From an uncultured Holophagales bacterium (GTDB lineage: Bacteria > Acidobacteriota > Thermoanaerobaculia > Multivoradales > UBA5704), in the NCBI GenBank assembly GCA_963842525.1, contig CAWJGT010000025.1, positions 320,001-384,000 of the forward strand: a stretch of 64,000 bases of DNA, given 5' to 3'. Both the position numbers and the translations under genes were made by a program. The notes under the pieces are model-generated. The model was not told the DNA's origin. It made no database searches and saw only the letters and a program-made list of their open reading frames with translations. Positions 1 to 64,000 of this stretch are shown here, piece after piece; within the stretch, counting starts at the first letter, position 1; every line of letters begins with the position of its first letter.

Positions 1-82
1 GTCTGCCCGACAGGAACTTGAAGCGATCAGGAAAGTTCCTTTTCCTTGGGAGACTGATCATGCGCAAGGGCATCGCCTGCGT

Positions 83-136
83 CCCCCCTCTCCCGGCCGG
101 TGGGGGGGCGATGGGAGAGGGGGACAGGGGGTGAGG
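83..136. repeat. REP-like palindrome, CCCCTCTCCC...GGGAGAGGGG family (right half of a doublet)
   Basis: cccccctctcccggccggtgggggggcgatgggagagggggacagggggtgagg. The same unit recurs at ~7.9, 9.7, 19.4, 42.2, 53.4 and 55.7 kb. It overlaps the GTG start of the next gene. Confidence 0.85.
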
Positions 137-2785
137 TTCTTCCTCCCCCTCTCCCTCCTCGCCGCCGTGGCGTGGGCCGCGGGGCCGCCCCCGGTCACGC
201 CGCCGCCGTCGAGCCCTCCCTACAAGGTCCTGCGCGAGCTGCGCGAGGCCGTCGACAAGCTCCCCGAGAAGTACAGGCAGTGGGTGCTGGAGGTCGACCC
301 GATCCTCACGCCGGACGAGAAGAAGGCCTTCCTCGCCCTCACCAAGGACTACCAGCGCGACGCTTTCATCGAGCGCTTCTGGGCGGTGCGGGATCCAGAG
401 CCGCGCACCGGCCGCAACGAATTCCGCGGGCGCTGGGAGGCCAAGGTCCAGGAGGCCCGGCTCCGCTTTCCCGACCTCCGGGACGTACGCGCCCACATTT
501 TCCTGCTCAACGGCGCGCCCACGGAGACCCTCGAGTCCAATTGCCCGCTGATCCTCTGGCCGCTCGAGGTCTGGTTCTACGCCGAAGCCGAACGGGTCCA
601 CGAGGAGTTCGTCGCCGTCTTCTACCGCAAATGGGGCGAGAAGGACTTCCGGCTCTGGCACCCCAGCGAGGGGATCGACGCCCTGTTCGCCAATGGCGTG
701 GGGCAGGGAGGAGGCGAGAGCGGCGGCGTGGCCAGCCAGGGTGGGGGCGGGAACCCGGAAAGCCCGCGCAACGGCGACAGGGGATCGACGACCGCGGCGG
801 AAAACGTCCTCGACCGGCTCACCAATCCGATCTCCGGCTGCGGTGACACCGACAAGTCGATGAAGATCGCCGCGGCCCTGCGGTGGCCCGGCTCGAAAGG
901 CATGGGCTACGAGATGCTCCGGGCGCGCTTCGAGAGGGCGCTGGAGGGGCCGGGCAAGGAATGGGTCGCCACCTTCGGCTCCTATTCGACCGACTTGCCG
1001 GAGGGGGCCGAGCTCCTGCCCGGGAAGCTCGCGGTCGACTTCCCCGGCCGGCGCCTGAGCCAGACCGTCCTCCAGGGGGTGGTCACCGTCATCGCGGCGG
1101 ACGCCGGGGCGGCCGTGTTCGAGGGCTACCGGTCGTGGAATTTCCTGCTCACCGGCGAGGTCCTCCGCGACGGCCAGCTCTTCGACAACTTCCGTTACAA
1201 GTTCGACTTCCCCGCGGGCGAGGAGAGCTTCCCCCTGGTCTTCCAGCGCTTCCTGCGGCCCGGCGAGTACACCCTGGTCCTCAAGGTGGAGGACGTCAAT
1301 TCCGGCAGGATCTACCGCGAGGAGCGCCCGCTGGCGGTGCCCCGGCGGGAGGAGGAGGCCACGGCGACCGCCACTCCGGCGAGCACCGATCCCACCGACG
1401 CGAACGACCTGGAGACGGCGCGCCTGCTCACCGAGGCGAACGCCGCCCTGGGCACCGGCGAGCCGACGATCCGGCTCGTGCCACCGCACGGCGAGCTGCA
1501 GACCGGCATGCTGCGCTTCGACACCCTGGTGACCGGCCCGCGCGTCGCCGGGGTGACCTTCCAGCTCGACGGCAAGCCGGTGCTCACCAAGAAGAGGCCT
1601 CCCTACAGCGTGGAGCTGGACCTCGGCTCCCTGCCGCGCCCCCGGACGCTCACGGTGACCGCCTTCGACGAGGAAGGCGCCGAGGTCGCCAGCGACGAGC
1701 TGCTGATCAACGCCGCGGTCCACCGCTTCCGGGTCGAGCTCGTGGAGCCCCGGCGGGGCCGGCACTACCAAGGGAGCCTGCTCGCCCGCGCCGAGGTCGA
1801 CACACCCGAGAGCGGGGCCGTCGAGCGGGTGGAATTCTTCCTCGACGAGACCCGGGTGGCGACCCTCTTCCAGCCCCCGTGGGAGCAGCCGGTCGTGCTG
1901 CCGCCGGAGGGGGCGCTCGCCTACGTGCGGGCTGTCGCCTACCTGACCGACGGCAACTCCACCGAGGATCTGGTGTTCGTCAACGCGCCGGAGAACATGG
2001 AGGAGATCGACGTCGACCTCGTCGAGCTCTACACCACGGTGCTCGACCGCAAGGGGCGCCCGGTCTCCGGCCTCGGCGGGCAGGACTTCGCCGTCTTCGA
2101 GGACGGCACCCGCCAGGAGGTCGTCCGTTTCGACCGGTTGACCGACCAGCCGGTCCACACCGCCGTGGCGATCGATGTCTCGGCCTCGATGGAGGAGAGC
2201 CTCGACCAGGCGCGCCAGGCCGCCCTCGGCTTCCTCAAGAGCACGATCCGGCCCAAGGACCGGGCCGCGGTCATCACCTTCAACGACCATCCGAACCTGG
2301 CGGCCAAGTTCACCAGCGACCTGGGCGTGCTGGCGGGCGGCCTCGCCGGGCTCAAGGCGGAGCGCGGCACGTCGCTCTATGACGCTCTGATCTTCTCGCT
2401 CTACTACTTCAACGGCATCAAGGGCCAGCGCGCCCTGCTGCTGGTCTCCGACGGCAAGGACGAGGGGAGCCGCTTCGGCTTCGAAGAGGCGTTGGAGTAC
2501 GCCCGCCGGGCCGGCGTGACGATCTACACCATCGGCCTGGGCAAGGAGGCGGACAAGAGGAAGCTGGAGCGGATCGCGGAGGAGACCGGCGGCCGGTCGT
2601 TCTTCCTGCGCGACGCCGCCGAGCTGGCGGGAATCTACGCCGCGATCGAGGAGGAGCTGCGGTCGCAGTACCTGATCGCCTACCAGTCGACCAACACCAC
2701 GGGCTCGAACGCTTTCCGCACGATCGACTTGAAGGTCGGCCGGTCGGGGCTGGAGGCGAAGACGATTCGGGGGTACTACCAGTGA
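131..2785 (+). CDS. Secreted GWxTD-like domain + Ig-like + VWA domain protein (paralogue 1)
   Basis: Signal peptide. FIERFWAVRDPEPRTGRNEF GWxTD-type N-terminus. C-terminal VWA with MIDAS DVSASM, TSLYDAL and LLVSDGKD, as in Acidobacterial VWFA-related proteins. Confidence 0.85.
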   Translation: MRFFLPLSLLAAVAWAAGPPPVTPPPSSPPYKVLRELREAVDKLPEKYRQWVLEVDPILTPDEKKAFLALTKDYQRDAFIERFWAVRDPEPRTGRNEFRGRWEAKVQEARLRFPDLRDVRAHIFLLNGAPTETLESNCPLILWPLEVWFYAEAERVHEEFVAVFYRKWGEKDFRLWHPSEGIDALFANGVGQGGGESGGVASQGGGGNPESPRNGDRGSTTAAENVLDRLTNPISGCGDTDKSMKIAAALRWPGSKGMGYEMLRARFERALEGPGKEWVATFGSYSTDLPEGAELLPGKLAVDFPGRRLSQTVLQGVVTVIAADAGAAVFEGYRSWNFLLTGEVLRDGQLFDNFRYKFDFPAGEESFPLVFQRFLRPGEYTLVLKVEDVNSGRIYREERPLAVPRREEEATATATPASTDPTDANDLETARLLTEANAALGTGEPTIRLVPPHGELQTGMLRFDTLVTGPRVAGVTFQLDGKPVLTKKRPPYSVELDLGSLPRPRTLTVTAFDEEGAEVASDELLINAAVHRFRVELVEPRRGRHYQGSLLARAEVDTPESGAVERVEFFLDETRVATLFQPPWEQPVVLPPEGALAYVRAVAYLTDGNSTEDLVFVNAPENMEEIDVDLVELYTTVLDRKGRPVSGLGGQDFAVFEDGTRQEVVRFDRLTDQPVHTAVAIDVSASMEESLDQARQAALGFLKSTIRPKDRAAVITFNDHPNLAAKFTSDLGVLAGGLAGLKAERGTSLYDALIFSLYYFNGIKGQRALLLVSDGKDEGSRFGFEEALEYARRAGVTIYTIGLGKEADKRKLERIAEETGGRSFFLRDAAELAGIYAAIEEELRSQYLIAYQSTNTTGSNAFRTIDLKVGRSGLEAKTIRGYYQ

Positions 2786-2806
2786 CCGGCCGAAGCCGGG
2801 CGACCC

Positions 2807-3493
2807 TTACGGCTCGAAGCCCTGGCCGAAGCGGGCGATCTTCTCCTGGATCTCGCCGACGATCCGGCGCAGGGCGGCGAGGTCGGTGGCGCTGAGATGA
2901 GCGGCCAGCTCCTGGAACAGGGGCTCGATCTCGGGCCGGTAGCGGTAGAGGAGGGTCAGGATGTCCGTCTCGTAGAGGGCCACGCGGACCAGGTCACCCT
3001 GGCGGTAGAGGGACGGCAGGGCATAGAGCTTCAGGATCAGCAGCCCCTCCACCGTGGCGCAGGGGACCTCCCGCTCCACGAAGGGCTGGACGGTCCGGTA
3101 CCTCTGCCTCACCGTCTCGAAGAGGGGGTTGCTGGTCAGCAGGAGGTCGATCCGCAGCCCGTCGAACGTCCCGCGGACGAAGTCCTGATCGCGGCCGGTG
3201 ATCTGGATCTCGGGAAGCCCCTCCAGGGCGGAGAGGGCCAGGATCAGATCGATGTCCTCCGTGTTCCGCCCCTCGACGTACTGCAGGAGCGCGATGCCTC
3301 CGACCAGCAGGTAGTCGGTCCGCCGCTCGCTCAGGAGGGCGAAGAGACGGTCCACCGCATCCAGCAGGGCACTGTCGCTCACGGTCGCTCCACGGGGATG
3401 GCGAAAGTTGAAGAGCAAGGCGTTCCGGACGACCTTGCCGATATGGACGGGGCTCCGGGCTTCGACGGCTCGCATGTCCACCTCGGCCCCCAT
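2807..3493 (-). CDS. Putative nucleotidyltransferase-fold protein
   Basis: YLLVGGIAL...RNTEDIDL motif (GG...DxD of the pol-beta NTase fold) and later ATVEGLLILKL. Start codon uncertain. Confidence 0.65.
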   Translation of the reverse strand: MGAEVDMRAVEARSPVHIGKVVRNALLFNFRHPRGATVSDSALLDAVDRLFALLSERRTDYLLVGGIALLQYVEGRNTEDIDLILALSALEGLPEIQITGRDQDFVRGTFDGLRIDLLLTSNPLFETVRQRYRTVQPFVEREVPCATVEGLLILKLYALPSLYRQGDLVRVALYETDILTLLYRYRPEIEPLFQELAAHLSATDLAALRRIVGEIQEKIARFGQGFEP

Positions 3494-3561
3494 TCTACGC
3501 CCCGACCCGCCCCGGGCCGGAACAGGCTTGTCTCCCTCATCCCCCGGGAGTAGGATCGTAC

Positions 3562-6150
3562 GTGATGTCAGGCTCCAGCCGTTCCCTCCTGACTGCCATC
3601 GCCGCTGTCCTCCTCGCCGGAGCCGTGAGCGCTGGTCCGGCGGCCCCGCCGAAGCCCGAGACGCCTGAGACGCCTGAAGACACTGCCAACCTTCAGCCCC
3701 GGCACAAGAAGTTTCTCGAAGAGGTCGCGCCCCTGCTCCGCGATCCGGAGCGCCAGGCCTTCCTCACCCTGACTAAGGACTACCAGCGCGACACCTTCAT
3801 CCGGCGCTTCTGGGAAGTGCGCGACCCGCACCCGCAGACGGCGCGCAACGAATTCCGTGAGCGCTGGGAGGAGCGGACCGGCCTCGCCCGTGAACGCTTC
3901 GGCAACCTCGAGGAGGACCGTGCCCGCCTGCTCCTCTGGAACGGCCCGCCGAAGGCGAGCTTCCAGGCCCAGTGCGACACCCTTCTGCCGGTCGAGGTCT
4001 GGAGCTACGACGGGACCGACCGCCTCAAAGGAAGCTTCACGCTGATCTTCGTCTCGCCCCAGGGCTCCTCGCGCGGCCCCTTCCGCCTCTGGTACCCGAG
4101 CCAGGGGATCCAGGCGCTCCTTGCGCCGGAGGCCCGCCTGCGCACCCAGGACGAGGGAGGCCTCGAACAGGCCCTCGACCGCTGTCCCCGCGGCGGCGAG
4201 GTGGTCGGAGCCCTCGGGCTCGCCGCCGACTGGGGGCGCATCGAGGAGAAGGTCCAGCTCGCCCCGGACCCGGGCACCGAGTGGCTCACCACCTTCCTGG
4301 CCCGTTCGACCGACCTGCCCGGCGGAGCGCAGCCCTTCCCTGCCCAGGTCGACGTCTCCTTCCCCGCCCGCTACGGCAGCCGCACCGTGATGCAGACCCT
4401 GGTGAGCGTGCCGCGGCAGGAGGTGCAGCCGGAGCGGCTGAAGGACAGCGCGGCCTACAATTTCGTCGTCGACGGCGAGATCCTCTACCGCGGCGAGCTG
4501 TTCGAGCAGTTCCGCTACCGGTTCAACTTCCCCGAGGCCGAGGCGCAGGCGGCGACCCTGCCCATGGTCTTCCAGCGCTATCTGCGGCCAGGAAGCTACA
4601 CGCTGGTGCTGCGGATCGAGGACACCGGCGGCAAGCGCTTCTTCCGCGAGCAGAGGGAGATGGAGATCCCGCCGGTCGAGGCGGCCGGGACGGCGGTGGC
4701 CGCGGCGCCGGCATCCGCGCCTTCCCCAGGGCCGGCGCCCTCCAGTCCCGGTGCGGAGGGCGCGCTCGCCGAAGCCAACGCACCCTCCTTCGGCAGCGAC
4801 GAGCAGAGCATCCGGATCATCGCGCCGCCGCCGGGGCTGATGACCGGCAAGGCACGGCTGGAGGCCCAGACGACCGGTGACGGGATCTCCAAGGTCAGCT
4901 TCCGGCTGAACGGCAAGCCGGTTCTCACCAAGGCCCGGCCGCCCTACAGCGTCGAGCTGAACCTGGGGGACGCGCCGCGCATCCACACCCTCGAAGCCGT
5001 GGCCCTGGCCGCGGACGGCCGCGAGCTGGCGCAGGACCAGATCCTCCTGAACAGCGGCCCGCAGCGCTTCTCGCTCCGCCTCGTCGAGCCGCAGCAGGGC
5101 CGCATGTACCAGGAGAGCCTGCGCGCCCAGGCCCAGGTCGACGTGCCCGAGGGAGAGCAGCTCGACCGGGTCGAGGTCTGGTTCGGCGAGACCCTGGTCG
5201 CCACCCTCTTCCAACCCCCGTTCGTGCAGCCCATCCTGCTGCCGCCGAACGCAGGCCTGTCCTACGTCCGCGCCGTCGCCTATCTGAAGGACGGCAACTC
5301 GACCGAGGACACGGCGGTGATCAACGCCCCCGACTACATGGAGCAGATGGACGTCGACTTCGTCGAGCTCTATACGACCGTCGCGGACAAGAAGGGGAGC
5401 CCTGTCGAGGGGCTGACCGCCAAGGACTTCACGGTCGTCGAGGACGGCGTGCCGCAGGAGGTCCGGCGCTTCGAGATGGTGCGCGACCTGCCGGTCTATG
5501 CCGGCATCCTGCTCGACACGTCCTCCTCCATGGGCGAGAACGAGGGGCAGAAGCTCGACGAGGCGGTCAAGGCGGGCCTGCGCTTCTTCGAGACCGTGAT
5601 CCAGCCCAAGGACCGGGCGGCCGTCTTCACCTTCAACGACACGGCGAGCCTGGCCGTGCGCTTCACCAACCAGATCGACGTCCTCTCGGCCGGGCTGAAC
5701 GGCCTCACCGCCGAGGGGAACACGGCGCTCTACGACAGCATCATCTATACCTTGTACTACTTCGGCGGGCTCAAGGGGAAGAAGGCCATCGTCCTGCTCT
5801 CGGACGGCCAGGACGTGGGCAGCCACTACGGCTTCAACGAGGCCCTGGACTATGCGCGGCGCAGCGGCGTGGCGATCTACGCCGTGGGGATCAACCTGCA
5901 GCATCGGGACGTGGACGTCCGGTCGAAGCTGCAACGGCTGGCCGACGAGACGGGCGGCAGGCCCTTCTTCATCAACGCGGCCACCGAGCTGGGCCGGGTG
6001 TTCGAGAGCGTCGAGAGCGAGCTGCGCTCGCAGTACCTGCTGGCCTACCAGTCCTCGAAGCAGGGAGGGGACGAGAAGTTCCGCACCGTCGAGGTGAAGG
6101 TGTCCCGCCCCGGCCTCGAGGCCAAGACCATCCGGGGCTATTACCCCTGA
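3562..6150 (+). CDS. Secreted GWxTD-like domain + Ig-like + VWA domain protein (paralogue 2)
   Basis: Co-linear with 131..2785 ([17 protein letters not shown]; [16 protein letters not shown]; [11 protein letters not shown]). MIDAS DTSSSM. Confidence 0.85.
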
Positions 6151-6761
6151 AATCACCCCTGAGCCCCCTTCCCAGGCTGATTCTCGCCTCAGGCTCTCCC
6201 CGGCGGCGCGAGCTGCTGGCCGGGTTGGGGCTGCGCTTCGAGGTGCACCCCGCCGACGTCGACGAGACCCCGCGTCCCGGCGAGCCTCCCCGCGACTACG
6301 TCCTGCGGCTGGCCCGCGAGAAGGCCGCCGCGGTCGCCCGGTCCAGCGGGCCTGGCACGCTGGTGCTCGCCGCGGACACCGCCGTGGTGATCGACGGTGA
6401 GATCCTGGGCAAGCCCCTGGACGAGGAGGACGCCCGCCGCATGCTCCGCCTCCTCGCTGGCCGCCAGCACGAGGTGCTGACCGGCGTCGCCCTGCAGGAG
6501 GTCGAAGGACCCGGAGCCGCTGTCGTGGAGACCTCAAAGGTGCGCATGGCGCCGCTCGACGACCGGGAGATCGACTGGTACGTGGCCACCGGCGAGCCGC
6601 TGGACAAGGCCGGCGGCTACGCCATCCAGGGCCTGGGCGCCCTCTTCGTGGAGGCGGTCGACGGCAATTACAGCAACGTCGTCGGGCTGCCGGTCTCGAC
6701 GGTGTACCGGCTGTTTGCCGATCTGGGGTACGACGTCGTCACCCTTCTGGACCGCCCCTAG
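6147..6761 (+). CDS. maf: Maf family nucleoside triphosphate pyrophosphatase
   Basis: The frame upstream of the ORF-track start reads [14 protein letters not shown]. Also [25 protein letters not shown] and NVVGLP. Only CTG codons (6147, 6159) are available as nearby starts before the conserved motif. Confidence 0.9.
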
Positions 6762-7497
6762 GACCCTCGATCGCCCGCTGCGCCCGGCGGCAGATGCCAC
6801 GGAGAATGGCGACCTCGCGGCTGTTCGGGGTGGCGCGGGCGGCGAGGCGCCGGAGGTCTCGCAGCACGCCTGCAAAGCTGTCGTCGCGGTCGAAGCCGAT
6901 CCGCCGCAGGACGTGCGCCGCATGGTCGAAGAGGCCGTCGAGCTCCGCGGTCGTGGCCGGCGGGTCGGGCTCGCCGACCGCGAGGAGACTGCCGGGCGGC
7001 AGCGGCTCGCCGCGGGCGACGAACAGCTCGTAGGCGAGGATCAGCACGGCCTGGCTCAGATTGAGGGTCGGCTGGACCGGCGAGCAGGGGATGGTCACCA
7101 GGAGGCTGGCGAGGGCGAGCTCGTCGTTGGTGAGGCCTCCCACCTCGGGTCCGAAGAGGAGCGCCGTGGGCGTGCCAGGCGGGTCCTGGGCCAGCCGGGC
7201 CGCCAGCTCGCGGGGCGGGATCACCGGCACCTCCCACCGGCGGTCGCGGTTCGAGGTGGTGCCCACGATGCGGCGGAACGGCGCCAGGGCCTCCCGCAGG
7301 CCGGCCGCCCGCTGCGCGCCGTCGAGGACGTGCTTCGCCCCCACCGCGAAGGCTGTGGCGACGTTGCCGAGGACCGCGGCCGGCTCGACCAGGATCAGCC
7401 GTTCGAGCCCCATGTTCGCCATGGCCCGCGCCGTCGACCCGACGTTGCCTTCTTCCCGGGGGCGCACCAGCACGACGGCGGGGGTGGGCTCGCTCAT
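6739..7497 (-). CDS. TrmJ/LasT family SPOUT RNA methyltransferase
   Basis: [47 protein letters not shown]. Confidence 0.9.
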
Positions 7498-7517
7498 GCA
7501 GCCGACTCTATCGTCCC

Positions 7518-7547
7518 TTGACAGCTCCGTCGCGGGGACGCTAGTTT
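7518..7547 (+). promoter_or_regulatory. Putative sigma70 promoter (TTGACA-N18-TAGTTT)
   Basis: Perfect -35 and a near-consensus -10, about 30 bp upstream of the RBS/ATG at 7577. Confidence 0.5.
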
Positions 7548-7576
7548 GTTTTTACCGAAGGACAAGAGGAGGAGCG

Positions 7577-7891
7577 ATGAACGAGAACCCGGCGATGCGT
7601 GCGTACCTGATCTTCACCGGCAGCGGGCCGATCCTGGTGCTGTCGACCTATTCGGCGCTGACCGACGAGCGCTTGGTCAGCAAGCTGCGCTACAAGGGGA
7701 TCGACAAATTCATCGCCTACGAGGTGAACCTCGACGCGGTCCGGTCGCGCTACGAGCACTCCTTCGAGAACATCGCCCAGGACCTGGAGCACGGCGAGGA
7801 GGACGTCCGGGTCCTCGACTTCAACGGCCACCAGATCATGGCCAATTTCTCGCTGAATGCTTTGGGGGAGCCGATCAAGTACGGGGGTTAA
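7577..7891 (+). CDS. Small hypothetical cytosolic protein
   Basis: Strong RBS gaggagg before ATG 7577. GC3-rich codon usage. MRAYLIFTGSGPILVL...RVLDFNGHQI. Confidence 0.8.
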   Translation: MNENPAMRAYLIFTGSGPILVLSTYSALTDERLVSKLRYKGIDKFIAYEVNLDAVRSRYEHSFENIAQDLEHGEEDVRVLDFNGHQIMANFSLNALGEPIKYGG

Positions 7892-7892
7892 A

Positions 7893-7937
7893 GCTCCCTT
7901 TCCCCCGGTACGGGGGAGAGGGCTGGGGAGAGGGGGG
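7893..7937. repeat. Degenerate REP-like palindrome (CCCTCTCCC family) between convergent genes
   Basis: ctccctttcccccggtacgggggagagggctggggagagggggg. Confidence 0.7.
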
Positions 7938-7949
7938 ACGGGATCGACC

Positions 7950-8492
7950 CTATTCAGCCTCGGCTTCGATCTTCGCCGCCGTGAAGCCGCGGGTGACCAT
8001 CTGGTAGGTCAGCGCGGCCATGCAGCGGCGGGCCACCTTGCGGACGCTCGACGGGTGGTAGCCCATCTGGGCGGCGACCTCGGCGGAGTCGTAGCCAAGG
8101 CCATAGCGGAGCTGGAGGAGCTTGCGGCAGCGCGGCGGCAGCTCGTCGAGCAGGGCGTTCAGGTCCCACAGCAGCTCGGCCCGCTCCTGCGGAGCCGCCA
8201 CCGGCTCCGAGAGCAGCTCGAGGATCGCCGTGTCGACCGTGTTGTAGAGGTTGTTGCGCTTCTTCCGCCAGTAGACGACGCACCGGTTGCGCAGGGTGAC
8301 CAGGAGCCAGGCCTCGGGGTCCTGGATCGTGTCCCACTTCTGGATCGTGGAGATGAGAGCCTCCTGCACGAGGTCTTCTGCGTCGTGGGCCGGCACCCGG
8401 TATCGGCTAAGCACTTGCTTCAACCTGGGACGGAGTCGTCGCAGGAGCTGGTCGAGAGACTCCCTTCCTATCGGTTGGTCAGACACAGCCAT
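7950..8492 (-). CDS. ECF-type sigma-70 factor (no adjacent anti-sigma)
   Basis: Region 2 DAEDLVQEAL...EAWLLVTLRNRC and region 4 LDELPPRCRKLLQLRY...AEVAAQMG. Start taken at MAVSDQ; the track start is 8537. Confidence 0.85.
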   Translation of the reverse strand: MAVSDQPIGRESLDQLLRRLRPRLKQVLSRYRVPAHDAEDLVQEALISTIQKWDTIQDPEAWLLVTLRNRCVVYWRKKRNNLYNTVDTAILELLSEPVAAPQERAELLWDLNALLDELPPRCRKLLQLRYGLGYDSAEVAAQMGYHPSSVRKVARRCMAALTYQMVTRGFTAAKIEAEAE

Positions 8493-8628
8493 CAGGGTCC
8501 GCTTTCTGGCACAACGGTCCGCTCCACTGGGAGCCAATCATAAACCCGGTGAGCACCGCTTGCCCACCCAAGTACCGGCATAGACCTGGTCGAGCCGTCA
8601 AGCAGGAGGATGATAAACTCCCGCCCGC

Positions 8629-9306
8629 ATGACTACAACCGTCCGACTCAAGCCCCTGGTCGCTCGCAGTCTCCGCTCGGCGCCGATCGTCGGCGTGGTG
8701 CGCACCCCCTCTCGCGAGGAGGCGGCGCGCCAGGCCCGGCTCTTCGCCGGAGCCGGGATCGAGCTGGTCGAAATCACCTTCTCGGTCCCTGACGCTCCGC
8801 ACCTCGTCCGCGAGCTCCTGGCGGAACGCGGACCCGACGGGCCTCCCTGGTATGGGATGGGCACCGTGACCACCACCGCCCGCGCCCGCGAGGCGATCGC
8901 CGCCGGCGCCGAGTTCCTGGTCACCCCGAACGTCAGTGCCGAGGTGGCCCGCGAAGCCCGCCAGTCCGACCTGTTCCTTATACTAGGTGCACTGACTGCC
9001 ACAGAAGTTGTCAACGCCCACGAATTGGGAGCGGATCTCGTGAAGGTCTACCCCCTCCCGCCCGTGGGCGGGCCCACCTATCTTTCCACACTCCGCCAGC
9101 CCTTGGGCGACATCCCGATGCTGGCGGCCGGGGGGTTCGGGGTCGAGGAGATCCCGGCCTATGCCGCGGCCGGGGCCATCGCCTTCGGGATCGGCGGGCC
9201 GCTGCTGGGAGCCGACGACGACGAAACCAGGAGTCGAATTACACGGGGTCTTCATCTCGCCCGGGATCTGGTCCAACGGGGCCGCAAGGAAGAGGAGGAG
9301 CGATGA
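8629..9306 (+). CDS. KDPG/KHG aldolase family protein
   Basis: IVGVVR, VEITFS, GMGTV, GAEFLVTP, VKVYP (Schiff-base Lys), AAGG. Confidence 0.85.
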   Translation: MTTTVRLKPLVARSLRSAPIVGVVRTPSREEAARQARLFAGAGIELVEITFSVPDAPHLVRELLAERGPDGPPWYGMGTVTTTARAREAIAAGAEFLVTPNVSAEVAREARQSDLFLILGALTATEVVNAHELGADLVKVYPLPPVGGPTYLSTLRQPLGDIPMLAAGGFGVEEIPAYAAAGAIAFGIGGPLLGADDDETRSRITRGLHLARDLVQRGRKEEEER

Positions 9307-9722
9307 GCTCGACCACACCCCCCCGCCAGGTGGTTTTCGACCCCACGCCCGAGATCTACGCCACCGACACGGCGGGGTCGTTCACCTTTCCGCTGCTGGT
9401 CGGCGGCAAAGCCTTCCTGGAGACGATCTCGTACGACGAGGTGCGCTTCGTCTTCTCGATCTGGCATCCCTCGGGGCAACGCACCATCGACCTCGACCGC
9501 GCCTACGTCGAGCTGCGCGCTTCCTTCGATCCGGACGAGGACCACTGGACCAAGATCGCCGAGATCGAGCCGGTGGTGCCGCCCTATGCCGGCGGCGACA
9601 GCTTCGACGGCTGGATCATCCTGCCGGTGCTCGGCGGCACCAGCGCCTTCGCCGTGGTCGGCAGCGGGTTCGAGCCGCGGGCGCGCCTGCAGCTCCGCGC
9701 CAGCGCCTATTTCGTCGCCTGA
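9303..9722 (+). CDS. Hypothetical protein
   Basis: RBS gaggag, ATGA overlap with the aldolase gene, typical codon usage. Confidence 0.75.
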   Translation: MSSTTPPRQVVFDPTPEIYATDTAGSFTFPLLVGGKAFLETISYDEVRFVFSIWHPSGQRTIDLDRAYVELRASFDPDEDHWTKIAEIEPVVPPYAGGDSFDGWIILPVLGGTSAFAVVGSGFEPRARLQLRASAYFVA

Positions 9723-9723
9723 G

Positions 9724-9897
9724 GCCCTCTCCCCCTGACCCCCTCTCCCGTGCGTCCCCCTTTCCTCCCGCCCCGAACGGGAGAGGGGGAACGTGCATGA
9801 ACTTGCCTGAAGATGGAGATTGGCTGGGTGCGGGCGCCCCTCTCCCGCTCGGGGTGGCGGATGGTGGCCGCGCGGGGGAGGGGTCGGGGGAGGGGGC
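9724..9897. repeat. REP doublet (REPIN-like) of the CCCCTCTCCC family
   Basis: Two inverted hairpin units around a ~45-bp unique spacer, between convergent genes. Confidence 0.8.
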
Positions 9898-10503
9898 CTA
9901 CCGGAACCCCCGGCGCAGCTCGCGCTTGAAGACGCCGAAGGCTTCCTCGCCGTAGAGGCAGAGGACGACGCGGTCGAGCTTGGTCCCGCCCTGGAGGAAG
10001 CGCTGGACCTCGGTCAGCATGATCCGCGCCGCGCGCTCGATGGGGAACCCGAAGACGCCGGTGGAGATGGCCGGCAGGGCGATCGACTTCATGCCGTGAC
10101 GGTCGGCGAGGGCGAGGGCGGAGCGGACGGCGGAGGCCAGCCGCTTGTCCTCGTCCCCCTGCCCCATGCGGGGACCCACGGCGTGGATGACCTGCTTCGC
10201 CTTCAGGTTCCCGGCGCCGGTCATCACGGCCGTGCCCACCGGAGTCCCCCCGATGCGGTTGCACTCCTCCTGGATCGACGGTCCTCCCTTCGCCCGGATG
10301 GCTCCGGCCACGCCGGCGCCGAGCTGGAGGTGCTCGTTGGCGGCGTTGACGATGACGTCGACGTCCAGATCGGTGATGTCTCCCTCCACCAGCTCGAGCT
10401 GGGTGCGCTCCATCTGAAGCACCAGCCGGTTGGTGTCGGGCGCATCTTCGTTCGCGCTTCCCGCGGAAGCCGCCAGCGGAGTCGTAGCTCCCTTCTTGGG
10501 CAC
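9898..10503 (-). CDS. Macro domain protein (ADP-ribose binding/hydrolase)
   Basis: GDITDLDVDVIVNAAN, GAGVAGAI, VIHAVGP, IALPAISTGVFGFP. GTG start at 10503 after RBS aaggggga. Confidence 0.9.
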   Translation of the reverse strand: MPKKGATTPLAASAGSANEDAPDTNRLVLQMERTQLELVEGDITDLDVDVIVNAANEHLQLGAGVAGAIRAKGGPSIQEECNRIGGTPVGTAVMTGAGNLKAKQVIHAVGPRMGQGDEDKRLASAVRSALALADRHGMKSIALPAISTGVFGFPIERAARIMLTEVQRFLQGGTKLDRVVLCLYGEEAFGVFKRELRRGFR

Positions 10504-10569
10504 GCAGTCCCCCTTGGGCCGTTGGTAGGGCCGGCCCTCTACACCCAATAGTGTAGACTGCTCGCCGCC

Positions 10570-12505
10570 ATGTGGACGGAGCTGAGGCGGGAGCTGGCGG
10601 GCGAAATCGCCCGCACGATCCGGGAGTGCTTCGGGGTCGAGCACGAGCCTGTCCTCGAAGTCCCCCCGCGGCGGGAGCTCGGCGACCTGGCCTCCCCCGC
10701 GGCCATGCAGCTCGCCCGGGTGCTCAAACGCAATCCGCGCGCCATCGCCGAAGAGCTGGCCGGCGCCCTCCGCCGGCCGCCGCTGGTGCGTGACGTCCGG
10801 GTCCAGGGCGCCGGCTATCTCAACCTGTACCTCGACCGCCGCGCCTTCGCCGCCGCCGCCCTCGATGCCCGGTGGCTGGGTGGTGGAGACGCTGGAGATC
10901 ACCGACCCGGCAAGGTCGTCATCGAGCACACCAACATCAACCCGAACAAGGCGGCGCACATCGGGCACCTGCGCAACGCCGTCCTGGGCGACGTCCTCGG
11001 CCGCGCCCTGCGCAGCCTCGGCGTTCCGGTCGAGATCCAGAACTACATCGACGACACGGGCGTCCAGCTCGCCGACGTGGTGGTCGGCTTCCTCGACCTG
11101 CGCGGCTTGTCGCAGGAGGAGGTCGAAGCGATCCCCGAGCCCTTCGACTACTACTGCTGGGACCTCTACAGCGAGGTGGGCCGCTGGTACGAGGAGGATC
11201 CCGCCCGCCAGCGGCTGCGCCGCGAGACCCTGCACGAGCTGGAGGCCGGCAGCGGGCCGCGCGCCGACCTCGGCCGGCTGGTGGCCCGGCGGGTGGTGCG
11301 CTGCCACCTCGCCACCATGCGCCGCCTCGGCGTCGGCTACGACCTGCTGACCCGCGAGAGCGAGGTCCTGAAGTAGGCACTTCTTCGACAAAGCCTTCGG
11401 GCTGCTCAAGGAGAGCGGCGCCGTCCATCTGGAAAAGGAAGGCAAGAACGCCGGCTGCTGGGTCATGCCGCTCTCCCAGAGCGAGGAGTTCGCCGGCCTG
11501 GAGGACCCGGACAAGGTGATCGTCCGCTCCGACGGCACGGTGACCTACGTGGGCAAGGACATCGCCTACCAGCTCTGGAAATTCGGCCTGCTCGGCGAAG
11601 ACTTCCTCTACCGCTTCTGGCAGGAGGAGGGGGTCTGGGAGACGTTCGGCGAGGATGCCACGGACCAGCACCCCGACTTCGGCCACGCGCAGCGGGTGAT
11701 CAACGTCATCGACGCCCGCCAGAGCTATCTCCAGAAGATCGTGCGCGCCGGCCTCCAGGCCCTCGGCCACAAGGAGGAGGCGGACCGCTCGGTCCATTTC
11801 GCCTACGAGATGGTGACCCTCTCGCCGGCCACCGCCCGCCAGCTCGGCTACCTGGACGAGGGAGAGGAGGCGGGCAAGGGCCTGGAGATGTCGGGGCGCA
11901 AGGGGATCGGCGTCAAGGCCGACGACCTGATCCACCAGCTCCAGTCGAAGAGCCGCGAGGAGATCGCGGCGCGCAACCGCGACCTGGCGGACGAGGAGCT
12001 GGACCGCCTGGCGCGCGAGATCGCCACCGCCGCCCTGCGCTTCTTCATGGTCAAGGCGACCACCACCCGGCTGATCGCCTTCGACTTCGACGAAGCCCTG
12101 AGCTTCGAGGGCGATTCCGGCCCCTACCTCCAGTACTCGCTGGTGCGGGCCAAGAACATCCGCCGCCGGCTGCGCGAAGAGGGCCTCGCCGACGAGGTCA
12201 CGGCCGGCGAGGTGGAGACGCTCGGCGAAGAGCATTTCGGCGAGGACCTCTGGGACCTGATCCTGGAGGTCGCGCAGACCGGCGAGGCGGTGGAGAAGGC
12301 GGCGGAGAGCCTCGAGCTGTCGCTGATCGCCCGCCACGCCCTGGGCTTGGCGCAGTGCTTCAACGCCCTCTATCACAAGCACCCGATCCTCCACGAGCCG
12401 GACCCCCAGGTCCGCGCCGCCCGCCTGGCCACGGTACAGGTCTTCGGCCGCGGCCTCGAAGCGGTCTGCGACCTGCTGGGCGTGCCGGTCCCGGACCGGA
12501 TGTAA
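10570..12505 (+). CDS. argS: Arginine--tRNA ligase, split by one extra base at ~11374-11377
   Basis: EHTNINPNKAAHIGHLRNA (HIGH), MSGRKG, EGDSGPYLQY, C-terminal GVPVPDRM. After 'aag tag g' the shifted frame continues HFFDKAFGLLKESG into the second ORF. Confidence 0.92.
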
Positions 12506-12522
12506 ATAGACCGGAGGTCCCC

Positions 12523-13236
12523 ATGGACGCGGACCGGCCCCGTTCTTCCTCCAAATCGTCACCCTGGATCTGGCTGGGCTGCGGCTGCGGCATCCTCGTG
12601 GCTCTCGTCATGGCCGGCGTGACCTGGTTCGGCTACAAGGCGGGCAAGAAGATGGAGAAGGCCCGGGAAGACCCGGTGGCCCGCGAGCAGATGACCCGGG
12701 AGGTCCTCGCCTTCGAGAAGCCGCCCCCCGGCTACTATCCCACGGGCGCCTTCTCGATCCCGATGCTGACCGACATCGCCATCTTCTCCGACCGGCCGCC
12801 GGAACCCGGCGAGCAGGAGAATCACAGCCTGGGCGATCGCGGCTTCATCTTCCTCAGCATGCACGGCTGGATGGCCGACAAGGAGGAGCTGGCGAGCTTC
12901 CTGGAGGGCAAGGCCAAGCGGCCGGGCTGGCTCGGGAGGTCGGGCGCCAACACCGACATCGGCGAGGTCCTGGGGCGCGGCAAGATCGAGGTCGAAGGCC
13001 GTGAGCTGCTCTATATGGCCACCCGCGGCGACGTGAACATGCAGGGCAGCAGCAGGGAGGGGCTCGTCACCTGGCTGACCGTCGACTGCCCCGCCGACCG
13101 GCGGGCCCGGCTCGGCCTTTGGTTCAACCCCGATCCAGCCCCCGGCAAGCCCCTCCAGGGAGCCGCTCTCGCAGGCACCGCCGCCGACCCGCAGGCGATC
13201 CGCGAGTTTGCGAGGCATTTCCGGTTCTGCGGGTAG
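12523..13236 (+). CDS. Hypothetical single-pass membrane protein
   Basis: RBS ggagg. N-terminal PWIWLGCGCGILVALV transmembrane segment. Confidence 0.75.
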   Translation: MDADRPRSSSKSSPWIWLGCGCGILVALVMAGVTWFGYKAGKKMEKAREDPVAREQMTREVLAFEKPPPGYYPTGAFSIPMLTDIAIFSDRPPEPGEQENHSLGDRGFIFLSMHGWMADKEELASFLEGKAKRPGWLGRSGANTDIGEVLGRGKIEVEGRELLYMATRGDVNMQGSSREGLVTWLTVDCPADRRARLGLWFNPDPAPGKPLQGAALAGTAADPQAIREFARHFRFCG

Positions 13237-14319
13237 ATGCGAGCGACCTGGGACGAGTGGATGGGCCTGCCTTTCCTGGGCAACCCGGTCGGGAGCTGGC
13301 TGACCGCGGCCCTGATCGCCGTCGCTGCCTATCTCGTGCTGCTCCTGGTCCGGCGACTGGCCGTCCGGCGTCTCGTGCAACTCGCCGGCCGGACGCGGAC
13401 GGACGTCGACGACTTCGTCGTCGCGACGCTGCAGCGCACCCGCCGCGTCCTGCTCCTCATCCCGGTCGTCTATTTCGCCTCCATCTCCCTCGACCTGCCT
13501 CCCAAAGTCGACAGCACCCTCCGCTCGTCGTCCATCCTGGCGGTCCTCCTGCAGCTCACCTTGTGGACCCTGGCGGGGATCAACTTCTGGGTGGCGCGCA
13601 CCCGCCGCCGCCGGCTGGAGGTGGACGCCGCATCGGCCACCCTGATCGGCGCCCTCGGCTTCGTCGGCAAGGTCGTCCTCTGGACGGTCCTCCTCCTGGT
13701 CGCCCTGGACAACGTGGGAGTAGACGTCACGGCCCTGGTCGCCGGCCTCGGGATCGGCGGCGTGGCCGTGGCCCTGGCGCTCCAGAACGTCCTGGGCGAC
13801 CTGCTGGCTTCGCTGTCGATCGTCCTCGACAAGCCGTTCGTCATCGGCGACACGATCCAGATCGACGACTTCACCGGCAAGGTGGAGAGCATCGGCCTCA
13901 AGACCACCCACCTGCGGAGCGTCTCCGGCGAGCAGCTCATCTTCTCCAACAGCGACCTGACGCGCAGCCGCATCCGCAACCACAAGCGGATGGCCGACCG
14001 CCGGGTGGGGCTTCAGGTCACTGTCGACCCGGCGACGCCGCCCGACAAGCTGGAGAGGGCCGTGGCCCTGCTACGGGAGGTCGTCGAAGCGCAGCAGCAG
14101 GTCCGCTTCGACCGTGCCCATCTCGCGCGGCTCTCCGACCGGGGACCACAATTCGAGCTGGTGTACTTCGTCCTCTCGACCGACTACAACCTACACATGG
14201 ACATCCAGCAGGTGGTCCTCCTCGACCTGCTGCGTCGCTTCGGAGAGGAGGGGATCACGCTCGCCCTGCCCGCGCCGACCATGCCGGGGCCACTCCCCGG
14301 GCCGCCGGGCCGCGGCTGA
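13237..14319 (+). CDS. Small-conductance mechanosensitive channel (MscS family)
   Basis: ALVAGLGIGGVAVALALQNVLGDL, DKPFVIGD, GKVESIGLKTT, LIFSNS. Confidence 0.92.
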   Translation: MRATWDEWMGLPFLGNPVGSWLTAALIAVAAYLVLLLVRRLAVRRLVQLAGRTRTDVDDFVVATLQRTRRVLLLIPVVYFASISLDLPPKVDSTLRSSSILAVLLQLTLWTLAGINFWVARTRRRRLEVDAASATLIGALGFVGKVVLWTVLLLVALDNVGVDVTALVAGLGIGGVAVALALQNVLGDLLASLSIVLDKPFVIGDTIQIDDFTGKVESIGLKTTHLRSVSGEQLIFSNSDLTRSRIRNHKRMADRRVGLQVTVDPATPPDKLERAVALLREVVEAQQQVRFDRAHLARLSDRGPQFELVYFVLSTDYNLHMDIQQVVLLDLLRRFGEEGITLALPAPTMPGPLPGPPGRG

Positions 14320-14332
14320 TATCCTCGCCTGC

Positions 14333-14614
14333 ATGGAGTGCCGTGCCGGCTGTGGGGCGTGCTGTATCGCCCCGTCGATCTCTTCCCCCATCCCCGGGAT
14401 GCCGCACGGAAAGCCTGCGGGCGTGCGTTGCGTCCAGCTCAGCGCAGACAACCTCTGCCTGCTCTTCGGCAAGCCCGAGCGCCCGGCCGTCTGCTCCCAT
14501 CTGCGGCCCACCGAGGACATGTGCGGCCAGACGACGGAGGAGGCCCTGGAACGTCTGACGCTGTTGGAGCGGTTGACGGCCCCTGACCTCAACTCCCGTC
14601 GAGCAGGTACTTGA
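14333..14614 (+). CDS. YkgJ-like cysteine cluster protein
   Basis: MECRAGCGACCIAPSISSPIPGM...CVQL...C...RPAVC. Confidence 0.85.
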   Translation: MECRAGCGACCIAPSISSPIPGMPHGKPAGVRCVQLSADNLCLLFGKPERPAVCSHLRPTEDMCGQTTEEALERLTLLERLTAPDLNSRRAGT

Positions 14615-15341
14615 GCATCCGGGCCGGGTAGGCGAGGAACTGGCGGGTGACCTGGTAGTGCTCGGTGTCCTGGTAGTCGATGCGCGCGATGCCTTCCTCG
14701 CCGAGCTGATAGATCCAGGCTTCGGGGTAGGCCATGAGCACGGGCGAGTGGGTGGCGATCACGAACTGTGAGCCGGCCCGCACGAGCTCGTGGAGGATGC
14801 GCAGCATGGCGAGCTGCCGCATGGGGGAGAGGGCCGCCTCGGGCTCGTCGAGAAGATAGAAGGCATCGCCCCCGAAGCGCTCCTTGAAGACCGCCAGGAA
14901 CGACTCGCCGTGCGACTGCTCATGCAGCGAGACTCCGCCGAAAGCCGGCAGGATCGGCGGCCCGAGGCCAGGCTCGGCGTCGAGGCGCTCGATTTCGGTC
15001 GCCAGGTTGAAGAGGCTCTCGGCACGCAGGAAGAAGCTGTCGCGCGGCCGGTGGACCCCCTTGACCAGGCGCAGGTACTCTCCGAGCTCGGAATGGGACG
15101 GGCGGGTTCCGAAGGAGAAGTTGCGGCTGCCTCCCTCGGGGTTGAGGCCGAAGGCCACGGCGATCCCCTCGATCAGGGTGGACTTGCCGGTTCCGTTCTC
15201 GCCGATCAGGAAGGTGACCTTCGGGTGCAGCTCCAGGGAGGTGAACTTGCGCAGGACCGGCAGGACGAACGGGTACTCCTCGAACGAGGGGACTCGTTCG
15301 CGGCGCAGTTGCACCTCCCGGACGAACTGTTCGGACGTCAC
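14589..15341 (-). CDS. ABC/AAA-family ATPase (stand-alone)
   Basis: Walker A GENGTGKST, QSHGESF signature, LLDEPEAALSP, IATHSP. GTG start at 15341. Confidence 0.88.
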   Translation of the reverse strand: MTSEQFVREVQLRRERVPSFEEYPFVLPVLRKFTSLELHPKVTFLIGENGTGKSTLIEGIAVAFGLNPEGGSRNFSFGTRPSHSELGEYLRLVKGVHRPRDSFFLRAESLFNLATEIERLDAEPGLGPPILPAFGGVSLHEQSHGESFLAVFKERFGGDAFYLLDEPEAALSPMRQLAMLRILHELVRAGSQFVIATHSPVLMAYPEAWIYQLGEEGIARIDYQDTEHYQVTRQFLAYPARMLKYLLDGS

Positions 15342-15373
15342 CGGGGGCCGATTGTACGCCGGCCGGGGTCGAA

Positions 15374-15831
15374 TCAGGCCTGGACGGCGTGCAGGGCCCT
15401 CTCCGCCCGCGCGGCCCGGCTGGGCGCCGGCCCCTGCAGGCCGCGGAAATCGCCGCGCAGGCCTTTCAGGGCATAGCGCTCGGCCTCGATCTCCGCCTTG
15501 CTGCGGATGCCCATGCCGCGGAAGAGCGGCAGGGGCGGGCACCAGCCGTGGATGGCGTGCTCGACGAGGAACGCGGCCATCAGCGCCGGCAGCAGCAGCC
15601 ACCAGGGGCTGGCGAGGGCTCCCAGGGCAAGGCCGATCAGGGAGAGGACCGCCGCATGGGCCTCGACGATCCGTTCGAACGTTCCACTCCCGGTCGAGCT
15701 TCCCGCAAGCGGTCGTCGATCGCCCCCGGGCGCTCGGCATACCGCCGCACCCGCTCGGAAGTCTCCCGCCAGATCCGCTCGTTGACGCTCTCCTCGATGA
15801 CGCTCTCGGCCGTAGACTCGGGCAATAGCAT
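15374..15831 (-). CDS. DUF2892/YgaP-like membrane protein with two apparent +1 insertions (~15680-15705)
   Basis: Pieces join to IDDRLRELDREWNVERIVEAHAA...FLVEHAIHGWCPPLPLFRGMGIRSKAEIEAERYALK. Confidence 0.7.
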
Positions 15832-15915
15832 CGCAAAGCTCCTTGGACCAGGGAAGGCCGGATGGTCAATTCCCGGCTCTTCGCCTTGCGAGCGGTGTGC
15901 CATGATGGTGGTGAA

Positions 15916-16119
15916 ATGCGAGACCTAACCCAGGAAGCCCTCGATCGGCTGACGCGTCCGGCGAAAGAGCATGATCGTTCTCTGGACGAAAAGGTCAAGG
16001 TGATTACGCCGTTCACCATTGAGGAGGCGACGCGGGTCGCCGCGCAGTGGCGTCGCAGGCTTGCCGGCAGGATGACCAGTGACAGTGCGGATCTCATCCG
16101 CGAGGATCGAGACCTTTGA
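15916..16119 (+). pseudogene. Degenerate FitA/VapB-like antitoxin remnant
   Basis: RDL..EAL.RL...AKEHDRSL..KVKVI resembles RHH antitoxin helices, and the C-terminus is DSADLIREDR. The N-terminal strand and a downstream toxin are missing. Confidence 0.45.
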
Positions 16120-16179
16120 CTCGGGGCGTGGTCGACGGCGGCTTTCTAGCGAGCTGACGAGATCTGTCCTGGGACCCCA

Positions 16180-16308
16180 GGCCCGTCGTGTCATCCTGAG
16201 CGTAGCGAAGGATCTGGGGGCAGGGAGGCTGCGAGTCCGTTGCGTTCGTGCTTCCGGGACCGACCACCGCCCAGATCCTTCGCTACGCTCAGGATGACAC
16301 GACGGGCC
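16180..16308. repeat. Perfect 39-bp inverted repeat, GTCATCCTGAGCGTAGCGAAGGATCT-family REP element
   Basis: 16180-16218 is the exact reverse complement of 16270-16308, around a 51-bp spacer. A partial relative lies at ~53458-53520. Confidence 0.9.
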
Positions 16309-16436
16309 GGGTGCCTGGCGGGTCAATCTCGTTCGCTGGCAACGGTTTCGAAGACCCCTGCAAGTCAAGACACTTACTTCGTCACGAGACAGGAGGCGGG
16401 CCGTCCAGACCCGCCCCCATTAGATATCGGCCTGCC

Positions 16437-18720
16437 TCAATTCCCGCCCGCCGACGCGCCTTGCCTCTTGAGCCGGGCGGCGCGGGCGGCGAGGCGGGCG
16501 AATTCGGCCACGTCCGGCCCCTGGTCCGAGGTCGAGAGCTCGTTCACCAGCCGGCGCGAGCGGCGCAGGACCTCGTCCAGATTGCCCTCCTTCGCCGTCG
16601 GGGCACCCTTCAGGACTTCGGCGAGCTCGGCCACCAGGGAGGCCAGCCGGAGACCCCGCGGCGCCTTGTCCCAGCTCGCGGCCAGATCCGAGGCCCGGAG
16701 ACTCCTTGACCGTCTCCTGCTGCTCGCCGGTACCGGGCACCCGGTAGCGCAGCCGGAAGGTGGCGATCTTCTGGCTGTTCTGGACCCCGGGCCTGAGCTG
16801 GACCTCATAGAGCGCCGTCACGCTGTGCCCGGCGCCGACCTCGCCTGCGTCCACCGTGTTGTCGCGGAACTGCTCGTGCTTGAGCAGCCGGTTCTCGTAG
16901 CCGATCAGACGCCAGTGCACCACCGCCTTGGGGTCGAATTCGACCTGGACCTTGGCGTCCTTGGCGAGCGTCTGGAGCGTGCCGGAGAGCTGATCCACCA
17001 GCACCCGGCGGGCCTCCGCGAGGTTGTCGATGTACGCGTAGCCGCCGTCTCCCTTGTCGGCGAGCTGCTCCATCAGGACGTCGTTGTAGCTGCCCATGCC
17101 CACGCCGAGCGTGGTCAGCTCGATCCCCTGCCGGGCCTCGCGGCCGATCCGCTCCAGGATGGCGTTGGGTCCTGTGGCTCCCACGTTCGCCACCCCGTCC
17201 GAGCAGAGGATGATCCGGTTGATCGCGCCGTTGCGGAAGTACCGGCGAGCCAGGTCGTAGCCGGCGATCAGGCCGGCTTCGGCGTTGGTCGCACCCTCGG
17301 CCCGCAGGCTCTGGGTCGCCTGGCGGACCGCCTCGCGGTCGGCCGTCGGCTCGAGCACTACCCGGGCGTCGTTCCCGTAGACCACCAAACCGACCTTGTC
17401 GCCGGGACGGAGCTGGTCGAGCAGCAGGCCGAGGGACTCCTTGACGAGACCCAGGCGATTCTGCGCGTCCATCGACCCGGAGACGTCGACCACGAAGGTC
17501 AGCACCGAGGGCTTGCGGTTCTCGGGCCGGACCTCCCGGGCGCGGAGGTTGAAGCGCAGCAGGCGGTGGTCGGCGGGCGCGAAGGGGGTCGGGGCCCCCT
17601 CGGCGCGGAGGGCGAAGTCCGTCCGGGTCGGCGCCGGATCGCCGTAGCGGAAGAAGTTGACGAACTCCTCGACCCGGACGGAGGCGGGGTCCGGCAGCCG
17701 GCCTTCGCGCAGGAATCCCCGTGCCACGGTGTAGGAGGCGGTGTCCACGTCCAGCCCGAAGGTGGAGAGCGCGTCCGTGCCCGTCTCCGTGAACGGATTG
17801 GTGCCCACGGCCTGGAACCTGTTGTCGCGGAACCGGTCCACCGGCTCCTCACCCCCGACGCGCAGCGGAGAATCGTCCATGACGGCACCGGGGCCAGCCG
17901 CAACTCCACCGACCGTGCCCCCGGGCACACCACCGGGGACCCCTCCCACCACGCCGCCGGCGACTCCTCCTTCCACGCCTCCTTCCACGCCTTCGACCTC
18001 GGCAAGCTGGTCGGGGACCTCGACCGGCTGGACCGGCTCCGCGGCAGGCGGAGGGGCGTTGGCCCAGGGGTCCCGCGCGGCGGGGATCCTCTCGAGCTCC
18101 CGCTGATTGATGATGGCTCCCGTGGAGCTCCTACGCTTGTCGAGCAGCGGCGACTCGGAGGTGATCGTGACGACTTCGTCAGCAGCCCTCTGCCGCCGCG
18201 CCTCATCCTTCTCCTTCGCCGGACGCTCACCCACATAGCCCAGCGCCTTGAGCTCCTCCTGCTCGTCCCGTCGCGTCGCCTGCGGCACCGGCTTGGGAGA
18301 CGCCGGCACGGCATCGGCGGCCATCTGTGCGGTCTCGCTGTCCGGGGAGGCTGCCGGAGGCGGAACGGCCCGTGCCGCAGGGGGCGGAGGGCTCAGCGGC
18401 CGGATCTTCTGCTCCTCGGCGACCGGCTTCCGGACGGCCTCCAGCTCCTCGGGCTGGGGCGTCACTTTCATGACCTGCAGGGCGACCAGGCCGCCGCCGA
18501 TCGTGGCGACCAGCGAGGCGGCAATCAGCCACCTCCGCTGCCGGGGCTCGCGGGATCCCGGGCTGGGGAAGGCACGGACGTTGTCGCCCAGGACCCGTGG
18601 CCCGACATTGACCACCGGCGGGATCTCGCTCTTGATCTTTTCGAGCAGCCCCTCGGGCGGCTCGATATCGTCGCGCTCCGCCAGCTTGCGGGCGACTTCA
18701 CGTTCAGTCCAGGGGCTCAT
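16437..18720 (-). CDS. Anti-sigma-like membrane protein fused to a YfbK-type VWA module; one extra base at ~16701
   Basis: N-terminal cytoplasmic segment and TM (WLIAASLVATIGGGLVAL). STFGLDVDTASY, VRVEEFVNFF, VVDVSGSM, LCSDGVANVG, RLIGYENR, DAGEVGAGHSVTALYE. The C-terminus continues in the 16437 frame (LRLASLVAELAEVLK). Confidence 0.85.
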
Positions 18721-19334
18721 CGGGCATCCTCCTCGAGCGTGCGCGCCAGGATCTGGAGCGCCCTCTTCAGGCGCTTGCGGATGGCGACAGGGGTGACCCC
18801 CTCGTGCTGTGCGACCTCCTTGACCGGGAGGTCGCCCCAGAAGAGGGCGGTCACGGTGAAGCGGAGCTCCTCCGGCAGGGCGAGCACAGCTCGCCGCAGC
18901 CGGTCTCCGGCCATCGCCTGTCCCACGATCTCTTCAGGATCGGGGTCGGGGTCCGGAGAGGTGGCCTCCACGCCCTCCTCCAGAGGGACGAAGAGGCGTG
19001 GCCTGCGGACATGGTTGAGGAAGGTGTTGTAGGCGATGCGGCAGAGCCAGGTCGAGAACTGGGACCGGCCATCGAACCCGGCCAGAGCGTCCCAGGCCTT
19101 ACGGTAGGTCTCCTGGGTCAGATCGGACGCCAGGTCGGGGTCACCGCACAGCCGGCGCAGCAGCGCATAGACCGTGCGATACGTCGACTCGACCAGCTTT
19201 TCCGCCGCCTCGCGGTCTCCTGCCGCGAGCGCCGCCAGCAGCCTGCCTTCCTGCGCTCCCTCGGATCGTTCCCGCAACCCACCTCCCCACCCGCTTGAAA
19301 CGGTCGCTGCTCGTTCTGTGGTCATCATTTTCAC
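18717..19334 (-). CDS. ECF sigma-70 factor co-transcribed with the VWA anti-sigma-like gene
   Basis: DLASDLTQETY, FDGRSQFSTWLCRIAYN, LPEELR...KEVA...AIRKRLKRA. ATGA overlap with the downstream gene. Confidence 0.9.
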   Translation of the reverse strand: MKMMTTERAATVSSGWGGGLRERSEGAQEGRLLAALAAGDREAAEKLVESTYRTVYALLRRLCGDPDLASDLTQETYRKAWDALAGFDGRSQFSTWLCRIAYNTFLNHVRRPRLFVPLEEGVEATSPDPDPDPEEIVGQAMAGDRLRRAVLALPEELRFTVTALFWGDLPVKEVAQHEGVTPVAIRKRLKRALQILARTLEEDAR

Positions 19335-19371
19335 CTTACCTGCTCAGACACGGGAGGGGGGCGGAAGGAAA

Positions 19372-19526
19372 CCTCACCCCCTCTCCCATCTCCCTTCCAC
19401 CCCCCGCCGGGAGAGGGGGGACGCATCCGGAGCCGTTCCGCGAGATCGCCACACAGGCATCAACTACGTTCCCCCTCTCCCGGGGATGGGCGGGTGGGAG
19501 ATGGGAGAGGGGGCTAGGGGGTGAGG
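19372..19526. repeat. REP doublet, CCCCTCTCCC family
   Basis: cctcacccc-ctctcccatc...gggagaggggg, spacer, cccctctccc...gatgggagaggggg-ctagggggtgagg. Confidence 0.85.
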
Positions 19527-20188
19527 TCCGCCGCCCGCAAATCCTCCACCACCCAGTCCGCCCCCGCCGCCCGCAGATCCTCGGCCGGGGTCCACCCCGT
19601 GGCCACGGCCAGAACGGGAATCCCGTGGGCGCGGGCGCAGGCGATGTCGTGGAGGCTGTCGCCGATGATGAGCACCTCGTCGGGTTGGAACCGGCGGCCG
19701 AGGTGGCGCTCGGCCCGGTCCAGGGCGACGGGCGGCAGGTCGTTGCGGTCCACGGCGTCGCAGCCGTAGGCGCCAAAGGGAAAGAACCGATTGAGATCGA
19801 AGCGCGACAGCTTGGTCCGCGCCCCCGGCTCCCAGTTGCCGGTGAGGAGAGCGAGCTCGATGTCGTCCCGGGCCGCGAGGTGTTCCAGGAGGTCGGGCAG
19901 GCCCGGCAGGAGTCGCATCCGCTGGCGGTCGAGGGCGCGCTCCAACCTCTCGACGTAGATCTCGCGGACCCGCGGCAGACCCTCCCGGACCTCGTCCTCG
20001 GAAAGCCCGGCGCCGGTCGCCAGGTCGAGCGTGATCCGGCCGTCGGTCTTGCCGGAGAAGTCGTACGCCCGCCAGTCTCCGGACCGGCCGAAGACCTCCT
20101 CCAGCACCTCGGCAAACACCGGCTTCGCCTGCCCGCCGCAGTCCAGCAGCGTGCCGTCGATGTCGAACAAGAGGAGGCGCACCATCAC
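19514..20188 (-). CDS. HAD family hydrolase
   Basis: LLLFDIDGTLL, LLTGN, IIGDSLHDI. Confidence 0.9.
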   Translation of the reverse strand: MMVRLLLFDIDGTLLDCGGQAKPVFAEVLEEVFGRSGDWRAYDFSGKTDGRITLDLATGAGLSEDEVREGLPRVREIYVERLERALDRQRMRLLPGLPDLLEHLAARDDIELALLTGNWEPGARTKLSRFDLNRFFPFGAYGCDAVDRNDLPPVALDRAERHLGRRFQPDEVLIIGDSLHDIACARAHGIPVLAVATGWTPAEDLRAAGADWVVEDLRAADLTP

Positions 20189-20189
20189 C

Positions 20190-20969
20190 TCATCTCCACT
20201 TCGGCGGCTTCTTGGTCTCGAGGAACGTGGCGATGCCGCGCTTGCAGTCGTCCGTGGCGCGGGCGGCGGCGTTGACCTCGGCGGCGTGGCCGAGGGCCTC
20301 GTCGAGCCGGATGCCCATCACCTCCAGAAGCAGCCGCTTGGTGCGGGCGATTGACTCCGAGCTGCCGGTCTCCAGCACCTGCGCCGCCAGCGCGTCGCCC
20401 ACCCCTGACAGGTCGGCCGCGGGGCAGATCCGGTTGACCAGCCCGATCTCCAGCGCCTTGCGGGCATCGAGGAACTGGGGATTGAGCAGCAGCTCGCGGA
20501 TGTCCGAGCCGCGCAGGCGCAACGGGAGAAAGGTCGCCACCAGCGCCGCCACGAAGCCGATCCGGACCTCGCTGTAGAGGAAGCGGGCATCGTCGGCCGC
20601 CACCACGAAATCGTGCGCCGTGGCGAGGCCACAGCCGCCGGCCACGCAGGCGCCGTGGACGAGAGCGATCGTGAGGGCCTCCTGGCGGAGGACCGCTTCG
20701 AAGAGGTCGCGCAGGCGCAGCGAATCGCGAAGGTTCTCCTCCGGCCCCGCGTCGCGGAGCGCCCGCAGGTGCTCCAGGTCCGCTCCGGCCGAGAAGTTCT
20801 TGCCGGCGCCCGACAGCAGGACGGCGCGGACGCCTTCGCTCCGCAGGTGGCGGCGGTAGATCTCGGTCAGCTCGCCGATCACCTCCGGGGACAAGGCGTT
20901 GGCCCGCGCCGGATCGTTCAGCGTCACCCGCAGGAGGTCGCCGTCACGGTGCGTCTCGAGGAGGCTCAT
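20190..20969 (-). CDS. Enoyl-CoA hydratase/isomerase (methylglutaconyl-CoA hydratase-like)
   Basis: NFSAGADL, VHGACVAGGCGL, SEVRIGF, ALEIGLVN. Confidence 0.9.
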   Translation of the reverse strand: MSLLETHRDGDLLRVTLNDPARANALSPEVIGELTEIYRRHLRSEGVRAVLLSGAGKNFSAGADLEHLRALRDAGPEENLRDSLRLRDLFEAVLRQEALTIALVHGACVAGGCGLATAHDFVVAADDARFLYSEVRIGFVAALVATFLPLRLRGSDIRELLLNPQFLDARKALEIGLVNRICPAADLSGVGDALAAQVLETGSSESIARTKRLLLEVMGIRLDEALGHAAEVNAAARATDDCKRGIATFLETKKPPKWR

Positions 20970-21319
20970 CGATCCGATCGACCCACGGCCGCCTGGACCA
21001 GCTCGTCCGGGAGCTCCACCTCCATCTGGAGGAGCCCCTGGGCGTGGGTCTTCCCCTGGGCGTCCGTCTTCAGGCTCTCGGTCCCGCCGCCGCCGAGGGA
21101 GTCGTGGAGGATGAAGTTGAAGGCCAGGAGGTTCGGCACCTCGAAGCGCTCGACGCGGCCGCGGCAGACCTCCCGGAAGTGCTCCTGCACGCGCTCGGGC
21201 GTGGTCTGGTCCCGGATCGCGGCATAGATCTCCGGCGTGCGGGCGATCAGGCCGACATTGCTCGCATCGCCCTTGTCGCCCGAGCGGGCGAGCGCCACGT
21301 CGTAGAGGCGTACTCTCAT
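20966..21319 (-). CDS. AtuA-related small protein (C-terminal-domain type)
   Basis: ARSGDKGDASNVG, VERFEVPNLLAFNF, LGGGG, DAQGK. Confidence 0.85.
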   Translation of the reverse strand: MRVRLYDVALARSGDKGDASNVGLIARTPEIYAAIRDQTTPERVQEHFREVCRGRVERFEVPNLLAFNFILHDSLGGGGTESLKTDAQGKTHAQGLLQMEVELPDELVQAAVGRSDR

Positions 21320-21370
21320 TCCATTCTCCAGTCGAGCTTGAAGCGCGGCATGGGGGGCGAATCTCCGTTT

Positions 21371-23897
21371 TCAAGGAGTGGAGCTCAATTTTTTGAGCTC
21401 GGCGCACCCTTGCTGATCCCCTCCCTTGCATGCTTTGTCATAGAGCTCGCCGGCCTTTGCCGGGCTTGCCGCCAGTCCTCCACTTCCAGCCAGGTACATA
21501 TCCCCGAGGGATTTGCAAGATTCCGCGTGATTTTTGTCGCAGGCTTTCCGGTAAAGCTCCACGGCCTTCGCCAGGTCGGCAGAAAGCCCGCCCTCGCCAG
21601 TTGCGTACACAAATCCGAGGATATCGCAGCCAGCCGCCCAGTCGCCGTCGCAGGCCCTCGTAAAAAGATCGACAGCCTTCGCCGGGTCGCTTGGTACTCC
21701 CCAGCCGAGCAGGTACATGGCTCCGAGCTCGGTGCAGCCAGCCGCCGAGCCATCGGCGCAAGCCGTGCGGTAAAGCTCCACAGCCTTCACTGGATCGACA
21801 GAGAGCCCGCCTTCGCCTTTTGCGTAGGAATCTCCGAGGTTATGACAGCCTTCTGCCATACCACCATCGCAGGCTTTCCGGTAGAGATCTACAGCCTTCA
21901 CCGGGTCGACAGAGAGCCCGCCACTGCCATTGTCGTACGAAATTCCGAGGTTATAGCAGCCTTCTGCCATGCCACCATCGCAGGCTTTCCGGTAGAGCTC
22001 TACAGCCTTCACTGGGTCGACAGTCAGCCCGCCCTTGCCGTTTGCGTACGAAATTCCGAGTTTATGACAGCCTTCTGCCATACCACCATCGCAGGCTTTC
22101 CGGTACAGCTCCACAGCCTTCACAGGGTCAACAGAGAGCCCGCCTTCGCCTTTTGCGTACAAAATTCCGAGGTTATAGCAGCCTTCTGCGTGACCACCGT
22201 CGCAGGCTTTCCGGTAGAGCTTCCACAGCCTTCACTGGGTCGACAGAGAGCCCGCCTTCGCCTTCCGCGTACAACAAATTGCCGAGGGCATAGCAGCTAG
22301 GCGCCCAGCCGCCTTCGCAAGCCTTGCGGTAGGGCTCCACGGCCTTCGCCAGATCGACAGGCAGCCCTACCCCGCCAGTTGCGTACGAATTTCCGAGATT
22401 ATGGCAGCCAGCCGCCAAGCCGCCCTCGCAAGCTTTGCGGTAGAGCTCCGCGGCCTTCACCGGGTCGGCAGGCCGCCCGCCTTCGCCTTTTGCGTACAAA
22501 GCTCCGAGATTCGAGCAGCCAGCCGCCCAGCCGCCTTCGCAAGCCTTGCGATAGAGCTCCACGGCCTTCGCCGGGTCGGCAGCCAGCCCGCCCTCGCCTT
22601 TTTCGTACAAAGTTCCGAGATTTGAGCAGCCAGCCGCCAAGCCGCCTTCGCAAGCCTTGCGGTTGAGCTCCACGACCTTCGCTGGGTCGGCAGCCAGCCC
22701 GCCCGTGCCCTCCCAGTACATGACTCCGAGGTTATAGCAGCCTTCTGCCTGACCACCGTCGCAGGCTTTCCGGTAGAGCTCCACAGCCTTCGCCGGGTCG
22801 CTTGGTACTCCCTTGCCGAGCAGGTACCTGGCTCCGAGCTCGGCGCAGCCAGCCGCCGAGCCATCGTCGCAAGCCTTGCGGTAGAGCTCCACAGCCTTCA
22901 CCGGATCGGCAGCCAGCCCGCCCTTGCCTTTTGCATACGAATGCCCGAGGCTAGTGCAACCTTCTGCCATACCGCCGTCGCAGGCTTTCCGATAGAGCTC
23001 CGCAGCCTTTGCCGGGTCGACAGGCAGCCCGCCCATGCCTTTTGCGTACGAACCTCCGAGGTTATAGCAGCCTTCTGCCGTACCGCCGTCGCAGGCTTTC
23101 CGGTGAAGCTCCACGGCCTTCACCGGGTCAGCAGGCAACCCGCCCTCGCCTTTTGCGTAATAAACCCCGAGCATGGCGCAGCTCGTCGCCCAGCCGCCGT
23201 CGCAGGCTTTCCGGTGAAGCTCCACAGCCTTCACCGGGTCAGCAGGCAGCCCGCCCTCGCCGTCTGCGTACATATATGCGAGCTTCGAGCAGCCAGTCGC
23301 CAAGCCGTCGTCGCAAGCCCTGCGGAAGAGCTCCACGGCCTTCGCCGGGTCGGCGGGCAGCCCGCCCTTGCCTTTTGTGTACCAAAGACCGAGGTTATAG
23401 CAGCCAGCCGCGACGTCACCGTCGCAAGCCTTGCGGAAGAGCTCCACAGCCTTCACCGGGTCGACAGGCAGCCCGCCGTTGCCGTTTGCGTACAAATTTC
23501 CGAGGCTAAAGCAGCCAAGCGCCAAGCCGCCGTCGCAAGCCTTGCGGTAGAGCTCCGCGGCTTTCGCCAAGTCGACAGGCAGCCCACCCTCGCCCTCTGA
23601 GTACATAACTCCGAGATCATGGCAGCTTGGTGCCTGACCACCGTCGCAGGCTTTCCGGTAGAGCTCCACGGTCTTCGCCGGGTCGGCAGTCAACCCACCC
23701 ATGCCTTGTAAGTACATGGTTCCGAGATTCGCGCAGCCTTCCGCATCGCCCTCCTCGCAAGCTTTCTTGAAAAGCTCCACGGCGTTCTCGGGAAGCTGCT
23801 CAATCCCCTCTTGGCCAGGCGTCTCAGCCGCAACACCTCGACTTACCCCGACGGCTGAAAGCAACAGCAACACAAGGCAGGGTAGCCGCACTCTCAT
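21371..23897 (-). CDS. Secreted Sel1-like (Hcp-type, Cys-paired) repeat protein, ~21 repeats; one extra base at ~22221
   Basis: Signal peptide, then mostly 37-aa units AxGCxxLGxxYxxGxGGLxxDPxKAVELYRKACDGG. The two track ORFs join by removing one base (gtg gaa gct vs gtg gag ctc). Confidence 0.88.
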
Positions 23898-24310
23898 TTC
23901 GTCTTCCTCTTCAGGCTCAACGTCAGGGCTACTCCGCCCAGCAAGGCACAGACCGCGCCAACGGCGCCTACCGTCGCCGGCCGGGTGGCCAGCGGATGAT
24001 AGAGGCCGGGGAACACGGCTCGGAAGCCCAGGTCGAGGATCTCGTGGTGCCGCCGCTCCAGGAGCGCGAAGCCGCCGAGGGCGACGGCAGCCAGCAGCGC
24101 CATGGCGCCGATCAGGCGCGGTCCCGGCCAGCCTTGCTGCAGGCCTTGCCGCAGCAGCACCACCCAGCAGACGGCCGCGGCGAGCGCCCAGGCCACGAAG
24201 ATGAGACGGTCGGCGAGCGCGCTGTAGAGGAAACCCAGGACCAGGATCGGCAGCAGCCCGGCGAGCAGGCCGCCGTACCAGGCACGGAGCAGAGATCGCT
24301 CCTCGCTCAC
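23894..24310 (-). CDS. Hypothetical membrane protein (~4 TM)
   Basis: GTG start overlapping the AtuA-family gene's stop. Hydrophobic segments throughout. Confidence 0.7.
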   Translation of the reverse strand: MSEERSLLRAWYGGLLAGLLPILVLGFLYSALADRLIFVAWALAAAVCWVVLLRQGLQQGWPGPRLIGAMALLAAVALGGFALLERRHHEILDLGFRAVFPGLYHPLATRPATVGAVGAVCALLGGVALTLSLKRKTK

Positions 24311-25674
24311 ACCTCCTCCACCGTGACCTCGATCCGGCCCTCGACCTCCTCGCGGGCGAGCAGCGCGGGCCAGTAGGCCATGACCTCCTGCGGCTTGGGC
24401 CGGCCGCCCGCGAAACCGGTCACGCCGGGCGGGCCGGCGGTGATCAGCGGCGCGATCTCCATGCCAAAGCGCTCCACCCGCTGAGGGTCGGGATCGCGCA
24501 CGCCGAGGCGGAGGACCACCTCGGGCGGCTCGTCCGCCGCCGGCAAGATGCCGGGCAGGCAGGCGCCGGTGCCGAGCAGCTCCTCCGACCGGTGCTCCGG
24601 GTCGAAGCTGACCCCGGCCCGCTCCAGCCGCTTCCAGACCACCTCGGCGGCGAGCTTCGCCTTGTCGACGGCACGCGGACCGGAGACCGTGATCTGGCCG
24701 CTCGACTTGTAGCCGGCGAGATAGGAGCCTGAGACCTTGAGGAACGGCGTGCGCGGCTTGCCCTGGATGCCCGAGACCTCGACCCGGTCCTTGCCGTCCT
24801 GCCGCAGGCGGATCGAGGTGAAGTCGGCGGTCACGTCCGGAGTGAGGTACCCCGCGGGGTCGCCCATCTCGTAGAGGAGCTGCTCGGAGACGGTGTCGAC
24901 CGTCACCATGCCGCCTGTCCCCGTGTGCTTGGTGACCGTGAAGGTGCCGTCCGCGCGGGCCTCGACGATGGGATAGCCAGCGTTCCAGAGGTCGGGGACC
25001 TCCCACCAGCGGCTGAAGTTGCCGCCCGTGCACTGGGCGCCGCATTCGATGATGTGACCGGCGATCGTGCCGGCGGCCAGGCAGTTCCAGTCGTCCTCGG
25101 CCCAGCCGAATTCGTGGATCATGGGAGCGAGGGCGAGCGCCGTGTCCGTAATCCGGCCACAGAGGACGATGTGCGCCCCCTGCCGCAGGGCCTCCACCAC
25201 CGGCCGCGCCCCGAGGTAGGCATTGGCGCTCATGACCCGGTCGACGTGCGCCGCGATGGGCTCGCCGGTGTCCATGTTCTTCAGCTCGTGCCCGGCTGCC
25301 ACCAGGTCGCGCAGCCGGGGGAAGAGGTCGTCCCCCTCCACGACGCCCACGCGCAGGCCCTGGACCCCAAGCTCCTTGGCCACCTCGAAGATCCGCTCGC
25401 GGCAGGCCCGCGGGTTCAGGCCGCCGGCGTTGGCCAGGATGCGCACATTGCGCTCGCGGATCTCGGGCAGCACCCGGCGGACGAAGCCGATGAAGTCCGT
25501 GGCATAGCCCAGGCGCGGGTCCTTGAGCTTCTGCCGCATCATGATCGAGAGGGTGACCTCGGCCAGGTAGTCCATGCCGATGTAGTCGATCGGCCCGCCG
25601 CGGAGCAGCTCCACCGGCGCATCGACGTTGTCGCCCCAGAACCCCTGGCCGTTCCCGATCCGGATCGTCTTCAT
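24307..25674 (-). CDS. Acyclic terpene utilization AtuA family protein
   Basis: IRIGNGQGFWGD, DYLAEVT, NAGGLNP, SANAYLGA, GHIIECGAQCTGGNF, EQLLYEMGDP. Confidence 0.92.
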   Translation of the reverse strand: MKTIRIGNGQGFWGDNVDAPVELLRGGPIDYIGMDYLAEVTLSIMMRQKLKDPRLGYATDFIGFVRRVLPEIRERNVRILANAGGLNPRACRERIFEVAKELGVQGLRVGVVEGDDLFPRLRDLVAAGHELKNMDTGEPIAAHVDRVMSANAYLGARPVVEALRQGAHIVLCGRITDTALALAPMIHEFGWAEDDWNCLAAGTIAGHIIECGAQCTGGNFSRWWEVPDLWNAGYPIVEARADGTFTVTKHTGTGGMVTVDTVSEQLLYEMGDPAGYLTPDVTADFTSIRLRQDGKDRVEVSGIQGKPRTPFLKVSGSYLAGYKSSGQITVSGPRAVDKAKLAAEVVWKRLERAGVSFDPEHRSEELLGTGACLPGILPAADEPPEVVLRLGVRDPDPQRVERFGMEIAPLITAGPPGVTGFAGGRPKPQEVMAYWPALLAREEVEGRIEVTVEEV

Positions 25675-25761
25675 AGGCCGGGGAAGCCTAGCACGACGGC
25701 CGGAGGTCGGGATTTTGCATACAAAAGAATGCGGACCATGGACATGGAGGAGGGACGCGAC

Positions 25762-26235
25762 ATGGCAACTGAGACGATGGAACGCACCGAAACCCGGTCG
25801 GGAAACATCAGCCAGGAAGAGTTCCTGGAGGGGCTGAACGTCGACCTGGCCCACGAATATGGGGCGGTTATCGCCTATCGGACCTACGCCAGCCAGGTGC
25901 AGGGGCAGTGGCGGATGGAGCTGCGGCAATTCTTCGAGGCCGAGATCCCGGACGAGCTCGGGCACGCCCAGATTCTCGCCGACAAGATCGTCGCCCTGGG
26001 AGGCACCCCGACCACCCAGGCCGCGCCGGTCAAGCAGGGCCGGGACGCCAGGGAGATGCTGAGGAACGCTCTTGAGGACGAGATCGAGACGATCGACCGC
26101 TACGTCAAGCGCCGCAAGCAGGCCGAGTCCCTCGGCCACTACGGCCTGGCCGTGGAGTTCGACGACCTGATCCGCGACGAGACCACCCACCGCGACGAGA
26201 TCCAGATGATCCTCAAGAGGTGGGACACGGGGTAG
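25762..26235 (+). CDS. Ferritin-like (bacterioferritin-type) protein
   Basis: DLAHEYGAVIAY, DELGHA, LGGTP, EIETIDRY, DETTH di-iron ligands. Confidence 0.85.
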   Translation: MATETMERTETRSGNISQEEFLEGLNVDLAHEYGAVIAYRTYASQVQGQWRMELRQFFEAEIPDELGHAQILADKIVALGGTPTTQAAPVKQGRDAREMLRNALEDEIETIDRYVKRRKQAESLGHYGLAVEFDDLIRDETTHRDEIQMILKRWDTG

Positions 26236-26265
26236 ACGCGAGCCCACCAGAGAGGACGGACCTCC

Positions 26266-26637
26266 AGGACGGACAGTTGGCCCTGATCCACGGACGGTTC
26301 ACCCTGCAGGTCGGACAGTCCCGTCTGGAGGTCGGACGGTCTGTTCCACAGGTCGGACAGTTGTTGGTGCGGGTCGGACAGTTCACGGAGCAGGTCGGAC
26401 AGTGGCTGCTGCAGCACGGACAGTTCACGGTCCGGGTCGGACAGTCTCTCCTGGAGCGTCAACCGTCCGACCTGGAGCAGTCGCGGCGCACGAGCCAGGG
26501 CCGACCGTCCGTCCTGCAACGGTGGACCGCGCGAGACCGGCGTCAACCGTCCGTCCTGGACCTGTGGACAGCGCCAAATCGGGACAGACCGTCCGTTCAG
26601 CTCCGGTAGGCAGCGCCAGACCAGGCTCAACCGGCCA
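26266..26637. repeat. Phased array: nine CGGACRGT cores every 21 bp, then inverted ACCGTCCG cores every 42 bp
   Basis: Cores at 26270, 26291, 26312, 26333, 26354, 26375, 26396, 26417 and 26438. Reverse-complement cores at 26462, 26504, 26546, 26588, plus a degenerate one at 26630. Confidence 0.9.
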
Positions 26638-26667
26638 TGGATCGGCCAACTTTGCGCCGGAGGGAAT

Positions 26668-26786
26668 CCTGGGAGCGCCGGCGTCCCGCCGGCCCGGAGC
26701 CCGGGGAGATGCGCAGCACCCTTTCGACCGCCATCTTTGCGAGCCCGGAGGGCGACATTCGGTAGCCCAGGGTGTGAACCCTGGGC
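26668..26786. repeat. Two further REP-like palindromic units
   Basis: ctgggagcgccggcgtcccgccggc and gcccggagggcgaca...tagcccagggtgtgaaccctggg hairpins. Each is single-copy here, so repeat status is inferred. Confidence 0.5.
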
Positions 26787-27178
26787 GAGCGGGCCTGAGG
26801 CTGAGGTGCTACGCCCCGCGGATCTTCGCAATCAACCCGCGAGTCCTACTCAATCATCTCCGTCGCACTCTCCCCATAGCTCTCGAATCCCCGTAGCGCC
26901 GCCTCGGCGTACTCCAAGGCATCCGGGGCGCAGGCGGGTGCTTTTGTTGAGGGTGGGTGCACCTCCACGCATCTGGGTACTTGCGAAGTTACCCCCATGG
27001 CACTGTAGACAACCCGCGGGTGAAGTGGTAGTGTCTGTCCCGCTTATCGACCCAACTGGTCCACAGACGAAGCTGCCGTAGCCTCGAAGGCGTTCGACCC
27101 TTCGCGTCAACCGCTGAAGGCCCTGGCAGAGACAGGCTGGGAGCGGCCCCCGAACGGCCGTAAAGGGAGAGACGAAAG

Positions 27179-27550
27179 TTGAGCTCGAAGAAGATTCTGC
27201 TCGTTGACGACTCGAGCACCATGCTGATGTTGGAGCAGATGGTCCTTAGCAGCGGCGGGTATCAGCTCATCACCGCCAAGGACGGCGAAGCCGCGGTCCA
27301 GGCCGCGCTGACACACACGCCCGACCTGATCCTCCTGGACGTGGTCATGCCCAAGATGGACGGGTTCGAGGTCTGCCGCCGCCTGCGCGACAGCGAGCCG
27401 ACCCGCACCACGCCCATCATCATGGTCACCACCCGGGGCGAGGAATCCCATGTCGAGAAGGGGTTCCAGAGCGGCTGCAACGACTATGTCGTCAAGCCCC
27501 TCGACCCGATAGTGCTGCTGAGCAAGATCAAGAATCTGCTGGGCGATTAG
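27179..27550 (+). CDS. Single-domain response regulator (CheY-like)
   Basis: ILLVDDS, PDLILLDVVMPKMDG, IIMVT, YVVKP. TTG start after RBS gggaga. Confidence 0.9.
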   Translation: MSSKKILLVDDSSTMLMLEQMVLSSGGYQLITAKDGEAAVQAALTHTPDLILLDVVMPKMDGFEVCRRLRDSEPTRTTPIIMVTTRGEESHVEKGFQSGCNDYVVKPLDPIVLLSKIKNLLGD

Positions 27551-27565
27551 GAGGCGCACGGAGCC

Positions 27566-28369
27566 ATGACCACGAAGAAGGACGGCGAGGGGCAGGGAAG
27601 CTACATCCTCAAGGTCCGCGAGGACACGCGGCGGTACGTGCAGGACCTCCTGAACGAGAACGAGAAGCTGCGCCGGCTGGTGGCCTCTCTGGAGTCCGAG
27701 AAGGGCCGCCTCCTGAGCGAGAAGATGACGCTGCAGGAGAAGCTCCTGGCGCTGCGCGAGGAGCTCGACCGCATCTACCACGAGCAGAGCGAGCTGCGGC
27801 GCCAGCTCGCCGAGATCGAGGCTGCCAATCAGCAGTACTCCCACCAGTACTTCGAGGTGGAGCAGCAGAACAACAACCTGGCCAACCTCTATGTGGCCAG
27901 CTATCAGCTCCACAGCACTCTCGACCGCGGCGAGGTGCTGGCGGCCGTCAAGGAGATCATCATCAACCTGATCGGCTCCGAGGAGCTGGCGATCTACGAG
28001 ATGGACTCCGACGGGACCGCCCTGCGCCTGATCGGCTCGTTCGGGATCGACCCGATCGTCTATGCCACGGTCCCGCTCGGCTCTGGGATCATCGGCAAGA
28101 CCGCCATGACCGGCGACATCTTCCTCCCCGGCAAGGGGCTCGACCTGTCGCGCACGCCGCGCGAGGCGAACCTCACGGCCTGCGTCCCCCTGAGGCTGGA
28201 GGGCAAGGTGTCGGGGGCGCTCGCGATCTTCCGTCTCCTGCCCCAGAAGAGCGCTCTCGAAGCCGTCGACTACGAGCTCTTCAACCTTCTCGCGAGCCAT
28301 GCCGCGACGGCACTGTATGTGACGCGGCTGCACAGCGAGAGGATCCCCGGAATGACGCAGGCGTCGTGA
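27566..28369 (+). CDS. Coiled-coil + GAF domain protein
   Basis: Long heptad N-terminus, then LHSTLD..EVL, GSGIIG, ACVPL...V.GALAI (GAF). Confidence 0.8.
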   Translation: MTTKKDGEGQGSYILKVREDTRRYVQDLLNENEKLRRLVASLESEKGRLLSEKMTLQEKLLALREELDRIYHEQSELRRQLAEIEAANQQYSHQYFEVEQQNNNLANLYVASYQLHSTLDRGEVLAAVKEIIINLIGSEELAIYEMDSDGTALRLIGSFGIDPIVYATVPLGSGIIGKTAMTGDIFLPGKGLDLSRTPREANLTACVPLRLEGKVSGALAIFRLLPQKSALEAVDYELFNLLASHAATALYVTRLHSERIPGMTQAS

Positions 28370-28893
28370 TGTTGGCCGAGAGGCGGAAGGCCGGACAGGG
28401 CCGCGGCGCGGACAAGGCGGAGCTTGGAGCGGACGAGAAGGAACGCAAGACCGCCTATCTCTTCGCCGGTCAGCTCTACCTGTCCACCGAGCCCAGCCAG
28501 GTCACGACGATCCTGGGCTCCTGCGTCGCCGCCTGTGTCTGGGATCCCGCCGAAGGCATCGGCGGGCTCACGCACTTCCTGCTCCCCGCGGGACCCGACA
28601 AGGGCCCCACGTCGCCGAAGTTCGGCAACACCGCCATCTCCACGCTCCTCGCCGGGCTGGTGCGCCTGGGCGCCCGCCACGAACGCCTGCTGTCCAAGGT
28701 CTTCGGCGGCGCGTGCGTGCTGGAGCCGATGCGGGAGCGCAGCCGCCACCTGGGGCTGCAGAACGTGGAGATCGCCCTCCGTCTGCTCGGAGAGCGCAGC
28801 ATTCCGGTCCTGGCCCAGGACGTTGGCGGCGAGCGCGGGCGCAAGCTCATCTTCCACACGGACACCGGCGGAAGCTGGATCCGGCGGCTCTAG
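28366..28893 (+). CDS. cheD: Chemoreceptor glutamine deamidase CheD
   Basis: TTILGSCVAAC, GGLTHFLLP, KVFGGA, DVGGERGRKL. Confidence 0.92.
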   Translation: MMLAERRKAGQGRGADKAELGADEKERKTAYLFAGQLYLSTEPSQVTTILGSCVAACVWDPAEGIGGLTHFLLPAGPDKGPTSPKFGNTAISTLLAGLVRLGARHERLLSKVFGGACVLEPMRERSRHLGLQNVEIALRLLGERSIPVLAQDVGGERGRKLIFHTDTGGSWIRRL

Positions 28894-28916
28894 CCGACCC
28901 CTGCGGAGAGCGCGCC

Positions 28917-30578
28917 GTGCTCGACTACGACCTCCTGTTCCAGACCTTCTTCGGGGAATCCAACGAGCGTCTTCTCGAGATGGAGGAGGCCGTGCTGGCC
29001 CTCGAAACGCACTCCGACGACCCCGAGCTGGTGGCCACGATCTTCCGCAACGCCCACACGCTCAAGGGGAACGCCGCGGCGCTCGGGTTCGACACCCTGG
29101 CGGCCTTCTGCCACGAGCTGGAGAGCGCCCTGGACCGCCTGCGCGCCGGTGAGGCGCTGGTGACGCCGCGCGTGGTCGCGCTCCTGCTCCGGTCGGTCGA
29201 CGTGCTGCGCCGGATGCTGCGCGAGGGCGAGTCCACGGGCCAGATGACCGAGGAGGCGCCCGCGGACCTGATGGCCGCCCTGAGCGGTTCGCTGCAGGAC
29301 GCCGGGAGCCCTCTCGCCGCGGCGGAGACCGGTGGGGGGTCGGGGGACGGAGCCGGCGGCGCGCCCGGCACGGCCGCGGCCGGGAGCGGACGGCGGTCCG
29401 CGCGCACGTTGCGCGTCGGCCTGCGCAAGCTCGACCAGCTCCTCGACCTGATGGGAGAGTTCACCGTGGCCCGCGGCCGCATGGCCGAGGCGCTCGAGCA
29501 CCCGGACACCCGGCGCAACGATTTCCAGGAGATCTTCTCCGGGATCGACGCGCTCTTCCTGCAGCTCCGCGAGCTGGTGATGGAGCTGCGCATGGTGCAG
29601 GTGGGGCCGCTCTTCCGCCAGCAGACCCGCGTCGTGCACGACCTCGCCCAGGCGCAGGGCAAGGTTGTCCAGCTCGTCCTCGAAGGCGAAGAGGCGGAGG
29701 TCGACGCCACGGTCATCGAGAGCCTGCGCGATCCGATCACCCATCTCGTGCGCAACGGGATCGACCACGGGATCGAGCCGCCGGCCGAGCGCTGGGCGCG
29801 CGGCAAGGACCCGCAGGGCCGGATCACGCTGCGGGCCTACCATTCGGCCGGCAGCATCGTGGTCGAGGTCTCCGACGACGGCGCCGGGCTGGACCGCGCG
29901 CGGATCCTCGAGCGGGCGCGCCGGCTGCCGGGGATCGAGGAGCCCGACAAGCTGGCCGACCCGGATCTTTTCCGCCTGGTCTTCGAGCCGGGCTTCTCCA
30001 CGGCGGGCGCGGTGACCGACATCTCGGGCCGCGGCGTGGGGCTCGACGTGGTGCGGCGCAACGTCGAGGCGTTGCGCGGCTCGGTGTCGGTCCAGGGGAC
30101 GCCCGGCCGCGGCGCCACGTTCAGCCTGCGCATGCCGCTCACCATCGCCATCATCGACGGCCTGCTGGTGAACGCGGGCGGCGAGAGCTTCGTCATCCCG
30201 CTGGAGAGCATCGTCGAGTGCGTCGACATGCCGCACGGGGAGCGGCCCGAGGGGCACTCCTCGGGTGTGATCGACCTGCGCGGCGCGCCGCTGCCGTATC
30301 TGCGCCTGCGCGAGCTGTTCGAGCTCGGTGAGGCGACTGAGCGCAATGGGCGGACGCGAGAGAACGTCGTGATCGTCGAGAGCGACGGCAGCCTGGCGGG
30401 GCTCGCCGTGGACGCTCTCCTTGGCAAGAGTCAGACCGTGATCAAACCCCTGGGGAAGATCTTCCAGGGGGTGCAGGGACTCTCGGGCTCGGCGGTGCTG
30501 GGCAATGGCCGGGTGGCGCTGATCCTGGACGTGCCGGCCCTGCTGCGCGAGGCGGTCCGCCGCGAAGCGCGCGCCTAA
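28917..30578 (+). CDS. cheA: Chemotaxis histidine kinase CheA (no obvious P2 domain)
   Basis: [10 protein letters not shown] (HPt), [34 protein letters not shown]-terminal CheW-like domain. GTG start at 28917. Confidence 0.93.
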
Positions 30579-30601
30579 CCGGGGTTCGAAGGAGGAGATC
30601 G

Positions 30602-32365
30602 ATGTTCAAGGACATGAAAATCGGGCGCCGGCTGGCGCTTGCCCTCTGGCTGCTGGTCTTCCTGGTCGTCGCCATGGCCGGAGCCGGCTTCTGGGGGGTG
30701 CAGAACGCGTCGAACGCCATGCTGGACATCCTCCGCAACGACCTGCGGCTGGCCAAGGGGTTTGCCGGGGTCCAGCTCATCTCGCTCCACCTGCAGAACA
30801 CCGAGCAGAGGCTGATCCTGAACGTCGCCTCCCCCGAGGAGAGGGACAAAATCGCCGAGGAGTGGACGAAGACCCGCAAGCAACTGGGGGGCGCCCTCGA
30901 CCTGGTCAGCAAGGACGCGAGGCAGGGCGAGGACATCGCCGCGATCCGCGACCTGCGCAACCTGGTCAACGATTACGAGACGGAATTCCAGGGCCTGCTC
31001 CGGCAGGTCCGGAGCGGACAGGTCGCGACGCCGCGCGCGGCCATGGACGCGATGCGGGCGGGCGATGCGCACCTGAAGGCGCTCATGGACAGGACGGCGA
31101 CGATCTCCAAGGACTACGCCAAGCGGATGGATCGGGCCGAGCCGGAGGTCGCCGCGCAGGTCAAGAGCGTCCTCCTGATCCTGTCGGTGCTGGTGGTCAT
31201 CGCCCTGGTGCTCGCCGCCACGATCTCCCTGCTGCTTGCGCGCAGCATCACCCGTCCCATCCTGCAAGTCGTGCGGATCGCCGAGCGGCTGTCCACGGGC
31301 GACACGAGCGACGAGATCGAGGTGGACCGCCAGGACGAGGCGGGCCTGATGCTGGCGTCCATGCGCGACATGATCCGTTCGCAGCGCGAGATGGCGGACG
31401 TGGCCGAGAAGCTCGCCAGCGGCGAGCTGGCGGCGAGCGTGCGTCCGCGCTCGGAGCACGACGTGCTCGGCCGCGCGCTCGCCGCCATGGTCGAGCGCCT
31501 GACGCAGCTCATCCGCGAGCTGCGTTCAGGCGCCTCGGCGGTCTCAGCCGCCTCCGGCCAGGTCTCGGCCACGGCGCAGAGCCTGGCCCAGGGGACGAGC
31601 GAGCAGGCGGCGGCCCTGGAGGAGACCACCTCCAGCCTGGAGGAGATGACCGCCTCGATCACCCAGAACGCGGAGAACAGCCGCAAGATGCAGCACATGG
31701 CCCGCCGCGGCGCCTCCGATGCCGACGAGAGCGGGCGCACGGTGCGCGAGTCGGTCAGCGCCATGAAGACCATCGCGCAGCGCATCTCGATCATCGAGGA
31801 GATCGCCTACCAGACCAACCTGCTGGCGCTCAACGCCGCCATCGAGGCGGCGCGGGCGGGTGAGCACGGGCGCGGCTTCGCGGTGGTCGCCACCGAGGTC
31901 CGCAAGCTCTCCGAGCGCAGCCAGGCCGCGGCGCAGGAGATCGGCGAGCTCGCCGGCTCCACCATGCAGGTGGCCGAGCACTCCGGCAAGCTGCTGGGCG
32001 ACCTCGTGCCGACCATCCGCGAGACCGCCGAGCTGGTCCAGGAGGTCACCGCGGCCTCGGACGAGCAGGCCGCCGGCGTCGGCCTGGTCAACCGCGCCAT
32101 GAGCGAGGTCGATCTCGTGGCCCAGCGCAACGCCTCGGCGGCGGAGGAGCTGTCGGCCGCGGCCGAGGAGCTGTCGTCCCAGGCCGAGGCCCTGAAGGAT
32201 CTCATCGCGTACTTCCGCGTCGACGGCGATGCGCCGCTGCCGCTCCGGCACGATGCCGTGATCGCTCCGTTCCCGACCGCGGCGCGCATGCCGGCGCCCA
32301 CCGCGCGCCGCTTCCGGGGCGCGGCCCATGGCGGACCGGGAGAGGCGGAGTTCACTCCTTTCTGA
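30602..32365 (+). CDS. Methyl-accepting chemotaxis protein (2 TM, periplasmic helical bundle, HAMP)
   Basis: [37 protein letters not shown]-terminal pentapeptide-like EFTPF. Confidence 0.95.
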
Positions 32366-32374
32366 GGTAGCGCG

Positions 32375-32938
32375 ATGCAAGCAGCGGCCAGACCTGTCGA
32401 GACCGTGCAGCAATACCTGACCTTCCACCTCTGCGAGGAGGAGTACGCCGTCGGCATCCTGCAGGTGCGCGAGATCATCGAATACGGCATCGTCACCCGG
32501 GTGCCCACCACGCCGCCCTTCATCCGCGGCGTGATCAACGTGCGCGGCAGCGTCGTGCCGGTGATCGACCTCGCCGTCAAGTTCGGCCTGACGCCCAATC
32601 CGGTGACCCGGCGGTCCTGCATCCTCCTCATCGAGGTGGAGCTCGCGGGCGAGCCGACCGCGATGGGCGTCGTCGCCGACTCGGTCAGCCAGGTGGTCGA
32701 CCTTCTGCCGGGAGACATCGAGCCGGCGCCGGCCTTCGGCACGAGGGTGCACGTCGACTACCTCCTCGGCATGGTCAAGCTGGGGGACAAGTTCGCCCTC
32801 GTCCTGGACATCGACCGTATCCTGTCGACCGACGAGCTGCTCCAGGTCAGCGAGGTCCCGCAGGAGGCGGCGAGCATTCTCGCCTCGGCCACCGAGGCGT
32901 CCGCCACGATGGAGATCGAGGGGGAGAGCGCCTCGTGA
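32375..32938 (+). CDS. cheW: Chemotaxis coupling protein CheW
   Basis: QYLTF, VREII, GVINVRGSVVPVIDL, GVVADSV. Confidence 0.93.
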   Translation: MQAAARPVETVQQYLTFHLCEEEYAVGILQVREIIEYGIVTRVPTTPPFIRGVINVRGSVVPVIDLAVKFGLTPNPVTRRSCILLIEVELAGEPTAMGVVADSVSQVVDLLPGDIEPAPAFGTRVHVDYLLGMVKLGDKFALVLDIDRILSTDELLQVSEVPQEAASILASATEASATMEIEGESAS

Positions 32939-33825
32939 CGACCGCGACGGCGGGCAAGGCGCCGCCGGTCCACCACGCGCCGGACATCCGCGCGCCCACC
33001 GAGCGCGAGTTCCGGCTCTTCCAGGACCTCCTCTCGCGCGAGACCGGGATCTGGCTCAGCGAGCACAAGAGGCCGCTCCTGGTGAGCCGCCTGACCCGGC
33101 GCCTGCGGCAGCTCGGCCTGACCCGCTTCGGCGACTACTACGAGCTGGCCAACGGCGATGCGGCGGAACGGTCGAAGATGATCGAGTGCCTCTGCACGCA
33201 CGAGACGAGCTTCTTCCGCGAGCCCCGCCAGTTCCAGTTCTTCGAGAGCTCGCTGCTGCCGGCCTGGCTCGCCGCCTCCGACGAGGGCTTGCGCCCGCGG
33301 CGGGTGCGGATCTGGAGCGCCGGCTGCTCCACCGGCGAAGAGCCCTTCTCGATCGCCATGCTCCTCGCCGAGTGGCTCCCCGGCTGGGACTGCCGGGTGA
33401 CGGCCACCGACCTGTCGCGCCGGGCGCTCGACAAGGCGCGCTCCGCGACCTGGCCGATCCGGCGGATGGAGGAGATCCCGGTCCCCCTCCTCAAGCGCTA
33501 CATGCTGCGCGGCACCGGCGGCCAGGAGGGCTTCATGCGGGCCGGGGTCGAGCTGCGCGACATGGTCCGCTTCGAGCAGCTCAACCTCGCCGACCCCTAC
33601 TACGGGTTCGAAGAGCCCTTCGACCTCATCTTCTGCCGCAACGTGATGATCTACTTCGATCCCGTCTCCCGCATGCGGGTGGTCGACCGCCTCCTGCGTC
33701 ACCTGATCCCCGGCGGCCATCTCTTCCTCGGGCACGCCGAGAGCCTGCTCGGCCACACCGACCGCATACGCAGCGTGCTGCCGAGCGTCTACTCGCTCCT
33801 CCCGGCCGGCACGAGCGAGGGCTGA
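32935..33825 (+). CDS. cheR: Chemotaxis methyltransferase CheR
   Basis: THETSFFRE, RIWSAGCSTGEE, FDLIFCRNVMIYFD, LFLGHAES. Confidence 0.95.
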   Translation: MTTATAGKAPPVHHAPDIRAPTEREFRLFQDLLSRETGIWLSEHKRPLLVSRLTRRLRQLGLTRFGDYYELANGDAAERSKMIECLCTHETSFFREPRQFQFFESSLLPAWLAASDEGLRPRRVRIWSAGCSTGEEPFSIAMLLAEWLPGWDCRVTATDLSRRALDKARSATWPIRRMEEIPVPLLKRYMLRGTGGQEGFMRAGVELRDMVRFEQLNLADPYYGFEEPFDLIFCRNVMIYFDPVSRMRVVDRLLRHLIPGGHLFLGHAESLLGHTDRIRSVLPSVYSLLPAGTSEG

Positions 33826-33829
33826 GCCC

Positions 33830-34942
33830 ATGGCGCACAAGGACTCGATCCACGTCCTGGTGGTGGACGACTCGGCCGTCGTCCGCCAGCTCCTCTCCGC
33901 CCTCCTCTCCGAGGGGGGCGACATGACGGTGGCCGTGGCCGCCGACCCCTACATCGCGCTGCACAAGATGGGGCAGCAGCGCCCGGACGTCATCGTCCTC
34001 GACCTCGAGATGCCGCGCATGGACGGGATGACCTTCCTGCGCAAGGTGATGCGCGAGGACCCGATCCCGGTGGTGGTCTGCTCGGGCTATGCGGGCAAGG
34101 GGTCCGAAGCCGCCGTGCGCGCGCTGGAGGAGGGGGCGGTCGAGGTACTGGCCAAGCCGAAGGTGGGGCTGCGCGAGTTCCTCTACGAATCGGCCGTGAC
34201 CCTGACCGACGCGGTGCGGGCTGCCTCTCAGGCGAAGGTCCGGCGCAGCCTCCGCCCGGCGCCCAAGCTGTCGGCCGACGCGGTCCTGCCGGCGCGGCCC
34301 CCCCGGTTGCTGGTCGACCCGTCCGGGCTCCGCGTCGTGGCCATGGGAGCCTCCACCGGCGGCACCGAGGCCCTCCACTTCATCCTGTCGCAGATGCCCG
34401 AGACCGCGCCGCCGCTGGTCATCGTCCAGCACATGCCCGAAGGGTTCACCGCCGCCTTCGCCAAGCGTCTGCACGACGTCTGCCGGATCGAGGTCAAGGA
34501 GGCCGCCGACGGCGATGCCGTGGTGCCCGGCCGGGCGCTGATCGCGCCGGGCAACCTCCATACGATGCTGATGCGGCGGGGGAACGGCTATGCGGTCGAG
34601 GTGCGGGACGGGCCGCTGGTGTGCCGGCACCGGCCGAGCGCCGACGTGCTCTTCCGTTCCTTCGCGCAGGCGGCCGGCCCGGCGGCCATTGGGGTGATCC
34701 TCACCGGCATGGGCAACGACGGCTCCGCCGGGCTGCTGGAGATGAAGCAGGCGGGCGCCGCGACCTTCGCCCAGAGCGAGGAGACGTGCGTCGTCTTCGG
34801 GATGCCCAAGGAGGCGATCGCGCTGAAAGCGGTCGACGAGGTGTTGCCGCTGCCGGAGATCCCGCAGGCGCTCCTGCAACGGGCGGCGCTCCCGGTCGTC
34901 CGGCGGCGGACCGGGCAGTGGTCCGCCGAGCCGGCCGAGTAG
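33830..34942 (+). CDS. cheB: Chemotaxis response regulator methylesterase CheB
   Basis: REC domain plus GASTGG, VQHMP, HRPSADVLF, ILTGMGNDG. Confidence 0.95.
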   Translation: MAHKDSIHVLVVDDSAVVRQLLSALLSEGGDMTVAVAADPYIALHKMGQQRPDVIVLDLEMPRMDGMTFLRKVMREDPIPVVVCSGYAGKGSEAAVRALEEGAVEVLAKPKVGLREFLYESAVTLTDAVRAASQAKVRRSLRPAPKLSADAVLPARPPRLLVDPSGLRVVAMGASTGGTEALHFILSQMPETAPPLVIVQHMPEGFTAAFAKRLHDVCRIEVKEAADGDAVVPGRALIAPGNLHTMLMRRGNGYAVEVRDGPLVCRHRPSADVLFRSFAQAAGPAAIGVILTGMGNDGSAGLLEMKQAGAATFAQSEETCVVFGMPKEAIALKAVDEVLPLPEIPQALLQRAALPVVRRRTGQWSAEPAE

Positions 34943-34948
34943 TCGGAG

Positions 34949-36215
34949 TCAGGCCCGCGTCCGCCGCTCGCGCTGGAGCGTGCCCGCGATCTCGCTGGCG
35001 AGCTCCACGGTCAGGCGCTCCTCCTCGCAGGCCTTCCGGAACATGACGAGCGCGGCCAGGGCCTCGCGGTGGACGTCCCGCGATTCGAAGACCGGCATGA
35101 TCTCGGCCGCGAGCCGCTTGAGGTCGCCGGTCCGGTGCTCCTGCGCATAGAGGATGGCCAGGTCGAGCGACACCACGGCGGCGTCGTAGCCCATCCGCCG
35201 CTGCAGGAATTCCTGCTGGACCTGCCGGAACGTCTGCTCAGCCTCGACGAGCTGACCCAAACCGTGAGCGATCTTCGCTTCGGTCCAGTGGAGGCGAACC
35301 AGATCCAGGGGCTTGGCAAGTCGAGAGAAGGACTCTCGCACTGAGGGCAATAAGCTGCTCGCCTCCGCGTGCCGGCCCGCGAGGCTCAAGCAGGTGACCA
35401 GGTTGTGCCGGGCATACAGGTTCAGATGCGGCTCCGCATCCGGGTCGATCTCCTCGATACCCTGGCGGAGCAGCTCGACCGCCGCCGTCACATCTCCGGT
35501 TTCCTCCAGGAGCTTGGCTTTTTTCAGAATGGCCATCCCGAGCCCGTGGGAATCTTCCCCTTCCCGGTAAAGCACCAGGGCACGGTCCGTCAGAGTCAGG
35601 GCCTCCCCAAACCGCCGCTGATCCCTCCGGAGAGAGCCTTCATGTCGAGGATCTCCGCCGCGACCAGCGGGTTGCCGGTCATGCTTTCGCCCAGGTGCTT
35701 CTCCGCCTTGCGGAAAGCGGTCTCTGCGCTCCTGCGCTCCCCAGGATCCGCCGGCCGTTTCCGAGATAGGCGAAGGCGCGCGCATGCAGGTCGGAGATCC
35801 AATGCGGGTCATAGGCGGTCTCGAGATGCTGGGCCGCGTGCAACGCCAGCTCGGCCAGGTTGACAGCCGAGGCCGGATCCTCGAAGGCTGCCTCCAGACT
35901 CTTTTTGAGCAGGTGCTGACAAACGGCCCAGCTCTGGAAGCCCGGATCGTCGGCCACCATCCCGAGCTGCTCGTCGAAGGGGTGACGCAGCAGCTCGGCG
36001 ACGAGCGAGGGAGCCTCCTGTCCCTCGAAGACGGCGACACGCTCGTCCCAATGGCCGACCTCGCGTTTGAGACGCTGGATCTCCTCATAGCGCTCGCTGC
36101 AGGCAGGGCAGCTCGCCAGGAGGTGCGGGATCACCTTGGTGTACAGGTCATCGCTCTCCAGGTCACCGGCCAGCCACTTCGCCATCATTTCGAGCGACAG
36201 ATGAGCGTCTTTCAA
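34949..36215 (-). CDS. Soluble TPR-repeat protein with N-terminal Zn-finger anti-sigma-like motif; two apparent 1-bp deletions (~35635 and ~35740)
   Basis: N-terminus HLS...PHLLASCPAC. Helical repeats AFAYLGNGRRILGE.RSAE..FRKA, SLRRDQRRFGEAL, YARHNL, YDAAVVSLDLA, VHREALAAL. TTG start after RBS aggagg. Confidence 0.75.
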
Positions 36216-36253
36216 GGGTCCCTCCTTAGGAAAAGAAATGCTCCCACTCTATG

Positions 36254-36282
36254 AAGTTGCCGCAGGAGGATAATCCGTGACA
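36254..36282 (-). promoter_or_regulatory. Putative ECF promoter TGTCACG-N16-CAACTT upstream of the TPR gene
   Basis: Same layout as 36709-36737. Confidence 0.5.
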
Positions 36283-36289
36283 CGCCGGG

Positions 36290-36321
36290 AAAAAAAGATG
36301 GGGCCGGTCCTGGCCAGCCCC
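36290..36321 (-). terminator. Rho-independent terminator after the DPHG peptide gene
   Basis: GGGGCTGG-ccagga-CCGGCCCC-atc-T7 on the minus strand. Confidence 0.75.
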
Positions 36322-36342
36322 CGAGCTCGCGGCCAAGCGCTT

Positions 36343-36639
36343 CTAGCCGTGCGGATCGATGGTCGCCCCCACGTCGCCGTCGGAAGTCACTCCGCTCGAG
36401 CCATCACCCTGTCCTGGGTTCCCGTGCGGATCGAGCCCGGCACCGACCATCCCCCAGATGCCGACGATCGCCTCCCAGGCCCGCGTCAGGACACTCATCG
36501 GCCGGCCGTGATCCCGCTGCTCCCACTGCTGGGGCTCGGTGTCCCAGCCGAGCACCCCGGCGAAGGAAGCAACAGGCAGCAGCGCAAGCAGTCCGGCCAG
36601 AACCACGGGGAGTGTACGCCTCCAAATCTTCGAAGACAT
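36343..36639 (-). CDS. 98-aa secreted peptide precursor with two VGAxxDPHG motifs
   Basis: RBS aaagggg. Sec signal ending ...VASFA. Amphipathic LTRAWEAIVGIW, then MVGAGLDPHG and the terminal DVGATIDPHG*. Has its own terminator. Confidence 0.8.
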   Translation of the reverse strand: MSSKIWRRTLPVVLAGLLALLPVASFAGVLGWDTEPQQWEQRDHGRPMSVLTRAWEAIVGIWGMVGAGLDPHGNPGQGDGSSGVTSDGDVGATIDPHG

Positions 36640-36708
36640 GTCTTGACCCCTTTCAGGGCGGGCGAAATGGCGCGGCGCCATGCCGCGGATGCCCATCCCC
36701 GTAAAAGA

Positions 36709-36737
36709 GAGTCAGCAGCCACGTCAACAGCGGGACA
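36709..36737 (-). promoter_or_regulatory. Putative ECF promoter TGTCCCG-N16-TGACTC upstream of the peptide gene
   Basis: Shares TGTCmCG-N18-ACT with 36254-36282. Confidence 0.5.
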
Positions 36738-36791
36738 AAATCCGGGGAAAAATCTGCCAAGCACGAACTTCCGTCGCCGGAAGCCAACCCT

Positions 36792-37490
36792 TCAGCGGCA
36801 GTAGCGGGCCAGGCTGCGGCGGTCGTGGACCCGGATGCGGTGGTCGGGATCGACGGAGATGTAGCCGCGCTGCTTGAGCTCGACGATCACCTGGTTGACC
36901 CGCTCGCGGGAGGCGCCGACGATCTCGCCGAGGTCGCTCTGCGTCAGCCGCAGCGGGATGGTCACCTCGCCGCCGGCCTCCTCGGCTGCCATAGCGGTCG
37001 GCCAGGGCGAGGATCTGGCGGGCCACCCGGCCGGGCACGTCCAGGGTGCACAGCGCCTGGATCTGCTCGTTGGCGAAGCGCAGCCGGTTCGACGAGCAGC
37101 CGGACGAGGTTGTTGGCCAGCGGCGTGAGCGTCCGCAGGCAGGTCTGGAAGGTGGCGCGGTCCATCCAGAGGAGGCGGGAGCGCTCGGTCGTCACCACGT
37201 TGGCGGAACGGCCGGCGCTGTCGATCAGGCTCATCTCCCCTACCGTGTCGCCGCGGCCGAGGAAGGCGAGGATGACCTCGCGGCCGTCCTCCCGGGTGAC
37301 GTAGATCTTCACCGTGCCTTCGAGGATGACGTAGACCACCTCGCCGGGCTGGTCGGCCGTGATGAAGTGGGTCCCGGCCGGGATCACGGAGCTGCGCAGC
37401 AGGCCGTTCGAGTCGCCGAGCTGCTCGGGCGCCAGCCCCTCGAACAGCTCGAGGCTCGCCCAGAAGCTTCGGATCCTCGACGGCTGGCAT
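36792..37490 (-). CDS. Crp/Fnr family transcriptional regulator, multiple frameshifts
   Basis: VYVILEGTVKI, GDTVGEMSLID..RSANV, LDVPGRVARQIL and HTH LTQSDLGEIVGASRERVNQ, spread over several frames. Confidence 0.85.
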   Translation of the reverse strand: MPAVEDPKLLGEPRAVRGAGARAARRLERPAAQLRDPGRDPLHHGRPARRGGLRHPRRHGEDLRHPGGRPRGHPRLPRPRRHGRGDEPDRQRRPFRQRGDDRALPPPLDGPRHLPDLPADAHAAGQQPRPAARRTGCASPTSRSRRCAPWTCPAGWPARSSPWPTAMAAEEAGGEVTIPLRLTQSDLGEIVGASRERVNQVIVELKQRGYISVDPDHRIRVHDRRSLARYCR

Positions 37491-37507
37491 CGGCGGCTCG
37501 GCGGCGG

Positions 37508-38662
37508 CTATCGGCCGAGCAGGGTGGCGAGGACCTCGACGCCACGCTCGACCACGTCCGGCGGTGCGGCGGTGAAGCAGACCCGGACATGGGTGGGATA
37601 GGGGCCGAAGCTCGGCCCAGGAGCCACGAACAGACCGCGGTCGACGCAGTCTTCGAGGAAGCCGCCGAGCCCGCGCTCGTCCAGCCGGTCCGCCACGTCC
37701 AGGAAAAGGAAGGTGCTCCCCTGCGGTGGATCGAGCCCCAGCCGCGCCGCCGCGCGTTCGCCGGACGCGCGGTACTGCTCCCGTGCCCGGGCGATCCACG
37801 CCTCCCCCGGCCCGTCGAGCACCCGCAGGGCGGCGAGCTGCGCGGCCGTGGGCGTGCTGTAGAAGCTGTGCATGCCGATCTTGCGCAGCTCTTTCATGGC
37901 CCCGGCCGGGCCGACGACGTGCCCGCAGCGGTTGCCCGCCATGCCATAGGCCTTGGAGAAGGAATGCGCGGCGAAGGTGCGCTCGGGCGCCAGCGGCCGG
38001 CACTAGGTGTGCTCGCCGTCGTAGACGTAGTCCTCGTAGACCTCGTCGGCCAGGATCCAGAGGTCCTCGTTCGTGCGCCCAGGCGACCAGCGCCTCGACC
38101 CAGGAGCGCGGGATGGTGCGGCCGGTCGGGTTGCTCGGCGTGTTGAGGTAGAGGGCGATCGTGCGCGGGGTGAGCTTCTCCCGCACCACCTCGACGGCGG
38201 TTTCAGGTGAATCGGCGCGCGCCGAAGAAGGGCGACGTCCACCGGCACGCCATGGAAGGAGTGGACGATGCCGGTGATCAGCGGCCAGTGCGGCGCGAGC
38301 AGGAGCACCTCGTCGCCGGGGGTCTACGATCGCGCCGGCCACCGCGGCCAGGCCGCCGGTGGCTCCGGTGGTGACCAGGACGTTCTCCCGCTCGGTCGGC
38401 ACGCCCGTGCGTGCTCGCGTCTGCTCGACGAGGGCGTCGAGCAGCGCCGGCATCCCTGGGGCGGCGCGTAGCGGTGCATGCCGGGGTGCTCCGCGACGCG
38501 CAGGTCCTCCATGCGGCACCCCGCGGCGGGCTCCATCCAGGTGTCGCCGACGTGCAGCGGGTAGACCTCGCCCTGGTGGGTGGCGAGGCGGTGGGCGAGC
38601 GCCGAGTACACGGCGCCCGCAATGTCACCGACGGTCGGGGAGAATCCAGGATAACGAGGCAT
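37508..38662 (-). CDS. PLP-dependent aminotransferase class I/II, multiple frameshifts and an in-frame TAG
   Basis: VLVTTGATGGL, LNTPSNPTG, ILADEVYED, SFSKAYGMAGNRCG and HVRVCF, in different frames. Confidence 0.8.
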
Positions 38663-38697
38663 CGCTACGGCCCTGTCCGGCGAACCGGCTCATCGTA

Positions 38698-39313
38698 TCA
38701 AAACGACAGGATCAGGCCGGCCGAGGCCTCCCCCTGGAGGAGATCCCCCTGGGAGTCGTAGCGGTCGTAGCGGTCGTCGAAGTCGGTGTCGAGGTTGGTC
38801 CAGTAGCCGCGGGCCTCGAGACGGATGCCGACGTTCGGGCTGAAGAAGATCTTCACGCCGCCGCCCAAGGTGCCGGCGAAGTAGTTCTCGGCGTCGAGGC
38901 TCGGGGAAATCCGGCTCGATCCGCGCCAGGCCCCCGGTGATCACGAAGAACGGCTTCACCTGTCCCGCGCCGGTCTGGAAGAGGAAGCCGGCCTGGTAGT
39001 AGGAGAGCGTCACGTCGCCCAGGTCGCTCGACGGGGACAACAGCCCCTCGTCGACGCTGAACGAGGTGTCCTGCCGGCTGGCCATCAGCTCGATCGACCA
39101 GTTGGGCGTGAAGCCGATGTCGAACAGGACTCCAAAGACCTCGCTCTCTTCGACCTGCACGTCCTGGTCGAAGCCGAGGTCGGCCGAGGAATCGATGGTG
39201 CCGTCCAGGCGGTAGCCCGCGAACGGCGTGAGCTCGAACTGGTTCGGCTGGGCGAAGGCCGCGGCGGGAACGAGAAGCAGAACGGAAGCAAGAGCGAGAA
39301 GCGCTCGGCGCAT
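38698..39313 (-). CDS. Outer-membrane beta-barrel protein, frameshift at ~38900
   Basis: Signal peptide, FELTPFAGY, VKPFF..GG. The alternative frame gives GGGVKIFF..VGIRLEARG...AGLILSF* (terminal Phe). Confidence 0.75.
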
Positions 39314-39413
39314 GTCGGTCGTCTCCATGGTCAGGCGGGCCCCGGACCTCCGGGGGCCTCGCTTCCGTTGTATCACGTTTGCTCCCAGGCGCCGGTGATA
39401 GCATCCTCCCGCC

Positions 39414-39740
39414 ATGGAGACGGTCCTTACCGAGGCACGAAGGCTGCCGGACACACGCCGGCTGCGGCTGACCTGGAGCGACGGTCACGTCGCCGAATAT
39501 CCCTACGACTACCTGCGCGGCTGGTGCCCCTGCGCCGGCTGCCAGGGCCATACCGGCATGAAGATCCGCTACCAGCCGCCGGCCAAGCCCGTCATGGTCG
39601 AATCCATCAAGCCGGTTGGCAACTACGCCATCTCTCTCGCCTTCTCGGACGGCCACGGCACCGGCATCTACCGCTACGAATTCCTGCGCGAGATCTGCCC
39701 CTGCGAGAAATGCGGCGGGGTGGAAGACGCGGTCGGCTAA
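39414..39740 (+). CDS. DUF971 / GBBH N-terminal-like Zn-binding protein
   Basis: LTWSDGH, LRGWCPCAGC, PVGNYAI..FSDGHGTGIY. Confidence 0.88.
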   Translation: METVLTEARRLPDTRRLRLTWSDGHVAEYPYDYLRGWCPCAGCQGHTGMKIRYQPPAKPVMVESIKPVGNYAISLAFSDGHGTGIYRYEFLREICPCEKCGGVEDAVG

Positions 39741-40348
39741 CTGCCCAGGTCTTCCGGCCGGTTCACGTTCAGGAACATCTCCTCCGGCCGGCCGAACGCG
39801 GCCAGCTCAGCCCCCTCCAGCCAGCGGATCCCCAGATCATCCTCCGCCAGCTCGTGCAGTGCGAAGAGACCGCGCTCGACGCGGGCGGCGAGGGCGGCGA
39901 GGGCGCGCGGCCGGTAGAGGGCGCAGAGCGGCTCGATCCCGCCCTCCCACCGCGGCAGCACCAGGTCGCCGGCACAGAGGGCGATGTGTGTGAGGAGCGG
40001 GACCGGCACCCGCGGCAGGTCGCAGGCGAGGACCAGCAGCGGACGGTCCGGACAGGCCGCTGCGGCGCCCAGGAGCCCGGCGGCCGGACCGCGGCCGGGG
40101 CCGTCCGGCACGGAGGGGAGGCCGGGCAGGAGATGCCGGCCGGCGTCGGCCAGGATCACCTCCGGGCAGACCGCCGCCAGGCGCCGCGCCGCCCTTCCGG
40201 CCAGGGTCTCGCCTCCGACCATCAGGAGAGCCTTGTCGCGCCCCATGCGACGCGAGGCGCCTCCGGCCAGCACCACCCCGGCGACCCCTGCGCACACTCC
40301 CGTCGTGTTAGCATCCCGGCCGGACAACGCCAAAGGAGACCGCTCCAT
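39737..40348 (-). CDS. mobA: Molybdenum cofactor guanylyltransferase
   Basis: VVLAGGASRRMGRDKA, GPAAGL, LACDLP, EPLCALY, FLNVNRPED. The true start is probably ~50 bp downstream of the track start. Confidence 0.88.
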   Translation of the reverse strand: MERSPLALSGRDANTTGVCAGVAGVVLAGGASRRMGRDKALLMVGGETLAGRAARRLAAVCPEVILADAGRHLLPGLPSVPDGPGRGPAAGLLGAAAACPDRPLLVLACDLPRVPVPLLTHIALCAGDLVLPRWEGGIEPLCALYRPRALAALAARVERGLFALHELAEDDLGIRWLEGAELAAFGRPEEMFLNVNRPEDLGS

Positions 40349-40943
40349 GAATGCAACCTTCCTTCTCTTCTTCTTCCTCGTCTTCGGGATCGTCGGCTCG
40401 ACCGCGGCTCAGCAGGGCGGCGGCGGCGTGGGAAACCCGCGCGTGGCCTTCGACACCACGAAGGGGAAGATCGTCATCGAGCTGTTCGAGGACAAGGCGC
40501 CCAAGACGGTCGCCAACTTCCTGCAGTACGTCAAGTCCAAGCACTTCGACGGCACCATCTTCCACCGCGTCATCCCCGGCTTCGTGATCCAGGGGGGCGG
40601 CTTCACGGCGGACATGACCCAGAAGCCCACCAAGCCCCCCGTCCAGAACGAGGCGGACAACGGCCTCAAGAACGGGCGCGGCACCCTCTCCATGGCCCGC
40701 ACCAGCGACCCGAACAGCGCCAGCTCCCAGTTCTTCATCAACCTGAGCGACAACGCCTCCCTCGACCACAAGGGCAAATCCCCGCAGGGCTGGGGCTATG
40801 CGGTGTTCGGCAAGGTGGTCGAGGGCATGGACGTGGTGGACCAGGTCGCCCAGGTGCGCACCGGCAGCAAGAGTGGTCACAGCGACGTGCCGGTCGAGCC
40901 GATCGTCGTCCGCAAGGCCGAAGTCCTCGGCAACGGGAAGTAG
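40347..40943 (+). CDS. Exported cyclophilin-type peptidyl-prolyl isomerase
   Basis: APKTVANFL, GTIFHRVIPGFVIQGGG, SMARTSDPNSASSQFFIN, GYAVFGKV. RBS aaggag. Confidence 0.93.
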   Translation: MNATFLLFFFLVFGIVGSTAAQQGGGGVGNPRVAFDTTKGKIVIELFEDKAPKTVANFLQYVKSKHFDGTIFHRVIPGFVIQGGGFTADMTQKPTKPPVQNEADNGLKNGRGTLSMARTSDPNSASSQFFINLSDNASLDHKGKSPQGWGYAVFGKVVEGMDVVDQVAQVRTGSKSGHSDVPVEPIVVRKAEVLGNGK

Positions 40944-40946
40944 CTC

Positions 40947-41633
40947 CTACTTCTTCGTGCTCTTACGGACCTGCACCAGGCAGTTCCAGAGGATCTCGAG
41001 CTGCTCCTTGCCATGGGGCAGCTCGTGGTCCCGCCAGACGTCGCGGGTGGCGGTGAGGAGCGCGTACCAGTCGACCGGGTGCCCCTTCTCGTAGATGCGT
41101 CGCATGGCCGCGAACAGGTCGGGGACCGTCCAGCGGGCCGGCTGCCGGCCGCCGAGCTCACGCCAGCCGTAGCGAAGCTGTGCCAGGCGATGGCGCGACA
41201 GCTCCTGGTTCTTGGTGCGCACCCGCAGCCGGCCCACCTCGGGAAGCCGCTCGAACGCCAGGTCGTCCGGCGGGGTATGGTCCGTCAGCACCTGCCAGTG
41301 CTGGGGGATCAGCTCCTCCTTGCGCACCTGGAGGATCAGCGTATCGAACTTCCCTACGGTGAGCCCCTCGAACAGCGCGCCGAGCAGCGGCACGTCGGCG
41401 CCATGGATCCAGGCCGCGATGTCCTCCGGGGCCGGCAGGGGCCGTGCCGGGGCCGCGGCCTCCTTGGCGGCCTTGGCGGCGGCGGCCTTGGCCAGGATCT
41501 CGGCTTTGTCGGGCTTCGCGGCGGCGGCCGGGACAGGGGCGGGCCGCGGATCTGCTTCGGTCAGGGTCGTCGAGGCCGCCTCTGGCGAGGTCGGCGCCTC
41601 CGGCTTGAACGTCACGTCGGTCGGTTCACTCAT
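40947..41633 (-). CDS. Hypothetical protein with Ala/Pro-rich N-terminus
   Basis: RBS ggag before MSEPTD. Typical codon usage. Confidence 0.7.
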   Translation of the reverse strand: MSEPTDVTFKPEAPTSPEAASTTLTEADPRPAPVPAAAAKPDKAEILAKAAAAKAAKEAAAPARPLPAPEDIAAWIHGADVPLLGALFEGLTVGKFDTLILQVRKEELIPQHWQVLTDHTPPDDLAFERLPEVGRLRVRTKNQELSRHRLAQLRYGWRELGGRQPARWTVPDLFAAMRRIYEKGHPVDWYALLTATRDVWRDHELPHGKEQLEILWNCLVQVRKSTKK

Positions 41634-41752
41634 GGTCTCCTCCGGGGACGCCCTAGCATAGCGCACACCTCCCCTGTCTGGCCGTCCGGCCGACTCACGG
41701 TTCCCCCGCGCCAACGACGGATTTCAGGAGTCTCGTTGCTTGGAGTGTACGT

Positions 41753-41962
41753 TCAGCCCCGCATGACGTTTCGAGCCTGCAGTCCCTTGGGCCCCTGCAC
41801 CACCTCGAATTGGACCTTCTCCCCCTGGTTCAGGGTCCGGAACCCCTCGGCGACGATCGCGGTGTGGTGGACGAAGATGTCCTCGCCGCCTGTCTCGTCC
41901 TGGATGAAGCCGTATCCCTTGGCGTTGTTGAACCACTTCACCGTTCCCTGTTGTTGGGACAT
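41753..41962 (-). CDS. Cold-shock protein (CspA family)
   Basis: [34 protein letters not shown]. Confidence 0.95.
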
Positions 41963-42161
41963 GATGCTGCTACTCCTTTCTCAGAAAAAACGCGAGCTTC
42001 GCCACCCCGAAGCCCGTGATGGAGCCAGGAAAGACAAGCTGAGGTGTTCTGTTTCGGTACGGCACGACATGTCCACAGACCGACCCAGGGAACTGCTACG
42101 CTAGAGTTTGGAAAATACTGGCACCGGCGGAGGGAAAAATCAAGCCTTGCCGCAAACGCGA

Positions 42162-42361
42162 CCTCACCCCCTGTCCCCCTCTCCCATCGCCCCCCGCCGA
42201 CCGGGAGAGGGGGGACGTAGCTGAAGCGTGGAGGCGAGGTCGGCTCTCTCGAAAGGAGAGTCTCTGAAAAGAAACTGCTAGCTATCCCCTCAGAGCACCA
42301 ACCACGTTCCCCCTCTCCCGGGGGAAGGGGGGGCGATGGGAGAGGGGGACAGGGGGTGAGG
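42162..42361. repeat. REP doublet, CCCCTCTCCC family, downstream of the tRNA
   Basis: cctcaccccctgtccccctctcccatcgcccccc ... ggggggcgatgggagagggggacagggggtgagg inverted arms with a ~90-bp spacer. Confidence 0.88.
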
Positions 42362-42383
42362 TTTCTTTCAGATCTGGGAGGGA

Positions 42384-42468
<85 letters not shown>

Positions 42469-42496
42469 ACAAAGAACATTCTAGCAGGGCCCGGGC

Positions 42497-42859
42497 TCAG
42501 CGCGGAGCGCCTTGCCCTTGACCCTGCGCCGGACCCGGAGTCGGGGCGGCGGGCTGGGCCGGGGCCGGGACGGGAGTAGGAGCCGGAGCCGCCGGGGCCG
42601 CCGTTTCGCCGCCGCCCATCACCGAGGAGCCGCGACGGATCTGCGGCAGGCCGATCAGCAGGGTCGTCAGCACGAAGATCACGAACGAGCCCACCGTCAG
42701 CTTGTGCAGGAGCGTCGTGGCTCCCCGCGCCCCGAAGGCCGTCTGCGTGGTGCCGCCGCCGAACACCGAAAGGTCCGCACCCTTGCCCTGCTGGAGCAGG
42801 ACCACGAGGATCAGGAAGATGCAGACCAGAATATGGATGGCATACAGCACATAGATCAC
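42497..42859 (-). CDS. secG: Preprotein translocase subunit SecG
   Basis: LILVVLLQQGKGADL..FGGG, FGARGA..LL.KLT. tpiA-secG-tRNA synteny. Confidence 0.93.
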   Translation of the reverse strand: MIYVLYAIHILVCIFLILVVLLQQGKGADLSVFGGGTTQTAFGARGATTLLHKLTVGSFVIFVLTTLLIGLPQIRRGSSVMGGGETAAPAAPAPTPVPAPAQPAAPTPGPAQGQGQGAPR

Positions 42860-42911
42860 GGTTCAGACCTCCAAGAACTCGGCCCGGGACTCGACCCCGG
42901 GTTGGGGCCGG

Positions 42912-43655
42912 TCAGCCGGAAGCCCGGATGATAGCAAGGAATTTCTCCGGGTCAAGACTGGCACCGCCCACCAGGAACCCGTCGATGTCGGGTTGGGCGA
43001 TCAGGCCCGCCGCGTTGTCCGGTGTGACGGAGCCGCCGTAGAGGAGGGAAACCGCTGCAGCCCCGCCCGGTATTCCCGCCCGCCCCGCCAGCAGCCCGCG
43101 CAGGAACAGGTGCGCCTCCTGCGCGGTCTCGGGGGTCGCCGTCTCGCCCGTGCCGATCGCCCAGACGGGCTCGTAGGCCACGGCGAAGTTTTCCGGCTGC
43201 ACTTTCAGCACCGCCTTGAGCTGCCGCTCCAGCACCTCGAACGTGCGCCCGGCCCGCCGTTCGTCGCGCGTCTCCCCGACGCAGACCATGGCGGCGAGGC
43301 CATTCCGTCCCGCCGCCGTGGCCTTGCGGGCCACCAGCTCGTCCGATTCGCCATGGTCGCGCCGCCGCTCGCTGTGCCCGCAGAGCACCCACGTGCAGCC
43401 GGCGTCGACGAGCTGCGGCCCGGAGACGTCCCCGGTGTGGGCCCCCTTGTCCTCGGGTTGAAGGTCCTGCCCGCCCACGGCGACCCCGCTGCCGTCGAGC
43501 TCCCGGGCCACCGCCGGGATCAGCGGGAACGACGGGAAGATCACGACCTGCGTGTCCGCAGGAGCGCCGGCATCCAGACCGGCCAGCAGGGTACGGCAGT
43601 ACGCCTCCGCGTCCGCCCGCAGATGGTGCATCTTCCAGTTGCCGGCGACGATCAC
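42912..43655 (-). CDS. tpiA: Triosephosphate isomerase
   Basis: AGNWKMH, GHSERR, AYEPVWAIGTG, LYGGSV, GFLVGGASL. Confidence 0.97.
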   Translation of the reverse strand: MIVAGNWKMHHLRADAEAYCRTLLAGLDAGAPADTQVVIFPSFPLIPAVARELDGSGVAVGGQDLQPEDKGAHTGDVSGPQLVDAGCTWVLCGHSERRRDHGESDELVARKATAAGRNGLAAMVCVGETRDERRAGRTFEVLERQLKAVLKVQPENFAVAYEPVWAIGTGETATPETAQEAHLFLRGLLAGRAGIPGGAAAVSLLYGGSVTPDNAAGLIAQPDIDGFLVGGASLDPEKFLAIIRASG

Positions 43656-44857
43656 AGTTTTTTCTCCAATACCGCCACCCCGGGCAGGGCCTTGCCGGCG
43701 AGGAATTCGAGCGAGGCGCCGCCGCCGGTCGAGACGTGGCCGATCCGGTCCGCCACCCCGGACTGCTTGACCGCGGCCACCGTCTCGCCGCCGCCGATCA
43801 CCGAAAAGCCGGGGCAGTCCGCCAGCGCCACCGCCACCGCGCGGGTCCCTTCGTCGAACGGCGGCTTCTCGAACACGCCCAGCGGGCCGTTCCAGAAGAG
43901 CGTGCGCGCCCGGCCGATGGCCTTGGCGAACGCCTCGCGGGTGGCCGGCCCGACATCCACCGCCTTGGTGCCCGCCGGTACCTGATCGGCCGGCACGGTG
44001 CGTACCCGGTCGCCGGGATTGTCGAGGTCCTCGGTGACCACGAGATCGGTCGGCAGCAGGACCTCCATGCCGCGCGCCTTGGCCCGCGCCAGGATGTCCC
44101 GCGCCACGTCGAGCTTGTCGGGCTCGAAGAGGGAGACGGCCAGGTCGTGTCCCTGGGAGGCGAGGAAGGTGTTGGCCATGCCGCCGCCCAGCAGGAGGAA
44201 GTCCAGCCGGGGGAGCAGGTTCTCCAGGGTCTCGATCTTGTCCTCGATCTTGGCGCCGCCGAGCAAGGCGGCGAACGGCCGCTCGGGCTCGCCGAGGAGG
44301 CGCGAGAGGGCGGCGACCTCCTTCTCCATCAGCCGGCCGGCCGCCTTCTCGCGCACCCGTTCGGGTACGCCCACTACCGAGGCATGGGCGCGGTGGGCGG
44401 CGCCGAAGGCGTCGTCCACGTAGATCTCGGCCAAAGCCGCGAGCTGGTCCGCGAATTCGGGGCTGTTCTTGGTCTCCCCGGCGTGGAAGCGGAGGTTCTC
44501 GAGCAGCAGCACCTCGCCGGGATCGAGCGTGCGGGCAACCTTCTCGACCTCCTCGCCCACACATTCGTCGACGAAGCGGACCGCCTGCCCCAGCAGCTCG
44601 ACCAGCTTGTCGGCCACCGGCCGCAGGCTCCAGCGCGGGTCGCGCTCCCCCTTGGGCCGGCCTGCGTGGGAGGCGAGAAGGACGCGGGCGCCGGCCGCCG
44701 TCAGCTCGCGGATCGTCGGGATCGCCTCCTCCAGGCGGGTGGCATCGAGCACCTCGTGCGCCGCGGAGAGCGGGACGTTGAAGTCCACGCGGACGAACAC
44801 GCGCCGTCCTTCCATGCGGTCGAGGTCGAGGTCGTCGAGGGTCCACAGCTCGATCAT
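43652..44857 (-). CDS. pgk: Phosphoglycerate kinase
   Basis: VRVDFNVP, LLENLRF, DAFGAAHRAHAS, WNGPLGVFE, HVSTGGGASLE. Confidence 0.97.
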   Translation of the reverse strand: MIELWTLDDLDLDRMEGRRVFVRVDFNVPLSAAHEVLDATRLEEAIPTIRELTAAGARVLLASHAGRPKGERDPRWSLRPVADKLVELLGQAVRFVDECVGEEVEKVARTLDPGEVLLLENLRFHAGETKNSPEFADQLAALAEIYVDDAFGAAHRAHASVVGVPERVREKAAGRLMEKEVAALSRLLGEPERPFAALLGGAKIEDKIETLENLLPRLDFLLLGGGMANTFLASQGHDLAVSLFEPDKLDVARDILARAKARGMEVLLPTDLVVTEDLDNPGDRVRTVPADQVPAGTKAVDVGPATREAFAKAIGRARTLFWNGPLGVFEKPPFDEGTRAVAVALADCPGFSVIGGGETVAAVKQSGVADRIGHVSTGGGASLEFLAGKALPGVAVLEKKL

Positions 44858-45129
44858 GGCTTCACACTCTCCTCTCTGCCAGGAGCACCAGCAGGCCGGC
44901 CGAGGCGGGGCGCCTAGTCTATGTCACGCTGCGCCGCTCCCACGCACTACTACTGTGGAACCGGTCCGGCTTCCTTCGGACCGGACTTTGACGGATAATA
45001 CGCGCGCTCGAGAAGGCCTTTTGCCGAAAACGCACGCGGCGCCTGCCGGCCCGCGGTGGACGAGGCCGGCGGAAGCACCGTATTCCACGTAGACATTCGA
45101 CGACCTCACCTCAGTTGGAGGACCGACCA

Positions 45130-45513
45130 ATGGCGGAGATGGGCAAGTATTGCAAAGCGTACCTGGCGAAGCAGTTCCGGGAGTATCCGGGCTGGACCGA
45201 GAACAAGGAGAACGTCCGCAAGGAGAAGAAGGAAGTGGACGGCAAGGAGGTCGAGGTCGAGCGCGTACTGGACGACGACTCGATCCTCTATCTCCAGGAG
45301 AACTTCATCGTCACCGACGGGATCTTCAAGGACCAGAACATCATCTTCGACAACGTCACGGACGAGTGGAAGGAGTTCTGCCACGGTCCGCTGGCCTTCG
45401 AGATCCCGGTCTACGAGCCGATCAACATCCCGACGGCGGGCAGCGAAACGCAGGGCGAGGCCCAGGGCGAAGCCCAGCCGGCCGAAGCGGCCAGCGGCTC
45501 CAGCAACGGCTGA
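45130..45513 (+). CDS. Conserved-looking hypothetical acidic protein
   Basis: RBS ggagga. MGKYCKAY...LYLQENFIVTDGIF.D.NIIFD.VT.EW.EFC. Confidence 0.8.
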   Translation: MAEMGKYCKAYLAKQFREYPGWTENKENVRKEKKEVDGKEVEVERVLDDDSILYLQENFIVTDGIFKDQNIIFDNVTDEWKEFCHGPLAFEIPVYEPINIPTAGSETQGEAQGEAQPAEAASGSSNG

Positions 45514-45538
45514 GCCTCACTTCCTGGCTCTCCGGGAA

Positions 45539-45620
45539 AAGGACGAACAAGGACTCCAAGGACAGCAGGGACGACAAAGACGTCGTTGATCGTCCTTGGG
45601 GTCCTTTGAGTCCTTTCCTT
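45539..45620. repeat. 9-bp-period AAGGAC repeats followed by inverted GTCCTT repeats
   Basis: AAGGAC-like at 45539, 45549, 45558, 45567 and 45576. GTCCTT at 45592, 45601 and 45610. Confidence 0.8.
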
Positions 45621-45628
45621 TGCCCCCC

Positions 45629-46699
45629 ATGCGCCGCCCCCCTCTCGTTCTCGGCATCGAGACCTCCTGCGATGACACCGCCTGCGCGGTGCTCGACGGC
45701 GAGGGGCGCGTCCTCTCTTCGGTGGTCTCCAGCCAGCTCGCCTCGCACCGGCCCTATGGCGGCGTGGTCCCGGAGATCGCTTCGCGCGAGCACCTGGGGA
45801 GCTGGCCGCTGGTGAGCGGCGAGGCCCTGGAGCAGGCCGGGGCACGGATGGAGCAGATGGACGTCATTGCCGCCACGCGCGGCCCCGGCCTGGTGGGGGC
45901 CCTCCTCGTGGGCCTCTCCCTCGGCAAGGCCATGGCCTTCGCCCTCGACCGCCCCTTCCACGCCGTCCACCATCTCGAAGGGCACCTCTTTTCGCCCTTC
46001 CTGCCGCCCCGCGGCTCCGGCGAGCCGGCGCAACCGCCGCCCGGGCGCTTCGTCGGGCTCGTGCTCTCCGGCGGCCACAGCTCCCTCTTCGCCGTCGAGG
46101 ACGGCGCCGTCGCCACTCTGGGCGAGACCCGCGACGACGCCATCGGCGAGGTCTTCGACAAGGTCGGCAGGCGCCTGGGACTCCCTTATCCTCAGGGCCC
46201 CAGGGTCGACGAGCTGGCCGAGCGCGGGGATGCCGCGGCCCGGCGCATGTCCGTCCCCCTGGCCGGCGGCGAGACTCTGGACTTCTCCTACTCGGGCCTC
46301 AAGAGCCAGACCCTGCTCGAGATCGAGCGTCTGGAACGGGACCTCGGCCCCATCGACCTGGGCACGGTGCCGGACGGCGAGGAGCCGCAGCCGGTGCTCG
46401 ACCTCCTGGCCGGCTTTCGCGCCGCCGCGGTGGGCCAGGTCTTCGACCGCCTCGACCGCCTGCACCGGGAACGGCCGATCGGCCTCCTCGCCGTCTCCGG
46501 CGGCGCCGCCGCCAACCGCCTCCTGCGGCGCCAGCTCCCGGCCTGGTGTGAGGAGCGGGGGATCGACCTGCGCCTCGTCCCCCTCGCCTACGCCGGAGAC
46601 AATGCCGCCATGATCGCCCACGCCGCCCTGCTCCGGCACCGCCGCGGCCAGCAGGACGACCCCTTCCGCGCCGAGGCCGCGAGCCGGATCGCGATCTAG
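45629..46699 (+). CDS. tsaD: tRNA N6-threonylcarbamoyladenosine transferase TsaD
   Basis: LGIETSCDDT, GGVVPEIASREH, HHLEGH, SGGHS, DDAIGEVFDK, FSYSGLK, DNAAMIA. Confidence 0.95.
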   Translation: MRRPPLVLGIETSCDDTACAVLDGEGRVLSSVVSSQLASHRPYGGVVPEIASREHLGSWPLVSGEALEQAGARMEQMDVIAATRGPGLVGALLVGLSLGKAMAFALDRPFHAVHHLEGHLFSPFLPPRGSGEPAQPPPGRFVGLVLSGGHSSLFAVEDGAVATLGETRDDAIGEVFDKVGRRLGLPYPQGPRVDELAERGDAAARRMSVPLAGGETLDFSYSGLKSQTLLEIERLERDLGPIDLGTVPDGEEPQPVLDLLAGFRAAAVGQVFDRLDRLHRERPIGLLAVSGGAAANRLLRRQLPAWCEERGIDLRLVPLAYAGDNAAMIAHAALLRHRRGQQDDPFRAEAASRIAI

Positions 46700-46736
46700 G
46701 TCCTCGCTTCTGATGCAAAACCGAAAAGGAGATCCA

Positions 46737-47747
46737 ATGCGCAAGCTTTCAGTCTTTGTCCTGCTGGTGCTCGGCCTGACGTTCGCCGGCGCCGCCGGGC
46801 TCCAGGCCCATCCGCCGCACGCGGGGACGCTCGACGTCGTCGCGACCTTCGACGCCGCACAGCTCGAGACGCCGGAGAGCATCGCCATCGACCGCGACGG
46901 CAACATCTTCCTCAGCCTGGCGCTGACCGGCGAGATCCGGAAGATCGAGCCGGACGGCACCCAGAGCACCTATGCCCTGCTGCCGATCGGCCCGCCGCTG
47001 ACCCCGTGCGGCCCGTTCGTCAACGCGGTCACCGGTATCACCCTGGACGCCCACGACAACCTTTATGTCTCGGTCGTGTCCTGTAATCTCGCCGATCGGG
47101 GGATCTGGAAGATCTCGGCCAACGGCAACCAGGAGATCCTGGCGAACCTGCCGCTGGAGAGCATCCCGAACGGGATCGAGCTGCACCGCGGCTACCTCTA
47201 CGTGGCCGACTCCTCCCAGCCGCGGATCTGGCGGGTTCCGGCCGACGGCGGCCCCGCGGAGGTCTGGCTCGAAGACCCGCTGCTCCAACAGCCGCCGCCG
47301 GTCCCGGGCTCCATCCCCTTCCCGGGCGCGAACGGCCTCCAGATCTTCCGCCAGAAGGTCTACGTCGCCAACTCGGGACAGGGGACCATCGTGGCCATCC
47401 CCTTCCGGCCGAACGGCACGGCAGGCACACCGCGCATCCACGCCCACCTGCCCACCCCCATGGGCGGCGACGACTTCGCCTTCGACGTCTTCGGCGCCAT
47501 CTACTGCACGACCGACCCGTTCAATACCCTGGTCAGGATCTCGCCGGACGGCTCCACCTCGCAGATCCTGCTCACCGCCGCCGACGGCCTGGACGGTCCC
47601 ACGGCCGCCACCTTCGGCCGGAAGGGGCTGGACCGCTTCAACCTCTACATCACCAACGGCGCCTTTCCCTTCTTCTCCACCACCCACAACCCCAGCCTGA
47701 TGCGCCTGCACCTGAACGTTCCCGGCGCGCCATCCAACAACTGGTAG
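46737..47747 (+). CDS. Secreted SMP-30/gluconolactonase-like beta-propeller protein
   Basis: Signal peptide. PESIAIDRDG, PNGI, YVADS, GANGL, GDDFAFD, DGPTAATFG. Confidence 0.8.
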   Translation: MRKLSVFVLLVLGLTFAGAAGLQAHPPHAGTLDVVATFDAAQLETPESIAIDRDGNIFLSLALTGEIRKIEPDGTQSTYALLPIGPPLTPCGPFVNAVTGITLDAHDNLYVSVVSCNLADRGIWKISANGNQEILANLPLESIPNGIELHRGYLYVADSSQPRIWRVPADGGPAEVWLEDPLLQQPPPVPGSIPFPGANGLQIFRQKVYVANSGQGTIVAIPFRPNGTAGTPRIHAHLPTPMGGDDFAFDVFGAIYCTTDPFNTLVRISPDGSTSQILLTAADGLDGPTAATFGRKGLDRFNLYITNGAFPFFSTTHNPSLMRLHLNVPGAPSNNW

Positions 47748-47806
47748 AGCGCCGAGACCCGATCACCTCGCGAGACGGCCGGAGAGACGTCCCGGCCGGC
47801 CCTATC

Positions 47807-47986
47807 TCAGCACTCATCCGTCTCGCCGGGGGTGATCTCGCAGGGGTGCTCCGCGGTTGGACACACGGCGGTCATGCACTCGGAGGACTGGTTCGGGCCA
47901 CCGCCCGCCACGTGTCCGAGCTCCCGCGATGCGAGCATCCGAAGCGTCTCCTTGGCCAACGTCAGCTTCTTCGCCTTCTTCATCAT
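47807..47986 (-). CDS. 59-aa RiPP (lanthipeptide-like) precursor peptide
   Basis: Read by hand: MMRKAKKLTLAKETLRMLASRELGHVAGG-GPNQSSECMTAVCPTAEHPCEITPGETDEC*. RBS gaggag. Below the ORF-track length cutoff. Confidence 0.8.
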   Translation of the reverse strand: MMKKAKKLTLAKETLRMLASRELGHVAGGGPNQSSECMTAVCPTAEHPCEITPGETDEC

Positions 47987-48084
47987 CTGCTTCTCCTCTC
48001 TGATGGGGCGCGATGAGACCTTATTCTAAGGCTCCCTCAGTTAAACTCCGTGCCAACGCGGCAGCCCCGAGCAAGGAGGACAGC

Positions 48085-48714
48085 ATGGCCAACGGAAGCG
48101 GCAACGCCCGAGGAATCGACGTGGCCCACTACCAGGGCACGGTGGACTGGCCGCAGGTCTGCCAGTCAGGGATCGTCTTCGCTTTCGCCAAGGCGACGGA
48201 CGGCATCACCTATGTCGACCCGCAATTCACGACGAACTGGGCGGGCATCAAGGCGGCCGGCCTCGTCCGCGGCGCCTATCACTTCTTCGAGCCGGCGGAC
48301 GACGCCACAAGCCAGGCCCAGCACTTTCTCTCCACGGTCCACCTCGCCCCGGGGGACCTGCCGCCAGTCCTCGACGTAGAGACCCGCCCCAGCAGCGTGA
48401 CCACCTCCCAGCTCTGGAGCGGCGTCGCGACCTGGCTCCAGGTAATCCAGCAGCACACCGGGGTGCTCCCCATCATCTACACGGCTCCGGGCTTCTGGGA
48501 TTCCAATTCGCCGGACCTCGCGCTCACAAAGCATCCTCTCTGGCTCGCCGACTACGCTACCCAGCCCAAGCTACCGACCGGCTGGGCTACCTGGCAGATC
48601 TGGCAGTACTCGCAGTCCGGCTCCGTCCCGGGCATCACCGGCGCGGTGGATTTGGACGAGTTCAACGGTCCGGTCGAGCAGCTTTTGGCGTTCGCAAAAC
48701 CGGCGCCGCTCTGA
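48085..48714 (+). CDS. GH25 family lysozyme/muramidase
   Basis: GIDVAHYQG, FAKATDG, GAYHFF, PPVLDVE, LWLADY, IWQYS, VDLD. Confidence 0.92.
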   Translation: MANGSGNARGIDVAHYQGTVDWPQVCQSGIVFAFAKATDGITYVDPQFTTNWAGIKAAGLVRGAYHFFEPADDATSQAQHFLSTVHLAPGDLPPVLDVETRPSSVTTSQLWSGVATWLQVIQQHTGVLPIIYTAPGFWDSNSPDLALTKHPLWLADYATQPKLPTGWATWQIWQYSQSGSVPGITGAVDLDEFNGPVEQLLAFAKPAPL

Positions 48715-48796
48715 TTCACGCTCCCCAAGCTTATCCATCCCGGTCTATTTTTGAGGTATCATAGCCCCACTAGCTTCTGGACGCGAGGTTCTGAGC

Positions 48797-49660
48797 GTGG
48801 CGACGTGGATTCGTTGGTCTGTCTGCGCCTTGGCGCTTGCCTTCGGCTTGTGCGCCGCCCGGGCGCAGACCATGGCGGCCTGGCAGGACGAATGGCTGGC
48901 TCGTTTCAACCGGAAACGGGCGCTCGCCCGCGTGCCGGCGCTTCGTCTTTCTCCGGTCCTGGCCCAGGTCGCCCAGCAACAGGCGGAGGAGATGGCTGCG
49001 GACCGGCGACTCCGGCCTCCTTCGGGCGCGGTGATCGCAGAGCGGCTGCGGCGGGTCGGGTACTCGGCCCGCGAGTGGCGCGAGGGCTTCGCGATCGCGG
49101 ATGCGGCTCCCGAGGCCCGGGCGGCCCTGGACGGCCGCTTCCGGGACCTGGGCGTCGGCGCCGCCGTCGTTGACGGATTCCCTTTCTATATCTTCCTCTT
49201 CGGATGGCATCAGGGAGACTACTTCGCCGAGGCCACGGCCGGGCTCGGGGACAAGACGCGGGTCGCGGCCGAGATGCTGGCGCGGGTCAACGGCTTCCGC
49301 CGGCGGGCGAGCCTGCCGCCGCTCGCGGCCAATCCTCTCCTCGACCGGGTGTCCCAGGCGCATGCCGAGGACATGCTGCGGCGCTCCTATTTCGGGCACC
49401 GGTCGCCCGAAGGTCTGAGCCCGTCCGAGCGGGCCTGGGCGCGCGGCTACCGTTCGGGTATCGGCGAGAACCTCGTGGAGCAGCGCTTCTCCGCCAAAGA
49501 GGCGCTGGACGCCTGGCTGGACAGCCCGAACCACCGCAGGAACATCCTCGACCCGGGCTGCCGCGAGGTGGGCCTGGGGCTCGCCGTCGGCGCGGGCTAC
49601 GACGCGGCCCCCGGCGGCTACCGGGTCATCTGGGTCCAGAGCCTCGGCAGGGGAAACTGA
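48797..49660 (+). CDS. CAP/SCP domain protein (two CAP-like halves)
   Basis: HAEDM..RSYFGH, GENL, WLDSPNHRRNIL, VGLG, WVQ. Confidence 0.85.
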   Translation: MATWIRWSVCALALAFGLCAARAQTMAAWQDEWLARFNRKRALARVPALRLSPVLAQVAQQQAEEMAADRRLRPPSGAVIAERLRRVGYSAREWREGFAIADAAPEARAALDGRFRDLGVGAAVVDGFPFYIFLFGWHQGDYFAEATAGLGDKTRVAAEMLARVNGFRRRASLPPLAANPLLDRVSQAHAEDMLRRSYFGHRSPEGLSPSERAWARGYRSGIGENLVEQRFSAKEALDAWLDSPNHRRNILDPGCREVGLGLAVGAGYDAAPGGYRVIWVQSLGRGN

Positions 49661-49666
49661 GCCGCC

Positions 49667-52147
49667 CTACGTAAATGCCAGCGTCAGCAGCGTCTGCTGC
49701 TCCAGCGTGTGGGCCTTGGCCGAGCCGGTGGCCGGGCTGCCGCTCGCCGAGCGCTTGACCGAGCGGATGGGCCGGCCCAGCAGGCGCTCGATGCGCGGCT
49801 GGACGAAGAAGAGGGCTCCCATGTTGGCCGGCTCCTCCTGCACCCAGACCACGCCCCGGGCGTTGGGATGGCGCGCCATCTCGGCCTCCAGCTCCTTTTC
49901 CGGGAACGGGTAGAGCTGCTCGAGGAAGACAACCGCCGTCGTCGTGTCCTTCCTCTTGTCCCGTTCCCGCCGCAGCTCGTGGCCGATCTTGCCCGTGCAG
50001 AGGAGGACCCTCTGCGCGTCCGTGACCTGCGGATCGCCGAGCACGTTGAGGAACCGGTCGCGGCCGAGCTCGTCGATCGGCGACGCCGAGTCCTTGTGGC
50101 GCAGCATGCTCTTGGGGGTCAGCACCACGAGCGGCTTGCGCCAGGTCCGCAGGGCCTGCCGGCGCAAAAGATGGAAATATTGCGCCGCGGTCGAGGGCTG
50201 GGCGACCTGGATGTTGTCCTCGCCGCAGAGCTGGAGGTAGCGCTCCACCCGGGCGCTCGAGTGCTCGGGGCCCTGCCCCTCGTAACCGTGGGGGAGGAGC
50301 ATGACGATCCCCGAGAGGAGCCCCCACTTGTCCTCGCCCGCGGTGACGAACTGGTCGATGATGATCTGGGCGCCGTTGGCGAAGTCGCCGAACTGCGCCT
50401 CCCAGAGCACCAGGGCCTCGGGGAAGTCGCGGCTGAAGCCGTACTCGTAGCCGAGGACCGCCGCCTCGGACAGGGTCGAATCGTAGATCTCGACCCAGGC
50501 GCTGTCGGGCGGCACGACGTGCGCGAGCGGCATGTATTCCTGGCCGTTCTCGACGTCGATCAGCACTGAATGCCGCTGGTTGAACGTGCCGCGGCGGGTG
50601 TCCTGGCCGCTGAAGCGGACCGGCACCCCGTCCCTGAGCAGCGAGGCGAGGGCCACGGCCTCGGCCATGCCGTAGTCGAACGGCCGCTTGCCGTTGCCCA
50701 TCTCGGCCCGCTGCTCCAGGAGCTTCCTGATCTTGTCGTGGATGTGGAAGCTCTCCGGCCAGGTGGTGAGCGGCCGGGTCAGCTCGCGGACCTCGTCCGC
50801 CGAGAGGCCGGTCCGCACCTCGTACTCGGGCTTGTAGCAACCCCTGTGGTAGGGGTCCCAATAGGCGGGAAGGGTACGCAGCGTCGGCTTCTTCTCGATG
50901 GTGGCCGCTTCCTTGTGGTCGGCGTCGAGCTCGGCGCGCACGGCGGCGAGCCGGCGGTCCATCTCCTCCTCGGAGAGCCCGATCTTCCGGCCGTAGAGCC
51001 GCCATGCCGGCGGATGGGCCGCGATCTTCTTGTAGAGCAGGGGCTGGGTGATGGTCGGATCGTCCACCTCGCTGTGGCCGTGCCGGCGGAAACCGATCAG
51101 GTCGACGACCACGTCGTCCTTGAAGGTGTAGCGGTATTCGACCGCCATCCGCGCCACCCGCGCCACGGCGTCCGGGTCCTCGCCGTTGACGTGGAAGATG
51201 GGGATCGGCAGCCGGCGCGCCACGTCCGAGGCGAAGCGGGACGACTGGAAGTGCCGCGGCTCGGTGGTGAAGCCGATCAGGTTGTTGACGATCACCTGCA
51301 CCGTGCCGCCCACCTCGTAGGCCGGCACCTCGGCGAGGTTGAGGGTCTCGGCGAGGACCCCCTGGCCGGCGAAGGCGGCATCGCCATGGAGGACGATGGG
51401 CAGGACCTGGGTGCGCTTGGCATCGCCGAGCCGCTGCTGTTTGGCGCGCACCCGGCCCACGGCCACGGGATCGACCGCTTCCAGATGGCTCGGGTTGGAG
51501 ACCAGGTGGATGTCGAGCGCGCGGCCGTTGCGGCCCCGGAAGTCACCCGTGGCGCCCATGTGGTATTTGACGTCGCCGCCGCCCAGGATGCTGCGCGGGT
51601 CGACGTCCTCGAAGCCGGCGAAGATCTCGGCCGCGCTTTTGCGGACGGTGTGGACCATGACGTTCAGCCGGCCGCGGTGGCTCATGGCGAGGACCACCTG
51701 GCGGGCCTGCTGATCGGCGGCGGTCTCCAGCATCTCTTCGAGCAACGGGATCAGGGCCTCGACACCTTCGATCGAGAACCGCTTGGTGCCGAGGTAGCGC
51801 TGCTGGAGCATCTGCTCGAAGGTCTCGGCGCGCAGGAGCTGCTCGAAGATCTTCTGCTGGTCGAAGCGCGGGGGCTCGGCCTCCATCCGCTCCTGGATCC
51901 AGCCGCGGCGCACCGCATCGGGGATGTGCATGAACTCGACGCCGATCGTGCCGCAGTACCAGCGCCGGGCCGCCTCGGCCGTCTGCGGGTCGGCCCCTTC
52001 GAGGAGCGGCAGGGGCTCGGGCGGCAGCCGGCTCATCGGGTCGAGGTCCGCCTGCAGATAGCCCAGCCGGCGATAGATGTTCAGCGTCCTCTCGTCGTAA
52101 ACCTGACGGCCCTGTGCGGGAGGAGCGGGAGTGGTGATCGTTTCCAT
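49667..52147 (-). CDS. sucA: 2-oxoglutarate dehydrogenase E1 component
   Basis: GTKRFSIEG, HRGRLNV, NPSHLE, HGDAAFAGQG, SGQDTRRGTF, WEAQFGDFANG, GQGPEHSSAR. Confidence 0.95.
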   Translation of the reverse strand: METITTPAPPAQGRQVYDERTLNIYRRLGYLQADLDPMSRLPPEPLPLLEGADPQTAEAARRWYCGTIGVEFMHIPDAVRRGWIQERMEAEPPRFDQQKIFEQLLRAETFEQMLQQRYLGTKRFSIEGVEALIPLLEEMLETAADQQARQVVLAMSHRGRLNVMVHTVRKSAAEIFAGFEDVDPRSILGGGDVKYHMGATGDFRGRNGRALDIHLVSNPSHLEAVDPVAVGRVRAKQQRLGDAKRTQVLPIVLHGDAAFAGQGVLAETLNLAEVPAYEVGGTVQVIVNNLIGFTTEPRHFQSSRFASDVARRLPIPIFHVNGEDPDAVARVARMAVEYRYTFKDDVVVDLIGFRRHGHSEVDDPTITQPLLYKKIAAHPPAWRLYGRKIGLSEEEMDRRLAAVRAELDADHKEAATIEKKPTLRTLPAYWDPYHRGCYKPEYEVRTGLSADEVRELTRPLTTWPESFHIHDKIRKLLEQRAEMGNGKRPFDYGMAEAVALASLLRDGVPVRFSGQDTRRGTFNQRHSVLIDVENGQEYMPLAHVVPPDSAWVEIYDSTLSEAAVLGYEYGFSRDFPEALVLWEAQFGDFANGAQIIIDQFVTAGEDKWGLLSGIVMLLPHGYEGQGPEHSSARVERYLQLCGEDNIQVAQPSTAAQYFHLLRRQALRTWRKPLVVLTPKSMLRHKDSASPIDELGRDRFLNVLGDPQVTDAQRVLLCTGKIGHELRRERDKRKDTTTAVVFLEQLYPFPEKELEAEMARHPNARGVVWVQEEPANMGALFFVQPRIERLLGRPIRSVKRSASGSPATGSAKAHTLEQQTLLTLAFT

Positions 52148-52266
52148 GGTGTGAGAATACCGCAACTGACGGAGGGGGGCCGGGAATGGGCGCACCCCCG
52201 GATCGTCTTATTCTTCCATGCAGGCGCGCGCGCCAGCCCAGCATTCTGCCCGGTAAAGGAGCCGTC

Positions 52267-53358
52267 ATGAAGCCCGTCGAGATCTTCGATTTCCTCTCCC
52301 GCCAGGTGATCGGCCAGGAAGAGTCCCTGCGCTATGTCTCCGTGGCCATCTTCAAGCACCTGCAGGGAGAGAAGTACGGCAACCTCCTGCTGATCGGCAA
52401 CTCCGGCACCGGCAAGACCACGATCATGCGCGGCATCGAGGCCCTCTACCAGACCCACGAGGACTTCCGGGAGCACCGGGTGGTCCTCATCCTGAACGCC
52501 AACACCCTGGCCACGGAAGAGGGGGCGGTGGACACCGGCCGCCTCTTTACGCGCCTGGAGGAGCGAGCCCGGCAGGTGCTGGGCGCCGGCGCCTCGGCCG
52601 AGGAGATCGGCCGCAACATGGAGCGCGCCACCGTCTGCCTGGACGAGATCGACAAGGTCTCCGGCCTGATCGGCGGCAAGCCCTATGTCACCGGCATCAA
52701 CATCCAGCAGTCGCTGCTCACCCTGATGGAAGGGGAACGGGTGCCTTACCGGATCACCGGGATGAAGGACGGCGTCCCCGAGTCCGTCGCCGTCTGGATC
52801 GACACGAGCAAGATGCTCTTCCTCTGCGCCGGGGCGTTCGAGACCCTCTACGACCAGGTCTTCCAGCGGGTCGTCTCGCCCAAGAGCGGCGTCAAGCTCC
52901 CCACGGTGACGACCTACATCAACGGCAAGATCCAGATCCGCGAGTACTTCACCCTGCGCCACCACTTCCGGCAGGAGGACCTCTTCGAGTACGGGATGCA
53001 GCCGCAGTTTCTGTCGCGCTTCGACAACGCGGTGATCCTGGAGGATCTGAACGCCGGCACGCTGTCGCGGATCTTCCGCGAGCCGGAGGAAGGGGTCTTC
53101 CGGACCTCGCAGAACTTCTTCCGCAAGTACGGCATCGAGCTGGATGTCACCGCCGAGGCGATCCAGAAGATCGCCGAAGAGGCGTCCAAGAGCAGCCGCA
53201 TCGGCGCCCGCGCCCTGAAATCGATCTACGGCCGGGTGATCAAGCCGTTCGAGTTCGACCCCTTCTCCCGCGAGGAGGTCCAGAAGAACGGCGGCGAAAC
53301 CTTCAAGCTGGTCATCGACGAGAAGCTCGTCTCCGAGTCGCTCAAGCCGGCGGTGTGA
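52267..53358 (+). CDS. ClpX/HslU-like AAA+ ATPase without the N-terminal Zn-binding domain
   Basis: VIGQE, NLLLIGNSGTGKT, LDEIDK, IQQSLL.LMEG, IDTS.MLFLCAGAF, DLFEYGM.PQFLSRF, GARALKSI. Confidence 0.85.
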   Translation: MKPVEIFDFLSRQVIGQEESLRYVSVAIFKHLQGEKYGNLLLIGNSGTGKTTIMRGIEALYQTHEDFREHRVVLILNANTLATEEGAVDTGRLFTRLEERARQVLGAGASAEEIGRNMERATVCLDEIDKVSGLIGGKPYVTGINIQQSLLTLMEGERVPYRITGMKDGVPESVAVWIDTSKMLFLCAGAFETLYDQVFQRVVSPKSGVKLPTVTTYINGKIQIREYFTLRHHFRQEDLFEYGMQPQFLSRFDNAVILEDLNAGTLSRIFREPEEGVFRTSQNFFRKYGIELDVTAEAIQKIAEEASKSSRIGARALKSIYGRVIKPFEFDPFSREEVQKNGGETFKLVIDEKLVSESLKPAV

Positions 53359-53390
53359 GGGAGTGTCCCAGAGCCCTATGCGGCGAGCCC

Positions 53391-53610
53391 TGGCCCCTCA
53401 CCCCCGGCCCCTCTCCCATCCGCACTCACACCCACCCGGGAGAGGGGAGACGTTGCTCGAAGGATCTGGGGGAAGGCAAGCTCCGCCCACCCAGATTCTT
53501 CGCTGCGCTCAGAATGACAGTCGCGGGCTCGCGCTGACCGCCCCGCCTGCGTCCCCCCTCTCCCGGGGGAAGGGAGTGCGGATGGGAGAGGGGCCGGGGG
53601 TGAGGGGCCA
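53391..53610. repeat. REP doublet (CCCCTCTCCC family) enclosing a partial GTCAT-family element
   Basis: tggcccctcacccccggcccctctcccatccgcactc ... gagtgcggatgggagaggggccgggggtgaggggcca. Internal gaaggatctggg...cccagattcttcgctgcgctcagaatgac. Confidence 0.85.
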
Positions 53611-53652
53611 GAGCTCGCGCAGGACTTTTGAAACGTTCTCCAAGGAGCCTCC

Positions 53653-55707
53653 ATGTCCTCGAAGATCCTCGTTCTCACCCTCCTCTTCACCCTGGCCCCT
53701 CTGGTGGTCGGGATCGTCTCGGCCCAGTCGTCCATCGGGGCCGACACGATCCGGCAGACCGTGGACCGGCTGGTCGCCAAGCATGGCCAGGAGCACGCGG
53801 CCCGCATCCGGCAGGGGGTCGAGCAGGTCGCCCAGCGGTGGTGGGCCGAGGACGGGGATGCCGCGGCGTTCACCGCTTTCTGTGAGGAGAATTTCCTCAC
53901 CGATCCGGCCGAGATCGAAGCCACGTTCGAGCGCCTGCAGACGGTCCTGGAGCAGGCCTTTGGCCGGCTGCACGAGATCCGCCGCGAGGTGACCACCCCG
54001 CTCGACCTCGATACGGGCGAGATCTCCCGCGTCGACCAGCTCCTCGCCAACCTGGAGCTCTCCGCCCATCTGGATGACGACCTTTTCAAGTCCCGGGTGG
54101 CCTTTCTCGCCCTGCTCAACTTCCCGGTGCACACGCTGCACGACCGGCTGGAGAACGGCGAGAAGTGGGACCGCGAGACCTGGGCGCGGTCGCGCATGAT
54201 GGACCGCTTTGCCATCCGGTTGCCGGCCGCGATCTCCCAGGAGGTGACCCAGGCCTACACGGCGGCCGACCAATACATCGCCGCCTACAACATCCGCATG
54301 GACCGGCTGATCGACGAAAAGGGCAAGCGGCTTTTTCCGGAAGGGCTGCGACTCATCACCCACTGGGGGCTGCGCGACGAGCTCGCCTCGCACTATGGGG
54401 GCGGCCCGGAGGGGCTCGCGAAGCAGCAGATGATCCTCGAGGTCATGAAGCGGATCGTCCGCCAGGAGATCCCGCAGGCGGTGATCGACAACGCCGACCT
54501 GCTCTGGAACCCGTACACCAACGAGGTCCGGCCATTGAAGGACGGAGCGAAGACCGCCGCGGACCTCGGCAGGCGCGAGGCAGACGTGCGGTACGCCAAG
54601 CTGCTCGACGTCTTCCGCGCCAACCGCAAGGTCGACCCTTTCTCGCCGACCGAGCCGACCTTCATGGCCCGCCGCTTCGAGCGCGACCGCCAGATTCCCG
54701 AAAAGGAAGCCGAGGCGCTGCTGGTCTCGGTGCTGGAGTCCCAGGAGGTCAAGGACCTGGCGAAGGTGATCGAAAAGCGCCTGGGCCGCAAGCTCGAGCC
54801 GTTCGACATCTGGTACGCGGGCTTCAAGTCCCGCGCCGCCTATAGCGAGGCGGACCTCGACAAGCTCGTGCGCCAGAAGTACCCCACGGTCGAGTCCTTC
54901 CAGGCGGACCTCTCGAACATCCTTCAGAAATTGGGTTTCTCTGTGGACAAGGCGCGCTGGGTTGCCGACCGCGTCGTGGTCGATCCGTCCCGGGGCGCCG
55001 GCCATGCCATGCCCGCGGCGCGCCGCGAGGACAAGGTCCACCTGCGCACCCGCATCGCCAAGGGGGGAATGGACTACAAGGGGTACAACATCGCCATCCA
55101 CGAGTTCGGCCACAACGTCGAGCAGGTCTTCTCGCTCAACGGCATCGACTTCTGGTGGCTGTCCGGGGTGCCCAACAACGCCTTCACCGAGGCGCTCGCC
55201 TTCGTCTTCCAGCACCGGGACCTGGAGCTGCTCGGCCTGAAGCCGCCCGGAGAGGACGCCCGCCATACCGAGACCCTGGGGACGCTCTGGAACACCTATG
55301 AGATCTCCGGCGTCTCGCTGGTCGACATGCGGGTCTGGGACTGGATGTACGAGCATCCGGAGGCCACGCCGGCCGAGCTGCGGGAGGCAACCCTGGCAAT
55401 CGCCCGCGACGTCTGGAACCGGTATTTCGCGCCGGTCTTCGGCGTCCGCGACTCGGAGATCCTGGCGGTCTACTCGCACATGATCGTCTACGGCCTGTAC
55501 CTGCCGGACTACGCCATCGGCCACCTGATCGCGTTCCAGGTGGACGACAAGATGACCCCGCAGAATTTCGGCGCCGAGTTCGAGCGCGTCAGCCGCCAGG
55601 GCAGCCTCACGCCGGACGCCTGGATGCGCGGGGCCGTGGGCAGCCCGATCTCGGCCAAGGCGCTGCTGGAGGCGTCCCGGGAGGCGCTCCAGGCCCTCAC
55701 CCCCTGA
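53653..55707 (+). CDS. Secreted putative zinc metallopeptidase (gluzincin-like)
   Basis: Signal peptide. HEFGH plus downstream AFTEALA third-ligand motif. Confidence 0.65.
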   Translation: MSSKILVLTLLFTLAPLVVGIVSAQSSIGADTIRQTVDRLVAKHGQEHAARIRQGVEQVAQRWWAEDGDAAAFTAFCEENFLTDPAEIEATFERLQTVLEQAFGRLHEIRREVTTPLDLDTGEISRVDQLLANLELSAHLDDDLFKSRVAFLALLNFPVHTLHDRLENGEKWDRETWARSRMMDRFAIRLPAAISQEVTQAYTAADQYIAAYNIRMDRLIDEKGKRLFPEGLRLITHWGLRDELASHYGGGPEGLAKQQMILEVMKRIVRQEIPQAVIDNADLLWNPYTNEVRPLKDGAKTAADLGRREADVRYAKLLDVFRANRKVDPFSPTEPTFMARRFERDRQIPEKEAEALLVSVLESQEVKDLAKVIEKRLGRKLEPFDIWYAGFKSRAAYSEADLDKLVRQKYPTVESFQADLSNILQKLGFSVDKARWVADRVVVDPSRGAGHAMPAARREDKVHLRTRIAKGGMDYKGYNIAIHEFGHNVEQVFSLNGIDFWWLSGVPNNAFTEALAFVFQHRDLELLGLKPPGEDARHTETLGTLWNTYEISGVSLVDMRVWDWMYEHPEATPAELREATLAIARDVWNRYFAPVFGVRDSEILAVYSHMIVYGLYLPDYAIGHLIAFQVDDKMTPQNFGAEFERVSRQGSLTPDAWMRGAVGSPISAKALLEASREALQALTP

Positions 55708-55751
55708 CCCCCTCTCCCATCTCCCTTCCACCCCCCGCCGGGAGAGGGGGA
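55692..55751. repeat. Single REP unit overlapping the stop codon of the peptidase gene
   Basis: ggccctcaccccctgaccccctctcccatc...gggagaggggg. Confidence 0.8.
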
Positions 55752-55779
55752 ACGGTGACCCCAACGCTTTCCCCGGCCC

Positions 55780-56361
55780 GTGCGTTTACCGGTCGTGAGC
55801 GCAAACCTGATGACGAGCGCGATCTTGGACCGGACAACCGAAAGCTCCACCGCGACCGACCGGCTCGCGGACCTTTTCGAAGTCCACCAGCAGCGGCTGT
55901 TCCGGCTGGCCGTGCGGCTGTCGTCCGACCGGGAGGAGGCGCGGGACCTGGTGCAGGAGACCTTCCTGCGCGCCGCCCGCAGCCCCCGGTCGATCCCCGA
56001 GGGGGACTCCCCCGGTGAAGCCTGGCTGGTGCGGACGCTGGTCAACCTCTGCCGCGACCGCTACCGCCGGGTGACCGTCCGGCTGCGTGGCCGCGAGGTC
56101 CTGGAGCGGGACGAGGAGCGCCTCGCCGATCCCGAATCGGCCGAGGTCGCCCGCGCCACCGTGCGCGCCGCGCTGACCCGCCTCTCGCCGCGCCGCCGCG
56201 CCGTCGTCGTCCTCCACGAGCTCGAAGGCAGGCCGGCCCGCGAGGTCGCCCGCCTGCTGGGTATCCGCGAGGTGACCGTCCGCTGGCACCTGCTGGCCGC
56301 GCGGCGCGAGCTCGCCCGCGTGCTGCTCGATCCACCTGCTTCCCGAGGAGCCGAGCCATGA
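55780..56361 (+). CDS. ECF sigma-70 factor
   Basis: EARDLVQETFLRA, AWLVRTLVNLCRD, LSPRRRAVVVLHE.EG...EVARLLG..TVRWHL. The start may be ATG 55810. Confidence 0.9.
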   Translation: MRLPVVSANLMTSAILDRTTESSTATDRLADLFEVHQQRLFRLAVRLSSDREEARDLVQETFLRAARSPRSIPEGDSPGEAWLVRTLVNLCRDRYRRVTVRLRGREVLERDEERLADPESAEVARATVRAALTRLSPRRRAVVVLHELEGRPAREVARLLGIREVTVRWHLLAARRELARVLLDPPASRGAEP

Positions 56362-56918
56362 GCCATCCATCAGACCGCAACGAGCGGCTGCATACCGCGT
56401 TGCGCCGTGGCGATCCCGCCGCCGGCGAGCCCGACCTCGCGCCCGAGGAGGTCCGCGCGATGCGGCGGGCCGTGCTCAGCGCAGTGCCCGAGCCGCGGCG
56501 CAGTATCCGGCTGGTCCCGGCTTTCGCATTCGCGTCGGTCCTGGCCGTGGCCTTCGTCGTCGGCCTTGCGATCTACCGGTCGCTGGGGCCGGGCCCGGTG
56601 CCTCCTGAGCCGCGGATCGCGGACCGTCCGGCCGCGCCGCCGCCCGTTTCAGCTCCGAAGCCTCCGGAGACCTCGGCACCGCCCGAGGCCTCTGTCCGGA
56701 TCGCGACCGCTACGCCACCGGCCCTGGAGCCGGTCCGGCCGCGGCGGCTGCATCGAGCGGTCCGCCGCTTCGATCCGGCTCCCCTGATTCCCTCCGCTCC
56801 CGATCGGCCGGTCGAGGAGAGCCACACGGAGGAGCCCCTGACGCGCCAGGTCCAGTTCGACACCCCCGGCGGCACCCGGATCATCTGGATGCTGACCGAG
56901 GACACCCATTCCCGCTGA
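56358..56918 (+). CDS. Putative membrane anti-sigma factor
   Basis: ATGA-coupled to the ECF gene. Single TM, Pro-rich linker, terminal QVQFDTPGGTRIIW. Confidence 0.65.
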   Translation: MSHPSDRNERLHTALRRGDPAAGEPDLAPEEVRAMRRAVLSAVPEPRRSIRLVPAFAFASVLAVAFVVGLAIYRSLGPGPVPPEPRIADRPAAPPPVSAPKPPETSAPPEASVRIATATPPALEPVRPRRLHRAVRRFDPAPLIPSAPDRPVEESHTEEPLTRQVQFDTPGGTRIIWMLTEDTHSR

Positions 56919-56935
56919 CCGAGGAGAAGAACGTC

Positions 56936-57748
56936 ATGAGACTGCTTTCCCGTTGGATCGCCTTTTTCCTGCTGCTGGCCGGCTCGTCCGGTCCGGCCCT
57001 GGCGCGCGCCCAGGAAGGATTCGGCGAAACCTACACGAGCCGTTACGAGATCCGCTACATGGACCTGCATGCGGCCCAGGCCCTCGCCTGGGAACAGTGC
57101 CCCGCCACGCTCAAGGACCGCTGCCGTGTCAGTGCGCTGGCGCTCGCGAACGACCCGAGCAAGAAGGCCTATCTAGAAGTGTTCGCCGACGCCGCGACGC
57201 ACGAGCGGATCGCGCGGGCGCTGGTGAAGGCGGACGCGTCACCGCGGACCCAGGTGTTCCAGCTCGTCCTGCTGTCCGCCAGCGGCAAGAAGACCGGCGC
57301 GCCGCCCGAGCTGTCGCAGAGCGCGCAGAAGGCCCTTTCGGACCTGCAAGGTTTCCTGCCCTACAAGAGCTACGAGGTGCTCGATACGGCCTGGATCCGC
57401 ACCACCCAGGACGATTGGACCGAAGGCCGCGTCGTCGGTCTCGGCGGCGCTCCCTACATCCTGCAGCTCCTCTTCCGGGTCACGGGGGCCGTCGATGAAG
57501 GGCAGCTCTTCATCGACGGCTTCCGCCTGAGGCAGGAGCCCGGCGTGCCGCAGCCGCCGGCGCCGGCGAAGGAGGGCTCGGGCCAGCCGGCAGCGGCACT
57601 GACGCCCCGCCCGGCCCGCGATCTGGTCTCGACCTCGTTCGGCCTGAAGGTGGGCGAGACCATCGTGGTCGGCTCCTCGAAGGTGGACGGCGCCGAGGAC
57701 GCGCTGGTGATCCTGCTGACCGCGGTGCCGGAGGGCGGACGCTCGTGA
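56936..57748 (+). CDS. Secreted hypothetical protein (secretin N-domain-like features)
   Basis: Signal peptide. YEIRYMD, IARAL..AD, LVSTSF.LK.GETIVVG. Confidence 0.6.
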   Translation: MRLLSRWIAFFLLLAGSSGPALARAQEGFGETYTSRYEIRYMDLHAAQALAWEQCPATLKDRCRVSALALANDPSKKAYLEVFADAATHERIARALVKADASPRTQVFQLVLLSASGKKTGAPPELSQSAQKALSDLQGFLPYKSYEVLDTAWIRTTQDDWTEGRVVGLGGAPYILQLLFRVTGAVDEGQLFIDGFRLRQEPGVPQPPAPAKEGSGQPAAALTPRPARDLVSTSFGLKVGETIVVGSSKVDGAEDALVILLTAVPEGGRS

Positions 57749-59088
57749 GGTCCACCGTCCTCGGCCTCCTGCTCCTCGGCGCGACGGGCGCGGCCCTGTC
57801 CGCCGAGGGGCTCCCCCTCTCTGCTCTCGCTGGACACTGGGAAGGCGCCGCCAGCCGGCTGGGGGCCGTCCAGGTCCTCCAGATCGACCTCCGCGAGGAG
57901 GACGGCCGCCTCGCCGGCACGGTGGACGTGCCGGCCCTCGGCCTTCTCGGGCTGCCCGTGGAGAACGTCCGCTACGAGCCGCCGGCGCTCCGCTTCAAGT
58001 TCATCTACGGCGAGCCGGCGCTGACGGTCGATGCCGACGCGGGAGAGATCACCGGTGTCATCGAAGCCTGGGAGCCGGACGTCCGGCTCCACCTCAAGAA
58101 GATGCCGCCGCCGCCCCCCTCCTTCCGCGAGGAGGAGGTGGCCTTCCGCAGCGGCGGGGTCACCCTGGCCGGCACCCTCCGCCAGCCCCTCACCCCTGGG
58201 CCGCACCCGGCGGTCGTGCTAGTCCACGGCTCGCAGCAGGCCGACCGGTCCAATCCGCGCTACCGTTCGGACGCCATCCTCCTCGCCCGCCACGGCATCG
58301 CGGCCCTGGTCTACGACCGCCGTGGGCTGGGGAGCTCGACGGGCGACGACGAGGCGGCGACCTTCGACGACCTCGCCGCGGATGCGGCTGCGGCCGTGAG
58401 CGCCCTGCGGGCCCGCCGGGACGTGGGGAAGATCGGCCTGATCGGCTACAGCCAGGGAGGGTGGCTCGCGCCGCTCGCCGCGACGAAGACGGACGGCATC
58501 GCTTTCCTCGTCCTGGTCTGCGGCCCGGCCGTAAGCGTGGAGGAGCAGGAGGTCCAGCGCGTGCGCCACACCCTGATGGACGGCGGCGCGTCCGAGGAGG
58601 ACGTGGCCCGGGCGGTCGCCTATACGCGGAAGGTCTTCGATGCGGCCTACCGGGGCGGGAGTTGGGAGGAGCTGGCCGCAGCCACCGAGAAGGCGAAGGG
58701 GGCGCCGTGGGCCGAGACGGCGCAGCTCGTCGCCGCGCCGGCGGACCTGGAGGGCTGGCGCCGCGAGCGATTCGATCCGGAGCCGGTCCTGCGGCGGACG
58801 ACCTTGCCGGTCCTGGCCCTCTTCGGCGGCCAGGACCCCATTGTGCCGCCGTCCGAGAACGCCGAGCTGATGCGGCGCCTCCTCATAGAAGCGGGCAACC
58901 GGGACGTCACCATCGAGGTCTTCCCGCGCGCCCACCACGGCCTCGAGCAGTACGGCGAGCTCCGCCAGGGGAGCTGGAGCTGGCCCACCGGCTACTGGCT
59001 CTGGGGCCGGCGGGCTCCGGGTGCCGACGAGACCCTGCTCGGCTGGATCCGGGAGCGAGCTGCTCCTCGGCACACCTCCGCGCCTTGA
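57745..59088 (+). CDS. Secreted alpha/beta hydrolase (serine peptidase/esterase)
   Basis: PAVVLVHGS, YDRRGLG, GYSQGG nucleophile elbow, FGGQD, FPRAHHG. Confidence 0.88.
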   Translation: MRSTVLGLLLLGATGAALSAEGLPLSALAGHWEGAASRLGAVQVLQIDLREEDGRLAGTVDVPALGLLGLPVENVRYEPPALRFKFIYGEPALTVDADAGEITGVIEAWEPDVRLHLKKMPPPPPSFREEEVAFRSGGVTLAGTLRQPLTPGPHPAVVLVHGSQQADRSNPRYRSDAILLARHGIAALVYDRRGLGSSTGDDEAATFDDLAADAAAAVSALRARRDVGKIGLIGYSQGGWLAPLAATKTDGIAFLVLVCGPAVSVEEQEVQRVRHTLMDGGASEEDVARAVAYTRKVFDAAYRGGSWEELAAATEKAKGAPWAETAQLVAAPADLEGWRRERFDPEPVLRRTTLPVLALFGGQDPIVPPSENAELMRRLLIEAGNRDVTIEVFPRAHHGLEQYGELRQGSWSWPTGYWLWGRRAPGADETLLGWIRERAAPRHTSAP

Positions 59089-59114
59089 CACCCTCGCCGT
59101 CGTCTCCGTAGTCT
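59085..59114 (+). promoter_or_regulatory. Putative sigma70 promoter (TTGACA-N18-TAGTCT)
   Basis: Consensus -35 and a near-consensus -10 upstream of the amidohydrolase gene. Confidence 0.45.
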
Positions 59115-59190
59115 GCCCCTACCTCGAAATCCCGACGCGGCTCTCCTGTGGGATACAGGATTGCCGCGCCGGCTGCGGAGAAAGGACACG

Positions 59191-62655
<3,465 letters not shown>

Positions 62656-62829
62656 CTCCAGCCAGGGGCCGGCGCCGCGCCGGCCCCCTCCCTGCCTGTT
62701 TTGTCAAATCGGGCTCTCCGGGAAAATTCTCGGACGAGTTATGAAAGATTTGGCCTCCGTTTTTCGTCTTTTACAGGCCCATAGAGGGCGTACCTCGCCC
62801 GCCGGATAGACCGGCGGGCCGCGCCTGCT

Positions 62830-63425
62830 ATGGGAGACGAGCGCGTGAGGAGCCACGACCAGCTCACGAAGGACCTCCTACGAGCCTTCTTCGCCGACTT
62901 CCTCGCGCTGACGCTGCCGGATGTCTCGGGGCGCCTGCGGCTGGAGGAGCATGTCTTCGTGGACAAGGAGAGCTTCACCGACTGGCCGACCGGCAGCCGG
63001 CGGGAGCTGGACCTCCTGGCCCGCGTCCCGGTCGAGGGAGAGGAGGACTGAAGGTGGAGTGCCTGCGGCGGATTGCCGGGGGAGACTTGACGCAGCTCCA
63101 GCGCTTTCTGCTGGTCAACTTCGTCGAAACCTATCTACAATTGACGGGGTCGCAGGCCGCGGAATACGCTCGTCTGCGACAGCTTGCCGAAAACCGGGAG
63201 GTGATGACCATGGAGATGACCTGGGCGGAGCAGATGGAAATGCGCGGGATCGAGAAGGGTGTGGAGGCCCTGCGGGAGGTGGTCCTCCGCCAACTTGAGC
63301 AGCGCTTTGGAAGGGTGCCGGGGACGACGAAGCGGAAGATTGGGAAGATCAAGTCCCTCGAGCCGCTCACCGAGATCGCCGAGAAGGTCTTTGTGGTCGA
63401 CTCGATCGACGAGCTCGGCCTGTAG
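62830..63425 (+). pseudogene. Rpn/YhgA-like nuclease gene with internal deletion; C-terminal DUF4351-like part intact
   Basis: N-terminal HDQLTKDLLRAFF.DFL...ELDLLARV stops at 63051 and abuts out of frame ...LKVECLRRI...FVETYLQL...LRQLEQRFG. The catalytic HVExE region is absent. Confidence 0.7.
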
Positions 63426-63439
63426 GTTGGTTGGGGACT

Positions 63440-63462
63440 AAAAAAAGGCCCCTTGCGGGGCC
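63440..63462 (-). terminator. Rho-independent terminator of micropeptide cassette 2
   Basis: GGCCCC-GCAA-GGGGCC-T7 on the minus strand. Confidence 0.85.
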
Positions 63463-63528
63463 AGAAAGAGACGCCGGTCCCCAGGGGCGAGCCGGGTACC
63501 GGTTCAGAAAAACTTCACATTCGCCTTC

Positions 63529-63579
63529 CTACTCGGCCAGGGTCATGCCGCCGGCCTTCACGTTCGCCTTGACTTTCAT
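63529..63579 (-). CDS. 16-aa micropeptide MKVKANVKAGGMTLAE
   Basis: RBS ggagg 5 nt before ATG. Paralogue of 63755..63805 and 63818..63868. Confidence 0.8.
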   Translation of the reverse strand: MKVKANVKAGGMTLAE

Positions 63580-63618
63580 GGTTGCCTCCGCCGTTTGTGT
63601 TGCTGTCCGTTCATTCAC

Positions 63619-63650
63619 TAACGCGTAAAGCGGTGGCCAAAGCGATCACG
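63619..63650 (-). promoter_or_regulatory. Putative ECF-type promoter CGTGATCGCTTT-N12-ACGCGTTA (copy 2)
   Basis: 32-bp element conserved with identical spacing at 63898-63929. Confidence 0.6.
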
Positions 63651-63687
63651 GGGCTTGCGAGGTTTTTGGGCGGGCTTGAAGGGAGGT

Positions 63688-63740
63688 AAAAAGGGTCGAG
63701 GGTCGGCTCCCGCGTCGTCCGCCGCAGGAGCCGACCCTCG
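63688..63740 (-). terminator. Terminator-like hairpin after micropeptide cassette 1
   Basis: 14-bp perfect stem (63697-63710 / 63727-63740) followed by ACCCTTTTT on the minus strand. Confidence 0.7.
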
Positions 63741-63754
63741 GAGGGAGCCTGGAG

Positions 63755-63805
63755 CTAGTCCGACAGCATCATGCCGCCGGCCTTCACATTCGCCTTGATC
63801 CTCAT
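63755..63805 (-). CDS. 16-aa micropeptide MRIKANVKAGGMMLSD
   Basis: RBS gaggggga. Starts 12 nt after the stop of the upstream paralogue. Confidence 0.8.
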   Translation of the reverse strand: MRIKANVKAGGMMLSD

Positions 63806-63817
63806 GATCTTTCCCCC

Positions 63818-63868
63818 TCAGTCGCCGATAAGGACGCCGCCAGCCTTCACGTTCGCCTTGATCTTCAT
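63818..63868 (-). CDS. 16-aa micropeptide MKIKANVKAGGVLIGD
   Basis: RBS aaggag. Synonymous differences among the copies (AAC/AAT, GCT/GCC, AAA/AAG) keep the peptide leader intact. Confidence 0.8.
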   Translation of the reverse strand: MKIKANVKAGGVLIGD

Positions 63869-63897
63869 GCCAGTCTCCTTTTCGCCTGTTCATCCCT

Positions 63898-63929
63898 TAA
63901 CGCGTAGAACCGCGGCGAAAGCGATCACG
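63898..63929 (-). promoter_or_regulatory. Putative ECF-type promoter CGTGATCGCTTT-N12-ACGCGTTA (copy 1)
   Basis: Conserved with 63619-63650; 29 bp upstream of the first micropeptide ATG. Confidence 0.6.
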
Positions 63930-64000
63930 CGATCGGCGAGTTTTTTTCAGGCGGGGGTGCGGGCGCTGCAGGACACCGGCGGGCCGCCGTGGGTCTTGCG

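Follow-up and report, generated by a model that had tools for sequence, protein, structure and literature searches.

The locus described here lies on the (-) strand of a 64,000-nt stretch of the genome of an uncultured Holophagales bacterium (the window: assembly GCA_963842525.1, contig CAWJGT010000025.1, positions 320,001 to 384,000). It holds a gene for a putatively secreted propeptide and, directly downstream, a gene for a soluble TPR protein, together with the promoter-like motifs, structured leader and terminator-like hairpin listed in Table 1.

Table 1. Features of the peptide/TPR cassette and of a candidate sigma factor gene in the window
Feature	Coordinates	Strand	Basis
Promoter-like motif of the peptide gene, TGTCCCG-N17-GACT	36710..36737	(-)	Exact pattern match; related motifs at the same distance in orthologs
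Structured 5' leader: outer stem around a GC hairpin whose loop is of the (A)ATGRC type; the structure stops short of the Shine-Dalgarno sequence	36654..36701	(-)	Folding
Propeptide gene, 98 aa from MSSKIW	36343..36639	(-)	ORF reading; profile of orthologous peptides
Intrinsic-terminator-like hairpin (36321-36300) and T run, 3' of the peptide gene	36290..36321	(-)	Sequence
Promoter-like motif of the TPR gene, TGTCACG-N16-CAACT	36255..36282	(-)	Exact pattern match; weight matrix
TPR gene segment 1 (aa 1-159), from the TTG start, with the ZAS-like zinc domain and first TPR-like helices	35739..36215	(-)	tblastn against intact ortholog, 70% identity
TPR gene segment 2 (aa ~159-194), second frame	35635..35742	(-)	69% identity to ortholog
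TPR gene segment 3 (aa ~193-422), third frame, including stop codon	34949..35641	(-)	59% identity to ortholog; Pfam TPR_12, TPR_MalT
Orphan ECF sigma factor, candidate partner	7950..8492	(-)	Pfam Sigma70_r2 and r4_2

Architecture of the two proteins

The propeptide begins with a basic n-region and a hydrophobic core, which run up to ASFA followed by G, and a signal peptide of residues 1-27 is predicted from these features. An amphipathic Trp helix occupies approximately residues 46-63, the segment with the top hydrophobic moment (0.49). Two units of the type xGAxxDPHG come after it, VGAGLDPHG at residues 65-73 and VGATIDPHG at residues 90-98, the second forming the C-terminus. An earlier reading of the bare sequence (here, the original prediction) had described a 98-residue ORF with a Sec signal, a Trp helix, two DPHG motifs and its own terminator, and all of these elements are present. 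The peptide belongs to no family in Pfam or NCBIfam; at E<=0.001, a profile built from 22 such peptides matched 2640 cluster representatives, and among the 150 highest-ranking matches, 149 were 83-209 residues long. Propeptides of this family carry two to four copies of x-G-x-x-(I/L/M)-D-P-x-G in the tail, and the protein usually terminates with the last copy: of 59 peptide-like ORFs, 31 stop exactly at the G, and many precursors have 1-4 residues beyond it. The six residues before DPxG are far more alike within a precursor (identity 0.64, 75 pairs) than between precursors (0.31, 5178 pairs). To judge from these alignments, the repeat units within a precursor evolve in concert.

The TPR gene starts at the TTG codon at 36215, which is preceded by AAGGAGG, and would encode a soluble protein of about 422 residues with no transmembrane segment visible in its sequence. 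The original prediction of a TPR protein of about 420 residues with an H-x4-C-x2-C motif was borne out, with the qualification that the gene is split by two single-base deletions, one near 35740 in a G run and one near 35636, both placed by DNA alignment with an ortholog. The three segments align end to end with that ortholog (L021), an intact protein of 422 residues. Both deletions could be real, in which case the window copy would be a dead pseudogene and the cassette inert here even if the family is functional, and the public data reach neither site: none of the public sequencing runs contained more than 7% of the sampled words of the sequence, and contigs of relatives from four runs cover only 34964-35219 and 35924-36371. 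We nevertheless consider a pseudogene somewhat unlikely. Identity to the ortholog is 59-70% across the three segments, and none of them contains an in-frame stop. Frame breaks likewise affect the genes that follow, for a Crp-family regulator and an aminotransferase, with at least five frameshifts between 35600 and 38700 altogether, and one of the deletions sits in a homopolymer, a pattern that fits local consensus errors in this 34-contig assembly. The two frameshifts are thus probably assembly errors.

The N-terminal domain of the TPR protein carries putative zinc ligands in the arrangement H5-x25-H31-x4-C36-x2-C39, of which H5, C36 and C39 are invariant and H31 is nearly so. The strict motif of zinc anti-sigma (ZAS) factors is H-x3-C-x2-C; this canonical spacing occurs in the paralog L008, and most members have H-x4-C-x2-C. 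When a profile of the domain was compared with PDB sequences, three of the top five matches were anti-sigma factors, all of them weak: ChrR (2q1z_B, E 0.0026, profile positions 4-77), RslA (E 0.025) and RsiW (E 0.16). The Pfam zf-HC2 cut-off is passed by 2 of 32 aligned N-domains and by two TPR paralogs of this genome; the N-domain of the window copy matches neither zf-HC2 nor any other Pfam or NCBIfam family. The remainder of the protein appears to be a TPR superhelix. Its C-terminal part matches TPR_12 and TPR_MalT in Pfam, where only generic TPR models are found and no known RRNPP family, and NCBIfam gives only sub-threshold NsdA/AfsR TPR matches. An AF2 model of the ortholog (pLDDT 91.5) predicts an all-helical TPR superhelix of 22 helices. 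In a Foldseek search with this model, the best matches were the peptide-binding TPR domains of LGN/Pins, and Rap pheromone receptors appeared at ranks 26, 32, 46 and 48 (E 1e-4 to 3e-4, TMq 0.46-0.51).

Pairing and expansion of the cassette

The cassette is one of dozens of paralogous copies per genome, and the family was found only in one order of Acidobacteriota (Thermoanaerobaculia in the source names). Each unit comprises just two or three genes, and the genomic surroundings of the units are unrelated. The original prediction had proposed that homologues of the peptide and of the TPR protein should co-occur, and they are linked. In this genome, 35 of the 41 peptide-like ORFs lie <=1.5 kb from an ORF of the TPR family, 27 of them co-directional and upstream, 5 divergent, 2 co-directional and downstream and 1 convergent; three of the six unpaired ORFs look like false positives. 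Peptide-like ORFs were defined by a stop-to-stop length of at most 260 residues, the presence of a hydrophobic stretch and a terminus matching [DNG][PDH]xG, with up to four residues allowed after it. A wider comparison covered 41 rows of loci, 8 of them from this genome and the rest from 15 related genomes that span 11 genera; an upstream peptide was found in 33 of the rows, which correspond to 27 of 34 distinct loci. Among 8000 candidate proteins scored, at least 353 belong to the TPR family. Of 41 related genomes, 39 have matches to this family and 37 have matches to a dedicated subfamily of ECF sigma factors; two of the genomes (G031 and G033) have neither, and two others have 3 and 1 TPR matches (G030 and G032, respectively) and no sigma match. 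An XRE-HTH N-domain replaces the zinc domain in 19 of the 82 matches to the TPR core in this genome, and these paralogs are accompanied by divergently placed Cys-loop peptides, GCxxDPxGRC. The distribution within the family indicates that the peptide gene follows the TPR domain and not the output domain. We found no paper describing this peptide/ZAS-TPR cassette.

Promoter-like motifs and the sigma factor subfamily

Both cassette genes are preceded by TGTCNCG-N16/17-(A/G)AC(T). The identical spacing of TGTCMCG-N18-ACT before the two genes, noted in the original prediction, was recovered: this pattern has exactly two matches in the window, where 0.13 is expected and 1 of 100 shuffles reaches two. 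The pattern was defined after the fact, and the motif is backed by comparative data. Of 26 loci (that of the window and 25 others), 24 have TGTC-N3-N16-N(W/G)AC no more than 150 nt from the start of the TPR gene, a count that leaves out L022, with a spacer of only 30 nt; by eye, the motif spacer is 17 nt in L021 and L025. For 22 orthologous peptide genes, a motif at the same distance was found in 9 with a strict pattern (0.07 in shuffles) and in 7 with a second pattern (0.24 in shuffles). A weight matrix built from 24 TPR-gene loci gave its best match, at 38.8 bits, to the motif of the window TPR gene. At >=19 bits it had 18 matches in the genome and none in the reversed genome, which served as control. 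In 15 of the 18 cases a gene of the TPR family comes directly after the match, so the regulon would consist almost only of cassette genes. Two strong matches, at C34:218431 and C3:1759007, lie outside cassettes; the genes that they precede or overlap encode secreted proteins with no assigned function. The promoters of peptide-sigma operons score below 12 bits with the TPR-promoter matrix; a looser pattern recovers them and is noisy, with 50 matches in the genome against 26 in the control. The -10-like consensus is GCGG(C/A)AACT. A sigma-54 reading of the motif was rejected, since the GG-N10-GC spacing of the sigma-54 consensus does not fit. The bipartite motif has the geometry of an ECF promoter, and its role as a promoter is well supported by these sequence comparisons.

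The leader of the peptide gene also appears to be structured. Alignment with MAFFT followed by RNAalifold recovered only 3 pairs, and each leader was therefore folded singly. By eye, the minimum-energy folds share the same nested architecture in 21 of 22 orthologs, with outer-stem sequences that differ while their complementarity is kept, and the mean z is -2.1 relative to mononucleotide shuffles. No Rfam family matched the leader; the sole hit was a sub-threshold CC2171 inside the coding region. Downstream of the peptide gene, a crude rule picked out a hairpin and T run in 18 of the 22 spacers between peptide and TPR genes, and about 14 of these hairpins are clear GGGGCCGG...CCGGCCCC cases.

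This genome encodes six full copies of the dedicated ECF sigma subfamily, and two of the six genes immediately precede a ZAS-TPR gene. Pairs in which a sigma gene comes first and overlaps the frame of the ZAS-TPR gene after it are found in four of the related genomes (G007, G011, G013 and G016). The order motif, peptide, sigma, ZAS-TPR occurs in three genera (G000 at C34:45539-47271, G011 and G013), and G016 has the same gene order with no motif match. Within the window, an orphan member of 180 residues, encoded at 7953-8492 and 27 kb from the cassette, has no C-terminal extension. Its best match per same-family genome has 79-92% identity in 20 of 24 others and 51-74% in the remaining four. 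The anti-sigma-like nature of the N-domain, as originally predicted, thus draws on the matches to ChrR, RslA and RsiW, on the zf-HC2 matches of two paralogs and on the ECF genes directly upstream of paralogs, and an anti-sigma role is well supported at the level of sequence. The further claim, that the output is sigma sequestration, stands only in part: the domain and the dedicated ECF subfamily speak for it, but no sigma gene adjoins this copy.

A possible peptide-sensing anti-sigma switch and its alternatives

Receptors of the RRNPP type are TPR proteins that bind re-imported peptides cut from adjacent secreted propeptides. By analogy, we slightly favor a reading of the TPR protein as a peptide-sensing soluble anti-sigma factor, RRNPP-like in its logic, with peptide binding being inferred from that analogy. 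The cassette looks like the peptide signaling of Gram-positive bacteria rewired onto a sigma factor switch. The first gene would give rise to a propeptide exported by the Sec system and the second to a cytoplasmic protein in which an anti-sigma domain of the ChrR/RsrA type is fused to a TPR superhelix as sensor. The target of the anti-sigma domain would be a member of the dedicated ECF subfamily, sequestered in trans in the case of this locus, with the orphan factor in the window as a candidate. This sigma factor would read the TGTCAC(G)-N16/17-(C)AAC(T) promoters before both genes, so its release would raise the levels of both peptide and sensor and close a feedback loop. The ligand of the TPR domain would most probably be a mature peptide, some 8-10 residues long, that had been exported, cleaved and re-imported, and binding may alter the hold on the sigma factor, by either release or tightening. 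Export, processing, import, peptide binding, the identity of the bound sigma factor and the direction of the switch are all steps that we infer. Import appears feasible, because the genome encodes three SBP_bac_5 binding proteins.

Several observations count against this peptide-sensing reading. The return of a peptide into a diderm cell involves crossing two membranes. The Rap fold similarity is no better than the similarity to generic TPR proteins. The window copy is frameshifted at two sites, has H-x4-C-x2-C and not H-x3-C-x2-C, falls below the zf-HC2 cut-off and belongs to a family whose match to ChrR is weak. The -10-like element lacks the CGT typical of ECF promoters. No sigma gene adjoins the cassette in the window or most other cassettes, and 16 of the 37 ZAS-type TPR matches have no same-strand DPxG peptide by the filter used. 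Since one promoter motif serves many ZAS-type and HTH-type paralogs, the separation of signals, with dozens of anti-sigma factors facing a handful of sigma factors, is left unexplained.

The pairing of the genes alone would also fit a peptide that is a mere regulated product. In such a sigma/anti-sigma switch, the TPR domain would sense a protein partner or a metabolite, and the peptide would be a membrane-active, matrix or competition output. The N-terminal part of the mature peptide is an amphipathic helix rich in Trp, of a kind common in membrane-active peptides, and a sigma-type promoter before the peptide gene makes that gene a target within a regulon composed almost entirely of cassette genes. 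This explanation does not account for units that are alike within a precursor and different between paralogs, or for the presence of a peptide gene of its own beside each TPR paralog, whatever its output domain or orientation, and we regard it as unlikely. It is likewise improbable, and more so, that the TPR domain holds the DPxG tail of the unexported precursor, such that export itself changes anti-sigma activity with no re-import. TPR domains do clamp C-terminal peptides in Hop and PEX5, and TPR chaperones of type III secretion hold their substrates; the receptor is cytoplasmic, the last unit is usually the protein end, exactly at G in about half of the peptide-like ORFs, and the problem of two membranes would be avoided. 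The 1-4 extra residues after the last unit in many precursors and the equal conservation of internal copies argue against this partner switching, for which we know of no precedent among ECF systems. The small multi-core precursor with its repeated core-like units, and with Cys in some paralogs, also recalls a RiPP-type natural product for which the TPR protein would be a recognition or regulatory factor. However, no tailoring enzyme is conserved next to the cassettes, the precursor has a Sec signal and not a leader, and the TPR protein has an N-domain of the transcription factor type; we consider a RiPP highly improbable.

Extending the peptide-sensing reading from this cassette to the whole family, we tentatively propose, with somewhat less than even confidence, that one order of soil Acidobacteriota uses an extensive peptide code of its own. 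In each genome, dozens of diversified pairs of secreted peptide and cytoplasmic TPR receptor would act on XRE-type DNA binding or, via zinc anti-sigma domains, on a few conserved ECF sigma factors, with strain or kin discrimination as likely uses. This would be the first RRNPP-like system of re-imported peptides in a diderm phylum and the first pheromone acting by sigma sequestration. To our knowledge, no cytoplasmic peptide-pheromone receptor has been described outside Bacillota and the mobile elements of that phylum, and we know of no ECF sigma/anti-sigma pair under the control of a self-made secreted peptide. If the proposal is true, peptide quorum sensing extends to a dominant and poorly understood soil phylum, ECF signaling gains a new class of input, and the cassettes constitute a large natural library of orthogonal peptide, receptor, sigma factor and promoter parts.

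Comparison with known systems

The cassette resembles the RRNPP(A) systems (Rap-Phr, NprR-NprX, PlcR-PapR, Rgg-SHP and AimR-AimP) in that a gene for a Sec-type propeptide adjoins a gene for a cytoplasmic TPR superhelix, the presumed active unit lies at the C-terminal end, and many paralogous pairs occur per genome. Some paralogs combine XRE-HTH and TPR domains with a divergent peptide gene, and the fold of the modeled ortholog has significant matches that include Rap proteins. The accessible text of survey work assigns RRNPP systems to Firmicutes (PMC9765709), whereas the host here belongs to another phylum, the diderm Acidobacteriota. The window copy also differs in its predicted output, which is an anti-sigma zinc domain and not an HTH or Rap-type domain; in its multi-copy precursor, which has an amphipathic helix and a DPxG turn that is conserved; and in matching generic TPR models and no RRNPP-specific family of Pfam or NCBIfam.

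With the ZAS factors (ChrR-sigmaE, RsrA-sigmaR and RslA-sigmaL), the TPR protein shares solubility, a putative N-terminal His/Cys zinc motif with its first ligand about 25 residues upstream and, in paralogs, ECF sigma genes directly upstream; like ChrR, it has a C-terminal sensor domain after the anti-sigma domain. It differs in the H-x4-C-x2-C spacing of most members and in a sensor that is a TPR superhelix of about 330 residues. Unlike in those systems, most cassettes have no adjacent sigma gene, and a gene for a secreted peptide belongs to the unit. Target promoters of ECF41 are given as TGTCACA-N16-CGTC in the available text of PMC3426412. As far as that text goes, the motifs described here share the -35 element TGTCAC(A/G) and a spacer of 16 +/- 1 nt with those promoters and differ in a -10-like element that reads (C)AAC(T) and not CGTC. 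ECF42, in the accessible part of PMC7826278, ties a TPR domain to ECF control. In contrast to both ECF41 and ECF42, the orphan sigma factor of the window has no C-terminal extension, and the TPR domain sits on a separate, putative anti-sigma protein.

The peptide-TPR cassette and its disrupted reading frames

All parts of the cassette in the window lie on the minus strand. The original prediction of a small secreted peptide was borne out at the level of sequence features: the 98-aa ORF combines Sec-type signal features with an amphipathic Trp-rich helix (hydrophobic moment peaking at 0.49 at residues 46 to 63) and two near-identical DPHG units, VGAGLDPHG (residues 65 to 73) and VGATIDPHG (residues 90 to 98, the C terminus). 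By a crude rule, 18 of 22 peptide-TPR spacers contain a terminator-like hairpin. The neighboring TPR gene, for which an H-x4-C-x2-C N terminus had been claimed, does encode this motif (H31-x4-C36-x2-C39, along with H5), and the C-terminal two thirds of its product match generic TPR models only. Its reading frame is split in three, and the three frames jointly align along the full length of an intact 422-aa ortholog at L021, the locus of a same-genus genome.

At each break a single base is missing relative to L021, near 35740 (in a G run) and near 35636, and the three segments are 59 to 70% identical to the ortholog and free of internal stops. The upstream Crp-family gene also has its cNMP-binding and HTH parts in separate frames, and the aminotransferase gene is spread over three, so that about 3 kb contain at least five frameshifts; on the other side, the chemotaxis genes are intact. 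The clustering near the Crp-family and aminotransferase genes suggests local consensus errors, and the breaks in the TPR gene are, judging from the sequence, probably local assembly errors. Public sequencing runs contain at most 7% of the stretch, with neither deletion site covered by the matching contigs. The Crp-peptide-TPR gene order is syntenic in L021. Soil RNA libraries (two runs from a single study) yield contigs, at least 95% alike, that cover window positions 35971-36215 and 34980-35155, and two of these contigs stop exactly at the TPR start codon; they give a weak hint that the TPR gene is transcribed in close relatives.

Coordinates of the cassette and of related features (G000 is the window's own genome and C numbers are its contigs)
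Feature	Location	Strand	Remarks
Peptide ORF	window 36639-36343	-	98 aa; basic n-region, hydrophobic core, site between ASFA and G
GC hairpin and T run	window 36321-36300	-	3' of peptide ORF
TPR gene start	window TTG 36215	-	AAGGAGG upstream
Structured 5' leader	window 36654-36701	-	outer stem, GC hairpin with (A)ATGRC loop; ends just before Shine-Dalgarno
Leader counterpart (example of 21 loci)	L003:1047-1111
Crp-family gene	window 36792-37387	-
Aminotransferase gene	window 37508-38662	-
Chemotaxis cluster	window 30602-34942	+	MCP, CheW, CheR, CheB; converges on 3' end of TPR gene
Orphan sigma	window 7953-8492		third copy of cassette-linked ECF subfamily; Sigma70_r2 and r4_2
Other ECF-type sigma genes	window 19002-19196	-	Sigma70_r2 hit; not in cassette-linked subfamily
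	window 55873-56070	+	Sigma70_r2 hit; not in cassette-linked subfamily
Two sigma copies directly upstream of ZAS-TPR genes	G000 C34:43286-47271
Tandem array of five ZAS-TPR paralogs	G000 C9:424154-434063		no DPxG-type gene detected there by the peptide filter
Stand-alone ZAS-like N-domain proteins	G000 C1:43047-43292, C9:1874169-1874414, C7:90214-90462, C6:78841-79086		about 81 aa; C1 and C9 copies adjoin HTH-TPR paralogs, divergently
XRE-HTH + TPR paralogs with divergent Cys-loop precursors	G000 C1:45038-46512, C9:580137-581422, C25:404149-405525, C11:116431-118313		GCxxDPxGRC, 2-3 copies
Weakly ECF-subfamily-like ORFs	G000 C32:4563-4937, C29:24729-25109, C6:228851-229231, C3:154777-155271, C9:1148920-1149528		just upstream of TPR genes

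Linkage of DPxG peptides to TPR proteins

The first 178 residues of the TPR protein match 53 places in its own 9.95-Mb genome, where two rounds of profile searching recover 121 ORF pieces and the TPR core gives 82 hits. Forty-one small ORFs in this genome have a hydrophobic stretch and end in [DNG][PDH]xG, and 35 of them have a TPR-family ORF within our 1.5-kb pairing limit: 27 lie upstream of it in the same direction, 5 are divergent, 2 lie downstream in the same direction, and 1 is convergent. Of the six without such a neighbor, three appear to be false positives. The linkage implied by the original prediction also recurs across the fetched loci (8 rows from the same genome plus rows from 15 related genomes spanning 11 genera), with the same upstream peptide gene in 33 of 41 rows, or 27 of 34 distinct loci. 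The source names of close homologs place the organism in Thermoanaerobaculia (Acidobacteriota), and every one of these homologs bears a TPR or hypothetical-protein annotation. We detected the TPR family in 39 of 41 close relatives but, when the phylum was sampled evenly, in only 4 of 201 genomes, all of the same order. A profile of 22 peptides matches 2640 cluster representatives at E ≤ 0.001, and among the best 150 matches, 149 are 83 to 209 aa long. The best match, the 4336-aa protein P0121, contains 27 stretches that match the profile as well as a HAMP match and is probably a repeat or composition artifact, not a relative.

The peptides share a common plan, in which a signal peptide and an LxxLWxxLxxLW-like helix are combined with two to four copies of the unit x-G-x-x-(I/L/M)-D-P-(N/D/H/S)-G. 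The last unit ends the protein in 31 of 59 nonredundant peptide-like ORFs. Identity over the six residues preceding DPxG is 0.64 within a precursor (75 pairs) versus 0.31 between precursors (5178 pairs), with the greatest contrast at positions -5 and -3. Copies that are alike within a precursor and different between paralogs are the pattern expected of a unit that is itself the active molecule. In a second peptide class, two cysteines close each unit (GCxxDPxGRC), and these genes are mostly divergent and adjoin TPR paralogs of the XRE-HTH type.

What might the peptide do? On balance, we lean towards the peptide being a ligand of the adjacent TPR domain, because the pairing is kept whatever the output domain or gene orientation, because the units of one precursor evolve in concert, and because the arrangement is analogous to that of RRNPP systems. 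The main rival explanation is that the peptide is a regulated product only. A structural model of the TPR ortholog (pLDDT 91.5, 22 helices) finds its best Foldseek matches in the peptide-binding TPR domains of LGN/Pins (E about 3e-6), with Rap pheromone receptors at ranks 26, 32, 46, and 48 (E 1e-4 to 3e-4, TMq 0.46-0.51); the predicted fold thus shows a peptide-binding type of superhelix, not a specific tie to RRNPP. Putative import of the peptide is at least feasible, judging from the three SBP_bac_5 genes of the genome.

The probable anti-sigma domain, promoter-like motifs, and an ECF subfamily

Several independent lines lead us to hold, with considerable confidence, that the TPR protein is an anti-sigma factor: motif conservation, profile matches to solved anti-sigma domains, operon adjacency to a dedicated ECF subfamily in several genera, and co-occurrence. 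Among 54 orthologs, the N-domain shows no variation at H31, C36, C39, and H55 and almost none at H5; with more distant paralogs included, H5, C36, and C39 are still invariant, and one paralog has the canonical H-x3-C-x2-C. The best matches of the N-domain profile among all PDB sequences are ChrR (E 0.0026, positions 4-77), RslA (0.025), and RsiW (0.16), each an anti-sigma domain whose structure was determined together with its ECF sigma. Two paralogs pass the Pfam zf-HC2 cutoff; the window copy does not.

The genome encodes six full copies of a distinct ECF subfamily. Ahead of the second copy on contig C34 lie a peptide gene with IDDNG at its end and the promoter-like motif. In four related genomes (G007, G011, G013, and G016, assembled in 1 to 140 contigs), the reading frames of alternating sigma and ZAS-TPR genes overlap. 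Both G011 and G013 have the order motif, peptide (units xIDGNG), sigma, ZAS-TPR. The best match of the orphan sigma is 79 to 92% identical in 20 of 24 other same-family genomes and 51 to 74% identical in the other four. Of 41 relatives, 37 gave a match to the subfamily. Neither it nor the TPR family was found in G031 and G033, and G030 and G032 (three and one TPR matches) have no sigma match at the threshold used. Since related genomes are not independent, this co-occurrence is descriptive. Some cassettes contain a short sigma-like ORF between the peptide and TPR genes (four of the five weakly sigma-like ORFs); these stop-to-stop frames span 124 to 202 aa, the shortest being 124-126 aa, and may be truncated sigma domains or decoys.

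The motif proposed as a shared promoter of the two genes is also present: TGTCMCG-N18-ACT has just two exact matches in 64 kb, one upstream of each gene, where 0.13 would be expected. TGTC-N3-N16-N(W/G)AC precedes the TPR gene in 24 of 26 loci (the window's own and 25 others, excluding L022, whose spacer is only 30 nt), with the consensus TGTCACGAAAT-N9-GCGG(C/A)AACTA; L021 and L025 have 17-nt promoter spacers by eye. A weight matrix trained on these instances, three of them from the window's own genome, scores 18 sites of that genome at ≥19 bits versus none in a reversed-genome control; two of the 18 are the same sequence on redundant contigs. Fifteen lie directly upstream of TPR-family genes, ZAS and HTH types alike. 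No hit of this strength precedes a sigma gene of the subfamily, and the window's orphan sigma has no such motif upstream. Peptide genes carry a looser promoter-like motif (9 of 22 with a strict pattern and 7 of 22 with a second pattern, versus 0.07 and 0.24 in shuffles). In 21 of 22 peptide leaders, an outer stem surrounds a GC hairpin between promoter and Shine-Dalgarno; its sequence varies while complementarity is kept, and the leader matches no Rfam family.

Relation to known systems

Searches of article full texts found no paper on such a system. Sections of the ECF re-classification (PMC7826278) describe soluble anti-sigma factors in 10 groups, with more variants expected, and tie TPR domains to ECF42 extensions and to the FecR-like anti-sigma of ECF267. 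Compared with the ECF41 promoter (TGTCACA-N16-CGTC) in the portion of PMC3426412 that describes it, the cassette promoter has an equal -35 and spacer but a different -10-like element, CAAC instead of CGTC. RRNPP systems are assigned to Firmicutes in survey abstracts and in parts of PMC9765709. The XRE-HTH + TPR paralogs with divergent Cys-loop precursors have a classical RRNPP-like architecture, and they reside in the same genome as the ZAS-TPR cassettes.

Follow-up and report, generated by a model that had tools for sequence, protein, structure and literature searches.

In double-glycine/C39 systems such as ComC/ComAB, MccV/CvaAB and ProcA/LahT, the precursor leader ends in Gly-Gly directly before the core, an ABC exporter with an N-terminal C39 domain works with an HlyD-type adaptor, and the precursor genes adjoin the exporter. 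Canonical C39 leaders, as outlined in PMC6363468 and PMC12219008, are ~15-30 residues long and carry hydrophobic residues at -4, -7 and -12 on a short helix. The NHLP/Nif11 cassette (TIGR03794, TIGR03796, TIGR03797) has the gene order HlyD adaptor, C39-ABC, peptidase-less ABC. In the RRNPP systems (Rap-Phr, PlcR-PapR, AimR-AimP), which belong to the Firmicutes and their phages, the 5-7-residue C-terminal peptide of a short precursor is bound by a TPR receptor encoded adjacent to it; the receptors reside in the cytoplasm and have DNA or phosphatase targets, and the peptides leave the cell by Sec and return by Opp. The heterocyst-forming cyanobacteria have a Gram-negative micropeptide, PatS, with a C-terminal pentapeptide as the proposed signal and a C39-ABC protein, HetC, implicated in its export. 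In the published passages on HetC used for this comparison, no Gly-Gly-leader gene near hetC is reported and the HetC substrate is given as unidentified.

For the control of gene expression, the closest described systems are PknS/EcfK of Xanthomonas citri and PknT/EcfP of Vibrio parahaemolyticus, in which an ECF sigma factor of the PF07638/TIGR02999 type is paired with a Hanks kinase and there is no anti-sigma gene. The layout given for PknS in PMC13147305 is an N-terminal extension of ~83 aa, the kinase domain, one TM segment and periplasmic TPRs, and the relevant parts of PMC13147305 and PMC8999054 provide a precedent for the phosphorylation of an ECF by a TM kinase with a periplasmic TPR. 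The ECF43-like criterion, in the form stated in PMC8999054, is a region 2.2 without the acidic DAED and with a phospho-acceptor Thr in an S/T-only motif.

The locus described here lies near the end of the window, by which we mean the whole 64,000-nt stretch of DNA that was analysed. Three ORFs of 51 nt and 16 codons each are found on the minus strand. ORF1 (63868-63818) encodes MKIKANVKAGGVLIGD up to its stop codon, i.e. MKIKANVKAGG-VLIGD, and is preceded by the RBS aaggag; ORF2 (63805-63755; MRIKANVKAGGMMLSD and a stop, MRIKANVKAGG-MMLSD) starts 12 nt past ORF1 with gggggaaag ahead of it; and ORF3 (63579-63529; MKVKANVKAGGMTLAE and a stop, MKVKANVKAGG-MTLAE) has ggaggc ahead. A 15-nt remnant of a fourth copy, AAGGCGAATGTGAAG, follows on the same strand at 63527-63513, with the codons K-A-N-V-K, identical to part of the ORF2 leader, but lacking a start codon and an RBS. 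Two terminator-like hairpins, also on the minus strand, close the cassettes, one of 18 pairs with a T-run (63740-63697) after cassette 1 and one with a T7 run (63462-63447) after cassette 2, and the gene past cassette 2 (63054-63425, plus strand) is convergent with them. The hairpin positions and a promoter-like motif whose copies align between the cassettes define a layout of motif, peptide, peptide and terminator that occurs twice; in the alignment of one cassette with the other, the remnant falls on the second gene of cassette 1. The three ORFs, the decayed copy and this twofold layout had been reported in a preliminary description of the sequence and are all present, the second peptide of cassette 2 being the decayed one. 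An Rfam scan of 63200-64000 returned a single match, a chance one on the terminator hairpin, and a search for tRNA found none.

When 92 genomes of the same bacterial family were searched with a back-translated leader pattern, 37 matches turned up in 16 of them, and the reversed-pattern control had none. The same leader followed by cores of 5-7 residues is found in 56 genes at 21 loci, in 16 of the 92 genomes. This family leader, M-[KR]-x-K-[ATS]-x-[VIL]-K-A-G-G, is basic and 11 residues long, and every one of the 56 genes has an SD-like sequence ahead and a stop after 16-22 codons. Gly-Gly stands at residues 10-11 in all 56, in part because the search pattern imposes it, and is written with three to four different Gly codons per position. 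Over leader codons 2-11 the mean entropy is 1.02 at the third position, 0.38 at the first and 0.31 at the second; the invariance of the leader is partly imposed by the pattern, but the third-position excess is not. At the same place in G005, a genome of the same genus, there are four such peptide genes with synonymous changes. With frame, RBS and Gly-Gly kept at homologous loci, the early suggestion that the ORFs are genuine has held: judged by conservation, ORF1-ORF3 are real, conserved genes and are presumably translated. The preliminary description had also spoken of diversified pentapeptides in a non-Firmicute. The loci with the same arrays do come from genomes labelled Thermoanaerobaculia or Acidobacteriota, and the cores vary, but less freely than the wording implied, as VLIGD recurs 7 times across genomes, in several genera, and 47 of the 56 cores end in Asp or Glu.

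Outside the bacterial family, a sample of 400 other genomes of the phylum gave one leader match and one control match, such that the peptides appear to be patchily distributed and not a trait of the phylum. Pfam and NCBIfam scans of family members of 21-186 aa yielded sub-threshold chance matches only, and a homologue search with a 41-aa relative retrieved 18 proteins, all "hypothetical" where named and devoid of Pfam domains. By these searches, the putative micropeptide precursors form a previously unannotated family. No description of the KAGG leader or of the circuit was found in the literature, the supplements of PMC7826278 (group descriptions, promoter motifs) lying outside the comparison.

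What surrounds the peptide genes was tabulated for the 21 loci, and all statements about these neighbours rest on a six-frame HMM scan. In all-against-all clustering, the only recurrent neighbours were ECF, kinase-TPR, HlyD, C39-ABC and ABC2. An ECF and a kinase-TPR gene lie immediately upstream on the same strand at 8 of the 21 loci, including this window, and HlyD, C39-ABC and ABC2 do so at 10. Both modules are absent from the vicinity of 6 loci, and one further locus has exporter fragments only. In G005, everything is found in one row, C39ABC-ABC2-ECF-kinase-peptides.

In the window, the gene upstream of ORF1 is seen only as its 3' end (63947..64000, minus strand), which ends GGPPVSCSARTPA with the stop codon at 63949-63947; in G000, the genome to which the window belongs, it runs on to G000:C25:386754. 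It encodes a 935-aa receptor-type Ser/Thr kinase, with an N-terminal extension, a Pkinase domain at 87-368, a single hydrophobic segment at ~408-434 (judged by eye) and TPR_10/TPR_12 repeats to the C-terminus. Because the TPR repeats follow a single hydrophobic segment behind a Hanks kinase domain, they should be extracytoplasmic. The guess that this gene might encode a TPR receptor or a maturase was right about the TPR domain; the 935-aa transmembrane kinase is, however, neither an RRNPP-type receptor nor a maturase. It is preceded by a gene for a 198-aa ECF sigma factor (PF07638, 195 bits; TIGR02999, 219.6 bits against a cutoff of 126), whose end the kinase gene overlaps. Sigma factor and kinase are co-encoded without an anti-sigma factor, and this arrangement is kept at 8 loci. 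The stretch of the sigma factor that aligns to region 2.2, placed by eye, is GHTLETHD-LIHEAFLRL, with T51 and T54 invariant; it also contains an E and a D.

Between the kinase gene and ORF1 lies the promoter-like bipartite motif, TGATCGCTTT-N13-CGCGTTA (63898..63927, minus strand), 29 nt upstream of the ORF1 ATG; the second copy, at 63619..63648 on the same strand, precedes cassette 2 in the layout given above. Both copies also align with three other species. These two are the only copies of the full motif in the 9.95-Mb genome G000, and across the 92 family genomes there are 10 matches, 10 of 10 between a kinase stop and a peptide ATG, with none for the control. A copy upstream of the ECF genes was looked for and none was found. 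Kinase orthologs without peptides have a related motif before whichever gene comes next, which fits a sigma-specific promoter, and the position of the motif suggests that it is the co-encoded sigma factor that would recognise it.

The exporters at the peptide loci have C39 domains matching PF03412 above cutoff. An exporter ortholog (>=64% identity) is present in 13 of the 16 peptide-positive family genomes, as against 4 of the 76 peptide-negative ones; under the same query, 3 of the 16 (G084, G089, G010) have none. In the four peptide-negative genomes (G002, G020, G060, G001), no KAGG peptides were found beside the exporter; the exporter loci of G020 and G001 are fragmented, and in G060 the contig ends. 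Next after the exporter of G002 comes a gene that has features of carrier proteins and AMP ligases. Gene neighbourhood and co-occurrence thus tie the Gly-Gly motif to C39-peptidase ABC exporters, as had been proposed from the motif. The sole such exporter of G000 is on contig C30, unlinked to the window and beside a fourth peptide gene. When aligned with the peptidase domain of PCAT1, it retains the full set of Gln, Cys, His and Asp. In-frame copies of a repeat element occur in both of its ABC genes, and with the locus also unlinked, the function of the exporter in G000 is not assured. Beyond the phylum, the HlyD/C39-ABC/ABC2 cassette flanks KAGG peptides within 8 kb at 20 of 59 SD-preceded loci among the matches listed, and KAGG peptides with a dedicated exporter are found in at least five phyla. 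The leader does not follow the canonical rule for such exporters: all 56 genes have Lys at -4, the residue at -7 is Ala, Thr or Ser, and, with only 11 residues, there is no position -12. Classical screens for Gly-Gly leaders would therefore miss the family.

Our preferred reading, to which we give a probability of roughly 70%, is that the genes encode Gly-Gly-leader peptides whose expression is the output of a sigma/kinase module and which a C39 pump cuts and exports. Since related genomes place the peptides beside a cleaving export pump and a kinase/sigma pair, they look secreted and signal-type. Each cassette would be transcribed from its own dedicated copy of the promoter; the sigma factor that recognises these copies would be the ECF encoded two genes upstream. 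The activity of this sigma factor would be set by the co-encoded transmembrane Ser/Thr kinase, with its TPR beyond the membrane segment, for which PknS/EcfK and PknT/EcfP offer the precedent. The C39 domain of the HlyD/C39-ABC/ABC exporter would then cut the precursors after Gly-Gly and pump out the cores, such that the end products would be free VLIGD, MMLSD and MTLAE. The most plausible role for such unmodified 5-7-mers would be that of a diffusible signal.

The evidence makes the peptides an output of the sigma/kinase module; that they are also the ligand of the kinase is possible but unsupported. In such an autoinducing loop, the exported peptide would bind the extracytoplasmic TPR of the kinase, which would act through the ECF sigma factor on the peptide promoter, giving a Com/Blp-like quorum-sensing circuit with a Hanks kinase and an ECF sigma factor replacing the two-component system. 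A self-contained loop would have its motif nowhere else in the genome, as is the case in G000, and in 8 genomes the kinase-TPR gene, the dedicated promoter and the peptide genes adjoin one another, with the exporter added in G005. The peptides are also in the size range bound by the TPR receptors of RRNPP systems. In other phyla, TPR proteins are encoded immediately beside KAGG peptides, and at L096, from a different acidobacterial class, a kinase again comes before a KAGG peptide, in this case a 186-aa KAGG-repeat peptide. However, no signal peptide is seen by eye in the stand-alone TPR proteins of other phyla, whose encounter with the peptide would be cytoplasmic, and close orthologs of the kinase in six genomes (G099, G013, G081, G052, G066 and G064) have a related promoter before genes for proteins with a signal peptide, the signal peptides being judged by eye. 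In the kinase tree, G013, with a protein cargo, is sister to G063, with a peptide cargo (support 92/98). Neither a match to the leader pattern nor an exporter ortholog was found in G099 or G013, so this type of kinase works without such peptides. It is because the orthologs in these six genomes drive secreted proteins, at least two of them with no such peptide found, that the peptide as a ligand is unsupported, and we consider the loop rather improbable, though the best of the alternatives.

Secreted output could also serve antagonism, with microcin-like or enzyme-inhibiting peptides induced when the kinase senses a threat. For example, PknS/EcfK is described as inducing a T6SS against amoebae, and Gram-negative cleaving ABC exporters are described as carrying microcins out. 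An output of the defence or interaction type is suggested by the sister modules, which drive secreted proteins, and the variant arrays look like bacteriocin cocktails. On the other hand, mature forms of 5-7 residues would be far smaller than known class II microcins, for which PMC12219008 puts the signal sequence by itself at 15-18 residues. No immunity-like gene recurs at the 21 loci, and the conservation of VLIGD in several genera is more easily reconciled with a conserved receptor than with an arms race, such that antagonistic cargo is unlikely.

Slightly less likely again is a minimal RiPP, in which the core, or leader and core, would be modified by an enzyme encoded elsewhere, e.g. cyclised via the C-terminal Asp. 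Variable cores behind a constant leader in multi-copy arrays are typical of RiPP precursors, and Asp or Glu is the last residue of most cores, as noted above. With the first Gly taken as residue 1, a macrolactam would be possible between a free N-terminal Gly and the Asp that stands at position 7 in type A (GGVLIGD) or 9 in type B (GGITLTGAD). A RiPP had been one of the two possibilities raised in the preliminary description, which looked to the neighbouring genes for a TPR receptor, a C39 exporter or a RiPP enzyme. The TPR kinase and the C39 exporter are there in the family loci, but no radical-SAM, YcaO, ATP-grasp, lanthipeptide or lasso-type gene recurs among the neighbours at the 21 loci, and the peptides match no precursor family in Pfam or NCBIfam. 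A lasso peptide was ruled out, with no lasso genes and no Thr at -2, where lasso precursors have it. Type I toxins were likewise ruled out, the peptides being too short and not membrane-like.

Very short ORFs may arise by chance in a small RNA or act as attenuator leader peptides, but a non-coding origin is highly improbable given that all 56 genes preserve the frame, start codon, SD, GG and stop and vary mostly at third codon positions, and that Rfam matched nothing except, by chance, the terminator hairpin; attenuators in particular were ruled out, as the terminator at each cassette end and the convergent next gene leave nothing to attenuate.

Gene callers overlook genes as short as 16 codons, and this peptide family has stayed hidden and unannotated. 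If the exporter acts on these precursors as in our preferred reading, Gram-negative C39 pumps can pair with a leader outside the canonical rules. The inputs and targets of kinase-coupled ECFs are mostly unknown, and in the present module a promoter can be recognised and the outputs are defined: some species have micropeptides, others secreted proteins. If the peptides are signals, synthetic pentapeptides would offer a direct test of peptide communication in Acidobacteriota. Should the quorum-sensing loop prove true, Gram-negative soil bacteria would have a peptide circuit built in a new way, with 5-7-mers from precursors of 16-18 residues. The only promoter of the sigma factor would then drive the peptide genes, a kinase-ECF pair would have its first named ligand, and the KAGG leader class would be common to Acidobacteriota, Planctomycetota, Myxococcota, Verrucomicrobiota and Gammaproteobacteria.

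Set against the known systems, the locus resembles the RRNPP systems in its 5-7-residue C-terminal peptide from a short precursor and in the TPR protein encoded adjacent, but its TPR belongs to a membrane kinase and is predicted to be extracytoplasmic, and export would be by a C39 pump. With PatS/HetC it shares a Gram-negative micropeptide, a C-terminal pentapeptide as the proposed signal and an implicated C39-ABC, without sequence similarity or, on the PatS/HetC side, a sigma/kinase link. As in the double-glycine/C39 systems, the leader ends in Gly-Gly directly before the core, a C39-ABC exporter comes with an HlyD-type adaptor, and precursor genes adjoin the exporter. The leader has 11 residues instead of 15-30, however, the cores have only 5-7, a second, peptidase-less ABC gene is always present, and in place of a two-component system, control would fall to an ECF sigma factor and a Hanks kinase. 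Compared with canonical Gly-Gly leaders, it is basic, with an alternating K-V-K-x-x-V-K and a Lys at -4 where a hydrophobic residue is needed. The order of HlyD adaptor, C39-ABC and peptidase-less ABC is that of the NHLP/Nif11 cassette, and NHLP-type models are among the best-scoring named models for the exporter proteins, although the scores all fall far short of the curated cutoffs (HlyD, 39-45 vs 156 bits; C39-ABC, 157-172 vs 853; ABC2, 95-105 vs 709); the cargo here has no NHLP or Nif11 leader and no linked modifying enzymes. In the sigma factor, the 2.2 motif as placed by eye would be ETHD, where ECF43 is described with an S/T-only motif, and the invariant Thr51 and Thr54 lie next to it. 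The sigma/kinase pair is closest to PknS/EcfK and PknT/EcfP, with the same type of ECF and Hanks kinase, no anti-sigma gene and the domain layout of PknS; its predicted output, in place of T6SS or polymyxin-resistance genes, is a set of micropeptide genes.

The micropeptides at the edge of the window are probably a new and very short form of Gly-Gly-leader export peptides, which follow a leader rule of their own and would be controlled by an ECF sigma factor that works with a kinase. Their genes lie on the minus strand in two cassettes that, by alignment, are duplicates of each other. The 3′ end of a long gene (last 17 codons read as …GGPPVSCSARTPA; stop at 63949-63947) is followed by the promoter-like motif of cassette 1, TGATCGCTTTCGCCGCGGTTCTACGCGTTA (63927-63898), by ORF1, MKIKANVKAGGVLIGD (63868-63818), and ORF2, MRIKANVKAGGMMLSD (63805-63755), and by a hairpin of 18 pairs with a T-run (63740-63697). 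Cassette 2 comprises the second motif copy (63648-63619), ORF3, MKVKANVKAGGMTLAE (63579-63529), a 15-nt piece identical to the K-A-N-V-K codons of ORF2 and without a start (63527-63513), and at its end a second terminator-like hairpin (63462-63447), past which the next gene is on the opposite strand (63054-63425, plus). A Shine-Dalgarno-like purine-rich stretch stands ahead of each ORF. The preliminary description had listed the three ORFs, the decayed fourth, the doubled layout and the upstream stop, and every detail was accurate when the minus strand was re-read.

In a six-frame search of the window's own genome (G000, with the window at C25:320001-384000; 9.95 Mb, 67.5% G+C), the strict leader occurs at these three sites only. 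A back-translated leader pattern run on 40 relatives gave one further locus, in G005 of the same genus. There, the upstream gene has a homolog, the motif recurs, and four micropeptide ORFs keep start, Shine-Dalgarno sequence, GG and stop and show synonymous changes, the preservation expected of genuine genes. When every one of the 92 family genomes was searched with a looser pattern, 16 had matches, 37 in total (reversed-pattern control, 0), and a fourth G000 peptide gene came to light, on contig C30. With flanks read, there are 56 genes in 21 loci, with 56 distinct DNA sequences and 53 distinct peptides; of the gene products, 39 have 16 aa, 13 have 18 aa and two have 17 aa, and the remaining pair measure 21 and 22 aa. 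Two core types prevail after the KAGG leader, type A ([VIM]-[LIVMT]-[LIMFT]-[GSAT]-D) and type B ([IV]-[TV]-x-[TSA]-G-[AV]-D). The core VLIGD was seen seven times, in several genomes, and Asp or Glu ends 47 of the 56 cores.

The upstream gene, read past the window edge (stretch L001), encodes a 935-aa protein with a Pkinase domain (residues 87-368), nine TPR_12/TPR_10 stretches and, by eye, a single hydrophobic segment between them (~408-434). It had been guessed to be a receptor or a maturase; TPRs are indeed present, but on a Ser/Thr kinase, which makes it no maturase and no receptor of the RRNPP type. A 198-aa ECF sigma gene (PF07638, 195 bits; TIGR02999, 219.6 bits against a cutoff of 126) precedes and overlaps it. 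The neighbours of all 21 loci were clustered and six-frame ORFs were then scanned with HMMs of the clusters. This placed an ECF/kinase-TPR pair directly upstream on the same strand at eight loci (L001, L036, L037, L038, where the kinase gene is fragmented, L041, L046, L049 and L054), and an HlyD adaptor, a C39-ABC transporter and another ABC transporter that lacks the peptidase (ABC2) directly upstream at 10 (L036, L037, L038, L040, L042, L044, L047, L051, L054 and L055), two of which end at contig ends. In G005 the order, on one strand throughout, is C39ABC-ABC2-ECF-kinase-motif-four peptides. Six of the 21 loci have neither module in reach, and one has exporter fragments only; beyond local synteny, clustering and HMM scan found no further gene family recurring with the peptides. 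In G000, the ECF gene has just upstream of it a 428-aa gene of the TIR plus AAA_35/STAND type and two fragments of IS66 transposase (L001 4856-6142, plus, and 6128-7559, minus; G000:C25 about 387856-390559). Because G005 has exporter genes at that position, a rearrangement in G000 is suggested. At L042, L045 and L050, all of genus g5, the peptide genes adjoin an ABC importer operon (its ATPase has a TOBE_2 domain, and position and size alone point to two permeases and a ~345-aa binding protein), an arrangement that could reflect no more than common synteny.

G000 has two copies of the full bipartite motif, each ahead of a cassette, and the 92 genomes together have 10, in 8 genomes (control, 0). 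All 10 sit between the kinase-gene stop and a KAGG peptide ATG; the motif is absent from exporter-following peptide genes and was not found upstream of ECF genes. Both boxes are nearly invariant between species in alignment, and the 5′ UTR behind them varies; a hairpin in this UTR is common to G063, G099 and G013. A kinase search defined a distinct orthogroup, present in 14 genomes and as a fragment in G011 (members ≥58% identical, ≥940 bits; nearest further matches 51-53%, ~830-850 bits; paralogs at most 48%). Eight members have peptides downstream. In six others (L192 in G099, L194 in G013, L195 in G081, L196 in G052, L197 in G066 and L198 in G064), a related motif precedes a gene whose product has an N-terminus resembling a signal peptide, in G099 a Cys-rich protein with repeated PADYDGDGRADL units; nothing recognisable was seen downstream of the G070 ortholog. 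In the kinase tree, the window's kinase groups with those of G005, G074 and G089, all bearing type-A arrays, and in the sister clade peptide and protein cargo alternate among close relatives (G063 and G013 are sisters, 92/98 support). The sigma/kinase module swaps cargo between close relatives. Since the motif accompanies sigma and kinase whichever gene comes next, the case for it as the target promoter of this ECF sigma is strengthened, the presumed pairing being read from position. A quorum-sensing loop, in which the peptide would be the ligand of the adjoining kinase, is doubtful, given the kinase orthologs with protein cargo and the finding of neither leader pattern nor exporter ortholog in G099 and G013. 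Since this kinase type occurs without a KAGG peptide, the peptides are best read as output of the module, with a ligand role at most a possibility.

A C39 exporter had been proposed among the genes to look for, and G000 has exactly one of this type, directly ahead of the fourth peptide gene, MKIKTKVKAGGIVMTGAD, on C30 and so unlinked to the peptide genes in the window. Its N-terminal domain aligns with the peptidase domains of PCAT1 and ComA and conserves a Gln, the Cys of D-C-G (Ala in an inactive-variant entry in the alignment), the His of H-F-V-V and the Asp of D-P. By analogy with LahT (Gln21, Cys27, His101 and Asp117; PMC6363468), these would be the catalytic residues. Orthologs (≥64% identical across the first 450 residues) occur in 13 of the 16 peptide-positive family genomes; with the G000 exporter as query, none was found in G084, G089 or G010. 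Only 4 of the 76 peptide-negative genomes have one: in G002 it is intact but a different gene follows, in G060 it hits the contig end, and in G020 and G001 it is fragmented. The association across genomes is strong, even though related genomes are not independent. By eye, the G002 gene after the exporter (L216 about 5300-6130, minus) has a carrier-protein-like LGLDSL motif and AMP-ligase-like sequence, so the same pump type may serve other cargo there. Of the named models, those for NHLP-type export rank among the best for the exporter, with scores far under their cutoffs. In G000, each of the two exporter ABC genes contains a Pro/Gly-rich insert of ~47 aa, in frame (L055 about 12486-15293, minus; C30:106397-106541), a copy of a palindromic repeat of ~145 nt; a 201-nt repeat query gave 1075 blastn matches in the 9.95-Mb genome, both orientations at the same sites. 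Such in-frame spread of a hairpin repeat into genes may be akin to that of the Rickettsia palindromic elements.

By its sequence, the KAGG leader is distinct from the canonical double-glycine leader. C39 leaders require ~13-14 residues and lose cleavage with a charge at -4 or -7 (PMC6363468), and microcin signal sequences have 15-18 residues (PMC12219008), whereas each of the 56 KAGG leaders has 11 residues, with Lys at -4 and Ala, Thr or Ser at -7. Because of these differences, we infer cleavage at the GG from the exporter link and not from leader likeness. The preliminary description had also entertained a RiPP, with its enzyme nearby; no RiPP-type enzyme recurs beside the peptides in the 21 loci by clustering and HMM scan, and this reading is improbable, as is, to about the same degree, a role as antagonists. 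That the ORFs are non-coding is extremely improbable: in leader codons 2-11 of the 56 genes, mean entropy is 1.02 at the third position, 0.38 at the first and 0.31 at the second, and the invariant Ala-9 is encoded by four different codons. The search patterns impose part of the invariance (Met1, Lys4, Lys8, Gly10-11) but not the codon-position contrast, and on such comparative grounds we regard the coding status as established.

A wider scan, of one genome per species, gave at least 120 stretches and at least 80 loci. Among the 80 loci listed, 59 have the ORF behind an SD-like sequence and the other 21 look like chance; within 8 kb or less of those 59 are exporter genes in 20, ECF/kinase/TPR genes in 12, and either in 28. 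Listed members come, judging by record titles, from Blastocatellia, Pyrinomonadaceae, Thermoanaerobaculia, Bryobacterales, Pirellulaceae, Singulisphaera, Nannocystis and Pseudomonadales MAGs, and one is Methylomicrobium lacus (L123); four listed loci share arrays with family genomes. Listed cores range from 5 residues up to 186-residue repeat proteins. In other phyla the leader heads such repeat proteins of 40-186 aa (L096 2866-3426, L094 7428-7829, L124, L073, L097 and others), where a unit resembling the leader, L-x-V-K-S-x-V-K-A-G-G, takes turns with x-N-H-N-Q units; such proteins may be precursors of several units each. At several listed loci in Gammaproteobacteria, Planctomycetota and Acidobacteriota, a gene for a ~400-aa TPR_10/12-type protein with no evident signal peptide directly follows the peptide gene and precedes HlyD/C39-ABC/ABC2 (L085 5899-7188; L123 1630-2862; L094 6180-7427; L097 788-1972; L079 2320-3285). 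In G010 (L027/L053) the peptide ORF reads through, in frame, into a TPR gene of this kind. When the phylum was sampled evenly, 1 of 400 other genomes matched, with one control match, and the phylum-wide distribution is patchy. The possibility that the family was an already characterised one was not borne out: none of the members tested matches a Pfam or NCBIfam model, every database homolog of a 41-aa member is labelled 'hypothetical', and our search of the published literature found no description of the leader family.

We put the probability that the ORFs are real genes, substrates of the C39 pump and expressed from the sigma's promoter, taken jointly, at about 0.7. The weak points of this reading are the non-canonical leader, the unlinked and repeat-bearing exporter of G000, and the pairing of sigma and promoter by position. 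The finding is real and goes beyond a curiosity, yet it is no new kind of system. The arrangement has known parallels in the pairs PknS/EcfK (Xanthomonas citri) and PknT/EcfP, and PknS shares its layout with the window's kinase: an N-terminal extension, a kinase, one TM segment and periplasmic TPRs (PMC13147305, PMC8999054). The sigma encoded beside that kinase has invariant Thr51 and Thr54 next to region 2.2, but the stretch, placed by eye, reads ETHD, so that it may fit the ECF43 description (PMC8999054) no more than halfway.
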